Part shown: positions 1-64,000 of the stretch, in pieces
Numbering within the stretch: position 1 is the stretch's first letter
Layout: each line of letters starts with the position of its first letter
Virus record (IMG/VR): IMGVR_UViG_3300035670_000027
From: a virus
DNA length: 64,000 bases
Direction: 5' to 3' (one strand)
Program-made: the position numbers and the translations under genes
The notes under the pieces: generated by a model
What the model was told of the DNA's origin: nothing
The model's input: the letters and a program-made list of their open reading frames with translations, nothing else
Database searches by the model: none

Positions 1-51
1 TACATTTTGCTCTGAGGCAGTACTGTACTGATTAAAAAATCGATTACGCAT
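1..51 (-). CDS. gp14: Neck protein gp14, N-terminal fragment (runs off window edge)
   Basis: ATG at 51 reads MRNRFFNQYSTASEQNV..., immediately downstream of gp13; T4-like gp13-gp14 synteny. Confidence 0.7.
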   Translation of the reverse strand, partial: MRNRFFNQYSTASEQNV

Positions 52-53
52 GT

Positions 54-803
54 TTAGCCAACCATATCTGAGACTGGTAGTGAGTATGAATTCAACATGT
101 CTTCTTCTAGTTTTGTGATTTCGTCAAGTGCTTCATCCCAAATCTTTTGTCCGTTGAATGTAACTGCGCCTGGCATCTGAAGCCCCTCAAACTTTTTGAG
201 ATTCTCGCCCCATTGCTTTTTGATTTGTGCAGTTGTATATCGCTTAAGCCAAAGATCATTGTACACATCGGTATATGTATCTGGATCAAGAATCTGATAT
301 CCTTCTACGATGATGTACTCGCCAACCACAATCTTTTCACCCCATGCCATGTCAATGTAAAGTTTGTTTTGGTGACGATTGAAGCGTAGAGATTGCTTGC
401 CAACAAAAAGTTCTTCAGCCAAACGAATGTTTTGAAGTGCCATGTAGTATGGCGCAAACGGACCGTAGTTGAAAGCAAAAAGGTCGTTCAGCGCAATCTG
501 ATAGCGAATGTTGAAAAGATTGTTTGTTGAGTATGTGCTACCAATGTCAAAAATATTGATGACACCAATTACGGATTGTGGTATGTCAATATACTTGTTT
601 TGAACATCGGTTTCGGTAACTTGATGCGCTAGATAGACTTTTTGTGTACCATCAAAGTGATAGTCGTGGTAGTACTGAAGTGCCATGTCAATGCAGTCTT
701 CAACCTGTTCATCTGCCACATTGATTTCCACTACAGGTGCGCCAAGTCTTCTTAGGCAATATTCTTTTAATTCTTCTCTGCTTGCTGGTTTTGTAGCACT
801 CAT
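54..803 (-). CDS. gp13: Neck protein / head-tail adaptor gp13
   Basis: KPASREELKEYCLRRLGAPVVEINV..., WLKRYTTAQIKKQWGENLKKF, GLQMPGAVTFNG motifs typical of T4-like gp13. Confidence 0.93.
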   Translation of the reverse strand: MSATKPASREELKEYCLRRLGAPVVEINVADEQVEDCIDMALQYYHDYHFDGTQKVYLAHQVTETDVQNKYIDIPQSVIGVINIFDIGSTYSTNNLFNIRYQIALNDLFAFNYGPFAPYYMALQNIRLAEELFVGKQSLRFNRHQNKLYIDMAWGEKIVVGEYIIVEGYQILDPDTYTDVYNDLWLKRYTTAQIKKQWGENLKKFEGLQMPGAVTFNGQKIWDEALDEITKLEEDMLNSYSLPVSDMVG

Positions 804-836
804 GATAGTCCTCTAAAAAAGTCGATTTGTACCATC

Positions 837-844
837 TATTTATG
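837..844 (-). promoter_or_regulatory. T4-type late promoter (CATAAATA variant) for gp13
   Basis: One mismatch to TATAAATA, about 35 nt upstream of the gp13 ATG. Confidence 0.6.
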
Positions 845-907
845 CATTTTCGTATCCTGTGGCGGCCTATATAAGAATGTACTTTAATTACTTTTTTCGG
901 AGAAAAA

Positions 908-1492
908 ATGACTTTTGCTACGGACAACTATGAAATTGTTAGACAAGCCTTATCAAAAGAATTGGTAGAATATATCAAATGCATTACTACAGTTCAAGAA
1001 GATTCCTGTCTTTTTACGAATCCTCCTACCCTAGAAAATCCTTATCCATACTCTTGCGGTCAAGTTTCTAAAAGTTTTTCTTGGTACTCTGCACCACATA
1101 CTGAAGGATTGATGGTTTATTTGAAACCAGTATTGGAAAGAGTAACACAAAAAAGATTGCACGAATCTTATACATTTTATAGAATATACTACAATGAAGG
1201 AATCTTGAGAAGACACACAGATAGACCTTCTTGCGAATTTTCTGCTACAATTTGTATTGAAAAAACTCACGATTGGCCAATATTTTTTGAAAAATTAGAT
1301 GGCACCGTATCAGAGATTAATATGAATGAGGGAGATTTGGTGGTGTACAAAGGTATGATTCTGCCACATTGGCGAGAAGAGTATAAAGGCGGTAGACACA
1401 CTCAAATTTTTATTCATTTTGTTGATGCTGACGGACCATTTAAGTCATATCGATACGATAGAAGACCAGTATTGGGAATAACGAAGAAATGA
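908..1492 (+). CDS. 2OG-Fe(II) oxygenase family protein
   Basis: HTD (HxD)...GDLVVYKG..PHWRE facial-triad pattern. Confidence 0.8.
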   Translation: MTFATDNYEIVRQALSKELVEYIKCITTVQEDSCLFTNPPTLENPYPYSCGQVSKSFSWYSAPHTEGLMVYLKPVLERVTQKRLHESYTFYRIYYNEGILRRHTDRPSCEFSATICIEKTHDWPIFFEKLDGTVSEINMNEGDLVVYKGMILPHWREEYKGGRHTQIFIHFVDADGPFKSYRYDRRPVLGITKK

Positions 1493-2055
1493 TTTTTGCT
1501 GATTTTTTGTATGGAGATTTTATAGATGAAAATCTCTGCGATTCTTTAATAGACTACTATGAAAATTGTAATGAAAAAAAACCAGGAAAAGTAGGGGCTT
1601 CAGGAGAAATCAACACTCAAATAAAAGAATCTACTGACATATCAATTAGTCCTAAAATTAACAATCATGTTATTCAAACTTATTGTTATGAACTAGATAA
1701 AATTTGTAAAAAATATTCGTCAATATACGAATATTGCACTATTAATCAAAGCAAGTGGAATTTAATTGAAGATTTTAACATTCAAAAATATTTGCCAAAT
1801 CAAGGATTTAAATTATGGCACTACGAAAAAACTGGAAACATTGATTGGGCATTAAAAAGACATTTAGTTTTTATGACATATTTAAATGATGTTACTGATG
1901 AGGGTGGAACCGAATGGTTATATCAAAAAGTTACAATTACTCCCAAAAAAGGTCTTACTGTTATTTGGCCAGCCGAATGGACTTTTACTCATAGAGGGGT
2001 TATTTCAAAAACACAAACTAAATATATTACGACTGGTTGGTATTCTTATGAGTAA
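1489..2055 (+). CDS. 2OG-Fe(II) oxygenase (prolyl 4-hydroxylase-like)
   Basis: WHYE, FMTYLNDV, GGTEW, PKKG..VIWPA.WTFTHRG, KYITTGW. Confidence 0.88.
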   Translation: MIFADFLYGDFIDENLCDSLIDYYENCNEKKPGKVGASGEINTQIKESTDISISPKINNHVIQTYCYELDKICKKYSSIYEYCTINQSKWNLIEDFNIQKYLPNQGFKLWHYEKTGNIDWALKRHLVFMTYLNDVTDEGGTEWLYQKVTITPKKGLTVIWPAEWTFTHRGVISKTQTKYITTGWYSYE

Positions 2056-2067
2056 GGAAATAATTGT

Positions 2068-2649
2068 ATGATGCTAAAAAATAATTTTTGGTTTTTTACT
2101 GGTGCGTTGAGTAAAGAAACTTGCGAAAAAATTAAAAGTCATTGTTTAACGAAATCTTTAACGCAAGGAAAAGTTGGAATTGATGAATTAAATTTAAGGC
2201 AAAGAAAATCTAAAATTTCATGGCATGAAGATAGATGGTTATATGAAACTTTACAACCATTCGTTGAAGAGGCTAATGTAAATGCTGAATGGAAATTTCA
2301 ATGGGATTGGAGTGAATCTATTCAATTCACAGAATATCAATCTCCAGGAGAACATTATGACTGGCACGCCGACCAAGCACCAGAACCATATAAAAATAAT
2401 ATATTTCCATCATTTAATGGAAAGATAAGAAAGTTAAGTCTTATTCTTTCCTTAACAGATCATAGAGATTATATTGGTGGTGATTTGCAGTTTGACTATG
2501 GACTTTCTAGAATAGAAACTTGTTATGAGATAAAACCACAAGGATCAATTGTTGTCTTTCCATCTTTTTTAAGACATAGAGTTACACCACTCTTTTGGGG
2601 CACCAGACACAGTATAGTCATGTGGTCATTAGGAAAGCCTTGGACATGA
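2068..2649 (+). CDS. 2OG-Fe(II) oxygenase (PKHD/P4Hc type)
   Basis: YDWHAD, RKLSLILSL, YIGGDLQF, GSIVVFPSFLRHRVTP, GTRHSIVMW. Confidence 0.9.
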   Translation: MMLKNNFWFFTGALSKETCEKIKSHCLTKSLTQGKVGIDELNLRQRKSKISWHEDRWLYETLQPFVEEANVNAEWKFQWDWSESIQFTEYQSPGEHYDWHADQAPEPYKNNIFPSFNGKIRKLSLILSLTDHRDYIGGDLQFDYGLSRIETCYEIKPQGSIVVFPSFLRHRVTPLFWGTRHSIVMWSLGKPWT

Positions 2650-3161
2650 TATACATATCTCAAATCGAAATGCCAAAAAGCACTCAGGTAGAACTCATAT
2701 CTAGATTTAAAAATAATTTAGTTGACAGTCAAATCTGGGCAGAAACAAGATTGTTGAGATTAAACGATGGTCTCTCTCAAAACACCGATTGTGTTTTATA
2801 TGATATGGTCATCAATATTTGCAAACAAATAAAAAATTTTGTAAAATATGACAATAGATTTGATTACATAGAAAACATTGAGATTGTTAAATATCCAAAA
2901 GGTTCATCAAAGACTTTTCATTTTGATAAATCTGTTGACGATAGAACTGCCGCAAGTATAACATATATAAATGATGACTACATTGGTGGACAGACTACCG
3001 TTGAAGGTGTTTCGGTTCAGCCTTTAGCGGGAAGGACTGTATACTTTGGCGGCAAAGAATTTAAACACAATGTCATGAATGTGATTAAAGGTTCAAGATA
3101 TACCGTATCTGTATGGTATACTTCAAACTTAAACGAAAATTTTTTAAAGGAAATATCATGA
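2646..3161 (+). CDS. 2OG-Fe(II) oxygenase (P4Hc type)
   Basis: HFD, ITYINDDYIGGQT, KHNV, GSRYTVSVW; start moved to the ATG overlapping the previous stop (ATGA). Confidence 0.85.
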   Translation: MIYISQIEMPKSTQVELISRFKNNLVDSQIWAETRLLRLNDGLSQNTDCVLYDMVINICKQIKNFVKYDNRFDYIENIEIVKYPKGSSKTFHFDKSVDDRTAASITYINDDYIGGQTTVEGVSVQPLAGRTVYFGGKEFKHNVMNVIKGSRYTVSVWYTSNLNENFLKEIS

Positions 3162-3640
3162 AGCATGAAGTGATCGATAATTTTTTATCCAATGAAGATT
3201 TTGACATAATTCAATACTTAATGACATGTCCTCAAGTTTTACCTTGGTACTATAACTCTGGAGTTTCTCATGTAGAAGATGGTGATGGATACTTCACACA
3301 TCTCTTTTATGACAAGTATAAACCAAATTCAGATAATTTTCATGTTTTCAGTCCCTTCATCGAAAAACTCAAAATTAAATCTTTAATCAGAATTAAAGGC
3401 AACATGTATATGAAAACTCCTAAGTTGCATATACACAAAGGTCACAAAGATTTTGACTATGATCATAAAGCGGCAATTTTTTATGTTAATGATTGTAATG
3501 GATACACAATTTTAAATGACAAGACAAAAATAGAATCGAAAAAAAATAGAATTTTAATTTTTGATCCACAAGTTATACACTCAAGCACGACTTGTACAGA
3601 CCAACCCTTTAGAGTAAACATTAATTTTAATTATTTTTAA
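3158..3640 (+). CDS. 2OG-Fe(II) oxygenase family protein
   Basis: HKD, AIFYVNDCNGYT, NRILIFD..IHSST, RVNINFNY; ATG at 3158 with AAGGA SD. Confidence 0.82.
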   Translation: MKHEVIDNFLSNEDFDIIQYLMTCPQVLPWYYNSGVSHVEDGDGYFTHLFYDKYKPNSDNFHVFSPFIEKLKIKSLIRIKGNMYMKTPKLHIHKGHKDFDYDHKAAIFYVNDCNGYTILNDKTKIESKKNRILIFDPQVIHSSTTCTDQPFRVNINFNYF

Positions 3641-3643
3641 ATT

Positions 3644-3964
3644 ATGTTATTGAACCCAAAAAAACTTTATGTGTTTGAAGATTTTTATTCTGAAGATGAA
3701 ACTCTTTTAAATCAAAAGTCAAAAGAGTTTATAGAAAAAACATTTGATGTAAAAACAGAAATCGAACATACCATATATTGCAAATGGAAAGATTCTATAG
3801 ATTTAAGAAATTGTGATTTCGTTTCTTTTATTTTAATTGACGAGAAAGAATTGCTTTTTATGAGTAGAAATACTTTATTAAACTTAGACGAAAATTTTAA
3901 ACAAGATCAAAATTGCGTATGCGTTTTGTGGAAAAATATTAGAGAGGTAGATGATGAATATTGA
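3644..3964 (+). CDS. Hypothetical protein
   Basis: Tightly packed ORF in the oxygenase operon; no recognisable motif. Confidence 0.6.
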   Translation: MLLNPKKLYVFEDFYSEDETLLNQKSKEFIEKTFDVKTEIEHTIYCKWKDSIDLRNCDFVSFILIDEKELLFMSRNTLLNLDENFKQDQNCVCVLWKNIREVDDEY

Positions 3965-4460
3965 ATTACACTCGGTTGATGAATTGCCAATTATAGTAAT
4001 TGAAGATTGCTTTGAAAATTTAAATGTGGCATATAAAGAACTTTATTTTTTATCAAACAGTTCACATCATGTACATTTAGAAAAAGTATTTTCTGATTTA
4101 ACCTGCTCTTCAATTTTTAAAGAATTATCAAAAGTTTTAACTTCAGAGAATTTGGAAAAATTTTCTCAAAAGCATCCTTTATTCTATATGCTAGAAAGGG
4201 TGAATCAAACCAAAACTGAAATTAATTTTGTGAAAAGTCAACAATTTTTACAATTACAAAATTCAAATTCTGTTTTTACTTTGTTTGGATGGATTAAAGA
4301 TGAAATTTTAGGTTCAGATATTATTCTAAATCAAGAGGTGGCAATAGAAGCAAAGCACAATAGATTTCTAATTTTTCCATCGGTATTTTGTTATGAAACA
4401 ACAAAATTAGAATCTCAAGATTCTGCTATCATAATTCAAGATTTATATGTTTCAAATTGA
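3951..4460 (+). CDS. Degenerate 2OG-Fe(II) oxygenase-fold protein (metal ligands absent)
   Basis: IEAKHNRFLIFPS resembles the oxygenase strand motif, but neither HxD nor the distal His is present. Confidence 0.5.
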   Translation: MMNIELHSVDELPIIVIEDCFENLNVAYKELYFLSNSSHHVHLEKVFSDLTCSSIFKELSKVLTSENLEKFSQKHPLFYMLERVNQTKTEINFVKSQQFLQLQNSNSVFTLFGWIKDEILGSDIILNQEVAIEAKHNRFLIFPSVFCYETTKLESQDSAIIIQDLYVSN

Positions 4461-5115
4461 AAACTCAATTTACAGAGTAAAAACTAAAAGTCAAAACTTA
4501 ATTAGATTTTGTGGATTAAAACAAAAAAATCCTTTTGCTCCAATATTTGATGTGCCAATTTGGATGAACAGTATTGATAAAAATCTGATTGACAAAGTTT
4601 TAGTCATAGTGAAAGAAAACGAAAAAGATTTTTCAAATACAAAATGGACAGATTATAATTTTTTTGAATGGTCGCAACATGAAGTTCAGAAAATTAAAGA
4701 GCAGATAAAATTCAATATTAACTGCTTTCTGCAAGAGTTAAATGTGCCAATCCCATCAAATTTGTGGATCAATGGTTGGATTTTTCCTCAGAAGAAAAAC
4801 ATGAATTTAAAATTACACAATCATGCGACACACGAAAATTCTTTTTTGAGTGGTAATATTGTCTTAACACATAATTGCACAACAACAAATTATGAAATAC
4901 CTTTTATCTCTTTGAACGAAGGTTTGTTCAAAGTTAAGAATCATCAAGGTGCAATTACACTATTTCCTTCTTACTTACCGCATTGCGTAGATTCTTTAAG
5001 TGATGAGGAAAGATATAGTATTGGATTTGACATTATAACTGAAGATGGTATGAATTGTTTTTTGAAAAATAACAATGATAAAAACAATTGTCTAATTAGG
5101 TCGGTAAAATTATGA
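4447..5115 (+). CDS. Putative 2OG-Fe(II) oxygenase (TIGR02466-like, HxH type)
   Basis: LHNH..NSFLSG, GAITLFPSYLPHCV, RYSIGFDI. Confidence 0.8.
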   Translation: MFQIENSIYRVKTKSQNLIRFCGLKQKNPFAPIFDVPIWMNSIDKNLIDKVLVIVKENEKDFSNTKWTDYNFFEWSQHEVQKIKEQIKFNINCFLQELNVPIPSNLWINGWIFPQKKNMNLKLHNHATHENSFLSGNIVLTHNCTTTNYEIPFISLNEGLFKVKNHQGAITLFPSYLPHCVDSLSDEERYSIGFDIITEDGMNCFLKNNNDKNNCLIRSVKL

Positions 5116-5714
5116 AAAAAGAATCTTATAAACTTTTTCCGACATTGATAAACAAGTATAGATATGCGATTTCTGAAAGTCAAAGAAAAGACATTGCAAA
5201 TTATTGCCATAGTATAAATGGTGATTTAAAAAATCACGGAGAACTTTTAGAGAATGGGAAAACTAATTTTGAACTAAATGGAAAATTTATTGAGAAAATA
5301 TCCGCAGAAATTTCTTCATGCTTAAATTTAAAAAATCAAATTTTAGAATGTGTTAATGATTATATTGATCAAATTGGAATTGAAAAATTACAAATAACAA
5401 ACTCTTGGTTCAACATTCAAAGAAAAGGTAGCGCACTCAAACAACATATTCATCCACTTAGCGTACTTTCTGGCGTTTTATTTTTAGAAGCAGATAGACA
5501 AAGTAGTAAAATCTATTTTGAAAATCCAAATAAATTAGTAAAATATTTTTCTCAATATTCAAAGCCAAGCGAATTTAACTTTGAACATTACTACTTTGAG
5601 CCAGAACCATGTTCATTAATTTTATTTCCTAGTTGGCTATCTCATGGTTCAATGTATGAGATTAATGAAAGTGATTCTAGAATTGTATTGAGTTTTAATA
5701 CCTCTCATCAATAA
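5112..5714 (+). CDS. Putative 2OG-Fe(II) oxygenase (TIGR02466-like)
   Basis: ITNSWFN, QHIHPLSVLSGVLFL, LILFPSWLSHGS, RIVLSFN. Confidence 0.85.
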   Translation: MKKESYKLFPTLINKYRYAISESQRKDIANYCHSINGDLKNHGELLENGKTNFELNGKFIEKISAEISSCLNLKNQILECVNDYIDQIGIEKLQITNSWFNIQRKGSALKQHIHPLSVLSGVLFLEADRQSSKIYFENPNKLVKYFSQYSKPSEFNFEHYYFEPEPCSLILFPSWLSHGSMYEINESDSRIVLSFNTSHQ

Positions 5715-6337
5715 AATAGTAATTCTTCTTTTTCACCAACAGTACATCCAACGATATAAAAATTCATAAAGAGTTGCACTTTTTTAAATCCAGATGAATG
5801 ATTAGGCTTTACATGATGAATCAGATGTGAAGGAAAAATTAAAAGTTGATTCTTTTTCTGAGTTATTTTCCAAGAATTTGCATTGTATATTGTTTCTTCA
5901 TTTTTCTTCATGTTAAAATTTACTGAACTTATATCACCAAATTGATTTTTATGAAATTCTATATCTCCAGAACCATCATCAACATCTATTGCCAATATTG
6001 CAGTAAACAAAGAATTGTTATAATTTCTTGGTAAAATTTCATCATCAAATTCTTGAATTGTAATCCAAGAAGTTGTATTTCTAAAAGTTATGTTTTCATC
6101 AATTTTTAAAAAGTTTACAGTATACTCTTTAAATTCTCTAGTAATATTATCTCTTAATTTTCTAAATCTAAATTCATCAATTAATTCTAGATTTTTACTT
6201 TGTGTGAATGTATTAGATTCGTGTCGATCTAAAGGAACTTCATTTATCAACTTATTTTTTTCTTCTTCAGTTACAAAATTTATTACTTTTGAATATACTG
6301 GAGTTGAAAACAAAGGTAAAACTTCATAATCATTCAT
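5708..6337 (-). CDS. TIGR02466-like oxygenase-fold protein with degenerate HxH motif
   Basis: PLFSTPVY, TTSWIT, LLIFPSHLIHHVKPN retained; HxH replaced by RNY. Confidence 0.65.
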   Translation of the reverse strand: MNDYEVLPLFSTPVYSKVINFVTEEEKNKLINEVPLDRHESNTFTQSKNLELIDEFRFRKLRDNITREFKEYTVNFLKIDENITFRNTTSWITIQEFDDEILPRNYNNSLFTAILAIDVDDGSGDIEFHKNQFGDISSVNFNMKKNEETIYNANSWKITQKKNQLLIFPSHLIHHVKPNHSSGFKKVQLFMNFYIVGCTVGEKEELLFY

Positions 6338-6350
6338 CTTTCAAAATCCT

Positions 6351-7352
6351 TTATTGATATTTGTATCTGACAATTACAACACCAGAACCTCCAGTGCCAC
6401 CAACAACGGTTGGATTGTATGGGTCTTCATTGTTGCTTCCGCCTCCTCCACCACCTGTGCCGTTTACTCCAGGTTGCCCAGACGCTTCGTCACTACCATT
6501 ACCCCCTCTACCACCTCCTGCACTATTTGGTGGGCTGGTATCTGGGTGTGGAGGTCCAGGATATCTAGCACCACCGCCGCCGCCTGCTCTCCAAACTGTA
6601 GTTCCTGTGATATTTGATGAAAGTCCAGCACCACCTTGACCACCACCATCTGCGCCTGCAAGTCCATTCTGTCCAGCACCGCCGGCACCTCCTCCGCCGC
6701 CTGCCATACCATTTTGTGGTGATGATCCTGCCCCACCAGGATTTCCTTGACCTGGAGTTCCTGAGCCGCCAGCGTACGGTCCTGTTACGCCGGGAGATTC
6801 TGAGCCCGTTCCGGCACCACCACCTGATCCGCCTGGTCTTCCTGCGGAGTCATTACTTCCTCCACCCCCACCGCCAATCGCAGTCAAGCCAAATGCGGTG
6901 CTATTACCGCCATTATTTGCTTGAGTTCCTCCAGGAAAAGTTGTTTCTCCGGCGGTATGTTGTTGTGGCGCCCCTCCAGTACCTACACCAATAGGATATG
7001 CTTGTGCATTAACAGTCACATTATATGATCCTGCGGTATCATCGTTTCCGCTTGTTAAATATCCACCAGCACCGCCTCCACCAGATGATCCAAAGTTTTG
7101 TGCTCCAGCGGCAACAGAACCACCTCCACCCCCACCAATAATCAAATAACGAATTTTATTTCCATAGGTAGCATCGGTTCCTGTAGCATTTACAGTAAAA
7201 GTTCCTGGGCTATTAAACACATGAACTTTATAGTCACCATTGGTTGATTCGGATCCGCCAGTTGCAGTTAAAAATCTGTTTCCAGTATCACCTACACGAC
7301 CACTTCTTCCTTGGGCGCTTAAATTTCCTCTTACACTACTAATGAATGGCAT
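6351..7352 (-). CDS. Glycine-rich virion/tail-associated protein
   Basis: TATGG..YKVHVFNSPGTFTV, YLIIGGGGGG, C-terminal GGTGGSGVVIVRY of the phage glycine-rich domain family. Confidence 0.8.
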   Translation of the reverse strand: MPFISSVRGNLSAQGRSGRVGDTGNRFLTATGGSESTNGDYKVHVFNSPGTFTVNATGTDATYGNKIRYLIIGGGGGGSVAAGAQNFGSSGGGGAGGYLTSGNDDTAGSYNVTVNAQAYPIGVGTGGAPQQHTAGETTFPGGTQANNGGNSTAFGLTAIGGGGGGSNDSAGRPGGSGGGAGTGSESPGVTGPYAGGSGTPGQGNPGGAGSSPQNGMAGGGGGAGGAGQNGLAGADGGGQGGAGLSSNITGTTVWRAGGGGGARYPGPPHPDTSPPNSAGGGRGGNGSDEASGQPGVNGTGGGGGGSNNEDPYNPTVVGGTGGSGVVIVRYKYQ

Positions 7353-7370
7353 GTTCTATCCCTCTTTCAA

Positions 7371-9350
7371 TTAGATTGAGAATACTGAAGTGTTTCCACT
7401 CAATGTTCCAATAACTGTAAATGTATTTGATCTACGAAGAACAGTAAAGTTGAAGATATCAAGTTTACTTGCAGTAACAGTCACACCAGTATTACCACCA
7501 ACCCAAGAGATTGCCACATTGGTACCGTTGACTTGAATTGTGTTCGCCGCTGGGCGTCTTGCAGTAGCACCTTGTGGAACGAACAATGAGATTGTTGTTG
7601 CACGACCATTGTCTGTAGGAATGTTTGTGAGTTTTGGCCAGAAGTCTGCACTCAATGACTGTGTTTCGTAGAAGATGTTACCTGCGGTGTAGTCCATTGT
7701 AATCTGGTTTGTAGATGCACTTGAATCAATTACATCTTCAATCAATTCTTGCGCTCTGAGACCACCGGTGAATGTTGCGGCACCAGCAACAACAAGGTCA
7801 CCACCGATGTGTGTATTGCCTGCGACACCAACACCACCTGCGACTGTAATCGCACCAGATGAAGTTGAAGTTGATGGAGTATCGTTTGTTGCACGGATGA
7901 GACCGCTTGTATGAACTTCACCAGAGATACCAACACCACCTGTAACCACAAGTGCGCCAGTCACATTACTTGAAGAAGCAGTTGGGTTTACAATTCGTGC
8001 TTCACCAACCATAACTGAGCCGTACTGAATACCTCCATCAGTAAAGTCTACTGTGTTTGCTGGTAGAATGCTTGAGTTAGCAAAGAGTTTGTACATGCCG
8101 TTTTCAGAAGCGTCACGCACAATACCTGTGTATTTCTCTGCGCCATCATTGTAGACACCAACGAAACCTAGGTCGAATGTATCTGCGGCGTTATTTTGAC
8201 CAACAAAGATGATTGGATTTTCAACGGCAAGTGAGTCCGTAGTAACTGTGTTACCACCACCGCCAAGTGTAATTGTACCTGTAATCGCTACATTACCACC
8301 CACATTCAAGTTACCAGTCAATCCAAGACCACCTTGAACAACAAGGGCGCCTGATGAAGTGTTTGCAGATTCAGTATTAATCTGAATTACAACTCGCTCA
8401 CCAGGAACGATTGTCATCTGCGTATTGTTTGCAGGATCATCAAAGCCGTTTGCTGAAAAGAGAATACGATTCTTTGTACCATTTGAACCCGTACCAATCA
8501 CTAGGTCACCGTTTGCAGAGGTGCCTGATGGTGGTTGATAAAGAATATAGCCGTCATCGTTCTTTGTAACTCCGTATTCGGCTTCACCATAGTTGGATGA
8601 GTTAATACCCATTGAAATCCAACCATTCTCAATGTCACCAGTATCGTTAACTGCAATGAATTCTGCGTATGCGTTTGGCTGATCAGATTCGTTGACGATG
8701 ACCATGTCAATTGGTCCGTCTACAGTACCAATACCTCCAATTCTGTGTTGCTCTGGATCAGTACCTTTTCCTGATGCCCAATTTTCAATATTACCACCGG
8801 CCGCCACATGCAATGTTGCATGAATGTGATATGCGTTTACGCTAGAAGATGTATTGTTGAGTTCGATGTTACCTGTTGAAGAGAGGAATGTACCGTTTGA
8901 TGCAACAATGATCGCTTGGTTTGTACCGAATGTTGCATTGCCATCAAACTGAGATGTTGAACCAACATCAAGTGCGCCACCAACCGTTGCATTACCACCT
9001 GTAGTGATTGCACCAGAAAGTTCGGCAGAGTTATTTCCTGAGTGATAGATGAAACCATCATCGTCATCAAGCACGGCACCTGATCCAGAAACTGGAGCAG
9101 TACCAAAAACTACTCGACTTCCTGTAGTGGTTAAGTCTGCTACTTGAGTAGACTTTGTATATATTTCTGCGGTTCCGTTATAGAGTGCGGTGTTTCCAGT
9201 TTGCACTCCAGCAATTAAGGAATTTGCACCATTAACTGCTGAAAAAATTGCCGTGTTGCTACTTTGTAGCGTAGAAATGTCATTCGCCGCATCGTTATAT
9301 GCTTGACGAAATTCATTGAAGGTATTGGTTAATTGTACTTGGGATGCCAT
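7371..9350 (-). CDS. Tail fibre-like protein
   Basis: N-terminal LTNTFNEFRQAYN; three S..SGALVVxGGxGxxGxxxxGG repeats; C-terminal fibre-like domain. Confidence 0.75.
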   Translation of the reverse strand: MASQVQLTNTFNEFRQAYNDAANDISTLQSSNTAIFSAVNGANSLIAGVQTGNTALYNGTAEIYTKSTQVADLTTTGSRVVFGTAPVSGSGAVLDDDDGFIYHSGNNSAELSGAITTGGNATVGGALDVGSTSQFDGNATFGTNQAIIVASNGTFLSSTGNIELNNTSSSVNAYHIHATLHVAAGGNIENWASGKGTDPEQHRIGGIGTVDGPIDMVIVNESDQPNAYAEFIAVNDTGDIENGWISMGINSSNYGEAEYGVTKNDDGYILYQPPSGTSANGDLVIGTGSNGTKNRILFSANGFDDPANNTQMTIVPGERVVIQINTESANTSSGALVVQGGLGLTGNLNVGGNVAITGTITLGGGGNTVTTDSLAVENPIIFVGQNNAADTFDLGFVGVYNDGAEKYTGIVRDASENGMYKLFANSSILPANTVDFTDGGIQYGSVMVGEARIVNPTASSSNVTGALVVTGGVGISGEVHTSGLIRATNDTPSTSTSSGAITVAGGVGVAGNTHIGGDLVVAGAATFTGGLRAQELIEDVIDSSASTNQITMDYTAGNIFYETQSLSADFWPKLTNIPTDNGRATTISLFVPQGATARRPAANTIQVNGTNVAISWVGGNTGVTVTASKLDIFNFTVLRRSNTFTVIGTLSGNTSVFSI

Positions 9351-9389
9351 ATTTTCTCTCTCTTATCTAAGTTGGTTGACAAGGGTAAT

Positions 9390-9632
9390 CTAAACTTTGT
9401 TAGTGATTGCTAAAAGCAGTTTTTTAATCTCACAGAGATCGTCTTTTAGTCCACAAATTTCTTCTTTCATTCGATTAAACTCTTGGACACTTTCCGTGTG
9501 TCTTTGCTTTTGAATTTTATATTTCATCAATCCGTTCATATCTGTATTCAACAAGGCTTTCGAATGAGCATCTCTTTCGGTGAACCCTAAGACTTTTTCT
9601 CTTAATTCTAATCGTTCCATGTATTTATACAC
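9390..9632 (-). CDS. Small coiled-coil virion-associated protein (start may be 9620)
   Basis: RDAHSKALLNTD...LKDDLCEIKKLL; family typically found after VrlC-like genes in T4-like phages. Confidence 0.7.
   Translation of the reverse strand: MYKYMERLELREKVLGFTERDAHSKALLNTDMNGLMKYKIQKQRHTESVQEFNRMKEEICGLKDDLCEIKKLLLAITNKV
9622..9629 (-). promoter_or_regulatory. T4 late promoter TATAAATA
   Basis: Exact consensus upstream of the fibre genes. Confidence 0.6.
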
Positions 9633-9641
9633 CTTTTCATA

Positions 9642-12600
9642 TTAAGCCAAGGCAATCACTCGTAAATCTTTAATTTTTGGTGCAACTGCCGTGTTGGTTG
9701 ATAAGAATACGACTTTAATGGCAAAATACTTGTATCCACTAAATGATCTTCCGTCTGGAGTTGTATATCCAATTGAGTTATTTAGAATTCTATAAATCTC
9801 TTGATCTGATGCAGTAGTAGAATATGCAGATGTTACAGTCAAGAAAGTGTTATTTACAATTGATGCGATTGTTCTTTGAAGTCTAGATGTGCCAATAGCA
9901 ATGTCTGCACCAACTTGTAACTGTTCCAAGAATACTGTATTTGAACCAGAAACATCTGTCGAGCCATTTGTGATTGAAACTCGACCATTCAGAAGTCTTG
10001 AACCACCTGTCTTTTTAGCGATAGGTACAATATACTTTTCTTCATTGTAGGTTGTTGGGTCTTGATCGGTAACTGATGTACCATCAAGCGCCATTTCATT
10101 ATAGAACTTGAAGTCGAATGGATCGTTATCACTCTCGCTTAGTACTTTGTAGTAGACTTTGATATCTGTGCCTGGTGGGCGATTGACTGCCAAATAAACT
10201 GCCAAGTCGGATGATTCAAATCCGTCATTCAATTCTACCACACGGGTAATATATCTTGTCTGATCAGAATATGGTCCTGATGGATTCTCTGCTAGTTTAC
10301 TGATAACAGTAACGCCTGATCCGTTTGTCGTAAAGTTGTTTTTAACTTCAAGATAGTTATTGTTTGCAACAAAAGAAACTTGACGATACTCTTCACCAAA
10401 CAATGCATATTCACCAACATCGATTTCACTATCAAAGAGAGTGCCAACACCAGCAACAATATTGTTTGATGAATTGTATGTAACAGTACCAGTCAATTGA
10501 TTGAAGGTTTGATTGTTAATAATGTTTTGTTCAAAGTAAACACGCATTCTCTCCAAATCAATATATGGAGACACATTAGCATTTTCGGTAAGCAATGTTG
10601 CTCTTACTGTCAATGATTTATTTGTTGCAAGATTTGTTGCTTCATTTGTTGTATTTGCAAGTTGTTGCATTGCCGCCAACTGAATGCGTTCTAGATTCTT
10701 CACACCATTGAATGTGCTGAGAGTGTATGATCCGTCAGCAGTTCTTGCTTCGTACAGAATATTTGATTTTGGTGTTGTTAGATTTTCAATGTTCAATGAG
10801 TAAGCATTGTATGCAAAGTTGCCGCCAGTATTTGCCCAAGGTTTATTTTGTAGAATAATTGTGGCAGGAGTTGTACTGAATTTTGCAGTTCTTAGTTTAA
10901 ACTTAACATCTTGATTCTGTCTTGGTATCCATGTGAAGTCATTGGCTGAAGTAAACAACATACCTGTTGCTGGTTGTTCAGTAATTCTCAAATTAACTTC
11001 TGGATTTGTAATGTCAAACTGTCCAAGTTCTGCAACGAATACATTGAAGTCTGTAACATTACCATCAGGTTTTGCAACCCAACAATATTCAACACCAGGT
11101 GGTAGGAAGATTGGGTTTGCAAAAGTAAATGTGGTGTTTGCCGTACTGTCTGTACTTGTTCGAATATCATCATGTTCTTTTCGGGCAACTTCACCACCAA
11201 TCACGCTTCGTGTTGGAAAGCCATTAAGCATTTCACGAATTTCGCAAGTCACACCTTTTTTAGCGGTGTCTGGTGCTTTTGTTCTAAAGTACAAGTCTAG
11301 AGAAGTAACATAAACACCTTCTGGATATGTTTCTTCGTCAACATAGAAACTTTGTGAAAGTGGATCCCACCATTGGCGATCAATTCTTCTTGTAGTTTCA
11401 TCTCTGAGAGTAACTCTTCTTGTCGTTCCATCACCTCTGAGTGCTTGGTTTGCAAAACCATCAAATGTGAATGGTCTTGTGTTAACAATGTCATAACCTT
11501 TAGTAACTGAAGTACCTTGTGCAAAAATTGACTGTGTGGCAATTGTTGTTGCCTCTGCAACATTATCTGTTGGACTGTCTGTTAATCTAAATGATCTTTG
11601 ACCAACATAGAATCTACCTTCTGGAACTCTAAACACACCAACAATGAGATTACTTTTTACAGTAAGGTCGCCAGCAGTTCCACGAGTGTACTTGCTTGCA
11701 TCGGCTTGAAGAATACCATCTGTATTAAATAGATCGAACAAATCATTTACATCAGCACCAGATGCTAATTGTATCTGAGTACAGTTTGCGGTTACATTTT
11801 CACCATCAAAGAATGCATATAGTTTTGCGCCATCTTTCATGCCTTGTGAAACAAATACAAAATCTCTTGGTCGAATAAAATGTTTGATGCCAATGTCGGC
11901 AACTCTTTCGGTAACTCTGTTTACATCTTCGTTTGCAAGAGTGAAGTTTGCTTGAATTTCATTCAGAGTTTGGTTCTGAGTTGTAAGTGTTCTAGTATCA
12001 GTAAAGTCAGTAACTAATGCACCGCTTCGTGATCGACCAGATGTTGTGGTTGTTGTGGTAACTGGAGTCTCACCAACCCAATGGCGTAGATGTGGAGCAA
12101 CAACAGTATTCCAAGAATCCGTCAATGCTCTAAAGTTATCTGTAATACCAGTTAGATCAACAACTGAGTTTGCTTCTGGTGCAAATCTTGTGTCGATCCA
12201 GTTATCGGTTGCTGGAACAACTGTCATATCACCAGACCAAGTAAATGTAAGTTCTTGGGCTAAGTTAATTGTAGTAGAGGCAAATGGCTGATCAATAAAT
12301 TCTTGTTCAGTATAATTTACATATACTTTTCTACCAGGTGTCTTTTTAAAGTTTGTTGACGAGCCTTCATTCAACAATAGTTCAACTTGAACCTCATTAT
12401 TTGCATATGCAGTAGCATAGTTTGCTCTGGTATCAATTCGAACACGATTGCCATCAGGATTGAAAACATCATGAATGTTGTGACCTCTGAAAGAATCTAC
12501 AAGAATACCATTCTTGAAACGATCAAATCCATCGTTGTCGATTTCTACTTTTGATTGTGCTTGTTTTTCTAGTTCGCTGAGTGTTGCATAGTATTCAATC

Positions 12601-15600
12601 TGTTCAATACGCTTGTTCATCTTACCAATTTCACGCATTGTAAATCTACGATTCTTATAAGAATCAATGCGAATGTCAGTAGCAAGCGAAGGATAAACAG
12701 GAATTGTAATTTCTGCTAGTTCTAGTGTGTCAGGAATTGATGGTGGTGGAGATGCAAGTGGGTAACCAGGAGAGCCATCATTGATTCCTAGTGCACCGTT
12801 TTCATCAACATAGAGTTTTGCTTTTCTTCCTTTGTAGTAAATTAAGTCTGCATCAAAGTCTGATGCTGGTGTTGGAAAGTGCAAACCACCTGTTGGAATT
12901 TGATAGAGACCAGAACTAATTGGATTTGTTGCTGATGTGTTTGCGGCTTTAATTGGTCTAAAGTCAATGCAATCACGAAGGTTAAACAATTCACCAGTTC
13001 TTGTTGATCGATATGACGATACTTGCTCTGTTCGAATTGTTGTATTTGACGATGTAACATCATTAACTGGATATGAATCAAATGAAAGATATCCAATACC
13101 TTGTGAAGTATCGTGAGAGAAATGATCAAAAACAACAAGAAGATTGCCTGTTGGTGTTACACCGACATTTGGTGTAACTGTTCCATGTTCATACGAGGTA
13201 TCTCTTTGACCGTTATCAAGTGTATAAAGACTTGTGACATTCGTATTGCTTGTTGTTGCTGGAATACCAAAGCCGCTTGATTGGTAGATGCCACGAATCT
13301 GATAAATGTCACCATAACCCAATCCGTATGGACCAACAAATCCATTTGGATGTGTATTGGCTTGAATTTGCACTTCACGATTTGCGTTAAGTGTCTTACG
13401 AACTTCTCTGGCGTTTGCACGATTCATAATTACTGAAACCCTTGCGGCAAAACCAGAACCAATTGAAGTAATCAAACCAGTTTCTTGCAGATCGATATCA
13501 ACTGTTTGTGGTGGAGAACCAATTGAAACTGTTCTTTCAACACCGTTTGAACCAATGCCAGAAAGTTTGATTGGTCTTCCAGCAGGAAATACTTTGTAAA
13601 GTGGTTGATTGCTTTGTGTAGAAGAAAATGCTGAAGCAACGGTCAAGACAAAGTTGTTTGTAATTGAACTAATGATTCTGTCTTGTGCGCCAACACGAAT
13701 TACATCGCCAACTTGATATTCTTGAGTGAATGTAGTTGTAGCGCCAGGAAGACTTGAAACTGTGGTGCTACCATTTGTGACATTTGCAGTACCAGTAAGT
13801 GCAGAAGTGTTTGCAGTATTTGTTGGTACAACAAGATAATTTGTGTTCTTAAGTGCTTCAGTACCACCAGAAGCAAAGGTTTCGTTCAAGTCTGTAGTCG
13901 CAAGTGTAACTTGACCAGCACCGTTAAAGTTTGCAGGAAATTCTTTTCTAAATTGAAATCCTGTTTCCACATTGTTATTATCATCACGAATTGTTCGAAT
14001 ACCAGTGTATGGAAGTTTAAAGATTGACGATTCAAATGCACTCTCTCTGAGTGTTGCGTTACCTAATGTGTCAACAACCACATCAGCGAATCGATTTGGA
14101 AAACTGCCACCTGTTTGATAGAATGAACGAACATCTTGAAAGAGTTTATCTTGATTCATTGTGATATCATAGATGTAGAAATTGTATCTTGAATCAGCAG
14201 TACCTACTGTACCAGATGCATATTCAACGGCTCTTACTCTTGCTTCACCAATTTTAGTGCCTGTAAGAGTTGTAGAACTAAAACTATTATTTGAAACTGC
14301 CTGTTGTGCGGTATCATAAAGATCAATGGTTGTTGATTCCATGAAGTCCCATGTACCAACAAGTTCTTTAACTGGAATGTAACTACCAACGAGTACTGAA
14401 GTTTTTACTTGTTCAACAAACTGAGTGTCAGTACCTTTGCGAACAGGTGTGAAAACTTTTGTAAGTAATTCGTTTCGATAACCTTTTACATACGAAACGA
14501 AAGGATCAGTTTCAATGACAAGCAATTCATTGTTACCGCCTTCGGCGACAGTAAATTTACCTCGATTGTCATTTACTCTTAAGTGTTCACGAATAAAGAT
14601 TCTTGGATCAGAAAGTGTATAGTTTCCTGATTCTTCAAATGTTCTTTTGGCAAGTGCGTCTTCTAGTTTGCTTTCGACTTGATCTGTAAATTTTTTGATA
14701 ATGTTGCCATTGATAACTTCAGTAATTGGAACAAACTCAGATTCGTCTGTGACTGCATCAATTACAACTTTAGCAAGTGTTGTATCAATCTTAAGACGGT
14801 CTGCACCAAGTGCTTGAAAGTTTGGTGTTCCTTGTGCGTTATCAAGAAGTGTTTGGTCATCAACTGTGTCGATGAATGTTTTAACTGGAATTACACCAAC
14901 TTTATATGATGGACGATTTGTATACTTGTCAAGAATGATTGTCTGTGCATCGTGCTTAACAAAGTGGTCAGCAACATAGATTACACCATCATTAATAGTA
15001 TACTTAGAACCGTAATTGAATGTTTCTTGTGTGGCAAGACCTTCATCAATGATTGTGAAGGTTGCTCTAGATGTTGCGGTGTTTGCGTATGCAGTATTTG
15101 GTGAATCAGCAATGTCATCAAATAAAACGAAAAGTCTTTCGCTATTCTCAAATTTTGTAGAGGTTCTCTTATCAGAAACAGAACCGACATTCATCGTAAA
15201 GATGTTGCCATCTGAACCTACTGAGTTTGCAGTAAACGGAACTGTATCAGGTTCACCCACAAGATCACCAACAAAAACTTTGTATACTGATGTAAGTGGG
15301 TCCTGATAAAATGCTTTGATAACTCCAGTATTACCAGAGTTGAATGTGACTGTATTACCAAGAGTAATAAATGCACCAGTGGCATCAACAGAAAGAATGA
15401 CTGAACCAGTTGATTCATAATTAATGAAAAGAGTTTTTGGATCTTCTCCATCAATGTCAGAGACAAGACCGGTGTAGGCACGGCAACCAGTGTTCGCACC
15501 TACAACCCTTTTACCTAAGAAATCGTCAACATCAACTTCAACAGAGTTAAACTCAGTTTGGAGTTTTACATACTCCATTCTTAAGTCTAAACTCTGTTCG

Positions 15601-15803
15601 CATCCATCTACAATTGATCCTTCGCTAAAGAAGTATTCAGCAAAGCGTTGAATCTGCTTTTGCTGATAAGTCTGCGCTTGTGTGAGTTCTCTAGCCTGGA
15701 CTGCTCGACCAGGTCTATAGAGAACTCTTACATACTTCTTGTCTTCATCATAATCGTCAAAGTATGGACCAATATTTAAATCTACACCACCGGGATTTGA
15801 CAT
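9642..15803 (-). CDS. VrlC/DUF4815-like large virion structural protein
   Basis: N-terminal PYFDDYDEDKKYVRVLYRPGRAVQARELTQAQ, GADRLKI, RFKNGILVDSF, DPLSQSF, C-terminal PKIKDLRVIALA. Confidence 0.9.
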   Translation of the reverse strand: MSNPGGVDLNIGPYFDDYDEDKKYVRVLYRPGRAVQARELTQAQTYQQKQIQRFAEYFFSEGSIVDGCEQSLDLRMEYVKLQTEFNSVEVDVDDFLGKRVVGANTGCRAYTGLVSDIDGEDPKTLFINYESTGSVILSVDATGAFITLGNTVTFNSGNTGVIKAFYQDPLTSVYKVFVGDLVGEPDTVPFTANSVGSDGNIFTMNVGSVSDKRTSTKFENSERLFVLFDDIADSPNTAYANTATSRATFTIIDEGLATQETFNYGSKYTINDGVIYVADHFVKHDAQTIILDKYTNRPSYKVGVIPVKTFIDTVDDQTLLDNAQGTPNFQALGADRLKIDTTLAKVVIDAVTDESEFVPITEVINGNIIKKFTDQVESKLEDALAKRTFEESGNYTLSDPRIFIREHLRVNDNRGKFTVAEGGNNELLVIETDPFVSYVKGYRNELLTKVFTPVRKGTDTQFVEQVKTSVLVGSYIPVKELVGTWDFMESTTIDLYDTAQQAVSNNSFSSTTLTGTKIGEARVRAVEYASGTVGTADSRYNFYIYDITMNQDKLFQDVRSFYQTGGSFPNRFADVVVDTLGNATLRESAFESSIFKLPYTGIRTIRDDNNNVETGFQFRKEFPANFNGAGQVTLATTDLNETFASGGTEALKNTNYLVVPTNTANTSALTGTANVTNGSTTVSSLPGATTTFTQEYQVGDVIRVGAQDRIISSITNNFVLTVASAFSSTQSNQPLYKVFPAGRPIKLSGIGSNGVERTVSIGSPPQTVDIDLQETGLITSIGSGFAARVSVIMNRANAREVRKTLNANREVQIQANTHPNGFVGPYGLGYGDIYQIRGIYQSSGFGIPATTSNTNVTSLYTLDNGQRDTSYEHGTVTPNVGVTPTGNLLVVFDHFSHDTSQGIGYLSFDSYPVNDVTSSNTTIRTEQVSSYRSTRTGELFNLRDCIDFRPIKAANTSATNPISSGLYQIPTGGLHFPTPASDFDADLIYYKGRKAKLYVDENGALGINDGSPGYPLASPPPSIPDTLELAEITIPVYPSLATDIRIDSYKNRRFTMREIGKMNKRIEQIEYYATLSELEKQAQSKVEIDNDGFDRFKNGILVDSFRGHNIHDVFNPDGNRVRIDTRANYATAYANNEVQVELLLNEGSSTNFKKTPGRKVYVNYTEQEFIDQPFASTTINLAQELTFTWSGDMTVVPATDNWIDTRFAPEANSVVDLTGITDNFRALTDSWNTVVAPHLRHWVGETPVTTTTTTSGRSRSGALVTDFTDTRTLTTQNQTLNEIQANFTLANEDVNRVTERVADIGIKHFIRPRDFVFVSQGMKDGAKLYAFFDGENVTANCTQIQLASGADVNDLFDLFNTDGILQADASKYTRGTAGDLTVKSNLIVGVFRVPEGRFYVGQRSFRLTDSPTDNVAEATTIATQSIFAQGTSVTKGYDIVNTRPFTFDGFANQALRGDGTTRRVTLRDETTRRIDRQWWDPLSQSFYVDEETYPEGVYVTSLDLYFRTKAPDTAKKGVTCEIREMLNGFPTRSVIGGEVARKEHDDIRTSTDSTANTTFTFANPIFLPPGVEYCWVAKPDGNVTDFNVFVAELGQFDITNPEVNLRITEQPATGMLFTSANDFTWIPRQNQDVKFKLRTAKFSTTPATIILQNKPWANTGGNFAYNAYSLNIENLTTPKSNILYEARTADGSYTLSTFNGVKNLERIQLAAMQQLANTTNEATNLATNKSLTVRATLLTENANVSPYIDLERMRVYFEQNIINNQTFNQLTGTVTYNSSNNIVAGVGTLFDSEIDVGEYALFGEEYRQVSFVANNNYLEVKNNFTTNGSGVTVISKLAENPSGPYSDQTRYITRVVELNDGFESSDLAVYLAVNRPPGTDIKVYYKVLSESDNDPFDFKFYNEMALDGTSVTDQDPTTYNEEKYIVPIAKKTGGSRLLNGRVSITNGSTDVSGSNTVFLEQLQVGADIAIGTSRLQRTIASIVNNTFLTVTSAYSTTASDQEIYRILNNSIGYTTPDGRSFSGYKYFAIKVVFLSTNTAVAPKIKDLRVIALA

Positions 15804-15839
15804 ATCACCCTTTTTCCTTTAAGTTGAAAAACTCAAAAC

Positions 15840-17108
15840 TTAGAATTCAATAACGAGTTTCACATCCTCGATCTGGTCATTCGCTCTTGAAATTGGGCTT
15901 CTGTTTTCAACATAAAGAACATCACCTGAGTAAGGTGCAAGACCTGGTGCGCTAATTGCATCAATTGTACCAGTTGCGGCAGAAGTACCACCAGTTACAG
16001 TAGCACCGTTTGCGAATGCAAGTGGTAGTGGTAGGTTAACAAAGAGATACTTGTTAGTATTATCCCACTCAACAACAGTAGCGGTATTAGAACCAGATGT
16101 AACAGTTTCGTCAAGGCTGAATGAAGCGTTGGCGTCTGTAACTGTGTAACGATATGTCTGGCGATAGTTTGTCGCAAGACCACGGGTTGTTGTACCAAAC
16201 TCATATGGGTCACGAATCAAACCGATCTTACGGAAGTCGTTAGCAGTAGAGATTGTGTTTGCTTCAGTACCATCCAAGCGGACATTGATCATGATGAACT
16301 TACCACCAAGTTCTTCGATAGCATTTGAACCATGACCACCTTTTGGAGGTAGAATTGCTCTAGCGGCCGCACCTGAGCCACCGCCACCTGAGAAGGAAAC
16401 TGTAGCAAAGGTATAGCCTGAACCTGCGTTAGTAATTGTAACTGAAGTGACTGCATCACCTGTGATGTTTGCAGTAGCAGTAGCACCTGTTCCGTCACCG
16501 TCAATAGCAACTGAAGGTGCTGAACCGTATGAAGAACCACCTGAAGTTACGAGAACTGTGTCAAGACCACCATCAACTGCGGCGCCTGCAACGGTGTTGT
16601 CTGTACGAACGGACATGTAGTCGTTTGTCAAGAACTTCAAAGCGTCTGAAGTTGAAATTGTGTACATGTATTTCCACTTGTAGCCGTCAGCAAGTGTAGC
16701 GGCAGAAGTAGAAGTACCAGTTGGCTTGATTGTTGAAGTCAAACCACCGTTGTTGAACAAGCACTTGTACACATTGAAGTCATCGGTGAGAACATAGAAA
16801 TCATCATCGAGAATGTTTGTGTCTTGGTCATCGTACTGGTCATAAACTGTACCAGTAGTCCAGTCGTAACGGTCGATAACATGAACAACATCGGTTGATT
16901 GAATACGCTTAGCCGCAATTGAATCTCTCCAAGGAATGAACTCAATATTTGCGGTAGAGTTGGTTGGTGTTGGTGGATTGAAGTCATCTGAGAATGGGCT
17001 TGTTCCACCAATGTATAGGTACATAATAGTGTTAGAAGCCTCAGAAAAAGCCTCTAGAAACTGTTCTGCGTTATGTACTCTAAACTTACTGGTTGCAATT
17101 GCTGGCAT
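15840..17108 (-). CDS. gp8: Baseplate wedge subunit gp8
   Basis: MPAIATSKFRVHNAEQF, VYKCLFN, DGYKWKYMYTI, C-terminal SGDVLYVENRSPISR..QIEDVKLVIEF. Confidence 0.92.
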   Translation of the reverse strand: MPAIATSKFRVHNAEQFLEAFSEASNTIMYLYIGGTSPFSDDFNPPTPTNSTANIEFIPWRDSIAAKRIQSTDVVHVIDRYDWTTGTVYDQYDDQDTNILDDDFYVLTDDFNVYKCLFNNGGLTSTIKPTGTSTSAATLADGYKWKYMYTISTSDALKFLTNDYMSVRTDNTVAGAAVDGGLDTVLVTSGGSSYGSAPSVAIDGDGTGATATANITGDAVTSVTITNAGSGYTFATVSFSGGGGSGAAARAILPPKGGHGSNAIEELGGKFIMINVRLDGTEANTISTANDFRKIGLIRDPYEFGTTTRGLATNYRQTYRYTVTDANASFSLDETVTSGSNTATVVEWDNTNKYLFVNLPLPLAFANGATVTGGTSAATGTIDAISAPGLAPYSGDVLYVENRSPISRANDQIEDVKLVIEF

Positions 17109-17147
17109 ATTTTATCTCCTTAAAATAGGGTGTTTGGCAATCTCTTT

Positions 17148-17155
17148 TATTTATA
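17148..17155 (-). promoter_or_regulatory. T4 late promoter TATAAATA for gp8 (second copy at 17182-17189)
   Basis: Exact consensus in the gp7-gp8 intergenic region. Confidence 0.8.
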
Positions 17156-17184
17156 TGAAAAAACTACCTTTAGTTTCTGTTTAT

Positions 17185-20100
17185 TTATACGAAATACTCT
17201 CGGTAAACCGATGCATCATTATAATTTTCTTCTGGATTCACATTAACTTCCAGATATTCGTTGTTTGCAATGCTTGAAATCAAGAATTTCTCTGTGAGCG
17301 TTATGAGTGTTCCACCTACAGTAAATGCGGTAGTGAATGATGTATTTGTACCAATGACTGAAGTGTTGCTTCCGCTTGCATTTGTGAATATATCAGTAGA
17401 GTAAGAATCAATTTGCTCTAACGACAATCTTCTGATTGCCAATCCAGCAAAAGATGGGTCGGTAAATGTGACCGTACCATCAATGAATACATTCTTGCTG
17501 ATATTTAGATTGCTATATTCGTTCTCAAATGTGAGTGTGGCGATTGTTTGAATCTGCTCACTTGCAAAAGTAGCGAGTAACTCATCACCAAAAGGAGTAA
17601 TATTTGCATTAAAGTCTGGTGAAGCATCTTCAAAACTATGGATTTCTATGTCATACGATGACAATGGAATTTCTCTAGTAAACGAAACGCCTGGACTTTC
17701 ATTCAGCGTATTGGCTGCATAAGAAGCAATTGTTTCGCTTGCATAATTGACAATTGGCACATCAGCGTACTGATAGTAACTAATAGATTCTAGTTTACTG
17801 TGTGTGGTAGAAACATCTACCTTTTCACCGATTACATCAATTTCTACCGTCATTTCACGATTGGTCATCGTAAGCACTTCGGTATAAAATCTCATACGAG
17901 AATCTAGTGCATCAAGTTCAATAAAGTTGATAACTTCAATCGTTGTGTTCAGGCTAACTGCATTTCGATTGACAGAATCATTGAATGTGCTTGATGCAAA
18001 CGATCTAATTAATTCATCCTCATAAACTTGAACATCTTCTTCTCCAATAACTGTTCTTGGATTTGGTGCAATATCTAGTTCAAATGTTTTTCTAAACGAT
18101 GCAATAACATTTGTACCACTCTGAATTTCAATTTCTGTAGTATGAACACGATTGGTCATTGTATAGATTTCTGCGTAGAAAGCCATACGAAGGTCCATTG
18201 TTGCTGGAGTAATTTCAATTTCACGAATGTTGAAATCAGTAACACCAGCGAGAGAAACATCAATAACTGCTGGAGCAATCACATAGTTAATTGCAGTTTC
18301 TTGTGGTGCAATAGCCGCAATACTTACTTCAGTTTGAATCTCAATTTCTGTAGTGTGAACACGATTGGTCATTGTATAGATTTCACTATAGAATGCCATT
18401 CTCAAATCTGCATAAAGCGAGATTTGTCTTTCTGTATTTCCTAGGTGTTCAACTGTAGGAATAAAAAGTGATACAACCTGTGAACGCACAGGCTCAATAT
18501 CAATTTCATAGAATGTTGATGGAACTTCTCTAGTAAATGAAATTCCTGGTGGATCATTGAATGCGGTGCTTGAATATGCCGAGATTGTTTGATCTGCAAA
18601 ATCTGTTAATGGAACATCACCAAAACTGAAATAGTTTACGGTAACTGTTCTACCATGTCGTGTTGAAACATCAACTGGTCCAGAGAATACTTCTAACTCT
18701 ACAGTCATCTCACGATTTGTCATTGTGAGAATTTCTGAATAGAATCTCATACGAGAATCAATAAATTGATAAATTTCAATTCGATAATCAATGTCAGTCT
18801 TAGACATTGATTGATATCTGTATGCAGTATCTAAGAAAGTTTTATTTGAATAATCTTCAACAGGATCAACATTACCAATTATTTCAGATGCAAGTGTAGC
18901 AATCTGAATGTCTTTAATTTGTTCTTTGAATGGTGCAGTAAATCCAGGTGGCACATCAATTTCAAGTTTCATTCTTGGAATTGGTGCAAGATCAAGTTCT
19001 GGTTGAATCTTAATTACTTCATAGATGTTTGGTATTGTAGCCGTGAGTGGTGGTACAAAATATCTGAGTGTCTTAACACGGCCAGTATTTTGTGGAATAA
19101 CTCGTAGTGTGCTAAAGATGTTGTCTGGTCGAACATCAATTTCATAACTTGTGCCTTCAAAATTAATTGTAGCATCAATAACAGAAATACCAAGACCAAG
19201 AGTTGGCAGACGCAATCTATCAACGGCAATTCTAAATGGTTGTACACTAGCAATAACAGTAACAAGAGGAAGTTCAATATCAACCTCAACTCTTTGATAT
19301 GTCCTTGCTGGGCTTAATGGTACAATAAATGTATCTCTGAAACTTGTACTTGCATATTCAGAAATTTGTTCTGAAGCAAGTTGTGAAATAAGAATGTCAC
19401 CATAACGAAGTGTGTCTTGTGCAATTGAGAATATTTGAATAGTAACATCGCTGATTGCAGTTTCAAGAATTTGAACATCATTGTAGACAATTTCTGGAGA
19501 AACATCGATGTAAAGTTCTAGGCGATTGACAATCTCATCTACAAAAGAACGAATGAGTGGCACAGAAACAAATAGTGGTACTTCACTTTCAGTACCAAAT
19601 GATGTTGATGGTACAACCTCGGCTTGAAGATCGGTTGAGACCAGTTCAATATCAATTTCAAGTCCTTGACGATCTGCTCTTTCTCGGAAGATTTGTTGTT
19701 CAAGTCCAGATTCATCTAAGAATGTGATTGTAGAGAAAGATGAAATTAAATCATTTTGCAATCTCTGAACAAATATATCGCCGTAGGTTGTTCCAATAAA
19801 GTCAAATGTCTTGACACGATCAATATCTACGGCAACATCAATGTTTTTTACAATCTCAATCTCTCGCACATTAAAGTCACGCACGGCAAGAGGTTGCTCC
19901 ATGCGAATTGGTGCGATTTCAATTTGATATTCTCTATGTGTGTCAACAATGTTGCTGATACCAGAAAGAATGTAATCCAACTCTACTGGTATTGTTGGTA
20001 TTGTTCCAGTTTGAATATCGCTGAATGTTGGGAATAGAGCAACATCAATGAAGAGATAAATTTTATTGGTAATTTCTCTAGTGAAATCAGCAGGAACACT

Positions 20101-22284
20101 AATACCTCTTTCAAATGCAATTTCACGAATACTTAAGTTTTTATCGTCAAACTTAGATGTGCGTGGTCCAACAAGTACTTGATCAATAACCTCAGGCGTG
20201 ATTTCAACTTCACGAATGCTTCCAGAGTATGGTAGATTGACGCCAACAGGGTACAAAGAGAGGAAACTGCTGAGAGCAAGAGGTCTTGGTGTCTGATCGA
20301 TCTGACTTCTAAATTCTGCCTGAAGACCAATGATGGATGTAATAACGATTTCACCAAAGAACTCAAGACCAGCCGGGTGAACAGTTTCTTTCACCAACTC
20401 TTTATAGGCATCAATAATCAGACCGCTTCGAATCACATACGAAAAGTCTTGATAGAAGAATGAGTCTTGAATAATCTTGAAGTTTACTTTACCATCATCG
20501 TTTGTAAAGAATCCACGATTGACATTTAAACCAGAAATGATTGCTTCAAGATTTGCATTGCCATCGCCAACTGTGGTTGCGCTAACATTCGCACTACTAA
20601 AGTTAATACCAGGATTTCGAATATCTATCTGACGAATTGAACCAATACCTACTGAGTTATTTGCAATGTCTACTGTGACATTAGCACTCACACCTTGAAT
20701 GTTGTTGACTGTAAACGATGCATTGGCACCACTTACGGTATTCGCAGATTCAAGTGTAAGAACGGGAAGATTAGCAGAAGTATATCCACTACCTAAATTT
20801 GTTAGTTCAATTCGTAAGATTGGACCTATATTTGTCCAGTCTTCTGATTTGATTGCACTCTTAAGTCCGTTGACTTCTTGTTCTTGTAAAAGAACAAAGT
20901 CATCTTCAAACAAAAGATTGTCTTCACCATATGGTGCGGTATTACCAACAGATGCGACTTCACCGGCGGCATTAGTTCCAGCACCGCCCGTAAATGTGAG
21001 TGTCTCACCAACCGCATAGTTATTACCAGAATCGGTAATTGTAATCAGTCTTTCAGAAAGAAGACCAAGTGCTTGAATGGTTGTGTCTACAAGTGTAATA
21101 TCTGGCGTTCTTTGATATCCAGAACCACGATTTGAAATTTGAATGTTGGTAGTGTCACCAACAACAAATGTATTGCTACCATCAGTTACGGTATATGTGT
21201 TTGCAATTGATGATACAATAATCGCAAGATTGTTTCCAGCAGTATCAGTATTGTCTATTGAGGCTCTTGTGTTTAGTCGATAACCATAGCCTGGTGTATT
21301 AACGATAATGCGATTGATTGGTCCTGTGCTGATTGAAGAAACTTCTGCGGTCGCTTCAGCACCATCACCAGTAATTGTAAGTTGATCACCTACTGAGTAT
21401 CCAGAACCACCATCAATGATTCGAATATCACCAATGACACCAAAAACTTCGGTTGAAAGTCTTGGTTGTAAAACATCTGCAACAGTTTCGCCTGCTTCAA
21501 ACTCACCAGAAACAAGTTTTAAGTTAAACTCTGCAAACTGAACACCACCAAGAAATGAAATCGAAATGTTAACAACAGTACCAACGGCACCTGATGTTTG
21601 ACCACGAATTGTTTTATTCAGAAAGTCAAAAATCTCACCAACAGGAAAAGCATTTGTGTTTGTAGGAATAACACGAATCAGACTTGTCTTTTCAAACTTG
21701 CCATCTGATACACGAAGAATGTCATCGCCAGGAAAACGAATTTCGATGTTTTCATCAAAGAATGCTTTGAAAAGAAAACGATACGCCTCTTCAGTAGACT
21801 TTGATTGTAGAAGGTCACGAATGCGATTATAAAGTAATCTACGATCCGATTCAGATGTAGATGGATAACCTCGATTTAATTCATCTTTGAGAAGTTGAAA
21901 GAATTCGTCACCAGAAACATATTGACTGCGAGAATCTTTTAATCTTGCAGATTCACGAATCACATTGTCTTTAACATTAGCAACCGTTGCGGTTGCGCCA
22001 GATGTTGAGCCAGTAATTATTTCTGTAGAATCTAATGGCTTTTCCGTTGACATTACAACGATGATTTCGTTTGTACCAACAGAGAAAACAACGCCGGTGG
22101 CTTTACTGTCGGCACCAGTAATCACCTCACCTTTTACAAATGTTCCAGAAACACCTGTAAGGGTAAGTTTAGTACTCTGTAAAAACCTATAGTAATCCTT
22201 CAGAAATTGAAGGAAACTCTCATCACTTAAAGTGGGAAAGAGTGTGTCTAAACTGAGTGACGGATTTGAATCGCCTTTTGCCAT
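17185..22284 (-). CDS. gp7: Baseplate wedge initiator gp7-like protein with long repetitive C-terminal extension
   Basis: FLQFLKDYYRFL, SKSTEEAYRFLFKAFF, IQDSFFYQDFSYVIRS..VHPAGLEFFG; lies between gp6 and gp8. Confidence 0.8.
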   Translation of the reverse strand: MAKGDSNPSLSLDTLFPTLSDESFLQFLKDYYRFLQSTKLTLTGVSGTFVKGEVITGADSKATGVVFSVGTNEIIVVMSTEKPLDSTEIITGSTSGATATVANVKDNVIRESARLKDSRSQYVSGDEFFQLLKDELNRGYPSTSESDRRLLYNRIRDLLQSKSTEEAYRFLFKAFFDENIEIRFPGDDILRVSDGKFEKTSLIRVIPTNTNAFPVGEIFDFLNKTIRGQTSGAVGTVVNISISFLGGVQFAEFNLKLVSGEFEAGETVADVLQPRLSTEVFGVIGDIRIIDGGSGYSVGDQLTITGDGAEATAEVSSISTGPINRIIVNTPGYGYRLNTRASIDNTDTAGNNLAIIVSSIANTYTVTDGSNTFVVGDTTNIQISNRGSGYQRTPDITLVDTTIQALGLLSERLITITDSGNNYAVGETLTFTGGAGTNAAGEVASVGNTAPYGEDNLLFEDDFVLLQEQEVNGLKSAIKSEDWTNIGPILRIELTNLGSGYTSANLPVLTLESANTVSGANASFTVNNIQGVSANVTVDIANNSVGIGSIRQIDIRNPGINFSSANVSATTVGDGNANLEAIISGLNVNRGFFTNDDGKVNFKIIQDSFFYQDFSYVIRSGLIIDAYKELVKETVHPAGLEFFGEIVITSIIGLQAEFRSQIDQTPRPLALSSFLSLYPVGVNLPYSGSIREVEITPEVIDQVLVGPRTSKFDDKNLSIREIAFERGISVPADFTREITNKIYLFIDVALFPTFSDIQTGTIPTIPVELDYILSGISNIVDTHREYQIEIAPIRMEQPLAVRDFNVREIEIVKNIDVAVDIDRVKTFDFIGTTYGDIFVQRLQNDLISSFSTITFLDESGLEQQIFRERADRQGLEIDIELVSTDLQAEVVPSTSFGTESEVPLFVSVPLIRSFVDEIVNRLELYIDVSPEIVYNDVQILETAISDVTIQIFSIAQDTLRYGDILISQLASEQISEYASTSFRDTFIVPLSPARTYQRVEVDIELPLVTVIASVQPFRIAVDRLRLPTLGLGISVIDATINFEGTSYEIDVRPDNIFSTLRVIPQNTGRVKTLRYFVPPLTATIPNIYEVIKIQPELDLAPIPRMKLEIDVPPGFTAPFKEQIKDIQIATLASEIIGNVDPVEDYSNKTFLDTAYRYQSMSKTDIDYRIEIYQFIDSRMRFYSEILTMTNREMTVELEVFSGPVDVSTRHGRTVTVNYFSFGDVPLTDFADQTISAYSSTAFNDPPGISFTREVPSTFYEIDIEPVRSQVVSLFIPTVEHLGNTERQISLYADLRMAFYSEIYTMTNRVHTTEIEIQTEVSIAAIAPQETAINYVIAPAVIDVSLAGVTDFNIREIEITPATMDLRMAFYAEIYTMTNRVHTTEIEIQSGTNVIASFRKTFELDIAPNPRTVIGEEDVQVYEDELIRSFASSTFNDSVNRNAVSLNTTIEVINFIELDALDSRMRFYTEVLTMTNREMTVEIDVIGEKVDVSTTHSKLESISYYQYADVPIVNYASETIASYAANTLNESPGVSFTREIPLSSYDIEIHSFEDASPDFNANITPFGDELLATFASEQIQTIATLTFENEYSNLNISKNVFIDGTVTFTDPSFAGLAIRRLSLEQIDSYSTDIFTNASGSNTSVIGTNTSFTTAFTVGGTLITLTEKFLISSIANNEYLEVNVNPEENYNDASVYREYFV
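17838..18760 (-). repeat. Internal coding repeats in gp7 (four copies of DxRMxFYxExxTMTNR)
   Basis: Near-identical DNA at about 18122-18195 and 18335-18408; related copies at about 17838-17906 and 18695-18760. Confidence 0.85.
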
Positions 22285-22289
22285 CTTAA

Positions 22290-24113
22290 TTATCTTCTAA
22301 CTAAACTGATTTGTGTATCGTCTGTAATGTTGACTGTGATATCTTCGTCTTCGATGGTTAGAATTTGTCCTCTAAGTGGTAGAATGTCTAATTCAGATGG
22401 CACGGCAGTAATTCTAAGTGTGGTACCGCCGTCTGCAAATGAATCTGGTGCAAAGTTTGTAAGAATAATTTTTCCTGTAGCGTAATCAATTGTTCCAACA
22501 TTCTGTGAAACACCAACAATGTCAGTACGAACAATTCGAAACACACGAATAAAACCGTTATTTTCTTCTAAGAAACAGTTTGGCAATCCCTGAAATGTAA
22601 ATCCGTTTGTTGAAATCTGAGAGACAACACCATATGGGAATGTTGCTGGTCTACCTCTTGTAACTGAATTGATTGGGTTTGAAAAGTTAATTTCATATCG
22701 TGTACCAACACCCAACTGAATCGCAGTTTCTTTTCTCAAACGAATTGTCATTGTATTGTTGAGAATTGATCTCTCAGTATTGTCGATAAGTTTTGTCAGT
22801 TTAGAATATCTAAAGTATTTTGAAAACTGGTCTAGATCGTCATCGTTATATTTTTTAATTGTGTCAATCACTAATGATTTTAAACTCTCTCCAGTGATTG
22901 TTGTAAGTCTTGGATCGTATTTAACATTAGCGGTAACTGTAAGAAAGATAAATTCTGGATCAACAATTTCTGTTTGTACTGTAAGAATTTTCTTTGGCTT
23001 GATAACTGTATCAATAATCGCAGTCTTTTCAAACGCAGTAAGTGCGGTACCTGTTGTTGGTCGAATTGCAATGAATACACGACCATATTGTGGTGGGTCA
23101 TTATCCTCACCACCCCATACTGCGGCAGAACCCACATTGGGTTGTCTCAGTATGAGTGCTAAGTAATCTTCGGCGGTTACTGTTCTATTTTGTGCAGTAT
23201 AAAATTTTGGTGCATTGAAACGCACACGCTCAATCGATTCTCTCTCTTCACCACCTGATGCTGGTCCATCTGCCGTCCATGTGAGTGAAGTGACGCCACT
23301 TACTGTGGTAACAAGTGTTAGATTTGTAATTCCGTTACCACCGGCACCATCTGAAACAATGTAGTCGATGAATACAATGTTACCAGGGTCTAATGCACGA
23401 CCAACAACATTGTCGCCAAAGAACAATTCAAACTTGCCATCTTCAACTTCTTCTAAGAAGTATGCAAGTGTTGTTCCTGTAACTTCAACCACATTGGCTG
23501 GATTAATGAACACTCTTGTTGTGGTATCGGATGCAGAGGTTTGCACACGAACTAGAATTGTCGATGTGTCTGCATTGGCGTTATTGATTAGAAATCTTTG
23601 GTCAGGATCATTTGCATTGACAACATATCTTTCTGTTGCAAAGCGACCTTGAATTAATTGAACATCTGTTTCTTGATATGTGCTACCTGTTGTATTGAAA
23701 AGCGTAACTGGTTCTGGTGTTAGAAATGCGTATGTGGTGCCATCAACTGTACCTTCAAATCTTGTGTATCTTGGCAAGTCAATAACTGTAGGTCCGCCTG
23801 TTGCAGTAGCAGTAATTGTACCAAAGATTCTTGCAGATGATCTTGATCTTGGTGTGTAGTTTAGACTTCTTGCCAGATTGACAACCGAATTTCTTCTTTG
23901 TGCAGTTGCAAGAAAGTTTTCTGTAGCGGCAAGATTTAGATATGTTGCATTGTAATAGGTATTGTATGCTAGAACATCTAGAAGAATGTTAATACCAGAA
24001 GCATCAAAGTTTACATCAAGAAATTGATCTTGTTGTTTAAGAAAAGATTTTAAATTGTCTTTGATGGTTTCAAAGTTTAACTCATCAACTCTTAGATTTG
24101 TAGGGGTCGCCAT
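22290..24113 (-). CDS. gp6: Baseplate wedge subunit gp6
   Basis: ELNFETIKDNLKSFL, LLDVLAYNTYYNA, AQNRTVTAEDY, WGGEDNDPPQYGRVFI, GTIDYATG. Confidence 0.95.
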   Translation of the reverse strand: MATPTNLRVDELNFETIKDNLKSFLKQQDQFLDVNFDASGINILLDVLAYNTYYNATYLNLAATENFLATAQRRNSVVNLARSLNYTPRSRSSARIFGTITATATGGPTVIDLPRYTRFEGTVDGTTYAFLTPEPVTLFNTTGSTYQETDVQLIQGRFATERYVVNANDPDQRFLINNANADTSTILVRVQTSASDTTTRVFINPANVVEVTGTTLAYFLEEVEDGKFELFFGDNVVGRALDPGNIVFIDYIVSDGAGGNGITNLTLVTTVSGVTSLTWTADGPASGGEERESIERVRFNAPKFYTAQNRTVTAEDYLALILRQPNVGSAAVWGGEDNDPPQYGRVFIAIRPTTGTALTAFEKTAIIDTVIKPKKILTVQTEIVDPEFIFLTVTANVKYDPRLTTITGESLKSLVIDTIKKYNDDDLDQFSKYFRYSKLTKLIDNTERSILNNTMTIRLRKETAIQLGVGTRYEINFSNPINSVTRGRPATFPYGVVSQISTNGFTFQGLPNCFLEENNGFIRVFRIVRTDIVGVSQNVGTIDYATGKIILTNFAPDSFADGGTTLRITAVPSELDILPLRGQILTIEDEDITVNITDDTQISLVRR

Positions 24114-24503
24114 TTATCTTACTCTTGTAGTAACGGTTGTTTCGACTGTTTGAACTCTAGAGAAACCTGTCACACGATATGTAATTACCACTTTGATACC
24201 ATTCTGTTCATCAAGTTTAGATTCAATTGTGATCAACTGAACTCTTGGCTCATGTTCTCTAATTGCTCTTGCAATTTCTTTATTGATTTCAATTTCTGTA
24301 TCATAGTCTATTGTTTCGAACAAGTAACGATCTAAGTCTACGCCAAAGTTTGGTCGAAACGGTCTCGTTCCAATCTTTGTTCGGAGTAGATTGATAAGTG
24401 CCTTTTTAACTGCTTCTTCGTTTTTTGCCAGCGACAAATCATTTGTGACTGGATTCACACGAAAGATAAGCGGCACATCTTTAAAAAATACTTGTTCTGC
24501 CAT
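24114..24503 (-). CDS. gp25: Baseplate wedge subunit gp25
   Basis: NEEAVKKALINLLRT..G.RPFRPNFG, IREHEPRV. Confidence 0.92.
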   Translation of the reverse strand: MAEQVFFKDVPLIFRVNPVTNDLSLAKNEEAVKKALINLLRTKIGTRPFRPNFGVDLDRYLFETIDYDTEIEINKEIARAIREHEPRVQLITIESKLDEQNGIKVVITYRVTGFSRVQTVETTVTTRVR

Positions 24504-24513
24504 GATTGATTAT

Positions 24514-24699
24514 TTATTCTTTTGTTTCCGTAGTTTTGCTATCTTGTATCTCTTTTCTTCTTTCTTTTGCGGCTTTTGTGAATTCGGCAAGTGCTTTTCT
24601 TGCTCTCGTACCTGCGGCTTTGACGCCTTTATCGGTAAACTTCTCATTTTCTTTCAAGTATGTGTCAAACAAACTTACAAGTGTTTCGTGATTGGTCAT
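24514..24699 (-). CDS. Histone H1-like (Hc1-family) small basic protein
   Basis: ENEKFTDKGVKAAGTRARKALAE...RRKEIQ; AAGGA SD. Confidence 0.75.
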   Translation of the reverse strand: MTNHETLVSLFDTYLKENEKFTDKGVKAAGTRARKALAEFTKAAKERRKEIQDSKTTETKE

Positions 24700-24719
24700 G
24701 GTAATAATCCTTTAAAAAG

Positions 24720-24748
24720 TTGACATTCTATTGACATTCGACTAAAAT
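24720..24748 (+). promoter_or_regulatory. Sigma70-type promoter antisense to gp5 (TTGACA-N17-TAAAAT), containing an 11-bp-period TTGACATTC direct repeat
   Basis: TTGACA 24720-24725, TAAAAT 24743-24748. Confidence 0.55.
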
Positions 24749-24766
24749 AACTGTGTAGCCTTTCAT

Positions 24767-25591
24767 TTAAGGTGTATTTGCCTCCGGTAATGTCTTTGCT
24801 ACTTCAATCTGTTCATCCATCAATTTAATCTTTGATGTGAGAGAATAGGAACCACCATTTCCTGACACAATGATATCTCCAGTTCCCCCTCCTGCAATCA
24901 ATTCAATGTTACCATTCGTGAACATTCGAATTGACGATGATCCTCTTTGAATATTTATGACCCCATTTGAACAAGCCGCCAACGAAATTGTGCTACAACC
25001 CATTGTCATGCTTGCATTGCTGGTTGTTGCCGTGTTGGCAACTCTCAGTTTAATCTGACCAGTCTGTCCATCGTCATCTAATGTGATAACTGGTCCTTTT
25101 TGATGCTTGATTGTAATGTCATTGTTTGCCGCCATCGTAAAAGTGTTTCGATTTTTGTGCGTTAGCGTAATCGATTCTGCTGAAGTGGCATCTTGAAAGT
25201 CAAGTGTATGACCTGATCTTGTAGTGATTGAAAAACTCTCTGCATTGACTGTGTTTGCAAAGTTTCTTTTTTCTTTTCTATAGCGACCAAACGAACCTGA
25301 ACCGCTTGGTATGCCTGGCAGATATCCGAGAATGGCAGGCTCTTCGGCTTCATCGGCATCTAAGAAGAATCCAAAAACCCAATCGCCTAATTCTGGTCGA
25401 CCATATGCATTTGGTATGTTTGTGGGCATAATTGTATACGCCCAAGGCAAATCGCTGGTGTCTAATCTACCAGAAGAATATTCAGGATGATAACCAAAGA
25501 TGCGAACCTTCGCACGACCTAGTAGTAGATCGTCTCCAATATCTTCGACAACACCAATCCACCAAACAAAACCATCTTTACCAAGAAACAT
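24767..25591 (-). CDS. gp5: Baseplate hub/spike gp5 (OB-fold plus short beta-helix, no lysozyme domain)
   Basis: FVWWIGVVEDI.D..LGRAKVRIFGYH, LPWA, G.WVFGFFLD..EPAILG, TRSGHTL. Confidence 0.88.
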   Translation of the reverse strand: MFLGKDGFVWWIGVVEDIGDDLLLGRAKVRIFGYHPEYSSGRLDTSDLPWAYTIMPTNIPNAYGRPELGDWVFGFFLDADEAEEPAILGYLPGIPSGSGSFGRYRKEKRNFANTVNAESFSITTRSGHTLDFQDATSAESITLTHKNRNTFTMAANNDITIKHQKGPVITLDDDGQTGQIKLRVANTATTSNASMTMGCSTISLAACSNGVINIQRGSSSIRMFTNGNIELIAGGGTGDIIVSGNGGSYSLTSKIKLMDEQIEVAKTLPEANTP

Positions 25592-25593
25592 AC

Positions 25594-25824
25594 TTAACCT
25601 TTATGTTTGAAATACTGAATTCTTCTTTCTTGTTCACGAAACCACTCATCAGATGGTTTGCCTTCGCCTTTGTAATAAACAAGAGGGCGTCCAGTCTTCT
25701 TTGAAACGATTGCCCATCGACCATCAACTTGCTTGAGTGTCTCAAGTATCTCTGGTCCGTAAACATCTTCTTCCCACTCTTCAATTGAAGCAGGTGTAGA
25801 TATGTATTGCTTGAATCTTTTCAT
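25594..25824 (-). CDS. Small protein with T4-like capsid-targeting N-terminus
   Basis: MKRFKQYIS..IEE N-terminus; C-terminal ERRIQYFKH. Confidence 0.65.
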   Translation of the reverse strand: MKRFKQYISTPASIEEWEEDVYGPEILETLKQVDGRWAIVSKKTGRPLVYYKGEGKPSDEWFREQERRIQYFKHKG

Positions 25825-26774
25825 AGTTTGTCCAATTCTGAGGTATCTAATGCGTCTTCTGGAACATTATCTTTGATCCAAGCATACAATTGTTTTTTCA
25901 CCTCAGCATCATTTGTAATTGACTTACCTGGTTTCTTCAATGTAAGGTAAGTAAAGTTGCCTACAACTTTTCTACCTTTGATATCTTTGTAGTGTTCGCC
26001 TGTTTTCGGATCAACAATGAACATTGTATTCTGTGGATTGTTGAGAACAACATAAATGCCGCCATCAACTTCTCTTGGAAAACCTGTACGAACAAGTGTG
26101 ACAACTGTTTTTGCCGCACCACGATGCGTTTTCAATAAAATATCTTGTGGTACAACTCTTGATCTTTTTGCGTTGTTTTGAATTGCAATCTCATAGTTTG
26201 TAAGAACCCAAGTCACATGAATATCTTTTGCTTGATAGCCAACCTTAAGTAACATTGGTATGTAAGTGTTCATGTCATCCATGTCAGCAAAGGTTGTATC
26301 AAAAAGAATGTTTGGTAGAGTACCTTCTTTTGCATTGTCGAGAATCAAATCAAGCGTTTTGTTTTTTGCACCTGTTGCACGAACAAGGATGTGAAGCAAG
26401 TAAACATGTGTAGGATTTCTAAGATCAAGGCGACTGAGTTTAATGTCTTTGTCAGTCATCTCTTTTTGAACGAGGTCTCTATCATTTGGGCTTAGTTTAT
26501 CGCCATATTTGTCAAGCAACTGTTGCGTAGTAAATTTATCTAAGCGACTGAGTTTTTGAAAGGCAAGTTTCAATTCGTCAACATCACGAACCTTGAACTT
26601 GTCACCTTCCATAAAGTTATTGATAGCAAACCCTTTGCCTGAACCAGCACCACCTGCAAGAAAAACAATCTGCCCGTATCTCTTACCATTGCTATACATG
26701 ATAAGTTTTTCTAACAAAGGCTGATAGGCTTCGTAGTCTGTTCTTTGTACATATTCTGAGAAAGAAAGTTTCAT
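25821..26774 (-). CDS. P-loop kinase (zeta-toxin/AAA_33-like)
   Basis: Walker A IVFLAGGAGSGKG, NILFDTT Walker B-like motif, NAKRSRVVP lid-like motif. Confidence 0.75.
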   Translation of the reverse strand: MKLSFSEYVQRTDYEAYQPLLEKLIMYSNGKRYGQIVFLAGGAGSGKGFAINNFMEGDKFKVRDVDELKLAFQKLSRLDKFTTQQLLDKYGDKLSPNDRDLVQKEMTDKDIKLSRLDLRNPTHVYLLHILVRATGAKNKTLDLILDNAKEGTLPNILFDTTFADMDDMNTYIPMLLKVGYQAKDIHVTWVLTNYEIAIQNNAKRSRVVPQDILLKTHRGAAKTVVTLVRTGFPREVDGGIYVVLNNPQNTMFIVDPKTGEHYKDIKGRKVVGNFTYLTLKKPGKSITNDAEVKKQLYAWIKDNVPEDALDTSELDKL

Positions 26775-26785
26775 CAGTTATCCTT

Positions 26786-28183
26786 TTATGCTATTTCTTC
26801 TGCCGCAGAGAATCTTTCGACAAGTGTATCAATGTCGAATCTGAGTGATCCACGACTTAATTCTAAAGTTTTAGTATATGATTTAGGGGTTAAAAAATGT
26901 TTTGTTGCAGTTACCATGTACTTGCCAGAATAAACTTGATCTTCATGTGGTACCGGGCTTTCATATCGAATTGTTTTTGATGCTTGACTTGGTATGCTTA
27001 ACTCAATTAAATTGCCCACACCAATTTTATTTGTTGCACCAGAAATTTGAACGGTAACTCTGATGCCACTATTTAAAACAGAACCATAAGTGTCGAACTT
27101 CAACCATTGATTCTTGTTTGTAATTGTGTCGTTTCTTGGTCTTACGATCAATCTCTCAATTGTTGTTGTATCGTAATCTGTAAAAATATTATTGCGGTCA
27201 ACAAATCTGTTGTTATAGATTGTTTTTAGATTGTCTTCAGATTCATTGAGATAATCTAACTTAGTGTCTGTATAATTTTGATTGATTAAGTCTAGTGTGC
27301 GAATTCGTGAATTGTAGAATCCTGATTTTGTAAATGCCATGTGGTCAAAGTTTTGTTCTAATCTCACATAGAAGGTTGAAACATTTGATTCGCTTTCGTT
27401 TTCATCAATGTAGTTGACTTTACTTGTGTTTGGTTCATAAGTAATTTTTGGTATTGAATTGTTCTCTGTCCAAAATTCTTTAAGTGTATTAAATCCAATG
27501 AATGCGTGGGTAAAGTTTTCTGTTGGATTTTTCGCAAAGCGTTCAAAGAAAAGAAAATAGTCACCATCTACACATGCTCTTTTGGCTAACATGTTAATTG
27601 CGTCTAATGGTCTTTTGCCTGGGCATACAAATGCATTGTTCAAAAAGATATTGCTATTGTGAACGGCAATGTTGTTAGTGTCGCCAATTTCAGAGAAGAG
27701 TTTTTGTACGATGCTTACTAGATTTCGATCTGAACCAAAACTCTTGAAGACTTTTTTCTTCATCGAATTGATAGATGATCTTGATGTAAAGAATAGATCA
27801 TATGTTCTAAAATTGTTTTGTGTGAAAACAATTGGCGATAACTTTGTGACAATTAAATCGTCACGGCTAAGAATAATTTCGTTTTGACCATTTGGTTTTA
27901 ACGCACGAATGGCAATCTCTTCGCCACCTGTGATAATGAATTTCTCAATACCACCAACATAGTCTTTGATGCGAATTCTACCTTCAATCGAATATTTGAA
28001 AACATCTTCAAAGACTTCTATCTCAGTAAAAACATTGCCAAGTTCAACAATTTGATTGTTTTTTAATTTGATACGCAAAGTGTCAAGCGTGTATGTGCCT
28101 TGAAAATGCACTCCAGTTTGTTGTTGTGGAATGTAATCTTCACTATTGAAAGATTCACTATCAGGAAAGTTTAAAAGGCTCAT
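26786..28183 (-). CDS. Baseplate hub gp27-like tail protein
   Basis: IEVFEDVF..IEGRIRIKD, FLFFE, C-terminal YSGKYMVTATKHFL..YTKTLELSR typical of contractile-tail hub proteins. Confidence 0.72.
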   Translation of the reverse strand: MSLLNFPDSESFNSEDYIPQQQTGVHFQGTYTLDTLRIKLKNNQIVELGNVFTEIEVFEDVFKYSIEGRIRIKDYVGGIEKFIITGGEEIAIRALKPNGQNEIILSRDDLIVTKLSPIVFTQNNFRTYDLFFTSRSSINSMKKKVFKSFGSDRNLVSIVQKLFSEIGDTNNIAVHNSNIFLNNAFVCPGKRPLDAINMLAKRACVDGDYFLFFERFAKNPTENFTHAFIGFNTLKEFWTENNSIPKITYEPNTSKVNYIDENESESNVSTFYVRLEQNFDHMAFTKSGFYNSRIRTLDLINQNYTDTKLDYLNESEDNLKTIYNNRFVDRNNIFTDYDTTTIERLIVRPRNDTITNKNQWLKFDTYGSVLNSGIRVTVQISGATNKIGVGNLIELSIPSQASKTIRYESPVPHEDQVYSGKYMVTATKHFLTPKSYTKTLELSRGSLRFDIDTLVERFSAAEEIA

Positions 28184-28704
28184 CTTTGTGTCAACAATTC
28201 TTGTAAGTCGCTCTCAAAACGAACAATGTATGGAAGTTCTAGCACACGAATACGAGACTTTTCGTCATTCAAACGAGTTTCATATTCGTAAAAAGTTTCT
28301 CTAAACTTTCTTGCGCCTGGTAATGTCTGCCAATATTCTTCGCTTACAATGTCTCCATCTGCGGTATAGTAATATTTGTATCCAGTTCTTGCGGCAGAAA
28401 CACTTCCATACTTTTCGATGATGTAGTTTTCAAATGTCTTATCATCTTTTGGCCATTGATCATAAACACTTTCGATATTATTAACCATCAATAGAATGTA
28501 CTCATAGTATGGAGTGCCATAGAGAAGATTTGAAACGGCATCTGGTCGATCACCATTCTGTACTGTATATGGTTGAATTGCAATCGCATTGTAATTTTTA
28601 AGTGCCTGCTTAATTTTAGCAGAAATCGTAATGTCAACTACTTTTAGTTCCGTAAACGGATCGATCTGATATTTGATCTTTGGATAAAAAGAATATAGTG
28701 CCAT
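28180..28704 (-). CDS. gp53: Baseplate wedge gp53 (LysM-like)
   Basis: YTVQNGDRPDAVSNLLYG..Y.YILLMVNNI, QWP, YEYETRLNDEKSRIRVL. Confidence 0.9.
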   Translation of the reverse strand: MALYSFYPKIKYQIDPFTELKVVDITISAKIKQALKNYNAIAIQPYTVQNGDRPDAVSNLLYGTPYYEYILLMVNNIESVYDQWPKDDKTFENYIIEKYGSVSAARTGYKYYYTADGDIVSEEYWQTLPGARKFRETFYEYETRLNDEKSRIRVLELPYIVRFESDLQELLTQR

Positions 28705-28707
28705 GGC

Positions 28708-29706
28708 TTATATGATCTTTCTTCCTGAGTTAGCATCGGACTTAGCATCACCAAGAGTGCGGACAGTCACTTCAGACAATTGAAGCGTCATTGTACTTTC
28801 TGTTGGAATACCATCTTCAAAGAATGTCATCTTTTGTCCACCATAATCAACTGCAACAGATTCAATCGCACAAAGTTTACTTTCAAAAAGTGTCTGTGCG
28901 CCTTGGGGTGAATTGAATTCAATGCTGAATGCAGTTAGATGTGGATAACCAAAAGTAAATGATTGAAGTGTGCCTGTGACACCACCAAGTGTGACTGATC
29001 TATTCTGGGCTGAAGGTGACGATGCAACCTTAAATGTATTTAAAATCTTAACAATGTTTTGTGCTTCAGTCTGACTTCTTGGTCTAAATGTGACCGGCAC
29101 TTGATATCGTCTAAACTGAGGACCTTTGTAGAGCAATTGTGCGTATGGATTGACTGCGGCTCTTCCAGTAAACTCAGCCTGTGAAATTGAATTCAAACCA
29201 CCAGATGTAAGAAAGCCAGTCGCACCAGCAAGCGATTTTTGAAGTGCATACAAAAATGCTTCTGCGGCAGTTGCACCATATTTAAGTAGACCTTCTGCAC
29301 CACCTTCAGTAACTTGTGTCGCAGTTAAGTCTCCGCCTGCTTGTTCGCCTACATTTTCTGCGCCTGCTTCAGTATAAAGTTGTGCCGCTAAGTTTTCCAT
29401 ACCGGCACCAAAGATTGCTTCGGTTCTACTGTACTCTGAAAAACTCGACACATTGAAATTGTTTGGTACACGCATTTTAACTGTTGGTGCACCAGAAATA
29501 AATCCACCGAAAGCATCATAAAATTTAAATGTCATTCTTGGAACATAGAAACCATCTTGTTGATCACCTGATGGATATGAGTATGTGCCACTTAAACCAG
29601 AATCAGCATATCTTCCCACAATCTGTAGAGAAGTTCCACCAAACGCACTTCTATCGCTTGCCGTTTGAGCAAAATCTGATGTTAATTCGAATGTTGTTAA
29701 TGCCAT
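28708..29706 (-). CDS. gp48: Baseplate tail-tube cap gp48-like protein
   Basis: NPYAQLLYKGPQFRRY..FRPRSQTEA, CAIESVAVDY, F.DGIP..MTLQLSE. Confidence 0.8.
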   Translation of the reverse strand: MALTTFELTSDFAQTASDRSAFGGTSLQIVGRYADSGLSGTYSYPSGDQQDGFYVPRMTFKFYDAFGGFISGAPTVKMRVPNNFNVSSFSEYSRTEAIFGAGMENLAAQLYTEAGAENVGEQAGGDLTATQVTEGGAEGLLKYGATAAEAFLYALQKSLAGATGFLTSGGLNSISQAEFTGRAAVNPYAQLLYKGPQFRRYQVPVTFRPRSQTEAQNIVKILNTFKVASSPSAQNRSVTLGGVTGTLQSFTFGYPHLTAFSIEFNSPQGAQTLFESKLCAIESVAVDYGGQKMTFFEDGIPTESTMTLQLSEVTVRTLGDAKSDANSGRKII

Positions 29707-29735
29707 CTAAATATCCTTGAGAGGTTGTTTTCATC

Positions 29736-29743
29736 TATTTATA
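29736..29743 (-). promoter_or_regulatory. T4 late promoter TATAAATA for the gp48-gp53-hub operon
   Basis: Exact consensus in the divergent gp48/gp4 intergenic region. Confidence 0.8.
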
Positions 29744-29750
29744 ATTCACT

Positions 29751-30191
29751 ATGGCATACAAAGGCAAATACAAACCAATTAACCCACAAAAGTACAAGGG
29801 CGATCCAACTAAAATCATTTACCGCAGTCTGCTTGAACGCAGATTCATGGTGTGGTGTGATATGAATTCGTCTGTACTAGAATGGAACTCTGAAGAGGTA
29901 GTCATACCATACAAATCCCCAATTGATACCAAATATCATCGCTATTTTGTCGATTTTTGGGTACGATATCGTGACAAGAATGGCAATTTAAAAGCATGTC
30001 TGATTGAAGTCAAGCCTCACATTCAAACGATGGAACCAAAAAAGAAAGAAGGTTCAGCAAAGCCAACTCGCAGATATCTCAATGAAGTCATGACATGGGG
30101 CGTCAATCAAGCAAAATGGAAAGCGGCAACAGAGTACTGTAAAGATAGAAATTGGGAATTTAAGATACTTACAGAGAAACATTTGACATAA
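29751..30191 (+). CDS. gp4: Head completion nuclease gp4 (TnsA-like)
   Basis: YKGKYKPINPQKYKGDP..IIYRS..ERRFM.WCD, HRYFVDF, IEVKP, NQAKWKAA. Confidence 0.93.
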   Translation: MAYKGKYKPINPQKYKGDPTKIIYRSLLERRFMVWCDMNSSVLEWNSEEVVIPYKSPIDTKYHRYFVDFWVRYRDKNGNLKACLIEVKPHIQTMEPKKKEGSAKPTRRYLNEVMTWGVNQAKWKAATEYCKDRNWEFKILTEKHLT

Positions 30192-30194
30192 ATA
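30187..30194 (+). promoter_or_regulatory. Late promoter variant CATAAATA upstream of gp2
   Basis: One mismatch to consensus, about 25 nt before the gp2 ATG. Confidence 0.55.
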
Positions 30195-30218
30195 TATGTA
30201 TTCAATAACAGGAATACT

Positions 30219-30818
30219 ATGTTACTTTTTAAAGAAATCATCTATCAAGGCGTAAACGCTGGTCAATTGCCTGCGAGAACTTCGGCTGCCCGAAACTGGT
30301 ACAGAGATGCGGCAGAACAAATCTCTGCGCCCAATCGTTTGACGCCTTCAAAGGTTGTTCGATCTTTTCAACAGAAACGCAAAGTTGGAGAGATGACACC
30401 TGGCTACATGTATTTGTTTAAGTACGATCCAAAAGGCAAAGCAGATTTGCCATACTACGATACTTTTCCTTTGATTTTTCCTATCGAAAGATACTCTGAC
30501 GGATTCTTAGGCATCAACTTTCACTACTTGCCACATCCACTCAGAGCAAAACTCATGGATGCAATTTACACTACAACAACAGACAAAAATTATGATGAAA
30601 ATACAAGAGTGAAGATATCTTACAGTATTCTCGCCAGAGCGGCTAAATATAAAGCATTCAAGCCAACTGTAAAGAGATATTTAAATTCTCAGGTTCGTTC
30701 ACCATTTTTAGAGATAACATCGATTGAATGGGATATTGCATTGTTCTTGCCACTAGAAAAATTTAAACGGTCTGACAAAGAATCAATTTGGGCAGACAGT
30801 AGAAGGTTAATCAAGTAA
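30219..30818 (+). CDS. gp2: DNA end protector protein gp2
   Basis: MYLFKYDPKGK..LPYYDTFPLIF, GFLGINFHYLP, KRYL, WDIALFLP. Confidence 0.92.
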   Translation: MLLFKEIIYQGVNAGQLPARTSAARNWYRDAAEQISAPNRLTPSKVVRSFQQKRKVGEMTPGYMYLFKYDPKGKADLPYYDTFPLIFPIERYSDGFLGINFHYLPHPLRAKLMDAIYTTTTDKNYDENTRVKISYSILARAAKYKAFKPTVKRYLNSQVRSPFLEITSIEWDIALFLPLEKFKRSDKESIWADSRRLIK

Positions 30819-31420
30819 TGTTTAGTATAACATCATTCAAAAACAATGTCAAGGTTGTACGACCTAATTTATTCTTTGCAGAAGTAACATTGCCACCAAC
30901 AATTGCTACTGCGGCTGGAGTAAATAACTTCAATCAAACCTTTCGCTTCCGTTGTCAAGCGACAGAGTTTCCAGGAAGAACACTTGCGACTAATGATGAC
31001 ATTTCATTTGGTCCAACAACAAAGTTTGCATACGATACAACATACAATGACCTCAATCTACAGATTATTGCATCTGAAGATATGGCTGAAAGAAAAGTTT
31101 TTGAAACTTGGATGGACAATATCGTTACAAAGCCTGGACTAAATGCAGGAACTTTTAGAGCCACCGGCGGTCTTGCAACTGGAGGTTTTGTTCGATATTA
31201 CAATGACTATGCACAAGGAGGCAAAGTAACAATTTATCAGGTTAACGATCAGCGTGTGCAACTTGCTAAGTGCGATCTCAATGGTGCTTTTCCAATCGGT
31301 ATTGGACCAATGAACCTTACTTGGGAAGAGTTTGATAGTTACCAAAGATTTAGCGTCACAATTGCATATAGATATCATGTTAATGACTTTACGCAGAGAA
31401 CACTTTCTGCAATCACATAA
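30818..31420 (+). CDS. Tail-tube initiator gp54 / gp19-like protein
   Basis: RPNLFFAEV, CQATEFPGR, ERKVFETWMD, YYNDYA, AFPIGIG. Confidence 0.78.
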   Translation: MFSITSFKNNVKVVRPNLFFAEVTLPPTIATAAGVNNFNQTFRFRCQATEFPGRTLATNDDISFGPTTKFAYDTTYNDLNLQIIASEDMAERKVFETWMDNIVTKPGLNAGTFRATGGLATGGFVRYYNDYAQGGKVTIYQVNDQRVQLAKCDLNGAFPIGIGPMNLTWEEFDSYQRFSVTIAYRYHVNDFTQRTLSAIT

Positions 31421-31435
31421 TTAAGGAGAAACATT

Positions 31436-32179
31436 ATGGCTTTACCACAAATTAACACACCCACATTTGAATTGACTTTACCTTCCTCAGGTCAGCAAGT
31501 TCGATACAGACCATTCTTGGTCAAAGAACAAAAAATTCTTTTGATGGCATTAGAGAGCAAAGAATCAAGCGAAATGCTTCGTGCTATCAAACAGATTATC
31601 GCAAACTGTTGTTTAAGTGAAGGCGTAAAAGTTGACGCACTTCCAATGTTCGATTTGGAATATTTCTTCATGCGCCTTCGTGCAAAATCAATTGGTGAAA
31701 CAATTGAATTGAATCTAACTCACTTTGAAAAGACAAATCGTGAGATGAATGAGTGTGATCATACTACAAAATTCACACTCAATCTTATGGAAGTTGAAGT
31801 TGAAAAAGATCCAGAACATCAAGTCAAGATTGTTCTTGATGAAGAAAAGCAGATTGGTATTGTATTGAAATATCCAACCATCTCGCTTGCAGATAAAATG
31901 CAGAAAGCAGACACAAAGAATCAAATGGATGTAATTGTTGATGTTGTTTGTCAATGTATTGACTACATCTTTGATGCGGAGAACACATATCCAGCGTCAG
32001 AATCGACAAAGCAAGAATTGCAAGAATTCATTAACAACCTTAGCCAAGAGCAGTTCGCTAAGATTAACGGATTCTTTACCACAATGCCTAAACTCAAGCA
32101 TACAATCAATTGGCGTTGTGACAAGTGTGGTACAGATGATCACATTACGCTGGAGGGTATGGCAAATTTTTTCGGATAG
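31436..32179 (+). CDS. gp26: Baseplate hub assembly protein gp26-like (candidate tail chaperone, frameshift N-part)
   Basis: MALPQINTPTFELTLPS..YRPFLVKEQKILLMA, DLEYFFMRLRAKSIGE, FFTTMPKL, C..C, LEGMANFF. Confidence 0.9.
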   Translation: MALPQINTPTFELTLPSSGQQVRYRPFLVKEQKILLMALESKESSEMLRAIKQIIANCCLSEGVKVDALPMFDLEYFFMRLRAKSIGETIELNLTHFEKTNREMNECDHTTKFTLNLMEVEVEKDPEHQVKIVLDEEKQIGIVLKYPTISLADKMQKADTKNQMDVIVDVVCQCIDYIFDAENTYPASESTKQELQEFINNLSQEQFAKINGFFTTMPKLKHTINWRCDKCGTDDHITLEGMANFFG

Positions 32180-32218
32180 CATTGTCTAGTGATAACCTAA
32201 CTAATTATTACAAGACAA
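32152..32218 (+). promoter_or_regulatory. Putative -1 programmed ribosomal frameshift signal (internal SD, slippery site, hairpin)
   Basis: GGAGG 32152-56; A_AAT_TTT and T_TTT_TTC 32164-73; hairpin TTGTCT-A-GTGATAA/TTATTAC-A-AGACAA 32182-32218. Confidence 0.7.
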
Positions 32219-32382
32219 ATTTTGCTCTGATGCAACATCATAAATATAGTTTAACTGAACTAGAAGAGATGATGCCATTCGAAAGAGAAATTTATATTAT
32301 GCTTCTAACGCAGTTCGTTAAAGAAGAAAACGAAAGACAAAAACAACAAGAGGCTAACATGAGAGCCCGAACTAGAAGATAA
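32182..32382 (+). CDS. gp51: Small gp51-like baseplate hub assembly protein; probably made as a -1 frameshift extension of gp26
   Basis: NYYKTNFALMQHHKYSLTELEEMMPFEREIY; only a weak TTG start; lies in the -1 frame of gp26. Confidence 0.82.
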   Translation: MSSDNLTNYYKTNFALMQHHKYSLTELEEMMPFEREIYIMLLTQFVKEENERQKQQEANMRARTRR

Positions 32383-32387
32383 AATAA

Positions 32388-35300
32388 ATGGCAGATTTAG
32401 TTGGTAAGTTAGGTCAAACAATCAAAGGCTCTGTTCAAAACTTTGGAGCCGGATTCAAACAGGCAGCCATCTCAGGCAATCCTGCGCTTTTTGGTGCAGG
32501 ATTGAGTGTTTTAGGAAAAGCATTCGAAAAAAATACCTCTGAAGAAAAAGCAGACAGAGCAAAAGATCGTGAAGAGAGAAGACGCCAAAGACAGTTTGAT
32601 GAAGAGAATCAAAACGAACAGAGAAAACTAGACAATGACATTCTAGGCACACTTAAATCAATTGAGAAAAGCGTTGAAGCAATTCTCGCAATTCTTGATA
32701 AGAAAGACAAGCCTGGCTTTGGTCTCGGACCTCTTCTTCTTCTTGGAAAAGGTGTAGAGCAATTAGTCAAAGGTTTCAAGCCATTCTTAGAAAATCTTAA
32801 AAAGTTCTTTACAGTTAAGATACCAGACTTTTTTAAGAGCATATTCGACAAAATCAAAATTCCAAAAATTGCAGATAGTCTTACGAAACTGTTAGGCAAT
32901 CTTGCTGATTTATTTAAGAACGCATTTCAAAAACTCAAACTTGGATTTGCAGAAAGATTTCCGAAACTTCAAAAAGGTATTGATGAAATCTTCGATGTAA
33001 TTCGAACATCAATTCGCTTTGTTGGTAATCTCATTAGTGATCTATTCAATCGTGTGGCGCAACTCGTTACACGAATCATGCCTTCAATTCCAGGAATGCC
33101 AAGACCTGGTGCCGGTAAAGCGCCAACAATTAAACAAGAAGGTACAAGATTTAGAAGCACAGAAACAGGAAAGTTTGTTTCTGCTGATGCCGCTAAAGCC
33201 GCTGGTTATGTTGATGATGCCGGTGCAGTAGTTAAAGGTGTTGATACTGCCGCAGATATTGCAAAGGTTGGTGTCGTTGGTGCTGGTCTTGCTAAAATTC
33301 TAGGCGTATTCAAAGGTCTTGGTGATGTACTCTCTGGACCTATAAAAGCATTTGGTGAAATTACTGATGTGCTTGCTTTTGCAAGAGGTTTAGGTAAAGT
33401 CATTGTACCGCTTGGTGTTATCATCTCAATCTTTGATGGTATCTTTGCGGCAGTTGATACTGCAACACTTGAAAAACAATTTGGTCCAGGCAATGTAGGA
33501 ATTCAACAGAGAATCGCCGCATTCATCGGTGGCTTCATTGGAAGTATCGGTGGTCTCTTTGATGTGCTTGGCAAACTCATGGGCATCGATACTGGCGAGG
33601 GTGAGAATTCAATTCAAGGTCAGATGACCGCCTTCTTTACAAAAGTATCTGATGAAGTATTAAGTGGCATTGCCGCATTCTTAAAATTCATCGGTACGAT
33701 TATTACTTCAGACACATTTCAAGAAGTTTGGAAAGCCGCAAAAGAAACATTATCAAAAGGTTTTGAAGCCGTACTCGCACTCTTTACGCTAATCAAAGAC
33801 ATATTCATGTCTGATACAATGATGTACATCTACAAGGTAATAGGTGGCATCGTTGGCGAAACAGTTAAGACTGCACTTAAAGCACTTGGAAATATTGTAG
33901 AGTTTATTCTTGGATTGATCACATTTGATACAACCAGAATGGCTGGTGCAGTAAAAAATCTTGCAGGAAATATTGTTGAAGGTATTGGTAATATCTTCAA
34001 ATTAATTGCAAACACTCTCATTGAAGGTATGAATGCATTTATTGATGCATTACCTTTACCTCAGTCTCTAAAAGACAGAGCGAAAATAGGTAAGTTTGCA
34101 ATACTAACTCAAAGAGATAGAGAGTTAAATGCGCTTACTGAAACTGTAGCCGCACGACCAAAAGATGCCGCAGCCGCCGAAGAGTGGGACAAACAATATG
34201 GTAAGTTTTATGATCGATCAGGCAAACTAAAAGCCTCTACACTTAAAGAACAAACTGAACTCAGAAAACTCATTGCAGATGGAATGTATGACGCATTGAA
34301 GCGTCCTGGTTCGTTATCTGTAAGTGAAGCATTAAATATTAGTGCAAAAATTACTCAAGATGAATTTGAGTGGCAACAAGAACAAGCAAGAAAAACTGAA
34401 CAATATCGTGCAGAAAGAGATGCATTACAGAAACGATTCTATACTACATTAGAAAATGGTTTTGAAAGAATGCTCACTAAAGGTGCCGGTGGTTTTGGAA
34501 AAGGTACTGCACCTGGTGGCGCAAGAAGTGCAATCGAATCTGCAATTGGTCCAGCATTTCAAAAACTTGGAACCAGAATATTTGGTAAAGAGATGGGTGG
34601 GGAGATGGGTCAAATCTTCACACAACTCTTTGGTAGTTACGGCGACCAGATAGCAACTCAGGTTCTTGGTCCTGCCCTCTTTGGTGCAAATAAAACTGGT
34701 GGTGAAAACGCAAATCGATTCTTCAATAGCCTTGCGAGTGGCAACAAGAAGAATGCGATGGAAGATTTCATCTATGGAACAACAGGCATTTCAATTGGTT
34801 CTAGAAGTGCGTTAGGATATGAAAAAGGCACTAAAGAAATTGCAAAAGAACTTGCACAAGTATTAGGTACACCTTTCGATCCACTCTTCAGTCTTGATCA
34901 AGCGGAGCGCCAAAGACTTGAGCAAGCAAATGCAACCAGTCAGCCTATCGTTGACGCAATTGAAAGACAAACTATAGCACTTACAACACCACCAACAGTA
35001 GCAGGTGGAGGTGCCGTAGTCGTTGATCCTGTTACAGGACAAGTCATATCTGGTTCAAGAGGAATTTATGGTGGCGGTGGTGGAGGCGGTGGTGGTGCCG
35101 CAGGAATGGTCGGAGCACAAGGCTCTCTCATTCCCGGAATGCCAGCAACATCCAAGGCGCTAATCAATTTTGGTAGTCAATATCTAGGAAGAAAACTTGG
35201 TGTAGATACATCTACATTTGGTGGTGCAATGGCACAGACTGGATTGAGTGCCGCAGTCAACGCCGCACTTACTGGTGGTGATGTATTAAATGCATTAACA

Positions 35301-36968
35301 AGCATCAACTCCATTTCTAGAATGGGTGAACAAATTTCAAGACTAGGTGTTGAAGGTATGATGAGATCCACATCTGGCTTTGGTCAAGCCGCAGGAAGTG
35401 CGGCAATGAACTTTGGTGGTGGTTTACAGGCTGGTGGTTCTGGTGGTTTCTATAGTATGTCAAATGTTGGAACCATGACTACGGCTGGACAAGTAGGTTA
35501 TGTCGCAGGCGTGATTGGTGCCGCTATGACTGCTAAATCAATTTCTGATGCATTCTCTGGTGGTTATAAGTCTGGCGTTGGTGACGCCGTAGCCGTTGTT
35601 GGTTCGTTCTTCGATCCAACAGGAGGATTTATTGCTGGTGCCGTTGGTGGTATTGTGAATCGTCTGTTCGGTCGTAAAGCACCAGAAGTTACAGATACAG
35701 GTATTACAGGAACTCTGAAGACCGATTCTGTTTCACTAAAACAATACACAGACATTCTAGAAAAAGGTGGTACTTATCGTAGTGATAAACGATACACACA
35801 ATATGCTGATCTTGATCCTAAACTTGTAAAAGGCATCACAATGGCGATTGGTGCTTTGGTTGACGGCATTAAGAAAACTGGTGAAGCAATGGGGCTTGAC
35901 CGAGCAACCGCTTCAGCATCATATCGTGATGCATATCAAAAATTGTTGAGAGGCGAATTTACTCAAGAGGTTAGAGTTTCACTCAAAGGTTTGTCTGAAG
36001 AAGAACAAAAAGAAGCACTAGAAAAGATGATCACAGATTTTGCTGAAGGCTATCTGAGAGATGCTTTTGGAACTACACTTGATCGATTCCAAAGATCAGG
36101 AGAAAAACTTTACGAAACATTTGACCGTTTGACTAAAGCGGCAATCGCAATGTCTGACATTACATTGAAACTTCGTTATAATTACGATGCACTTAATGTT
36201 GCCTTAGACGAATTTGATGCGGCCGCATTGGCAGATAGATTCTTTGATCTTGCTGGTGGCATTGACAAGTATGCAAAAGATGTTCAATTCTACTTTGAAA
36301 ACTTCTATACTAGAGAAGAGCAATTAGAATATGCCGCAGAAAAAGGTCGCCAACTAATGGAAGCATCATTAGAAAAAGTTGGTCTTGATGCTTCAATGAG
36401 TGTCAAAGGTTTGACTGATATGATGGGTGAGAATTTTGAAGATGCTAGAAAAGCATATCGTAAAGTCGTTGAAGATTTCATTGCCGCTAATGGTGGCATG
36501 GAAGAGATTGTAAGAAAAGGCGATCCAAAAGTTATTGAACAACTTGCAAGACTGCAAGGCGAACTTGCACAAGAATACTATGCAACTGCAAAAGCAATTC
36601 AAGAACTTGATAGAATTAAAGGAACATCAAAAGAAGCATTGACTGGTGCCGCTAGAGCAATCTTCATGGCAGACATGGCTGCCGCAGGAAGATCATTTGC
36701 GGTTGGTGGTATTACATCAGGACCTAGATCAGGTTATGCCGCAATGCTACACGGAACTGAAGCGGTTGTTCCTCTGCCAAATGGTCGTGAGATTCCAGTC
36801 GAATTGAAATTTCCACAATCTGAATTGGGTATGAATCGCACATACATTAACAATATTGTTGGTAACGGAAATGCTACAGTTAGATCGTCTCCAACAAATG
36901 TGATCACATCAACACCTCAAGCAACTTCTGGTTCATCACCAAACAGAGTACTCTCTTCCGCATATTAA
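32388..36968 (+). CDS. Tape measure protein (gp29 position)
   Basis: 1526 aa, Ala/Gly-rich amphipathic helices, follows gp26/gp51; C-terminal FAVGG..GPRSGY.AMLHGTEAVVPLP TMP-type motif. Confidence 0.8.
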   Translation: MADLVGKLGQTIKGSVQNFGAGFKQAAISGNPALFGAGLSVLGKAFEKNTSEEKADRAKDREERRRQRQFDEENQNEQRKLDNDILGTLKSIEKSVEAILAILDKKDKPGFGLGPLLLLGKGVEQLVKGFKPFLENLKKFFTVKIPDFFKSIFDKIKIPKIADSLTKLLGNLADLFKNAFQKLKLGFAERFPKLQKGIDEIFDVIRTSIRFVGNLISDLFNRVAQLVTRIMPSIPGMPRPGAGKAPTIKQEGTRFRSTETGKFVSADAAKAAGYVDDAGAVVKGVDTAADIAKVGVVGAGLAKILGVFKGLGDVLSGPIKAFGEITDVLAFARGLGKVIVPLGVIISIFDGIFAAVDTATLEKQFGPGNVGIQQRIAAFIGGFIGSIGGLFDVLGKLMGIDTGEGENSIQGQMTAFFTKVSDEVLSGIAAFLKFIGTIITSDTFQEVWKAAKETLSKGFEAVLALFTLIKDIFMSDTMMYIYKVIGGIVGETVKTALKALGNIVEFILGLITFDTTRMAGAVKNLAGNIVEGIGNIFKLIANTLIEGMNAFIDALPLPQSLKDRAKIGKFAILTQRDRELNALTETVAARPKDAAAAEEWDKQYGKFYDRSGKLKASTLKEQTELRKLIADGMYDALKRPGSLSVSEALNISAKITQDEFEWQQEQARKTEQYRAERDALQKRFYTTLENGFERMLTKGAGGFGKGTAPGGARSAIESAIGPAFQKLGTRIFGKEMGGEMGQIFTQLFGSYGDQIATQVLGPALFGANKTGGENANRFFNSLASGNKKNAMEDFIYGTTGISIGSRSALGYEKGTKEIAKELAQVLGTPFDPLFSLDQAERQRLEQANATSQPIVDAIERQTIALTTPPTVAGGGAVVVDPVTGQVISGSRGIYGGGGGGGGGAAGMVGAQGSLIPGMPATSKALINFGSQYLGRKLGVDTSTFGGAMAQTGLSAAVNAALTGGDVLNALTSINSISRMGEQISRLGVEGMMRSTSGFGQAAGSAAMNFGGGLQAGGSGGFYSMSNVGTMTTAGQVGYVAGVIGAAMTAKSISDAFSGGYKSGVGDAVAVVGSFFDPTGGFIAGAVGGIVNRLFGRKAPEVTDTGITGTLKTDSVSLKQYTDILEKGGTYRSDKRYTQYADLDPKLVKGITMAIGALVDGIKKTGEAMGLDRATASASYRDAYQKLLRGEFTQEVRVSLKGLSEEEQKEALEKMITDFAEGYLRDAFGTTLDRFQRSGEKLYETFDRLTKAAIAMSDITLKLRYNYDALNVALDEFDAAALADRFFDLAGGIDKYAKDVQFYFENFYTREEQLEYAAEKGRQLMEASLEKVGLDASMSVKGLTDMMGENFEDARKAYRKVVEDFIAANGGMEEIVRKGDPKVIEQLARLQGELAQEYYATAKAIQELDRIKGTSKEALTGAARAIFMADMAAAGRSFAVGGITSGPRSGYAAMLHGTEAVVPLPNGREIPVELKFPQSELGMNRTYINNIVGNGNATVRSSPTNVITSTPQATSGSSPNRVLSSAY

Positions 36969-36997
36969 AAAAAGCCCCTCATTGCGAGGGGCTAAAA
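36967..36997 (-). terminator. Rho-independent terminator after gp32
   Basis: AGCCCCTC/GAGGGGCT 8-bp stem with 5-nt loop, followed by a U-run on the minus strand; lies between convergent genes. Confidence 0.85.
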
Positions 36998-37021
36998 CTA
37001 CAAGAAGAACTCAAGGAGATT

Positions 37022-37924
37022 TTAGTCTTCGGCTAACTTTTCAAAGTAACTCAAACTTTCGTCATCGTCATCATTCCAAGGTGGTGTGTCATCCTCAACA
37101 GTCTTAGCCTTAACTGGTTCGGATTTCTTTGAAATAGGTTGACTTGGTTTCTCAACAGCCACAGTATCATTCTCAAGATTAAGAACCAAATTCAAACGCT
37201 TTTTCAATTCGTCATAAGATTTGAAATTGCTTTCTGCAAGAAACTCAGAGAGTTTGTGTTCAGACTTCCAAATCTTTTCAAGGTCATCATCATCTTCACT
37301 CAGTCGAGCAGGTGAATCAAATTCAGACTTGTCATAGTTAGTGTAGCCTTCTACTTTGCGAATCTTCAGTTTGAAGTTCGCACCTTCCCACAAGTCAAAT
37401 GGATTGACTGGTGATTCATCTTCAAACTCAGGATTCATCATATCGTTGAGTTTGTCGAAAATTTTCTTGCCATACTTGAACAAGAAAACTTTACCTTCGT
37501 TGTCAGGATTGGCTGGATCCTTAACAACATAGATGTTGGAAATGTATTGCAGTTTACGCTTTTGCTTTCTGGCAATCTCTTTGTCAGATTCAAGACCAGA
37601 ATTCCATAGCACAGAGTTATACTCTGAGACTGGATCTTTTTTGTTTAGCGTAGTGAGGGAATTCTCAATGTACCATTGACCAGTAGGTCCTTGGAATGAG
37701 TGTGAGAAGAGTTGAACCCAAGGCATGTCTTCGCCTTCGGCGGCAGGAAGAAAACGAATAACTGCTAATCCGTTACCTGCTTTGTCGACCGTTGCTTTCC
37801 AGAAGCGATCATCTTCATAGGACTTCTTTTCGCCATCTTTAGAGTTGAGTTTGTTGACTTGCTCTGTCAACTTTTCCAAATCTTTGGTGCGTGACTTGCG
37901 TAGTTCTGCGAATGAATTTGCCAT
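37022..37924 (-). CDS. gp32: Single-stranded DNA-binding protein gp32
   Basis: DDRFWK..DKAGNG.AVIRFLP, WYIENSLTT, YVVKDP.NP.NEGKVFLFKYGKKIFDK, acidic tail SYFEKLAED. Confidence 0.96.
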   Translation of the reverse strand: MANSFAELRKSRTKDLEKLTEQVNKLNSKDGEKKSYEDDRFWKATVDKAGNGLAVIRFLPAAEGEDMPWVQLFSHSFQGPTGQWYIENSLTTLNKKDPVSEYNSVLWNSGLESDKEIARKQKRKLQYISNIYVVKDPANPDNEGKVFLFKYGKKIFDKLNDMMNPEFEDESPVNPFDLWEGANFKLKIRKVEGYTNYDKSEFDSPARLSEDDDDLEKIWKSEHKLSEFLAESNFKSYDELKKRLNLVLNLENDTVAVEKPSQPISKKSEPVKAKTVEDDTPPWNDDDDESLSYFEKLAED

Positions 37925-38070
37925 ATATTTTCTCCGTATGTAAATGTATTAAACCGTATGTTTATCTTGTCCACTATTCTCATGATGTACATTAGTATAT
38001 AGTCGTTCAAGATTCTTTTTTGATAGACATAGCGCACAAATTTTTCTCTTTCGCCATAAAGAGGGTGGTG

Positions 38071-38667
38071 CTATTGTTCCACTAGGTCTTTCAAAATTCT
38101 TTTCATTTTGCTTCTGTCGTACTCTAAAAATGGCTGGTATTTTTTGCATAGTTGACTTACCTCTTTATAAACTGGATCAATAATCTCTTTATCATACCGC
38201 TTGGTAAACTCCATAATTGAGTTTAGTATTGTGAGTGTTTCTAAACTAATTTCACCTCGCAAGTATTTCTTGATGATGTTTGGATGATCTCCTTCGTTAA
38301 CTCCAAACCAACTATTAATCTGTTCTGAATTCCATCCTTCGATAAAAGACATTTCGTTTTTAAAAAGATAGGTAAGAGATTGCTTTTTTCTCAGCCAGTC
38401 TTTGTACCTATTCTCACATTCATCTGATAGAAGTTCACCAACCCAAACCTTCGGGTCGTGTATCATATTCGCCACAAGAAAATCTTCAAGGTACTTGTCT
38501 TTTCGATTTCCTAACTTAGCAAAAAATATTTTATCCCTTCGCTTCAGAAAAGAATCATAACTCACATTGACCTTACGATTATACTTGATGTAGTCGTATT
38601 TGTCAAGTGTGAAATGATTCTTTATGCCAAGGTATATTTTGTATGCATCAATTGCTTCCATCTTCAT
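38071..38667 (-). CDS. gp59: Helicase loader gp59
   Basis: AYKIYLGIKNHF..KYDY.KY, FLKRRDKIFFAKL, ISLETL. Confidence 0.9.
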   Translation of the reverse strand: MKMEAIDAYKIYLGIKNHFTLDKYDYIKYNRKVNVSYDSFLKRRDKIFFAKLGNRKDKYLEDFLVANMIHDPKVWVGELLSDECENRYKDWLRKKQSLTYLFKNEMSFIEGWNSEQINSWFGVNEGDHPNIIKKYLRGEISLETLTILNSIMEFTKRYDKEIIDPVYKEVSQLCKKYQPFLEYDRSKMKRILKDLVEQ

Positions 38668-38900
38668 ATAGGTAACTTAGCATTTTTTGTCGTAATCATT
38701 CTTCCTTTGATTGCCTCACTCTCAATTACATTCTTCATCTTACTGGTAATTAGAGATGCGGCAGTTTCAATTTCTAAGTTGTTTTGTTCGCAAAAGAGTA
38801 CTACCGCATCGATCATTGTAATTGGAGATTTTTCTTTCATCAATTCTTTGATCTTTGTTTCAAACTCTTTTGACGATAAGATATTTAATTTTATATTCAT
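38664..38900 (-). CDS. gp33: Late transcription coactivator gp33
   Basis: MIDAVVLFCEQNNLEIETAASLI...K..IE.EA...KLPI; adjacent to gp59. Confidence 0.88.
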   Translation of the reverse strand: MNIKLNILSSKEFETKIKELMKEKSPITMIDAVVLFCEQNNLEIETAASLITSKMKNVIESEAIKGRMITTKNAKLPI

Positions 38901-39154
38901 CGCTTTTTGGCTGGTGCCTCCGGTGCCTCAAGTTGTTGATGGGTAATTGCATACGCTAGACAAACATTGTCGGTTGCTGGTGCATATGCACATCGTACTG
39001 TAATCGGATCAATACCCTTCTCAATCGCATTGCTAATGTTGTCTGCCATAAGAATTTTTCCCATTACAGAATTTGCTACGATTAGAATACCTACAACAAC
39101 AATTGTGATTGCAACAATTATGAGTGCGTTGCTTCTATCAATTAATGGTAACAT
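38897..39154 (-). CDS. Membrane-anchored hypothetical protein
   Basis: Hydrophobic N-terminal helix; AIEKGIDPITVRCAY...C. Confidence 0.65.
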   Translation of the reverse strand: MLPLIDRSNALIIVAITIVVVGILIVANSVMGKILMADNISNAIEKGIDPITVRCAYAPATDNVCLAYAITHQQLEAPEAPAKKR

Positions 39155-39722
39155 TATCTTTCCTTTCGTAAAAAATGTGTCTGCCAATTTGTGTTACCTT
39201 CTGTAAATTTTTCCAGTTTGGACTAACATAATCAGCATGGTAGAACAATGCCCCCTTTGTTGGATCTTCTAATTTTTCATAGTTCACATAAAAGTTAATG
39301 GCTACTTTTACAATCTCATTATACTTCATATTATTCGTTTCTGTCAAGACATTATTGGTAGAGATGTACTTTGGAGTTTCTTCACACCACCATGAAAATT
39401 GACATACCACTCTTTTGTTTCCAATACTTTCAACTTTCGTTTTCTGCTTTACCACATCGCAGATAGTATCTGGAAAGTATGAAGAGTTTACACGATTCAT
39501 TGTAACAAATGCCACGGCATACTGCCCTTGAAGTGGTTCATTTCGTGCTTCAAAATAAATGTTCTCTGCTAAACACTCGATTTGTTTTTGTGTATCTTTT
39601 GTCATTCTTTCGAATGGCACATTATATTGTGGTACACCTGCAAATGATGCTTGTTTAAGATATACAAAAATCAAACCGAAACAGATAAGCATAAACAATG
39701 AAATCTTATGAATTGACTTCAT
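39138..39722 (-). CDS. SleB-like cell wall hydrolase (Hydrolase_2)
   Basis: N-terminal TM/signal; CLAENIYFEARNE, V.MNRV, CQFSW, GALFYHADYV.P.W, IGRHIFY. Confidence 0.92.
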   Translation of the reverse strand: MKSIHKISLFMLICFGLIFVYLKQASFAGVPQYNVPFERMTKDTQKQIECLAENIYFEARNEPLQGQYAVAFVTMNRVNSSYFPDTICDVVKQKTKVESIGNKRVVCQFSWWCEETPKYISTNNVLTETNNMKYNEIVKVAINFYVNYEKLEDPTKGALFYHADYVSPNWKNLQKVTQIGRHIFYERKDNVTIN

Positions 39723-39744
39723 GCATTCTCCTTTTAAAGGTTGA

Positions 39745-40182
39745 TTAAATCTGGTCTACATAGTCTGAACATATTGCATAGCACTTGAGTTCTTTCGTTT
39801 TTTCAAGTGGCATGAATGTTTCAGGCATTACACATACGCTGATATCAGTTAAGTCTTGTTTAGGATATGTCCAAATGTAGCCATAGTTTGTGACGGCATA
39901 TGCGTCACCTTCATGCCAAAAGAAATGATATTTTGATGAATTCAAACATAAAAAATGTAATGCTTCAAGATTCTTGGCATGGATCCAGAGTTTATCGTTT
40001 CTAAGAAAACTCTCTGGAACTTCGTATTGAGCCTCATTGTGTCCGAGATATAGTTGATTGCCGTGCTTCCACACATCAATCTCACAATCATAACCAATTC
40101 GTAAAGCATATTCGATTTGATCAGGACTGTTTTCTAAATCTGTCGGACCGTTTGTTAGCCCTCTATGTGCGATTAACTTCAT
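39745..40182 (-). CDS. Glycerophosphodiester phosphodiesterase-like protein
   Basis: LIAHRG...ENSP, CEIDVW, LYLGH, WIHAKN, ICSDY. Confidence 0.75.
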   Translation of the reverse strand: MKLIAHRGLTNGPTDLENSPDQIEYALRIGYDCEIDVWKHGNQLYLGHNEAQYEVPESFLRNDKLWIHAKNLEALHFLCLNSSKYHFFWHEGDAYAVTNYGYIWTYPKQDLTDISVCVMPETFMPLEKTKELKCYAICSDYVDQI

Positions 40183-40492
40183 ACTTGTCGGATGGAACAC
40201 TCGGCCAGCGAATAACAATTAATTCTACATCGGATAAAAACTCAACATCCGATACTTCATTGGCTTCGTATATCCACATATCTCCTTCTCTTAAAATTTG
40301 TCCAGAAACTTTCAATTCACCTTTGATAATATAATTTAATTCTGTAGTAACTTTATGATAATGGGGGTATGTAGGCTCTCCTTGTTTATGTTTGTGATGA
40401 CCTATTTCAAAAGATGTGTTTCTATATATGCTTGGGGAAAAGTCACCTACGAACCATCCTTTGAAATACTGATCAATGTTCGATACTATCAT
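40163..40492 (-). CDS. Cupin-domain protein
   Basis: GWFVGDF.P, HYHKVTTELN, PSVPSDKY; start at the ATG overlapping the upstream stop. Confidence 0.75.
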   Translation of the reverse strand: MIVSNIDQYFKGWFVGDFSPSIYRNTSFEIGHHKHKQGEPTYPHYHKVTTELNYIIKGELKVSGQILREGDMWIYEANEVSDVEFLSDVELIVIRWPSVPSDKYEVNRT

Positions 40493-41643
40493 TCTAGTTC
40501 CTGAACACGAATCTGGTGTCTTCCGCCATCGAATGAAGTATTTAGTGCAATTGATAGGTAAGTTTTGGCAGTACTTACATCTAATTCTTTTGACGGAATT
40601 GCAAAGAAATTGGCGCAATTGTGTCTAATTGCCATCTCCATCGCAAATTTATCATAGATTAATGCTGAACGAATGCCTTTAAATTTGTTTGCACATATGT
40701 TAACACCTTGTCCTGTGCGACAAAATGCAAATGCAAAGTCACATTCACCTTCTGAGAGTGCTTTTGTTGCTTGTGCAATGTAGTCTTTGTAGTTACAGTC
40801 ACGATTTACGATTGTGCCATAGTCAATATATTTTAGATTTGCATCATCTAAAACTTTCTTCATCAACTCTTTCGCTTCATATCCTGAATGGTCAGAGCAT
40901 AATGCGATAGGCTTGTCGCCAATGCGTTTGACAACATTGTTCTTATAGAATCGAAATTCATCTGGTGTGCCAAAGACATGCATCTTGTCAACTTCAAATG
41001 TAGTGATTCGCTTGCCTGCTTGAATGAATAGATTGTAAAGCGGTGCAATATAGAATTCGTTGTTTGTGCGAATGTCTTGCTGAATCATCTGTTCAGCAAA
41101 GTTACAAAAGTCTTTGCCAGAACGAAAGCCGTAGATACCAACACACGCATCACCGCTGATTGCTTTCTTTTCTGCGGTTTCTACAACATAGTCACCATCT
41201 TTTCTTGCATAAGAGTAGTTCGTGCTATTTGATTTGAATGTGAGAATGATGCCATCGCTATCAATCTTGTACATCTCATGCGGATTGAATCGTGGTGCAA
41301 ACTCAATATCAAGTGTGTGAATCACAAGTGGTTCATCGTTGTCAATAAACTCTCTTGCATACAAACAACTTTCAACGGAACCTCTGGTCAAATGATCAAT
41401 CACTACAATGTTCACATCGCTACCAAACTTCTGGCGCAGAATTTCATCCATGCGAAAATTGTAAACATGTTCATCACGAATGACAAAGGTAAGATTTACA
41501 TCTTTGAGTACTAGACAATCAAGCGATAGATCGATCAAGTGTTTGTCTTTTACATTGATCAACTGCTTTGGTACGGTGAAGCCTTCTTTCTGAAAGCGAC
41601 TACCTAAACCTGCCATAGGAACAAGCACATTAGGCTTTTTCAT
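40489..41643 (-). CDS. Sugar nucleotidyltransferase-like domain fused to RpiB/LacAB sugar-phosphate isomerase
   Basis: PMAGLGSRF..G...PKQLI, NNEFYIAPLYN, GTP; C-terminal SDHSG, CRTGQG, ANKFKGIR, HNCAN, GGRH..RV. Confidence 0.85.
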   Translation of the reverse strand: MKKPNVLVPMAGLGSRFQKEGFTVPKQLINVKDKHLIDLSLDCLVLKDVNLTFVIRDEHVYNFRMDEILRQKFGSDVNIVVIDHLTRGSVESCLYAREFIDNDEPLVIHTLDIEFAPRFNPHEMYKIDSDGIILTFKSNSTNYSYARKDGDYVVETAEKKAISGDACVGIYGFRSGKDFCNFAEQMIQQDIRTNNEFYIAPLYNLFIQAGKRITTFEVDKMHVFGTPDEFRFYKNNVVKRIGDKPIALCSDHSGYEAKELMKKVLDDANLKYIDYGTIVNRDCNYKDYIAQATKALSEGECDFAFAFCRTGQGVNICANKFKGIRSALIYDKFAMEMAIRHNCANFFAIPSKELDVSTAKTYLSIALNTSFDGGRHQIRVQELE

Positions 41644-42307
41644 TGCGATCCTTTAGATATTTTGTTGTCAGTCGTTGCGACATTTCAGCACAATGATCAT
41701 CGTTGCGACCGTGAATGATGCCGTACATATAACATGCGGCAAAGTAATCACCAGCACCAAGCACATTCACACCAGTTAGATATTGGCTTGCGTTTGAATA
41801 GTGTGCGATTTGTTCGCCTGCTTTGAAGACTGTCGTTTCTTTTGGTCCATGAACCACAAGTCTACGATTGAATTCTTTTGGAATGAGATGAATCTGATCT
41901 TCTGCAACAAAAAGAAAATCAAATTCGTTTGCAATCTCAAGTGCAAGTGGTGTGCCTTCATTCTCTTTTGTTGTGCATACATCTGCCGTCTTCACACCTT
42001 TTAATGCTCTCACAAGACCCGGACTATCTAATTCGTTTACATATGCAACATGCGATAACTTCGCCTCAACTGCTTCACCAAGAAACAATTCAAAGCGATT
42101 AAGATTTGAATAATTGTCTTTCTTGTCGTTTTCAATGACGATTTTAGATTCGCCAATGTGCAATGGGCATGTGTAGATGTTCAGTCGCTTGTCAATTTCT
42201 TTCAATGCACGCCATACATTTGCGATACCGCCAATGTTGGTAGAAAGATAACCATCGTGATATACTTCGTCAAAAGTTAAATGACCATAAAGTGCAAAGT
42301 CATACAT
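41630..42307 (-). CDS. PfkB/ribokinase-family carbohydrate kinase
   Basis: YGHLTFD, GGIANV, NVLGAGDYFAA. Confidence 0.8.
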   Translation of the reverse strand: MYDFALYGHLTFDEVYHDGYLSTNIGGIANVWRALKEIDKRLNIYTCPLHIGESKIVIENDKKDNYSNLNRFELFLGEAVEAKLSHVAYVNELDSPGLVRALKGVKTADVCTTKENEGTPLALEIANEFDFLFVAEDQIHLIPKEFNRRLVVHGPKETTVFKAGEQIAHYSNASQYLTGVNVLGAGDYFAACYMYGIIHGRNDDHCAEMSQRLTTKYLKDRNEKA

Positions 42308-42846
42308 TAAAATTTTTCCTTTCGATCCAATTCATATACTTTTTCTAAGTGTTCGTTAAAGTCATACTCTGGCAACATGTTTCGATTACGCATCCAGTCA
42401 AATAAGTCCATCACAAAATTCTGTCCACCCATACCGAAAGAAGTAGTAGCAATCTTTCTCACTTCGCCGGGCGCATCTGCTGGACAAAATGCATAGTGAA
42501 CTGCCTTCATGATTCTTGCATCAAAGATATCATCACCAGCATATGCAACTTCAGAAGGTGCAACTTCGTATTCAATACAAATGTCTGCCAAGAATTCTAC
42601 TTTATCTCTATGTTCTCCATCCGATGAACGATTGACATAAACATCAATGTTTCTATTCTCTGCTATTGTAACATTGAATGGGTCACCTGTCAAGAAGATA
42701 ACATTGATACCTAATGCACGAAAACGCTTAATGGCAGTCCAATCTTTATCGCAGAATGTTTTCATGCGAACATTGCCTTCACGATCATAGTATTTCTTAC
42801 CATCGGTAAGAACACCATCAACATCTAGAATCAATAATTTAATCAT
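42307..42846 (-). CDS. KdsC-like HAD phosphatase
   Basis: LLILDVDGVLTDG, AYAGDDIFD, CPADA. Confidence 0.85.
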   Translation of the reverse strand: MIKLLILDVDGVLTDGKKYYDREGNVRMKTFCDKDWTAIKRFRALGINVIFLTGDPFNVTIAENRNIDVYVNRSSDGEHRDKVEFLADICIEYEVAPSEVAYAGDDIFDARIMKAVHYAFCPADAPGEVRKIATTSFGMGGQNFVMDLFDWMRNRNMLPEYDFNEHLEKVYELDRKEKF

Positions 42847-43573
42847 CGTCACCCCAATATTCTGAATATGCTTCTCCCACATGGTAGTGGTACTCTTCTA
42901 GTCCATGCTTCGGCCATGCCAAACTTACTCTTGGAAATGGAACAAAGACTTGATTGCGAATGCGAAAGTCTTTTGTCAATGCTTCATTTCGTCTTGGCGC
43001 ACGATCAACTGTAAACTCTAATGGATTATCTATATGCTCTCTAATGCTTTCGTCAAATCTTGCGTAGTAGAATTGCCCAATGTAAGTTTCTGCTCTTGTT
43101 TTATAATTGTAGTTTTGATCCATACCACGATCAATATCAAACGGTATGTCAAAAACATTTTTCACATCTTCAGTTCTACCCCAAAAAACATGGTCTCTTG
43201 GATGATATGGAAACAAACGATACATTCCCATAACAAATACTTTACCGTCTTCATGTCGCTTCAACCAATAGTCGTACATTCTTTGCATGTCACGAATCAA
43301 TTGATCAGTACGCATCTTAACACAATAGTTACCTTCTGTCAATGCAAGACCATTGCGGCTTGTGTTAATCTGTAGATTACGATTGCCAGTGCCTCTTGGT
43401 TCTATAACATCATTCAGAACCAATTCAACTTCGTTTGGTATTTCATGACAAATGCCAGCCTCATAAGTGGAAAGAATAATTCTTTCCACAAATGGAAGTT
43501 TAGAGTACTCTTCAATAATTGTTTTCGTTATTGGTGAGTACTCACCTTGAAGTACCAACTCAAACTTTTTCAA
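42839..43573 (-). CDS. WavE-like lipopolysaccharide synthesis protein
   Basis: VLQG, IILSTY, NRNLQINTSRNGL, VKMRTDQ, HPRDH.FWG, AETYI; likely TTG start at 43573. Confidence 0.7.
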   Translation of the reverse strand: MKKFELVLQGEYSPITKTIIEEYSKLPFVERIILSTYEAGICHEIPNEVELVLNDVIEPRGTGNRNLQINTSRNGLALTEGNYCVKMRTDQLIRDMQRMYDYWLKRHEDGKVFVMGMYRLFPYHPRDHVFWGRTEDVKNVFDIPFDIDRGMDQNYNYKTRAETYIGQFYYARFDESIREHIDNPLEFTVDRAPRRNEALTKDFRIRNQVFVPFPRVSLAWPKHGLEEYHYHVGEAYSEYWGDDD

Positions 43574-44483
43574 TGATGCTCTCGTAGTGTTCAATGAACT
43601 TTTCTGGATTCCATGTATTATAGAATTCGCTAAAAGGTTCGATTCCGCCAGCGAGTATTTGCTTGATGGATACTTTGTTGAGGTCGTTAAAATCTCTTCG
43701 TACATGTGACAAGAATGATGATTCATTCACTCCAAAAGGTTTCTTACACTCAATTGCACGATCAATTGAACCACTTACACCAGGTACATTTGGTGTTTCA
43801 TACCAATAAAGATTAATGTCGTTTTCGTTTAGCCATGATACTAATTCTTTCTTGTCTAAGAATGCTCTCGTTACTTGCACTCTTACATTTGGATTTGCTC
43901 TACGCTTTACGATGTTTGTTAAGTCTTCAGATAGTCTGCCTGAAGGATCAACAAACTTGCCATCTGATACATGAAGATTGAGAATGACCTCTTCAGTAAA
44001 CTGTTCATTGATGAGATTGATAATCTGCGGTAGATTCTTTGTGCGATTACCGATTCCACTCGTACCAATCTTAACAACACCTTTAGGTGCGGTGTAATCG
44101 ATGTTTTCATAATACTTAACTGGTGGCATACCATTGTATTCATTTTCTGAAACTTCTGCATATGGATCAGTTACAATGTACGCATCTGCACCAGTAAACT
44201 TGTTTTTGTGTTCGTGACCATAGATTACAATCTGTTTGACTACACCATCATTATGCAATGGTCGAGTGATACCACTTGATAACCAATTCAATGTGTGTGG
44301 ATGATGATTGTAAATCACCACATCATAGTCACGCACTCGGCGCATAAATTCTTCTGAATTATCTGTTGGCAGAAAATCGTATTGATTCTTTGTCGAATGC
44401 TTGAGAATGTTATATGCCGCCCATGCATATTGATAGATGCCGCATTCAACTTCTGGTCCTGTTACAATAAGTATTTTTTTCAT
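43560..44483 (-). CDS. Putative glycosyltransferase (GT-B)
   Basis: CGIYQY, IGTSG.G..KN, WLNENDINLYWY, GVSGSIDRA; location in glycan cluster. Confidence 0.6.
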   Translation of the reverse strand: MKKILIVTGPEVECGIYQYAWAAYNILKHSTKNQYDFLPTDNSEEFMRRVRDYDVVIYNHHPHTLNWLSSGITRPLHNDGVVKQIVIYGHEHKNKFTGADAYIVTDPYAEVSENEYNGMPPVKYYENIDYTAPKGVVKIGTSGIGNRTKNLPQIINLINEQFTEEVILNLHVSDGKFVDPSGRLSEDLTNIVKRRANPNVRVQVTRAFLDKKELVSWLNENDINLYWYETPNVPGVSGSIDRAIECKKPFGVNESSFLSHVRRDFNDLNKVSIKQILAGGIEPFSEFYNTWNPEKFIEHYESIIEKV

Positions 44484-45397
44484 ATGTAATAAAATCTCGT
44501 AGGTTTTTCGATGTTTTCGTATTTAGGATTCTGAATAATATCTCTAATGATTTTTGTTGCATCATTGTCATCTGTGGTGTCATTGAAATGAGAGTTACAA
44601 AGATACTCACCTTCGCCAAGCAAGCAATCTTTCATCTTGTGACTGAAGCACATGAATGTTTTCTTATAGTCATTGATGTTATCTTTCACATGTGCATAGG
44701 TAAATGGACCACTATTCTTACCAATAATCAATTCTGCTTTTGTGCTGATATAAGACAACTGATTGAGAAAGCCGCTTTCATGTGTGCATACAGTTAGATT
44801 GGGTGCTTCAAAGTCTACAGGGTCAGTCGCATAGAATTCAATGTCTTTAAACTCTTCGATAAGGTTACGAATGATGTTTCGCATGTCGCCCATGCTACTC
44901 TGTTCGCTTTGTTGTTTACCATTTGAAAAGAAAACCAAACGCTTGCCTTCTATTCGCTTGAGATATTCTTCTGGCTCACTCATATCAAAAGACTTCCAAC
45001 GAATAGTGGGCAAATAATACTTGTAGTCACCTTTCATTTGCACACCAAGTGCATCATAAAATCTACTCCACATCTTGTGAAGCAAATAAAAGTTTGCATG
45101 ATCTTTCTCACCCATCAATGCGTCTTCACCAAATATCCAACAACCAACCCATGTATTGACGAATGCAACTTTACCATCTTGAGTAGTTGCCATACGCATA
45201 GGCATCGGAAACTGTGGTATTGAATCTAAGCGAGTGTGCTTCAGTACAAGATCAGCAATGATGCTAGGATGATTGTTATGTGCAAACTCAAAATCTATGA
45301 TAGGATATTGATTGACAATATCCCGCACATATTCTTTTGGCAAAAAGCAATCGCCATTTCGCCATTGATTGTAGAAAACTACTTTGTGAAATTTCAT
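44480..45397 (-). CDS. Putative glycosyltransferase-like protein (GT9-like)
   Basis: N.W.NGD N-terminal motif and LIIGKNSGP motif reminiscent of heptosyltransferase-like GT-B enzymes. Confidence 0.5.
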   Translation of the reverse strand: MKFHKVVFYNQWRNGDCFLPKEYVRDIVNQYPIIDFEFAHNNHPSIIADLVLKHTRLDSIPQFPMPMRMATTQDGKVAFVNTWVGCWIFGEDALMGEKDHANFYLLHKMWSRFYDALGVQMKGDYKYYLPTIRWKSFDMSEPEEYLKRIEGKRLVFFSNGKQQSEQSSMGDMRNIIRNLIEEFKDIEFYATDPVDFEAPNLTVCTHESGFLNQLSYISTKAELIIGKNSGPFTYAHVKDNINDYKKTFMCFSHKMKDCLLGEGEYLCNSHFNDTTDDNDATKIIRDIIQNPKYENIEKPTRFYYI

Positions 45398-46611
45398 ATC
45401 AGTTTGAAGTCTGGACAAGGTACGATAAACGAACCGCCGTTGTCTAAGAATGATTTCTCTCTGTTCACAAATTCGTTAATGAAGTGCCATGGTAGAACCA
45501 AAGCAAAGTCTGGTCTTGCTTTACGCATCTCATCTTCGCTAATGATTGGAATGTCTGTACCAATTGTCTTCAAACCAAACTTGTATGGGCTTCGCTCTGC
45601 AATCGCATTCACATCATCATGCGTTAGATTAAAGTATTGTAGCAAGGTGTTGCCTTTTGTGCTTGCGCCATAGCCATAGATTGTCTTGCCAACTGCTTTC
45701 TGTTCACGAATGAAACGAACAACTTTTGATCGCAATTCATCTAAGCGAATCTGAAACTCCCACCAAACTCTTGGATTTGAAATGTCGAGTACATTCTTTT
45801 CATAGTTCATAATTGTGTTCACACGATAATCACAAACATCACGCAAAGGTGCAGTAGCAAAACTGTCTTTATTTGCAACTGTCTTGCGTAGATAGATTCT
45901 GAAACTACCACCATTGGTGTCATTCAATGAACAATCAACAACTTGAAATCCATGCATGTCGAAAAGTTTTTCAATGCTCTTTAGATCGTAGTAGTAAACA
46001 TGTTCGTGGCAGATATTGTCAAATGCCATTTGCTTGACCATGAGTGGTGTGTAACTCATCTGCAAAACAAGAAGACCATTGTCATCAAGTACGCTATACA
46101 AGTCTTCTACGAATGGATGTGGATTGTCGAGGTCATAGAACATGGCAATGCATGTAATGACTTTTGCTTTCTTGTTGCCTACTGAAGTTCGCTTCCATGC
46201 ATCTAGACTGAAGTAATCTTGAATGACTTCTGCAACTTGTGAAGATTCTTTGTGATAAGAATTGTCTGCTGGATCAATACCAACTTTCTTGAGATTGCTT
46301 GGTACTGCTTTGAGTAGAGTGCCATCGTTACATGCAATGTCAAGCCAAATGTCATCGTCTTTGAGTTTGAATCGAGAAGTAATCTCTGCGACAATGCCTT
46401 GAAGTTCAACTGTCATACTTGTATTGATACCGCTACGATACCAATATTGACCCCACATTGTTTCTGGTGGTGCCAAATCTTTCAATCGTGGTGCGCCAAG
46501 TTCTTCATCAAGATACAAATCAAGACTGTATTTCTTTCTGCCTTCGTAATCATTCTGTGACTTAATGAAGTCACTTACATAATGATCACCCATGTCTAAA
46601 AGTTTAATCAT
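45394..46611 (-). CDS. NDP-hexose C-methyltransferase (SAM-dependent)
   Basis: YWYRSG, LDIACNDGTLL, FDNICHEHVYYY, NGGSFR, YGYGASTKGNTLLQ, LPWHF..E. Confidence 0.88.
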   Translation of the reverse strand: MIKLLDMGDHYVSDFIKSQNDYEGRKKYSLDLYLDEELGAPRLKDLAPPETMWGQYWYRSGINTSMTVELQGIVAEITSRFKLKDDDIWLDIACNDGTLLKAVPSNLKKVGIDPADNSYHKESSQVAEVIQDYFSLDAWKRTSVGNKKAKVITCIAMFYDLDNPHPFVEDLYSVLDDNGLLVLQMSYTPLMVKQMAFDNICHEHVYYYDLKSIEKLFDMHGFQVVDCSLNDTNGGSFRIYLRKTVANKDSFATAPLRDVCDYRVNTIMNYEKNVLDISNPRVWWEFQIRLDELRSKVVRFIREQKAVGKTIYGYGASTKGNTLLQYFNLTHDDVNAIAERSPYKFGLKTIGTDIPIISEDEMRKARPDFALVLPWHFINEFVNREKSFLDNGGSFIVPCPDFKLI

Positions 46612-46612
46612 A

Positions 46613-46999
46613 TCATTCTCCATGCGATTTTTCTTCAACTAATTCAGATCCAAATTTCAAGTTCAATTCTTTTTTGATGCGACTTCTCTCATCGTTTGTT
46701 TTATATATGTGTCTTGCACATGAGATAAAAACCTCATCAAATGATTCTGCTTTCTCACACTTGCGAATGTCATCTTCAAGCACCCATAACTTTTGATTCA
46801 CCACAAATAGTTCATTGATGTATTTACCAATTTGTGGTTTCAAGTCTTGATAGATTGGCTCTGAGGTAAGCAACTCATATTCCTTTTTTACATTCTTTAA
46901 CTTTTCTTCATCTTTGATCTCTAGTAATTTTATCTGAAGAATAGTGATTTTGTCAATGAGTTCGCCTACACTTACTGGTATAACTGGGACATATTTCAT
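46613..46999 (-). CDS. DUF6165-like protein
   Basis: PVSVGELIDKITILQIK, VNQKLWVLEDDIR, NDERSRIKKELN, VEEK. Confidence 0.8.
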   Translation of the reverse strand: MKYVPVIPVSVGELIDKITILQIKLLEIKDEEKLKNVKKEYELLTSEPIYQDLKPQIGKYINELFVVNQKLWVLEDDIRKCEKAESFDEVFISCARHIYKTNDERSRIKKELNLKFGSELVEEKSHGE

Positions 47000-47763
47000 C
47001 TTCTCATAATGTCCGTTTCCGAACATTCCTCTCCGTATTGAAGTTCAATCAAACGCAATGGTTCTTTTGTTTCATTTACTAAACGATGCCAACTCTCTCT
47101 TGGTATCCAAATGTCTTGATGTTGACCAAAGACACCAATCATGATTTCTTTACCAGTACTGTCGAGTGTATAGACTGTAGCATAACCTTCAGCAACAAAC
47201 CAAAACTCTGCTCTTCTCTCATGCTTTTGCATACTCAGAGTTTTACCTGATTCGACCACAAGTTCTTTTGCTTTGAATGTCTTACCAGTTTCGTGAATCA
47301 CACGATAATGACCCCACACACGATCAGTTCTTGGTGCTTTCCATTCGTCAAGAATCCAGCGGCTACTGTTACGCTTATCATTACCGCCAACACCAAACTC
47401 AAAAGTTACTCTTGGATTATTTTTGAAGTGTACCTGTTCTGGCACATTTGTATGATCACGATCACCACCATTTACGAAAACGATTTCGTCTTCTGGATAC
47501 TCATCAAGCAATTTCTGAATGCAATGAATGCTATTGTTTGTGTCATCATTGAAGTCAACAACTTGATGCACCATGCTTAGATTTGAGATGATTGAATATC
47601 TCTCACCCCAAGGCATGAATGCACGACCTTTCTTTCTTGTTAGCCAATCATCGCTATTGATACCGACAATTAGAATATCACCATAAGTTCTTGCGGCTTT
47701 GAAATACTCAATATGACCGCTATGTAGAGGATCAAACCCTCCAGTCGCTAAGGCTATCTTCAT
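46996..47763 (-). CDS. Cytidylyltransferase (TagD/RfaE-like) fused to mannose-6-phosphate-isomerase cupin
   Basis: [26 protein letters not shown]; R.WG.Y, LSMQKH..RAEFW, WHRL.N, IELQYG..C.E.DI.R. Confidence 0.88.
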
Positions 47764-48796
47764 AGAAATTTAATCCTGCTTTTTCGTATTCATCTTCACA
47801 CATCTCAACAACCAAGTTTCTAAAACTGTACTCTGGTTGCCAACCCAATTTAGTTCTTGCTTTCGTACTGTCGCCAAGAAGAGTTTGAACCTCTGCTGGT
47901 CGATAGAATTCCTCAGCAACTTCAATTAGAATTCTTCCATCGTCATCGCATCGACCAATCTCATTCAGCCCTTCGCCTTCCCACTTAATCTTGAATCCTA
48001 TGTAGTTTGCAACAAGTTCACAAAACTCACGAACAGAATGTTGTTCACCTGTAGCAATCACATAGTCATCTGGTTTGTCTTCTTGAACCATTAGCCACAT
48101 TGCACGAACATAATCTTTTGCATGACCCCAATCACGCAATGCATCTAGATTACCCAAACGCAAACGCACACTTTGATCTGAAGACCAGAATGCATTGATT
48201 AAGTCTTGTACAATTTTTCTTGTGACAAACTCTGGACCTCTGCGTGGAGATTCATGATTGAAGAGAATGCCATTTGATGCATGAATGCCGTAGCCTTCAC
48301 GATAATTGACTGTGATCCAATACGCATAGAGTTTGGCAACTGCATATGGTGATCTTGGATAGAATGGTGTGGTTTCTTTTTGTGGAGTTTCTTGCACAAG
48401 CCCGTAGAGTTCGCTTGTAGATGCTTGATAGAATTTTACTTGTTTCTCTTTGTTGAGTTCACGAATTGCTTCAAGCATGTACAAAACACCCATTGCGTTC
48501 ACTTCGCCAGTAAACGCTGGAACCTGAAAACTTACACCAACATGACTTTGAGCCGCAAGATTGTAGACCTCATCAGGCTTGATACGCATGATGATATTCT
48601 GTAGATTAGCAGAATCACTTAAATCACTATAATGCAACTTAAGATCATTTTTAATGTGATCGATGTTTGTTGTATTGATTCCGTTGCTTGCTCTACGCAC
48701 AAGCCCGTGAACCTCATAACCTTTTTGCAGTAGAAGTTCAGCAAGATAACTTCCATCCTGACCTGTCACGCCAGTAATAAGTGCAGTTTTAGACAT
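47732..48796 (-). CDS. gmd: GDP-mannose 4,6-dehydratase
   Basis: [61 protein letters not shown]. Confidence 0.96.
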
Positions 48797-49223
48797 AATA
48801 TTTTTTCTCCAGTCCAAGAAGAATGTTCATCACATCGTCTTCTTTCATTGTAGTATCATAAACTCTATCTTCAAGTGGTAGAATGTCCCAGTAGTCGCCT
48901 ACAACATCATACCAAGCATACAGACACACCTCTTCTTTGGGTCTATGAATAAGAGCCCAAGGTGTTAAATCGTGTTCGGGAAATTGAAACTCTTCGGTGA
49001 GAGAATCTTTGTGAATGAAGATAGCATACGATTCCATATCTGTATTGCCACCTTCAATGTATTCTTCTTCGGTGTCGAGGTCGCCAAAGCCGTCAAAGAT
49101 AATTTTGACTTCGGGAATGTCTGAGATGTTTTCGCCAATTCGCAAATCATCTGAATCACGCCACATTGAGTTCAATAGATGTTTGATGCATCGTTCATAG
49201 TCTTCGTAATTATAATCATTCAT
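48789..49223 (-). CDS. Acidic hypothetical protein
   Basis: 144-aa ORF with AAGGA SD, coupled to gmd. Confidence 0.65.
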
Positions 49224-49241
49224 AATTCATCCTTTATAGTA

Positions 49242-49278
49242 GCCAGTTGATTAGAGTTCAACTGGCAAAACTCTAATC
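49242..49278 (-). promoter_or_regulatory. Pseudoknot-like or bistable RNA element
   Basis: Two interleaved inverted repeats: GATTAGAGT/ACTCTAATC and GCCAGTTGA/TCAACTGGC. Confidence 0.6.
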
Positions 49279-49491
49279 TTATTGCTTATCTATAAAAGTT
49301 TTTAGAACCTCTGCTTCGTTCAGAATTTCTTTAGTGCTTGGAAACTCTGGCACTTCAGTTAGAGAAAGTTTCTCTTCTGCAATGTCTGCGTTTCTTCGTG
49401 CAACTTCAAATTTCTGATAATAGCGTTGGGTCAATTGATCCTGTGCCATCTTCAAAAGTTCAAGACGAATTTCATATGGTGTTTTAGTCAT
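49279..49491 (-). CDS. Small hypothetical protein (TPYEIRLELLKMA family)
   Basis: AAGGAG SD preceded by CA repeats; C-terminal FPSTKEILNEAEVLKTFI. Confidence 0.75.
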   Translation of the reverse strand: MTKTPYEIRLELLKMAQDQLTQRYYQKFEVARRNADIAEEKLSLTEVPEFPSTKEILNEAEVLKTFIDKQ

Positions 49492-49519
49492 AGTAATACT
49501 CCTTTTTGTGTGTGTGATA

Positions 49520-49851
49520 AAAATGGTAGGTGATTGGGTAATAAGGTCCACCTACCGAAACCCCAGGAGGTTACGCCGCTAGGCGATATTCTCCAAAGTC
49601 TGCATCGTTTGCATTTACTCTTTTTGCTTCTACGGCCAGGTTGTCCTAACCCTACGGCTTTCGCATTGCCGGATCGTCCATTTCACTACTCTTTATCCTG
49701 TCGAAACCAGGTCACCCCCATCAGAAGCATACTGGCAACACCGACCATAAAGGTTCTCTTTACGATGTTTACAGTCCAATATGCTTTTGGTGGAGGTGGG
49801 CGGAATCGAACCGCCGTCCAGAACACCTTTCGATCTACTTCATACGATCAT
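49520..49851 (-). ncRNA. ssrA: Circularly permuted (two-piece) tmRNA, tag ANDADFGEYRLAA
   Basis: Acceptor piece ending GGCGGTTCGATTCCGCCCACCTCCACCA (CCA end at 49788) precedes the coding piece starting GGGGGTG at 49719; G3-U70 pair; tag frame 49612-49571. Confidence 0.92.
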
Positions 49852-49855
49852 ACTT

Positions 49856-50638
49856 TTATTTATAACGCAATAGCGTATCCGATACTGCAAATTCGGCAGG
49901 CTTCATCGGAAAATACTTCATCATCTTATCAACATTCAATACGCAATTGCTTCGTGGTGCGGTAGTAATTGACTTAAACTCTTCTTCCGTCATCCACTCT
50001 TTTTCAATACCCATCTTTGCTACAATTTGTTTACCAGTAATGCCACCTGGATTGCATACATTGTAAATACCAAATGGTGGTTTTGTTACAATAAAATGTG
50101 CGACACACTTTGCCAACTCTTCAACTTGCGTAATGCTATTCTCAAAACTGATTAGTTTACTATACAGTTCAAACTTTGTCAAGAGATTCTTTGGCGTTCG
50201 ATCAGGACCAAACGGCATCCGAATTCGAAATAGGTAAGAATTGTTAAGGTGTGGTTTGAGTAGTTCTTGCTCTAAGCCTTTACATGCGCTATAGAATGAT
50301 GCATTGTTAAAGGTGAAATTGGGTGCATCTTCTTCGGTCCAGCCACCGTCTTTGTAGCCAGTATAGATGCAACCACTAGAGATATGAAGAATAGGAATCT
50401 CATTTGCCCTCTTTTCTAGTTCCAATGGAAACAAAACATTGCCTTGCACACATTCATCTTTATAGATTTCACATGCATCAACATTTGGTACGCCAGTAAA
50501 ACCTGCGGCATTTACAATAAACTTTGTGTCTTTTGGTAGTGCATCATCGTGTCGAATATGGTTGTATTTCATTCCATATTCATCAAAATATTTTACAATA
50601 TAGCCAGCAACATATCCATGACCAATCAAAGTAATCAT
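49856..50638 (-). CDS. NDP-sugar 3,5-epimerase/4-reductase (NRS/ER- or RmlD-like SDR)
   Basis: GHGYVA, NAAGFTGVPNVDACE, SSGCIY, SFYSACK, FRIRMP. Confidence 0.8.
   Translation of the reverse strand: MITLIGHGYVAGYIVKYFDEYGMKYNHIRHDDALPKDTKFIVNAAGFTGVPNVDACEIYKDECVQGNVLFPLELEKRANEIPILHISSGCIYTGYKDGGWTEEDAPNFTFNNASFYSACKGLEQELLKPHLNNSYLFRIRMPFGPDRTPKNLLTKFELYSKLISFENSITQVEELAKCVAHFIVTKPPFGIYNVCNPGGITGKQIVAKMGIEKEWMTEEEFKSITTAPRSNCVLNVDKMMKYFPMKPAEFAVSDTLLRYK
49857..49864 (-). promoter_or_regulatory. T4 late promoter TATAAATA for the tmRNA
   Basis: Exact consensus directly upstream of the acceptor piece. Confidence 0.75.
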
Positions 50639-50931
50639 TGCACCACCTCGTCTTTGTCAAAAATATTAGACCACATGCCAAGTCGATTTCGCTTGTGTAA
50701 TTCTGCTTTGTAGATTTCGTCTTCAGTTATGATGCCAAACTGCTTGATTAAATTAATCATGCATTGAAGGTCGCCAAGTTCACTTGCAAGTCTCTGCTTG
50801 TTTGACTGCCCTTCGTAAACTTCATCAATACCAAATCGAAAAATCTTGCTAATCGATTGAACCACTTCAGCACATTCTTCTTGCGTAATTCTTAACACTT
50901 CGCTTTGCTTCTCATTCATAATCATCTCCAA
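50635..50931 (-). CDS. MazG-like NTP pyrophosphohydrolase
   Basis: QEECAEVVQSISK..RFG, ELGDL. Confidence 0.75.
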   Translation of the reverse strand: MEMIMNEKQSEVLRITQEECAEVVQSISKIFRFGIDEVYEGQSNKQRLASELGDLQCMINLIKQFGIITEDEIYKAELHKRNRLGMWSNIFDKDEVVQ

Positions 50932-51216
50932 TTAACTTTTCTTAGGAACATCTCCAGTACTCAAAATACATGATATGCTACCGTCTGCCGAGGTTGTTAT
51001 AATCGTAAAAGTTCCAGTCTCTTTATTCTCCCAAACAGATACGACCTCTTCATCTTTTGTCACGCCAATGAAACCTGGTTTTTCTCCGTACTTATTTACC
51101 ATAACATTCACTACGCTTTGTGTATCCGAACAAACTGTCATAAATGATCTGGGAATGACAACTTGTGCCAATGCAAAAGATGGCAACAATGCCAAGAGTA
51201 AAATTAGTTTTTTCAT
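50932..51216 (-). CDS. Exported hypothetical protein
   Basis: Signal peptide MKKLILLLALLPSFALA; C...YGEKP...GTFTI...CIL. Confidence 0.7.
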   Translation of the reverse strand: MKKLILLLALLPSFALAQVVIPRSFMTVCSDTQSVVNVMVNKYGEKPGFIGVTKDEEVVSVWENKETGTFTIITTSADGSISCILSTGDVPKKS

Positions 51217-51229
51217 GATTAGTCCTATT

Positions 51230-51901
51230 CTAATCGATTAAAACTTGTTTGTCAAGTTCGTCATACTTCTTTCGATACTCAATAAACTGTTCGATGTATG
51301 TATCACGCTTCTTTACAAACAACTGAGGTTGATCACCTTCAACTGCGACTAGAATGGCAATTCGTGGAATGGCAATGCCAGTTCGCTCTTCAAACATAAC
51401 TGCGTATGCTGAACATTGCATAAAATAATTTAGAATGAAATCTTCGTTCTTTGGTTTGCTTGCAGTCTTAAAGTCTACGATAGCAGGCTTGCCATCAAAC
51501 ATTGCAACACAATCTGTTCTTCCAGCAACTTTTAGATGATCTGAATATAGTGGGCTTTCAATACCATACACCACACCAATGTACTTATCGATGAATGGTT
51601 GAATTTGTTTGAAGAGTGCGACTGAGTTCGGTAGATGTGTGTTTAGATGAAGTTCATTGTTCAAATAATCTTCGCACATCTTGTGGACTTTGGTTCCACG
51701 ATTTGCCGCTTTGCCTGATATCTTATTTGCTTCTGCTTCGCCCACACGCTTGCGCCAGGCAATGATTGCATCTTTACTATGAAGACCTGTGATTGTGGTT
51801 ACGGAAGGATAGAGTTCGCCAGATGGGGTGCGATACAATCGCTTGCCATCAAGGTTGGTAGATTCTAAGTTTTCTAATTCTATCTTTTCGTGTATAAACA
51901 T
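51230..51901 (-). CDS. PD-(D/E)XK exonuclease (Cas4-like phage exonuclease)
   Basis: YPSVTT, RGTKVH, AGRTDC, IVDFKT, YFMQCSAYA. Confidence 0.88.
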   Translation of the reverse strand: MFIHEKIELENLESTNLDGKRLYRTPSGELYPSVTTITGLHSKDAIIAWRKRVGEAEANKISGKAANRGTKVHKMCEDYLNNELHLNTHLPNSVALFKQIQPFIDKYIGVVYGIESPLYSDHLKVAGRTDCVAMFDGKPAIVDFKTASKPKNEDFILNYFMQCSAYAVMFEERTGIAIPRIAILVAVEGDQPQLFVKKRDTYIEQFIEYRKKYDELDKQVLID

Positions 51902-52677
51902 TATTCGTCAACATCTTTATCGTATATTAAAAAGTAAACATTTATGAATTTCTCTTTATCTTTACTTATCCCACCTGCGTAATAGTTCACACGAAATTTC
52001 TCAAAAACTTTCAAGGTATCGAAAATTTTTTCACTTGAGAAAGCAACCACATCCTGTTTCACTTCGTTAAGATATAGGTCATCCATGCGAATATAAAAAG
52101 ATTTTCTGCTAGAGTTCGTATCGGTAGTTTCATACAAAAACATCTTACGATGCTTCTTCAATGCGTCTTTTGCAAACTTCGGTACGAAATGAAAGCCAGA
52201 CTTTTCTACGGCATCACCAACATCATATATGCTTACATTGTTGACGATTCTATAGTAATTCGTATTTGTGTAATTCTCTGGATCATGAAGGTCCCATTTA
52301 ATAGATGAAATGGTTTGCTTCTTACGAATATTCTTTTCTGCTAACTCTGGTACTTCATGAGGACGAATGCTATTCTCAAAGTAGATTCGATAATTGGCAA
52401 GGTCCTTCTCAACTTCAATGGCGAATCCAACACCATCAGACTTCCAATAGTCCTGAAGAATATCACTCTTTGGCATGTTGAGTGCCTTTGCAATTTTTTC
52501 TATCATCGCAAATGGAATGTCTGCCGTTTCGATCATGAAAAGGACACGATCACGAATGACTTTACTCTTCGTGATCTTTACCGATTGTTCAATTGCGGTA
52601 ATCGTTTGATTGCGAAAAATCTCACAAAAATTTTTGACAATCTGATTTTCAGTTATAACTCTGTCCACTGGATTCAT
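51901..52677 (-). CDS. Hypothetical protein
   Basis: 258-aa ORF between phoH and the exonuclease; no recognised motif. Confidence 0.65.
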   Translation of the reverse strand: MNPVDRVITENQIVKNFCEIFRNQTITAIEQSVKITKSKVIRDRVLFMIETADIPFAMIEKIAKALNMPKSDILQDYWKSDGVGFAIEVEKDLANYRIYFENSIRPHEVPELAEKNIRKKQTISSIKWDLHDPENYTNTNYYRIVNNVSIYDVGDAVEKSGFHFVPKFAKDALKKHRKMFLYETTDTNSSRKSFYIRMDDLYLNEVKQDVVAFSSEKIFDTLKVFEKFRVNYYAGGISKDKEKFINVYFLIYDKDVDE

Positions 52678-53422
52678 GTATCAAGTCCTCATATCTCACC
52701 TTTGCTAATATGTAGTCTTTCACTAACGATGATCTTACGATATCTTCTGGTGTAAATTCAATTCTAGTAAATGCTTTCATGTGGTGGGCAATGTCAAAGA
52801 ATTTAAGAATGCCAGACTTGTCGTTTGACTTTCTCAAATCGGTTTGGCGATAGTCACCGCACCAAATAATCTTTGAACGATAACCGACCCTTGTCATCAC
52901 GGTATCGATCTCTTCAAAATTCATATTCTGCATTTCATCAACAATGATGATTGCATCATCAAATGACATACCACGAATGAAAGAGGTTGAAATGAATTCA
53001 ATGTAACCTTGCTCTTCTAATCTCTGATATGCATCTGGTCGACCAAATAGCGTATGGCAGATTTGTCGATATGGTTGTCTGTAGATTTCTGTTTTTTCAT
53101 CTAGGTCACCTGGTAAGTGTCCAACCTCTCTTGAAGGTACGGCTGAACGAACAATGATAATTTTTTTGAATGGGTTTGCTTTGTCTAGAACCTCTTCTAA
53201 TGCTTTATACAATGCAATGAAAGTCTTACCTGTTCCTGCTACTCCATGCAATGCTACAAAATAGTCTTGTCTTTTGTATGCTTCAAAAAAATGTTTTTGG
53301 TTCTCTGTTAGTGGTTCGAAAGTTTTTAGATCATCTAGCCTTATCTTAAGTGTATTGTTTATAGGACTTCTTTTATTCGTACTGGTATCTGGCTCGGTGT
53401 TTGCAACATTCTTTCTTGCCAT
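52649..53422 (-). CDS. phoH: PhoH family ATPase
   Basis: PLTENQ, GVAGTGKT, GHLPG, SFIRGMSF, IIVDEMQN, CGDYRQTD, DIVRS. Confidence 0.94.
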   Translation of the reverse strand: MARKNVANTEPDTSTNKRSPINNTLKIRLDDLKTFEPLTENQKHFFEAYKRQDYFVALHGVAGTGKTFIALYKALEEVLDKANPFKKIIIVRSAVPSREVGHLPGDLDEKTEIYRQPYRQICHTLFGRPDAYQRLEEQGYIEFISTSFIRGMSFDDAIIIVDEMQNMNFEEIDTVMTRVGYRSKIIWCGDYRQTDLRKSNDKSGILKFFDIAHHMKAFTRIEFTPEDIVRSSLVKDYILAKVRYEDLIHESSGQSYN

Positions 53423-53461
53423 GAAAATCCTTTCGTTGTTATTGTTATCACAGGATCATCA

Positions 53462-53761
53462 TCAATTGCTATGCTTCTTTTTCCACTCCTTTACAACTCG
53501 TTCAGTCTTCACTTGCTTAATTGATTTACGCATGTTCTCTTGTGCAAGAGGTGAATCTGGATGTGCTTCAGAAATTTTCGAAAGTACTTCTTTAAAACCA
53601 CCATCTACTTGTTGACCAGTGCCTGAGATAAGGGCAGGCACTTCGTCAAAGTATCTTTCATGATTTGGATTTTCTTTTTTGTAGTCATCTAAATCACTCA
53701 TGCTCATGATAACATCAAAAACTTCTTGTGTTTGATTATCTTTAAATGTGTATGTAGGCAT
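53462..53761 (-). CDS. FmdB-like small regulatory protein
   Basis: MPTYTFKD..T.EVFD..MSMS, GFKEVLSKI...HP; usual phoH neighbour. Confidence 0.65.
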   Translation of the reverse strand: MPTYTFKDNQTQEVFDVIMSMSDLDDYKKENPNHERYFDEVPALISGTGQQVDGGFKEVLSKISEAHPDSPLAQENMRKSIKQVKTERVVKEWKKKHSN

Positions 53762-54350
53762 CTTCGTACAACCCCAATCTTTCATTTTCATCTACCATCG
53801 CTTGCAGAATGCCTTCGATAAACCATTGTGGTCTATTACGCTTGGTCCATTTTGCAAAACTTACTTTCTTCTCTATGTAGTATTTATGGTACGATGCGAT
53901 AGAATCATTGGCAATCTTGCATTCATCTGGCATTGCAGGTGTCGGATCAGTAAAAGAAACATTCGGAATTTTATTTGGGGGCACATACAAAACATCCATG
54001 TACTTTGCACACGCATGAACTTTGCCATAACGGTGAGTGTATTCATGTAGAAGATATATCCACATGCGATTGAGCCACATGTAATTTTCTTTGCTTGCAC
54101 GAACCCACACATTAGAGGGGTGATTAATATGGGATGCTTTCATCAAGCCATTTTCAAAGATTTCATCTTTCATGCGCCAACGCTTGATTCTACGACCATT
54201 GGCAGTCTTGTCGATATACTCTTCGCCGTCAAGAATACGGTGTGCGGTAGACATTAATTGTGCGTATTCAATGATCATCTTGACCACATGCTTATCGCAA
54301 TGCATCTCTGCACAAATCTTCGGATTCGAATCAAGGTAGAAAATGTTCAT
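53742..54350 (-). CDS. Pyrimidine-dimer DNA glycosylase / endonuclease V-like protein
   Basis: MNIFYLD..P..CA..HCDKHVVKMI.E.AQL.STAH, H.NHP..W, YTHRYGKVH, AMPD. Confidence 0.8.
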   Translation of the reverse strand: MNIFYLDSNPKICAEMHCDKHVVKMIIEYAQLMSTAHRILDGEEYIDKTANGRRIKRWRMKDEIFENGLMKASHINHPSNVWVRASKENYMWLNRMWIYLLHEYTHRYGKVHACAKYMDVLYVPPNKIPNVSFTDPTPAMPDECKIANDSIASYHKYYIEKKVSFAKWTKRNRPQWFIEGILQAMVDENERLGLYEDAYIHI

Positions 54351-54577
54351 TCAATTAATGTCCTATCTTGTATCAACCAATATTCTTCGGTTGCTTTTTT
54401 CGCAAACTCATAAGCAATATATTGTCCCAAATATACTTCTTCATTCACATTGAAAATAACTTTGGCTAACCAAATTTTTGAATGTGCAATTTTATTAATT
54501 TGCCCAACTACACGACCGTCTTCTTCATTGTAAAAATAGAAAACATCATGGTCACCGTCTTTCCATAATCTGTCCAT
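54347..54577 (-). CDS. Hypothetical protein
   Basis: Coupled ORF; LGQYI..EFAKKA.E motif. Confidence 0.65.
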   Translation of the reverse strand: MDRLWKDGDHDVFYFYNEEDGRVVGQINKIAHSKIWLAKVIFNVNEEVYLGQYIAYEFAKKATEEYWLIQDRTLIE

Positions 54578-54747
54578 TACCAGCGCCCATCATCAATTAT
54601 AACACGAATCCAGACAGGACCCAAATGTAAACAATTTTCAAAAACTGGATCATTCCAAACATCGGCACCGCTAACAAAACCTAAGCGCCAATGAAAAGGA
54701 TTCAGCACAATGCCAATCCAAATACCAGAGTATTTTATCCAGTTCAT
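54577..54747 (-). CDS. Small hypothetical protein
   Basis: MNWIKYSGIW..LNPFHW...IRVIIDDGRW; start moved downstream of the terminator. Confidence 0.65.
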   Translation of the reverse strand: MNWIKYSGIWIGIVLNPFHWRLGFVSGADVWNDPVFENCLHLGPVWIRVIIDDGRW

Positions 54748-54791
54748 AGTAGGTACTTTATTGTAAAATTTAATATGATTAATGAATAAAC

Positions 54792-54821
54792 AAAAACCAG
54801 GATGACCACAAGCCATCCTGG
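54792..54821 (-). terminator. Rho-independent terminator
   Basis: CCAGGATG/CATCCTGG stem followed by TTTTT on the minus strand. Confidence 0.65.
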
Positions 54822-54837
54822 CATTTTGTCAAAAAAA

Positions 54838-54987
54838 TTATTCATCAAACTCGCCTAGTTCATCGGCAACATCATATACCCATTCGATAGGCACTTGCAG
54901 AAAATCTGCAATTTTTTGAAAAGACATTTGCGGATAATTGACAATGTACTCCTGAATCTCAATCATCTTATCGCCCATTTTGCTCAT
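54838..54987 (-). CDS. Small HTH-like protein (49 aa, not in ORF track)
   Basis: MSKMGDKMIEIQEY...MSFQKIADFLQVPIEWV; GGAGA SD. Confidence 0.6.
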   Translation of the reverse strand: MSKMGDKMIEIQEYIVNYPQMSFQKIADFLQVPIEWVYDVADELGEFDE

Positions 54988-55090
54988 TTAGATTCTCCAA
55001 ATAAAATTTCACTTGATCAACAACAATGCCAATGTACAGATTCAACTGGTTCATTAGCGGATAAATGGAAATAATTTCACCGAGTATCAT
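54968..55090 (-). CDS. Small hypothetical protein (40 aa, not in ORF track)
   Basis: ATGA overlap with the upstream stop, AGGAG SD, MILGEIISIYP... Confidence 0.45.
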   Translation of the reverse strand: MILGEIISIYPLMNQLNLYIGIVVDQVKFYLENLNEQNGR

Positions 55091-55425
55091 GCAAAACTCC
55101 TTTCATTAAGTTCATTATACTCTACTGTTGGCTCTTTGTAAAGTATCTCGCCATCATACTCCAACTGCGATTTCTCAAACCATGAGAGATAATCATCAGG
55201 TTCAATTGACCAATCGATTATGCTCTCTCGGAAAAAATCATTGTCCTGCTCTACACCTGCCATTGATACAATTTCTTCAAGGTCGCCATTGATAGGCACA
55301 TTGAGAATTTTGTACTCTGTACCACCCTTTGCTTTCCAGTAGGCGTCGGCACCAGTACCAATGGTGCCGTCTTCGTTCCATGCATAGTTCTCATAAACTT
55401 GGGTGCGAATGACAAGCATACTCAT
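55087..55425 (-). CDS. Hypothetical phage protein
   Basis: IRTQVYENY, YWKAKGG, FEKSQLEYDG. Confidence 0.7.
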   Translation of the reverse strand: MSMLVIRTQVYENYAWNEDGTIGTGADAYWKAKGGTEYKILNVPINGDLEEIVSMAGVEQDNDFFRESIIDWSIEPDDYLSWFEKSQLEYDGEILYKEPTVEYNELNERSFA

Positions 55426-55434
55426 AAAAACTCC

Positions 55435-55788
55435 TTACAGATAGAGAGGACCAGTCCAGCGAATTGTGTAACCACCGTCAAGGATATTTCCTCGTGCCGC
55501 ATTGCGGGCAGGAGTTGCCCAACCAGCCGCTTTCAGCAAATCACCTTTACGGAATTTTTTGTCATTGTCGCCTTTGACAATGAAACCCCAAACACATCGC
55601 TGGCTACCAGACTTGGTAATCACTTTGATGTATTTGCTACCTTCGGCAATTTCGATGCCGTTGATAAACTCATCAAGCATACGGGCTTGAATCTCGGTGC
55701 GAGGTTTGCCGCCAGCATTTTGCCAACTCTCGTAGTCGGCAATCATGTTATTCTTGAGAGTTTCAAGGGCTTGGGTCATCGTGGTCAT
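55435..55788 (-). CDS. Conserved phage early protein
   Basis: GSKYIKV, VWGFIV, KGDLLKAAGWATPARN..RGNI, WTGP.YL; GGAGA SD. Confidence 0.75.
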   Translation of the reverse strand: MTTMTQALETLKNNMIADYESWQNAGGKPRTEIQARMLDEFINGIEIAEGSKYIKVITKSGSQRCVWGFIVKGDNDKKFRKGDLLKAAGWATPARNAARGNILDGGYTIRWTGPLYL

Positions 55789-55818
55789 GTCAATCTCCAT
55801 TCGAATTTCTATACTTAC

Positions 55819-55878
55819 AGTATACCATAGTGAGGGAGAAAGTCAAGGGTTTTTTTGCGCCTGTTGCACAAAAACAAC
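55819..55878 (-). promoter_or_regulatory. Early sigma70 promoter with upstream 17-bp box
   Basis: GTTGTTTTTGTGCAACA box, A-tract, TTGACT-N16-TATACT with extended -10 TG. Confidence 0.8.
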
Positions 55879-55879
55879 G

Positions 55880-56113
55880 CTATGTGAGTGAGTACTTACT
55901 TAGCATTTCCTTCGCTTGTGTCAGATTTGGGTCTTGGACTGCAACAATGTCAATGATTCTCAATTGCAACATCTGCAACAGTTCGGTGGCATAATCAAGG
56001 TCATCTTCACTTACCGTAGCCGACCAATCGGCTAAAGTTTCTGGGCTTGCATTCAACAGAAAGTCTAGGTTTTTCATGTCCTCTTCGGACAAACCATCGT
56101 AGTGGTCTCTCAT
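55880..56113 (-). CDS. Hypothetical protein
   Basis: NLDFLLNAS..L.DW...DD.DYA.ELL. Confidence 0.65.
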   Translation of the reverse strand: MRDHYDGLSEEDMKNLDFLLNASPETLADWSATVSEDDLDYATELLQMLQLRIIDIVAVQDPNLTQAKEMLSKYSLT

Positions 56114-56286
56114 GTGTTCTCCAGTTTCGTTGGCGTCTTTGGTGCAGGAAGGTTTTCAAGATTTTTGATTACCATATCCTGCACCACACTATGCAAACTA
56201 TTTAGATACTGAGCCATGTATGCAATAGAAGTCGGATTAAAATTAAACACAATGAGTGCTAAAATAAATCCTAAAATGATTTTCAT
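56110..56286 (-). CDS. Small membrane/exported protein
   Basis: Hydrophobic N-terminus MKIILGFILALIVF; ATGA coupling. Confidence 0.55.
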   Translation of the reverse strand: MKIILGFILALIVFNFNPTSIAYMAQYLNSLHSVVQDMVIKNLENLPAPKTPTKLENT

Positions 56287-56597
56287 GCTACATTCCAATT
56301 CATTTCATTTTTCAATTGCATGGACTCTGAACCATCATACTCGTTGACAATGAATTCAGTTCCTTCTGGCAACCAGAGAACCACAAGGTCATCTGCACCT
56401 CCAGCATAGAAGTCTTCTCCATACTTGTTTTCTGCAAATTGTGCAATCTCATATCGATCAACTTCTTTTTCGATCATCTCTACAATCTCGGGATCAAAAA
56501 GGCATTCTGGAAATTGATAGTTCCATGTTGACCAACCAGCACCAAATCCTGGCGAGTACAACACCGCTACTTTTCCATCACGAATTAGTTTTTCCAT
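56283..56597 (-). CDS. Conserved hypothetical phage protein
   Basis: IRDGKVAVLYSPGFGAGWSTWN...EYDGSE. Confidence 0.75.
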   Translation of the reverse strand: MEKLIRDGKVAVLYSPGFGAGWSTWNYQFPECLFDPEIVEMIEKEVDRYEIAQFAENKYGEDFYAGGADDLVVLWLPEGTEFIVNEYDGSESMQLKNEMNWNVA

Positions 56598-57228
56598 CTT
56601 TGTCTTCCTCTTTCCAATATCCATCACCATCGGGATAATGAGAATCAAGTATCTCTCGGTCCTCTTCAAACTCTTCTTCGTCTTCATTGTCCCATTCAGC
56701 CTGCTCTTCAAGCATATCACGAATGTTCCAATTCTCAATCAAATCATCAGGAATCTCATTCAATGAATTTAGATCACTATACTCATACGATTCGTCTTCA
56801 CCATCAGCAAAGCGACCAACGAAACACATACCTTCTTCATGATACTCTGCATCTACTGCAAAGTCGGTATCTCTGTAGATATGCGAATACAATTCGGTTG
56901 GCGGACCCCATGGAGAATCAAACCAGAATGTAATTTCATTGTCTTTTCGATTCCAGTCTTGTGCATCACAGTTCCATTTGCAACCCCAATTGTTTACTGA
57001 CCATGTGTACCAATCAGAGGCGCCATATTTTTCAAGGAGTTGTTTCTCTCTATCATCAGGAGGTTCAGCAGAAAATCCTACAGGACCACCATCTTTCAAT
57101 TCTTGTGGGCATGGTAGAAAGAAGTCAAACCAGTCTTTACCATTCTTCTCATTCAAGAATTTTTCAAACTTAGTAATGTCTTCGGCAGAGCCGGCGAGTG
57201 TAATTGAGTTCGAACACCAGTTAGGCAT
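56578..57228 (-). CDS. DUF1281/YubB ferredoxin-like protein
   Basis: MPNWCSN, WYTWSVNNWGCKW, FDSPWGPP, EEGMCFVG. Confidence 0.8.
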   Translation of the reverse strand: MPNWCSNSITLAGSAEDITKFEKFLNEKNGKDWFDFFLPCPQELKDGGPVGFSAEPPDDREKQLLEKYGASDWYTWSVNNWGCKWNCDAQDWNRKDNEITFWFDSPWGPPTELYSHIYRDTDFAVDAEYHEEGMCFVGRFADGEDESYEYSDLNSLNEIPDDLIENWNIRDMLEEQAEWDNEDEEEFEEDREILDSHYPDGDGYWKEEDKDGKTNS

Positions 57229-57230
57229 AA

Positions 57231-57845
57231 TTATTCTCCATTCATTGCTTTGATTTCTTCAACCTTCTGCGCTTCAATCTGATTGACTTCTCTATCTAGT
57301 TCTTGAAAAGCCTTAGATGCTTTGAATTGTGCTTGCAATCGTTGATTCTTTCGAATCTCAGCCATCAGCAATTTATTCGATTCATCTGTACTGTAACGCA
57401 ATTTCACAAAACTTCGATAGCCGCTTGCTTCATGTACGACTTTGAAGTTCACCCTTTGAACACCGATCAAATTCACTCTGGTCACAATCAATTTAGTAGT
57501 TCGATCAATGTCTGCATTGACAACATCGCTTGCACCTGATTCAAATGCAAAGTCTTTCATCATCATTGAAACATATGACGAAAAGTTTGCGGCAAGTTCA
57601 CGCTTTGCAGATAGCATTGCTTTGTCTACAGAAAATTGAAAGTTCTTTGAGTACTCAGAACCAACTGCGTAGATGCCTTCTTTATCTTTGTCTGGACCTT
57701 TTGTGTACCAGTCAGGATAATTCACTTCGTTAGAAAAGGTCCTAGAATTCTCAGCGGTGACGCCTTCGTTCTTAGGCACGGAACTACACGCCGACAGAGA
57801 AATGATCACTGGCAGTAACGCATAGCAAAGTAATTGTGCGTTCAT
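57231..57845 (-). CDS. LPP20-like lipoprotein
   Basis: Lipobox LSAC; PDWY, DKAMLSAKRELA, SKAFQELD. Confidence 0.7.
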   Translation of the reverse strand: MNAQLLCYALLPVIISLSACSSVPKNEGVTAENSRTFSNEVNYPDWYTKGPDKDKEGIYAVGSEYSKNFQFSVDKAMLSAKRELAANFSSYVSMMMKDFAFESGASDVVNADIDRTTKLIVTRVNLIGVQRVNFKVVHEASGYRSFVKLRYSTDESNKLLMAEIRKNQRLQAQFKASKAFQELDREVNQIEAQKVEEIKAMNGE

Positions 57846-57846
57846 T

Positions 57847-57975
57847 TTATTTTCCCACATTTTTGATGTAATTTCCTGCTTTACTTAAATCTTCACCAGC
57901 GCCACTTACTGCGCCACCAAGGGTACCACAACCAACTAACGACAAACTCAAAAGGACTGCCATAATGTATTTCAT
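57847..57975 (-). CDS. Entericidin-like small lipoprotein (42 aa, not in ORF track)
   Basis: MKYIMAVLLSLSLVGC GTLGGAVSGAGEDLSKAG...; lipobox LVGC and GxGEDxxxAG motif. Confidence 0.7.
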   Translation of the reverse strand: MKYIMAVLLSLSLVGCGTLGGAVSGAGEDLSKAGNYIKNVGK

Positions 57976-57977
57976 TC

Positions 57978-58694
57978 TCACCTCACTATGTTAATTTGAT
58001 GATTCACAAGTTTACGCCTGGTAAAATCTAAAGTCTTTACCATATGCTCAAACTCAATTTTACTGTACCGTGGCTTAAATGTCAACTCATCCTTGGTAAA
58101 CAAGAAGACAAGCAACTCATTAGACTGATACAGATTCGGCTCTACGAATGCTTCAAATTTGCCAATGGCAGGTATTCGTATTTCACGATTCAACTCTACC
58201 ACTTTATTTTCATTTACCAAAACATAGGTGTCTCTCTCAAAACTGAACACCGCATATCTGCCTTTCGCATTTGATACGGCAGTCATTGCAAACTTCTCGC
58301 CAGAACGGAACTTTGATTTGCCTTCGATAGAAAATTGAATCTTGTTTTCAACTTTGACAACATCAGCAACCAAAGTCACATTACAAACGGATGCACTTTT
58401 CTCTGGCGCAACTAGAACCTGTTTGTCTTTGATCTGTTTGATCTTGCCATATGTTTCGGAATAGAATGACCTGTATTGTGAACAATGGTCATCTTTGCAT
58501 ATTTCATTGGTTGTGTGTTCAATAAACTCACCAACAAAATTTGCTAACACATTTTCTTTTGCACGATCCTCTGCAATAGCACACGCCACATTCTCAGCGG
58601 TTTCAGGACCAAAACGATACTCACCCTCACCAGTCACAGTAGCCGCATTGGCTACGCTACACATAAAGGCGAGTGCAATTGCAGTTTTTTTCAT
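57978..58694 (-). CDS. Exported protein (N-terminus FlgT/LPP20-like)
   Basis: Signal peptide MKKTAIALAFMCSVANA; GEY.FGPETAEN.AC..AE..AK. Confidence 0.6.
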   Translation of the reverse strand: MKKTAIALAFMCSVANAATVTGEGEYRFGPETAENVACAIAEDRAKENVLANFVGEFIEHTTNEICKDDHCSQYRSFYSETYGKIKQIKDKQVLVAPEKSASVCNVTLVADVVKVENKIQFSIEGKSKFRSGEKFAMTAVSNAKGRYAVFSFERDTYVLVNENKVVELNREIRIPAIGKFEAFVEPNLYQSNELLVFLFTKDELTFKPRYSKIEFEHMVKTLDFTRRKLVNHQINIVR

Positions 58695-58981
58695 GATGCC
58701 AGTTCAAATCTCACTTGTTTGATAGAATCAAATCGAAATGATCGCCATTCGCTTTTATCCAAATCGAATACTGCCATCACTTCATCGTTTTTCTTGCGTT
58801 CAGTTTCAGTTTTCTTTTCGTATGCAGGTACCATACCTTCTTTGAGAGTGCATCGCATCTCACGCATACTGCCATCTTTCTTTTCAAAGGTAACATAGAC
58901 TTCACCATAAGTCAAGTGCCCATGCAACCATTTGCGAAATTTTGTTTTGTCTTTTGTGTCATATTCTGCGTAACCCATCAC
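58691..58981 (-). CDS. SH3/Sm-like beta-barrel (WYL_2-like) protein
   Basis: VTFEKKDGSMREMRCTL, VFDLDKSEWRSFRFDSI. Confidence 0.82.
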   Translation of the reverse strand: MMGYAEYDTKDKTKFRKWLHGHLTYGEVYVTFEKKDGSMREMRCTLKEGMVPAYEKKTETERKKNDEVMAVFDLDKSEWRSFRFDSIKQVRFELAS

Positions 58982-59160
58982 ATAACTCCTTCTTCAATTT
59001 GTTTTTGATATAACGCTTTCAAGTCAAGATATGCTTTCACCACTTCATCTGGTACTTCACCAATGTTGTCTTGAACCGCCCTAGCCAATGCCCTAGACAA
59101 TTTCACTTCTTGGTGCGTTAGAACATTGTGTACTTCAAAGTCAAAATTTCTCTTCATCAT
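58978..59160 (-). CDS. Hypothetical protein
   Basis: DFEVH...EVKLSRALA; start shortened to avoid overlap. Confidence 0.55.
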   Translation of the reverse strand: MMKRNFDFEVHNVLTHQEVKLSRALARAVQDNIGEVPDEVVKAYLDLKALYQKQIEEGVM

Positions 59161-59689
59161 CTGCCCATACTCCTGTTTTGTTCCGATACTCTGCCGCTTG
59201 TTCACCATATCGTTCATCGGCATGTTTCTCGCAAAGGGTTTGATGCCAGCCGATTGGATAAGTTTCTCCTGATGCACCACACTCTTCACATACTTTGGAA
59301 CTCATAAGTTCCGCAAACTCAATATAATTATAATGCCTATCGGTGGCACCACTAACATAGAATCGTAGAGTGCCAAACTTTTCTTTCACTTGGTCGGCAA
59401 CTGGACATGGTGTTTCTTCCAGTTTCTTTACTGCTTTATCAATGTCTTCTTGAGTGCCTACTCTATCACTCCATACAGTTTTGCCAAGATGTTCTGTCCA
59501 AAACTTTACATCTTTTTTTGCATTTTGATATTGTGAGGTCAATGCAAAAGATAGTGCATCTATGATTTCATACCAACCATCACCACAATCAAAACCCCAA
59601 CACATGCAGGTTTGAGTCATTGGTGCGAATCGGTTACGATACAGTTCTGGATATTTTGCTACCAGTTTGGCATCAAGTTCTTCTCTCAT
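59141..59689 (-). CDS. Conserved hypothetical phage protein
   Basis: WGFDCGDGWYEII, QVKEKFGTLRFY, CEECG...TLC..H. Confidence 0.78.
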   Translation of the reverse strand: MREELDAKLVAKYPELYRNRFAPMTQTCMCWGFDCGDGWYEIIDALSFALTSQYQNAKKDVKFWTEHLGKTVWSDRVGTQEDIDKAVKKLEETPCPVADQVKEKFGTLRFYVSGATDRHYNYIEFAELMSSKVCEECGASGETYPIGWHQTLCEKHADERYGEQAAEYRNKTGVWADDEEKF

Positions 59690-59843
59690 TTTCTTTCCTT
59701 AGTCTTTCAATTTCATCTGCGGCTTCTTCAAGAATGTCAGCAACACGGTCGGGTTTTCCTTCCTGTACTGATTTGCGAGTGGGTATCTGCCTACGAATTT
59801 CTGCTCGTTTGCGTAGTCGATACACTATGTCTTCTTCATTCAT
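59673..59843 (-). CDS. Small phage protein (56 aa, not in ORF track)
   Basis: DIVYRLRKRAEIRRQIPTRKSVQEGKPDRVADILEEAADEIERLR. Confidence 0.7.
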   Translation of the reverse strand: MNEEDIVYRLRKRAEIRRQIPTRKSVQEGKPDRVADILEEAADEIERLRKENERRT

Positions 59844-60126
59844 CTTTTAATTCATCAAGTTTTTTAAAAAATTCTGCCAGTTCTTTTTCATACTCTTCTT
59901 TATCTTTTGGGTCATAGTCTTCGATAAAGTAGCCAATGTACTTCATTGCTTCTTCCGCTTCTTCTTCGGTACACTCATACACCATTATAATATCTTCTTT
60001 GGTGATTGTCAATGCATCCTCGTATGGAATGTCAATGGTGTGTTCCATATCATACCATAACGATAGACAACCATTGACATTGTAGAATGCATACCAAGAA
60101 GAATTTGACCATCTAGCGTAACTCAT
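59836..60126 (-). CDS. Hypothetical protein
   Basis: MSYARWSNSSWYAFY; coupled ORF. Confidence 0.65.
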   Translation of the reverse strand: MSYARWSNSSWYAFYNVNGCLSLWYDMEHTIDIPYEDALTITKEDIIMVYECTEEEAEEAMKYIGYFIEDYDPKDKEEYEKELAEFFKKLDELKDE

Positions 60127-60560
60127 TATTCAACTCCGAAATGGTTTCGTATTGCGTTACCGACAAAATCGGAACCTATAACAGTTTTATTAGCAACTTC
60201 AACACACTCACGAACAATCAACTCGGCGAACCGTTCCATGGTTTCTGGTAAATTCTGAACATCATCATATTCAGTTTCAAAAAATGCCTGTTCGGCAAGT
60301 TCTCTAATTCGTTTGTTCATTCTTTCTTTCATCCCAAAGCGTTTCTCTACTGCTTCCATTGATTTATACCAAGTAGGATTATTAGATTGGTCATCACCAA
60401 ATTTGTCCATCTGTTCACCCATCTCATTTAGTGTTTCACGAACAATTAACTTGGCAAACTTTTCCAAACTTTCAGATAAGACAAGTTGTGGTTCTCCGGG
60501 ATTCACTATTTTACTAAATGCAAAACATTGTTCAGCAAGTTCTTGGATTCGCTCGTTCAT
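60126..60560 (-). CDS. Hypothetical protein with two tandem MNERIxELAEQ...FAELIVREC units
   Basis: Internal duplication. Confidence 0.7.
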   Translation of the reverse strand: MNERIQELAEQCFAFSKIVNPGEPQLVLSESLEKFAKLIVRETLNEMGEQMDKFGDDQSNNPTWYKSMEAVEKRFGMKERMNKRIRELAEQAFFETEYDDVQNLPETMERFAELIVRECVEVANKTVIGSDFVGNAIRNHFGVE

Positions 60561-60745
60561 CTTTTAACTCCGAAATGTCTTAAGATACATTCATCAGGTT
60601 CATGGTCTTCTCGTAGAGCAACATCAGCACATTCTCGCACGATCAACTCAGCGAACTTTTCTTTATCAAAATATGTACCGTCAATCTGAGGATGCCCTTG
60701 ACATATTGTGGACTCTGCAATAAACCTTTCTATGAGTTTGTTCAC
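60557..60745 (-). CDS. Hypothetical protein, third FAELIVREC paralog
   Basis: EKFAELIVRECA...HFGV. Confidence 0.65.
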   Translation of the reverse strand: MNKLIERFIAESTICQGHPQIDGTYFDKEKFAELIVRECADVALREDHEPDECILRHFGVKR

Positions 60746-61122
60746 GAAAAATTCCTAGCACAAAATGCATAGCCATCTTCATCATCCCAATCGTATTCGG
60801 GATTAAACCACGGCCGTGGTTCAATTTTTCCTTGTTCGTTATGTTGAAGATTCACATGCCCATCTTTACGCACATAACCAGGCGCTTTGTATGTTTCAAT
60901 CATATGGACAAACCAATCGTAATCTTTTCGTTCGCCATACTCATCCATAATCACTTTGTCTTTGAGAAATTCTTTCCATGCTCTCCAAGACACCAATCGC
61001 TCTGCACGATAGCCTTGAAATGAGAATGCCCAACCGTATGAAGATTTACCGATGTGGTATTCTTCATCATAACGGTTGCAACATTCGCACCGATTCTTTG
61101 CTACATAATAGTTAGTTCCCAT
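60742..61122 (-). CDS. Conserved hypothetical phage protein
   Basis: MGTNYY, HIGKSSYGW.F.F, IMDEYGE. Confidence 0.75.
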   Translation of the reverse strand: MGTNYYVAKNRCECCNRYDEEYHIGKSSYGWAFSFQGYRAERLVSWRAWKEFLKDKVIMDEYGERKDYDWFVHMIETYKAPGYVRKDGHVNLQHNEQGKIEPRPWFNPEYDWDDEDGYAFCARNFS

Positions 61123-61333
61123 GTCCGAAATCTTTCAAAACAAAATTAATTGCTTGAATCATTGCACGATTATGTACCTCATCATCTTCATGTAACCATC
61201 CTTCACCAGTCGCCGCTTTGTCCAAAGCCTCTTGCATGTTATCACGATACTTCGCTAGATTCAATGCAGTAATTCGGTCAGCGGTATCCCAATCAATTGT
61301 CATACCAGTAAGTGTAATATCGGTTGTAATCAT
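61112..61333 (-). CDS. Hypothetical protein
   Basis: TADRIT..L, WLHEDD; coupled ORF. Confidence 0.65.
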   Translation of the reverse strand: MITTDITLTGMTIDWDTADRITALNLAKYRDNMQEALDKAATGEGWLHEDDEVHNRAMIQAINFVLKDFGHGN

Positions 61334-61824
61334 AAAAGTTCCTTCAGTCGGTTCATTGTTTCATTTACATCTTTATGAAGAATGCCGATACCACCTGCTT
61401 CATTGAATGCATCAATTACATCTAGAGTATCATCAATCAGCACATTACCTTTCATTGCAAAGAATTTTTTCACTCTGCGACCAGGCACGATATTTGTTGG
61501 ATAGAAAATCCTAGCATTGGTGAGCCAGATTGTTTTCTGCTCTCTCACTTCGCTATGATTACGAATGCCACCAGAGGATGATAGAATCTCAAGCGGTACA
61601 TTCAAAGATTCAACAAATGAGATAAGTGCCATGCCGCCAGGAAACCAATCTAGCGTTTCGAATTGGCGAGTTTCAATAAAGTGTTTCCAGTTTTTAGAAA
61701 ACTCTTTTTTGTCACGCTCGTTTTCTGATCCTTCACCACCAGCATTATAATGAAACAATTCATGATAACGCTTGTGAAAATCGCAAAGCACGCCATCCAT
61801 ATCAAGGTAAATTCGATTAATCAT
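61330..61824 (-). CDS. HAD-family 5'(3')-deoxyribonucleotidase-like protein
   Basis: IYLDMDGVLCDF, ILSS, K..W, LIDDT, AGGIGILH. Confidence 0.82.
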   Translation of the reverse strand: MINRIYLDMDGVLCDFHKRYHELFHYNAGGEGSENERDKKEFSKNWKHFIETRQFETLDWFPGGMALISFVESLNVPLEILSSSGGIRNHSEVREQKTIWLTNARIFYPTNIVPGRRVKKFFAMKGNVLIDDTLDVIDAFNEAGGIGILHKDVNETMNRLKELL

Positions 61825-61981
61825 ACATTCGATCTATTAGGGCATTCAATACATTTTCAACTGCGACAGGTTCAAAGTCTGTTCTGGCACAGACATAATC
61901 AATTACATCTGCGCCAGTCAGATCAGCACTCCACGCTTCGAATATGTACCGTTCGATTGTTCCAACGGTACTATCAGACAT
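61817..61981 (-). CDS. Small hypothetical protein (54 aa, not in ORF track)
   Basis: MSDSTVGTIERYIFEAWS...; fills the gap between two genes. Confidence 0.5.
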   Translation of the reverse strand: MSDSTVGTIERYIFEAWSADLTGADVIDYVCARTDFEPVAVENVLNALIDRMYD

Positions 61982-61982
61982 A

Positions 61983-62399
61983 TCACACGCTACCTTTCAC
62001 ATAACTTGAAGCAAACTCACGGTCTTCAAAGTCAACAATGTCGGTGTCCATCTCATCTAGAACATCAACAATCTTGTCATTGGAAACTGCTACTGAAGCA
62101 ACAGGTGCGGCAACTGCTTTTGCCTTGGTTGCTTTCGGTGCTTTTGCTTTTGCAACTTTAGTGGTTGCAGGTTTTGCGACAGGTGCAGAGCCAGAACCAA
62201 TGAGTTCATAACTCACAACGGTACGACCATCACGGTTAGACTTCACCGCAAAGCCGGTATTCTTTTTGATCTCCCACAGATAAGTGGAAAGTCGAGAGGC
62301 AACAATTCCTGGAATTGCTCTCACTTCAGAAACAGTCACAGGACCTTTAGCCGCTTGCAATGCTTCGAACACCTTAACATACTGTAGATTTTTAGCCAT
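61983..62399 (-). CDS. Putative winged-HTH DNA-binding protein with Ala/Lys/Pro linker and acidic tail
   Basis: RLSTYLWEIKK, RDGRTVVSYEL, AKAKAPKATKAKA; AGGAG SD and own promoter. Confidence 0.6.
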   Translation of the reverse strand: MAKNLQYVKVFEALQAAKGPVTVSEVRAIPGIVASRLSTYLWEIKKNTGFAVKSNRDGRTVVSYELIGSGSAPVAKPATTKVAKAKAPKATKAKAVAAPVASVAVSNDKIVDVLDEMDTDIVDFEDREFASSYVKGSV

Positions 62400-62444
62400 C
62401 AAAGTTCTCCTAAAAGATAAGTTAAATTCACAAACAACACCAAT

Positions 62445-62473
62445 ACTATATCACAGAAAAGATGCCATGTCAA
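62445..62473 (-). promoter_or_regulatory. Sigma70 early promoter
   Basis: TTGACA-N17-TATAGT with extended -10 TG. Confidence 0.8.
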
Positions 62474-62705
62474 GTTTTTGCATCTTTATTTCCCCCTTTA
62501 CTACCTTAGGGAAGTACTGCGGAGTACTGGTTTCACCACGGGCATCAACCTCCAACAGTTTGCCGAGTACGATCCACTCGTCAACTTTCATCTTTGGTTC
62601 AACACCAGTCACTTCGTTCAAATATTCACATGCCTTAAACATGGATTCGAACATCATTGAATCTTGCAGATTTGCCACATTAGGTTTCGCAAGAAAAGTA
62701 GTCAT
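62451..62705 (-). CDS. Hypothetical protein
   Basis: Coupled ORF with GGAGG SD. Confidence 0.6.
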   Translation of the reverse strand: MTTFLAKPNVANLQDSMMFESMFKACEYLNEVTGVEPKMKVDEWIVLGKLLEVDARGETSTPQYFPKVVKGEIKMQKLDMASFL

Positions 62706-62869
62706 TACAGAGTTCCTCCATTCATTGCCTTAACACCAGAATACATTATACCAAGACCGATCACGGAAAGCAATAGCCCTTCGGTAAATGTTGCAGAGCC
62801 AGCATCCATACCGCCAACTGCACCGAACACTAACAAAAAACCAACCACAGTTCGAATAGAACCTTTCAT
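62705..62869 (-). CDS. Small two-helix membrane protein
   Basis: IRTVVGFLLVFGAVGGMD...GLGIMYSG. Confidence 0.7.
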   Translation of the reverse strand: MKGSIRTVVGFLLVFGAVGGMDAGSATFTEGLLLSVIGLGIMYSGVKAMNGGTL

Positions 62870-63051
62870 TACTTTATCTCCCAATACCAAGGACCAGTTT
62901 CATCATCATAAGAGGAATAATTGTATTGTTCCATGAGAAACATCATTTCCTCTTCCTCAAGAAAGTCGGCATACTCGCCAACTCGCCGCCCTGCTTCTTC
63001 AGAGGCAATCTCGGCACACAATTCATTCACTTCATCAATTGTCATAGCCAC
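62869..63051 (-). CDS. Small acidic hypothetical protein
   Basis: GAGG SD, acidic composition, SYDD motif. Confidence 0.55.
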   Translation of the reverse strand: MAMTIDEVNELCAEIASEEAGRRVGEYADFLEEEEMMFLMEQYNYSSYDDETGPWYWEIK

Positions 63052-63052
63052 C

Positions 63053-63370
63053 TCAAAAAGTATTCAGACTAGGAGCCAACTCAGCAATCAATTCACGCTC
63101 TCGCTGGTGGGCAGGTTTACGACCACGGACAACTTCAAGGACTTCATAACGCCATTCGCAATCATCAAGAACACGGAGAGCATTACAGAAATTCCAATTT
63201 TTGTCCTCACATCTCGCACGGCTAACATGTTTCTGCCAGCGAATCTTTACGGACTTGAGATACGCTTGACCGAGAGCCACCGTGAGACCGATATAGGTAT
63301 CGCCGGTATCGATACATGTAACCCGGTAGATCACATGATTTCGGTCGCTTCGTTTCTTTCTCATTACCAT
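63053..63370 (-). CDS. GIY-YIG nuclease-family protein (probably leaderless)
   Basis: RKKRSDRNHVIY...YIGLT, RWQKH, H.RERELI....LN; ATG lies 6 nt after the -10 box. Confidence 0.8.
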   Translation of the reverse strand: MVMRKKRSDRNHVIYRVTCIDTGDTYIGLTVALGQAYLKSVKIRWQKHVSRARCEDKNWNFCNALRVLDDCEWRYEVLEVVRGRKPAHQRERELIAELAPSLNTF

Positions 63371-63376
63371 ACTTAC

Positions 63377-63447
63377 AGTATAGCACAATGGGAGGGCAAG
63401 TCAAGGGCTTTTTCAACTTTTTTTTGTTGTGTTGCACAAAAACAACA
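63377..63447 (-). promoter_or_regulatory. Early sigma70 promoter with upstream 17-bp box
   Basis: Same architecture as 55819-55878: box, A-tract, TTGACT-N16-TATACT-GTAAGTAT. Confidence 0.8.
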
Positions 63448-63610
63448 CCTCGGAGGGCGGTTTTGGGCGCTTTTCGGCATGGGGGTGATGCTAGACTATA
63501 CTCCGACCCCAGGACCGTCCCAAAGCCGGTTTTAGGCGGCTTTTCGGATATTTCTGCCCTATACACTAGCACAGGCAAGGGCTTTCGGAGGGGTTTTTCA
63601 GCCATGTTAG

Positions 63611-63925
63611 TTAGTACTCACAAACAAACGCTTGGATCAGAAACCGCTTGGTTTCGTAGGCGGACTTAAACTTTTTGGAAGACTTCTTCCCATTGATACT
63701 CATTCTCACTTCGATTGATTTTGGCGCACGGACTAGCACGGCACCGAATTCTTTTCCTGAAGTGCCAAACGGAATCACATAAGCATCTCCTTTGTCGACC
63801 TTTCGCTTGGCGTATCCGGGTCCCATCCGAGTGGCTTTGATTTTATCAAGCCCCCCAAATCGGACCGTGTCTAAAATTTCACTCGCAATAGACTGCCGAG
63901 GACCCATACCTTCAAGAAACATCAT
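63611..63925 (-). CDS. Hypothetical basic protein
   Basis: Start moved to MMFLEG (AAGGA SD) overlapping the upstream stop. Confidence 0.65.
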   Translation of the reverse strand: MMFLEGMGPRQSIASEILDTVRFGGLDKIKATRMGPGYAKRKVDKGDAYVIPFGTSGKEFGAVLVRAPKSIEVRMSINGKKSSKKFKSAYETKRFLIQAFVCEY

Positions 63926-64000
63926 AAACTTTTCCTTTGTGCTTCGGATCACGGCGGCGCTTGTCGCCAACTACTCGCATACGGTACTTCGGTGTACGCA
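63912..64000 (-). CDS. C-terminus of a small basic protein (...RTPKYRMRVVGDKRRRDPKHKGKVYDVS)
   Basis: Open frame running in from the window edge; TPKYRMRVV motif seen in small phage proteins. Confidence 0.55.
   Translation of the reverse strand, partial: RTPKYRMRVVGDKRRRDPKHKGKVYDVS

Follow-up and report, generated by a model that had tools for sequence, protein, structure and literature searches.

Does the junction between gp26 and the small gp51 of this T4-like virus separate two genes, or does it lie within one gene that yields a short and a long tail-assembly chaperone? The original prediction had described the end of gp26 as a complete −1 frameshift cassette, built like that of E. coli dnaX and placed upstream of the tape measure gene. 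We followed this up in the window, that is, the whole stretch of 64,000 nucleotides of IMG/VR record IMGVR_UViG_3300035670_000027, and in its relatives. Judged by sequence comparison, the phage very probably makes both forms of the chaperone from one gene via a −1 slip. The features involved are the following.

5' of the tail-tube-like gene, plus strand: gene for a DNA end protector (gp2-like), phrog_429.
30818-31420, plus strand: gene for a tail-tube-like protein of 200 aa; phrog_45 'tail tube', E 8.4e-32.
31436-32179, plus strand: gp26, 247 aa, predicted short form of the chaperone (TAC-N); PF12322 T4_baseplate, E 1.1e-64; phrog_150.
32152-32156, plus strand: SD-like GGAGG, a possible stimulator in this lineage.
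32164-32170, plus strand: upstream heptamer A_AAT_TTT, not conserved.
32167-32173, plus strand: slip site T_TTT_TTC, with T6 and its register unchanged in relatives.
32177-32179, plus strand: TAG stop of gp26 in the 0 frame, one codon past the slip site.
32173-32382, plus strand: C-terminal extension of the predicted long form (TAC-NC), 69 aa and stop, −1 frame; it contains the gp51 ORF (32182-32382).
32182 (TTG) to the stop at 32380-32382, plus strand: small gp51 ORF, 66 aa, −1 frame; phrog_634 'baseplate hub assembly catalyst'.
32182-32218, plus strand: hairpin of 13 bp, 8 nt 3' of the heptamer, lineage-specific.
32388-36968, plus strand: gene for the tape measure protein, 1526 aa; phrog_1535 (E 4e-19), plus four further tape-measure phrogs.

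The gene order, with the tail-tube-like gene followed by gp26, gp51 and the tape measure gene (ATG at 32388), places the chaperone gene directly 5' of the tape measure gene, and a similar order is found in phages P10VF, pf16, PX29 and R10Z. The window gp26 is a member of PF12322, scoring 218.6 bits at a family cut-off of 24.5, and the C-terminal extension matches phrog_634 with an E of 4.4e-29. In relatives the slot 5' of gp26 is annotated as tail tube protein or as gp54 baseplate-tail tube initiator; by BLASTP, the 200-aa tail-tube-like protein had no similarity to T4 gp54 or gp48. A scan for promoters and terminators around the gp26-gp51 junction gave nothing above chance.

Compared with T4 gp29 (590 aa, gene 29 being 1773 nt long), the tape measure protein is larger by a factor of about 2.6, and its length suggests a tail much longer than that of T4. 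Among T4-like cyanophages, S-CREM2 is reportedly long-tailed. In the window the tape measure gene adjoins the chaperone gene with neither gp27 nor gp28 between them, whereas T4, with the order 51-27-28-29, has genes 27 and 28 between gene 51 and tape measure gene 29. Directly after the tape measure gene, an ORF of 300 aa on the minus strand (37022-37924) begins with MANSFAELRKSR; judged by eye, its product may be a single-stranded DNA binding protein of the T4 gp32 type.

The anatomy of the junction was as the original prediction had described it. Gp26 ends ATG GCA AAT TTT TTC GGA TAG, both heptamers are in the X_XXY_YYZ register, GGAGG lies 10 nt 5' of the second heptamer, and the hairpin could be located and folded after its 8-nt spacer. 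The −1 frame is open from 32140 and leads into the gp51 ORF, whose stop is separated by a few nucleotides from the start of the tape measure gene. A slip would therefore join 246 residues of gp26 to 69 residues of the extension, giving 315 aa in place of the 247 aa of the unshifted product, and the fusion would be the same whichever of the two heptamers was used. The predicted junction reads ...LEGMANFF-RIALSSDNL..., with the junction peptides ...LEGMANFFR and IALSSDNLTNYYK. TTTTTTC is, however, common by chance, so that the presence of the heptamer alone proves nothing and its significance comes from conservation. The window holds 29 copies against 41 ± 6 expected, 98 of 100 shuffles having at least 29, a scarcity that is consistent with a general avoidance of slippery U runs.

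The comparison set comprised 80 IMG/VR loci, with gp26 identities of 38-92%, and one cyanophage locus; these 81 loci gave 63 distinct junction regions, and 57 distinct junctions over the aligned 130 nt. The −1 frame holds gp51 in 81 of 81 loci (gp26 identity 38-100%), each of which has a T run 3-6 nt before the gp26 stop. Counted from the first T of the run, the distance to the stop is 10 nt in most relatives, with 7 or 13 nt in a few. T_TTT_TTN is in register in all 57 distinct junctions, at gp26 identities down to 38%, and over these junctions the six T columns have zero entropy, two synonymous sites included. Elsewhere in gp26 of the same set, TTT makes up 59.5% of the Phe codons, and Phe-Phe pairs at other places have mixed codons, with T_TTT_TTY in 13 of 124. 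The base after T6 is C in 51 junctions, A in three and T in three, and the codon after the slip encodes Arg in 53 of the 57, as CGN or, with TTA in place of TTC, as AGG. Conservation of the register could also have been inherited with the conserved x-Phe-Phe residues instead of being selected.

The site is also found beyond this comparison set. A tblastn search with the 71-aa −1 peptide gave matches in 591 phage records, and we inspected nine named distant phages: Syn30, S-H34, the Vibrio phage R10Z (Schizotequatrovirus), the Aeromonas phage PX29 (Angelvirus), the Caulobacter phage Cr30, the Agrobacterium phage Atu_ph04 and the Rhizobium phage P10VF (both Pootjesviridae), the Pseudomonas phage pf16 and the Pseudoalteromonas phage XG4. 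All nine, from several families, carry a run of T6-T7 in the same register, and in the eight that were measured the run begins 10 nt ahead of the gp26 stop and the −1 frame encodes the C-domain. An assembly or homopolymer error was also considered and ruled out, since over 60 independent assemblies and isolate genomes share T6 and the frame relation.

Conservation is likewise seen in what the −1 frame encodes. Its translation is conserved from the heptamer onward, as FFR[IL]xLSH[DE]NLxNYYKTNFALMQHHKYSLTELEEMMPFER, and past the gp26 stop the entropies at the three codon positions of the −1 frame are 0.62, 0.32 and 1.14. Thus the heptamer, the −1 register and coding ahead of the annotated gp51 start, which the original prediction had proposed to align across T4-like phages, are all kept. 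Conservation that begins before any start codon also argues against two separate genes, with small gp51 made from the TTG at 32182 by initiation or by termination-reinitiation coupling and no fusion formed. This TTG is indeed in frame and lies 2 nt past the gp26 stop, which speaks for separate genes, as does the annotation of two genes in many database records, but it is without a good SD, as had been predicted. Moreover, in many relatives (L005, L007, L008, L014, L043, L064 and others) the first in-frame ATG, GTG or TTG comes 20-34 codons downstream, within or past the conserved block, so independent initiation cannot explain those relatives. Together with the colinearity of T4-type gp51 across the junction, described below, this makes two separate genes a highly improbable account of the locus.

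Annotation of this region varies between records. For cyanophages and other phages of the T4 superfamily, two genes are given, or gp51 is left out, in most GenBank entries. In RefSeq or GenBank, the cyanophage records Syn30, S-CAM1, S-SSM4 and ACG-2014b have no annotated gene where the conserved gp51 extension lies, probably for want of a start codon there. In Syn30 (L082, NC_021072), for example, the extension occupies 1501-1689, the 'baseplate hub' gene ends at 1513 and the next CDS runs from 1694.

The phages that carry a T4-type gp51 provide an in-frame counterpart of the predicted fusion. Transcription of genes 26 and 51 is divergent both in T4 and in Aeromonas phage Aes012, and residues 1-201 of gp51 (249 aa) match PF12322 with an E of 3.9e-52 in T4 and 2e-45 in Aes012; T4 gp26 and gp51 score 213.1 and 177.5 bits against this family. 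Over its last ~50 residues gp51 aligns with the −1 peptide of the window from peptide residue 2 (T4 FKLLVNPDE...YSLNSISKMIPAER versus window FRIALSSDN...YSLTELEEMMPFER), and the window extension aligns with residues 200-246 of T4 gp51 and with the C-terminus of Aes012 gp51. On phrog_150, T4 gp26 covers positions 14-235, T4 gp51 covers 13-280 and the window extension covers 231-278. Since gp51 carries the PF12322 part and the C-extension in one frame, T4-type gp51 is the colinear in-frame equivalent of the predicted fusion, and in the alignment the junction falls exactly at the T run.

The elements around the slip site fared differently from the slip site itself. A_AAT_TTT is canonical in 29 of the 57 junctions, the others having AAG, ATC, GAG or TAG before TTTT, and with a −1-frame TAG at this place in two relatives it was ruled out as the functional site. 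GGAGG, whose spacing in the window would suit a stimulator, is present in 28 of the 57 junctions and GAGG in eight, with neither in 21, and since GGAGG overlaps the conserved Leu-Glu-Gly codons, a role as stimulator is confounded by coding. The hairpin of the window is stable, with an MFE of −14.9 kcal/mol (z −2.9) that none of 200 shuffles attained. Over the relatives, RNAalifold gave 0 consensus pairs 3' of the heptamer, and folding the 60 nt 3' of the heptamer sequence by sequence in 57 relatives gave a mean z of −0.24. At the position of the named hairpin 63% of cells are paired in relatives, compared with 35-53% in slid controls, with covariation that is weak and not convincing, and a similar stem is kept only in the window, in its close relatives L002 and L004, and in L011, L012 and L016. 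The hairpin was ruled out as a conserved stimulator on these results.

Across the family, the claim of a complete dnaX-like cassette therefore holds for the second heptamer, which is conserved, and not for the first heptamer, GGAGG and the hairpin, which are not family-wide. The alignments show the U6 heptamer alone to be the universal element of the putative cassette, and GGAGG and the hairpin may tune the slip in this lineage, outside the conserved device.

A slip on U6 could be made by the ribosome or by RNA polymerase. Stuttering of the polymerase on T6 would add one U to some transcripts and bring the 315-aa fusion into frame with no ribosome shift, and two observations fit such stuttering: the conserved element is a pure homopolymer, T6 or at times T7 or T8, after which the seventh base varies, and a conserved RNA stimulator was not found in 57 relatives. 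Efficient slippage of bacterial RNA polymerase usually needs runs of ~8-9, however, and the commonest form here, T6 followed by C, is short of the runs that favour it; in addition, the X_XXY_YYZ register of the run and a frame relation of −1 are kept in every case. Published observations touch both possibilities, as U7 and A7 runs cause mRNA indels, whereas UUY codons are highly shift-prone in E. coli and heptamers with homogeneous X and Z shift more (PMC4066793). The 'other mechanism' in PMC10885494 is read there, in the passage concerned, as the two-gene solution of T4 and not as slippage. Polymerase slippage, the serious rival, is in our view quite unlikely. We consider it probable that ribosomal −1 slippage on U_UUU_UUC gives the 315-aa long form that is paired with gp26, the ribosome being favoured by a run that is always in register and always −1 and that most commonly is T6 followed by C. 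It is rather doubtful that the universal U6 site either has gained dnaX-like stimulators, in the form of GGAGG and the hairpin, in this lineage with its unusually long tape measure protein of 1526 aa, or acts across relatives by RNA polymerase slippage. Stimulators, if real, would raise or tune the ratio of long to short chaperone, and polymerase slippage, if real, would make the chaperones of the T4 superfamily mechanistically unlike lambda G/GT.

The structure of gp26 was modelled by AlphaFold2 with a mean pLDDT of 87.8. Foldseek of the model against the PDB gave no match below an E of 0.001, and its row of highest probability was 2OB9 (E 0.66), the tail assembly chaperone of HK97. When residues 1-95 of the model were compared with the Foldseek candidates by VIA-align, 3FGX (Z 8.1), 2OB9 (Z 7.4) and 5IR0 (Z 6.0) stood above the next unrelated row (Z 4.3), although a Z below 8 may mean no more than a common arrangement. 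Residues 1-86 of the model align with 84 of the 107 residues of 2OB9 at an rmsd of 3.8 and a sequence identity of 10%, and residues ~96-247 have no counterpart in 2OB9. Searching PDB sequences with a profile of the gp26 alignment retrieved nothing relevant. The model thus lends moderate support, not proof, to a resemblance between the N-domain of gp26 and the tail assembly chaperone fold.

Classical tail assembly chaperones are about half as large as gp26, which has, beyond the chaperone-like N-domain, a second domain (~96-247) with conserved cysteines. C58 is invariant and C107, C228 and C231 are nearly invariant, and the conserved cysteines could form a metal-binding site. For residues ~96-247 the structural comparison gave no match.

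Taken together, the slip site, the −1 frame, the colinearity of T4 gp51 and the N-domain model agree with the original prediction that gp26 and the gp26-gp51 fusion are forms of the G/GT type. In the ribosomal reading that we prefer, a minority of ribosomes at UUU-UUC (32168-32173) would slip back by one base on U_UUU_UUC, bypass the TAG at 32177 and read the −1 frame to 32382. The product would be the TAC-NC of 315 aa with the junction ...MANFF-RIALSS..., its last 69 residues being what is called 'small gp51', while gp26 would be TAC-N, the short form of a tail or hub assembly chaperone. As lambda G/GT does, the pair would act on the tape measure protein, whose gene follows after 5 nt. We infer the ribosomal nature of the slip, its efficiency, its stimulation by GGAGG and the hairpin in this lineage, and the binding of the tape measure protein.

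The original prediction had taken the usual two-gene annotation to be wrong, and the comparative evidence for one gene with a slip indicates that this annotation is indeed incomplete. The locus should be annotated as one gene with a slip and two products, of 247 aa and 315 aa, and the labels 'baseplate hub' and, for a free protein, 'hub assembly catalyst' should be dropped. The prediction knew of no earlier description of such a frameshift in T4-like phages. As far as the relevant passages of PMC10885494 and PMC12846349 go, it is already known from Vladimirov et al. 2022 (Virology 566:9-15), who described it in the same gene family and the same phage group as in the window; by the same passages, some T4-like phages have a short gene and a long fused gene that replace the frameshift. 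The concept being published, the value of the present analysis lies in confirmation, a correct annotation and a clean comparative data set.

In T4 itself, gp26 and gp51 are hub assembly chaperones, and gp51 is absent from the particle (PMC3004832). PF12322 and phrog_150 include T4 gp26 (208 aa) and gp51 (249 aa) as well as the predicted products in the window, but T4 has its two forms from two divergent paralogous genes without a slip site, whereas the window very probably has one gene with a slip site.

The window can also be set beside two well-known frameshift systems. The −1 frameshift of E. coli dnaX consists of an SD, A_AAA_AAG and a hairpin. The window resembles it in having GGAGG and a hairpin on either side of the heptamer and differs in the heptamer itself and in that neither stimulator is conserved across relatives; moreover, the shifted product is longer than the unshifted one in the window, whereas it is shorter in dnaX. 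A conserved −1 frameshift in the tail genes of long-tailed phages, with lambda gpG and gpGT, is said to have been described by Levin et al. in 1993 and by Xu, Hendrix and Duda in 2004. Compared with lambda, gp26 (247 aa) is larger than gpG, to which it has no detectable sequence similarity, and carries the extra domain with conserved cysteines, and the slip site is U_UUU_UUC in place of G_GGA_AAG. As in lambda G/GT, the locus in the window is predicted to give two products with a common N-terminus from a gene that lies between the tube-like and tape measure genes, which would bring the T4 group under the otherwise general rule of a short and a long tail chaperone in long-tailed phages.
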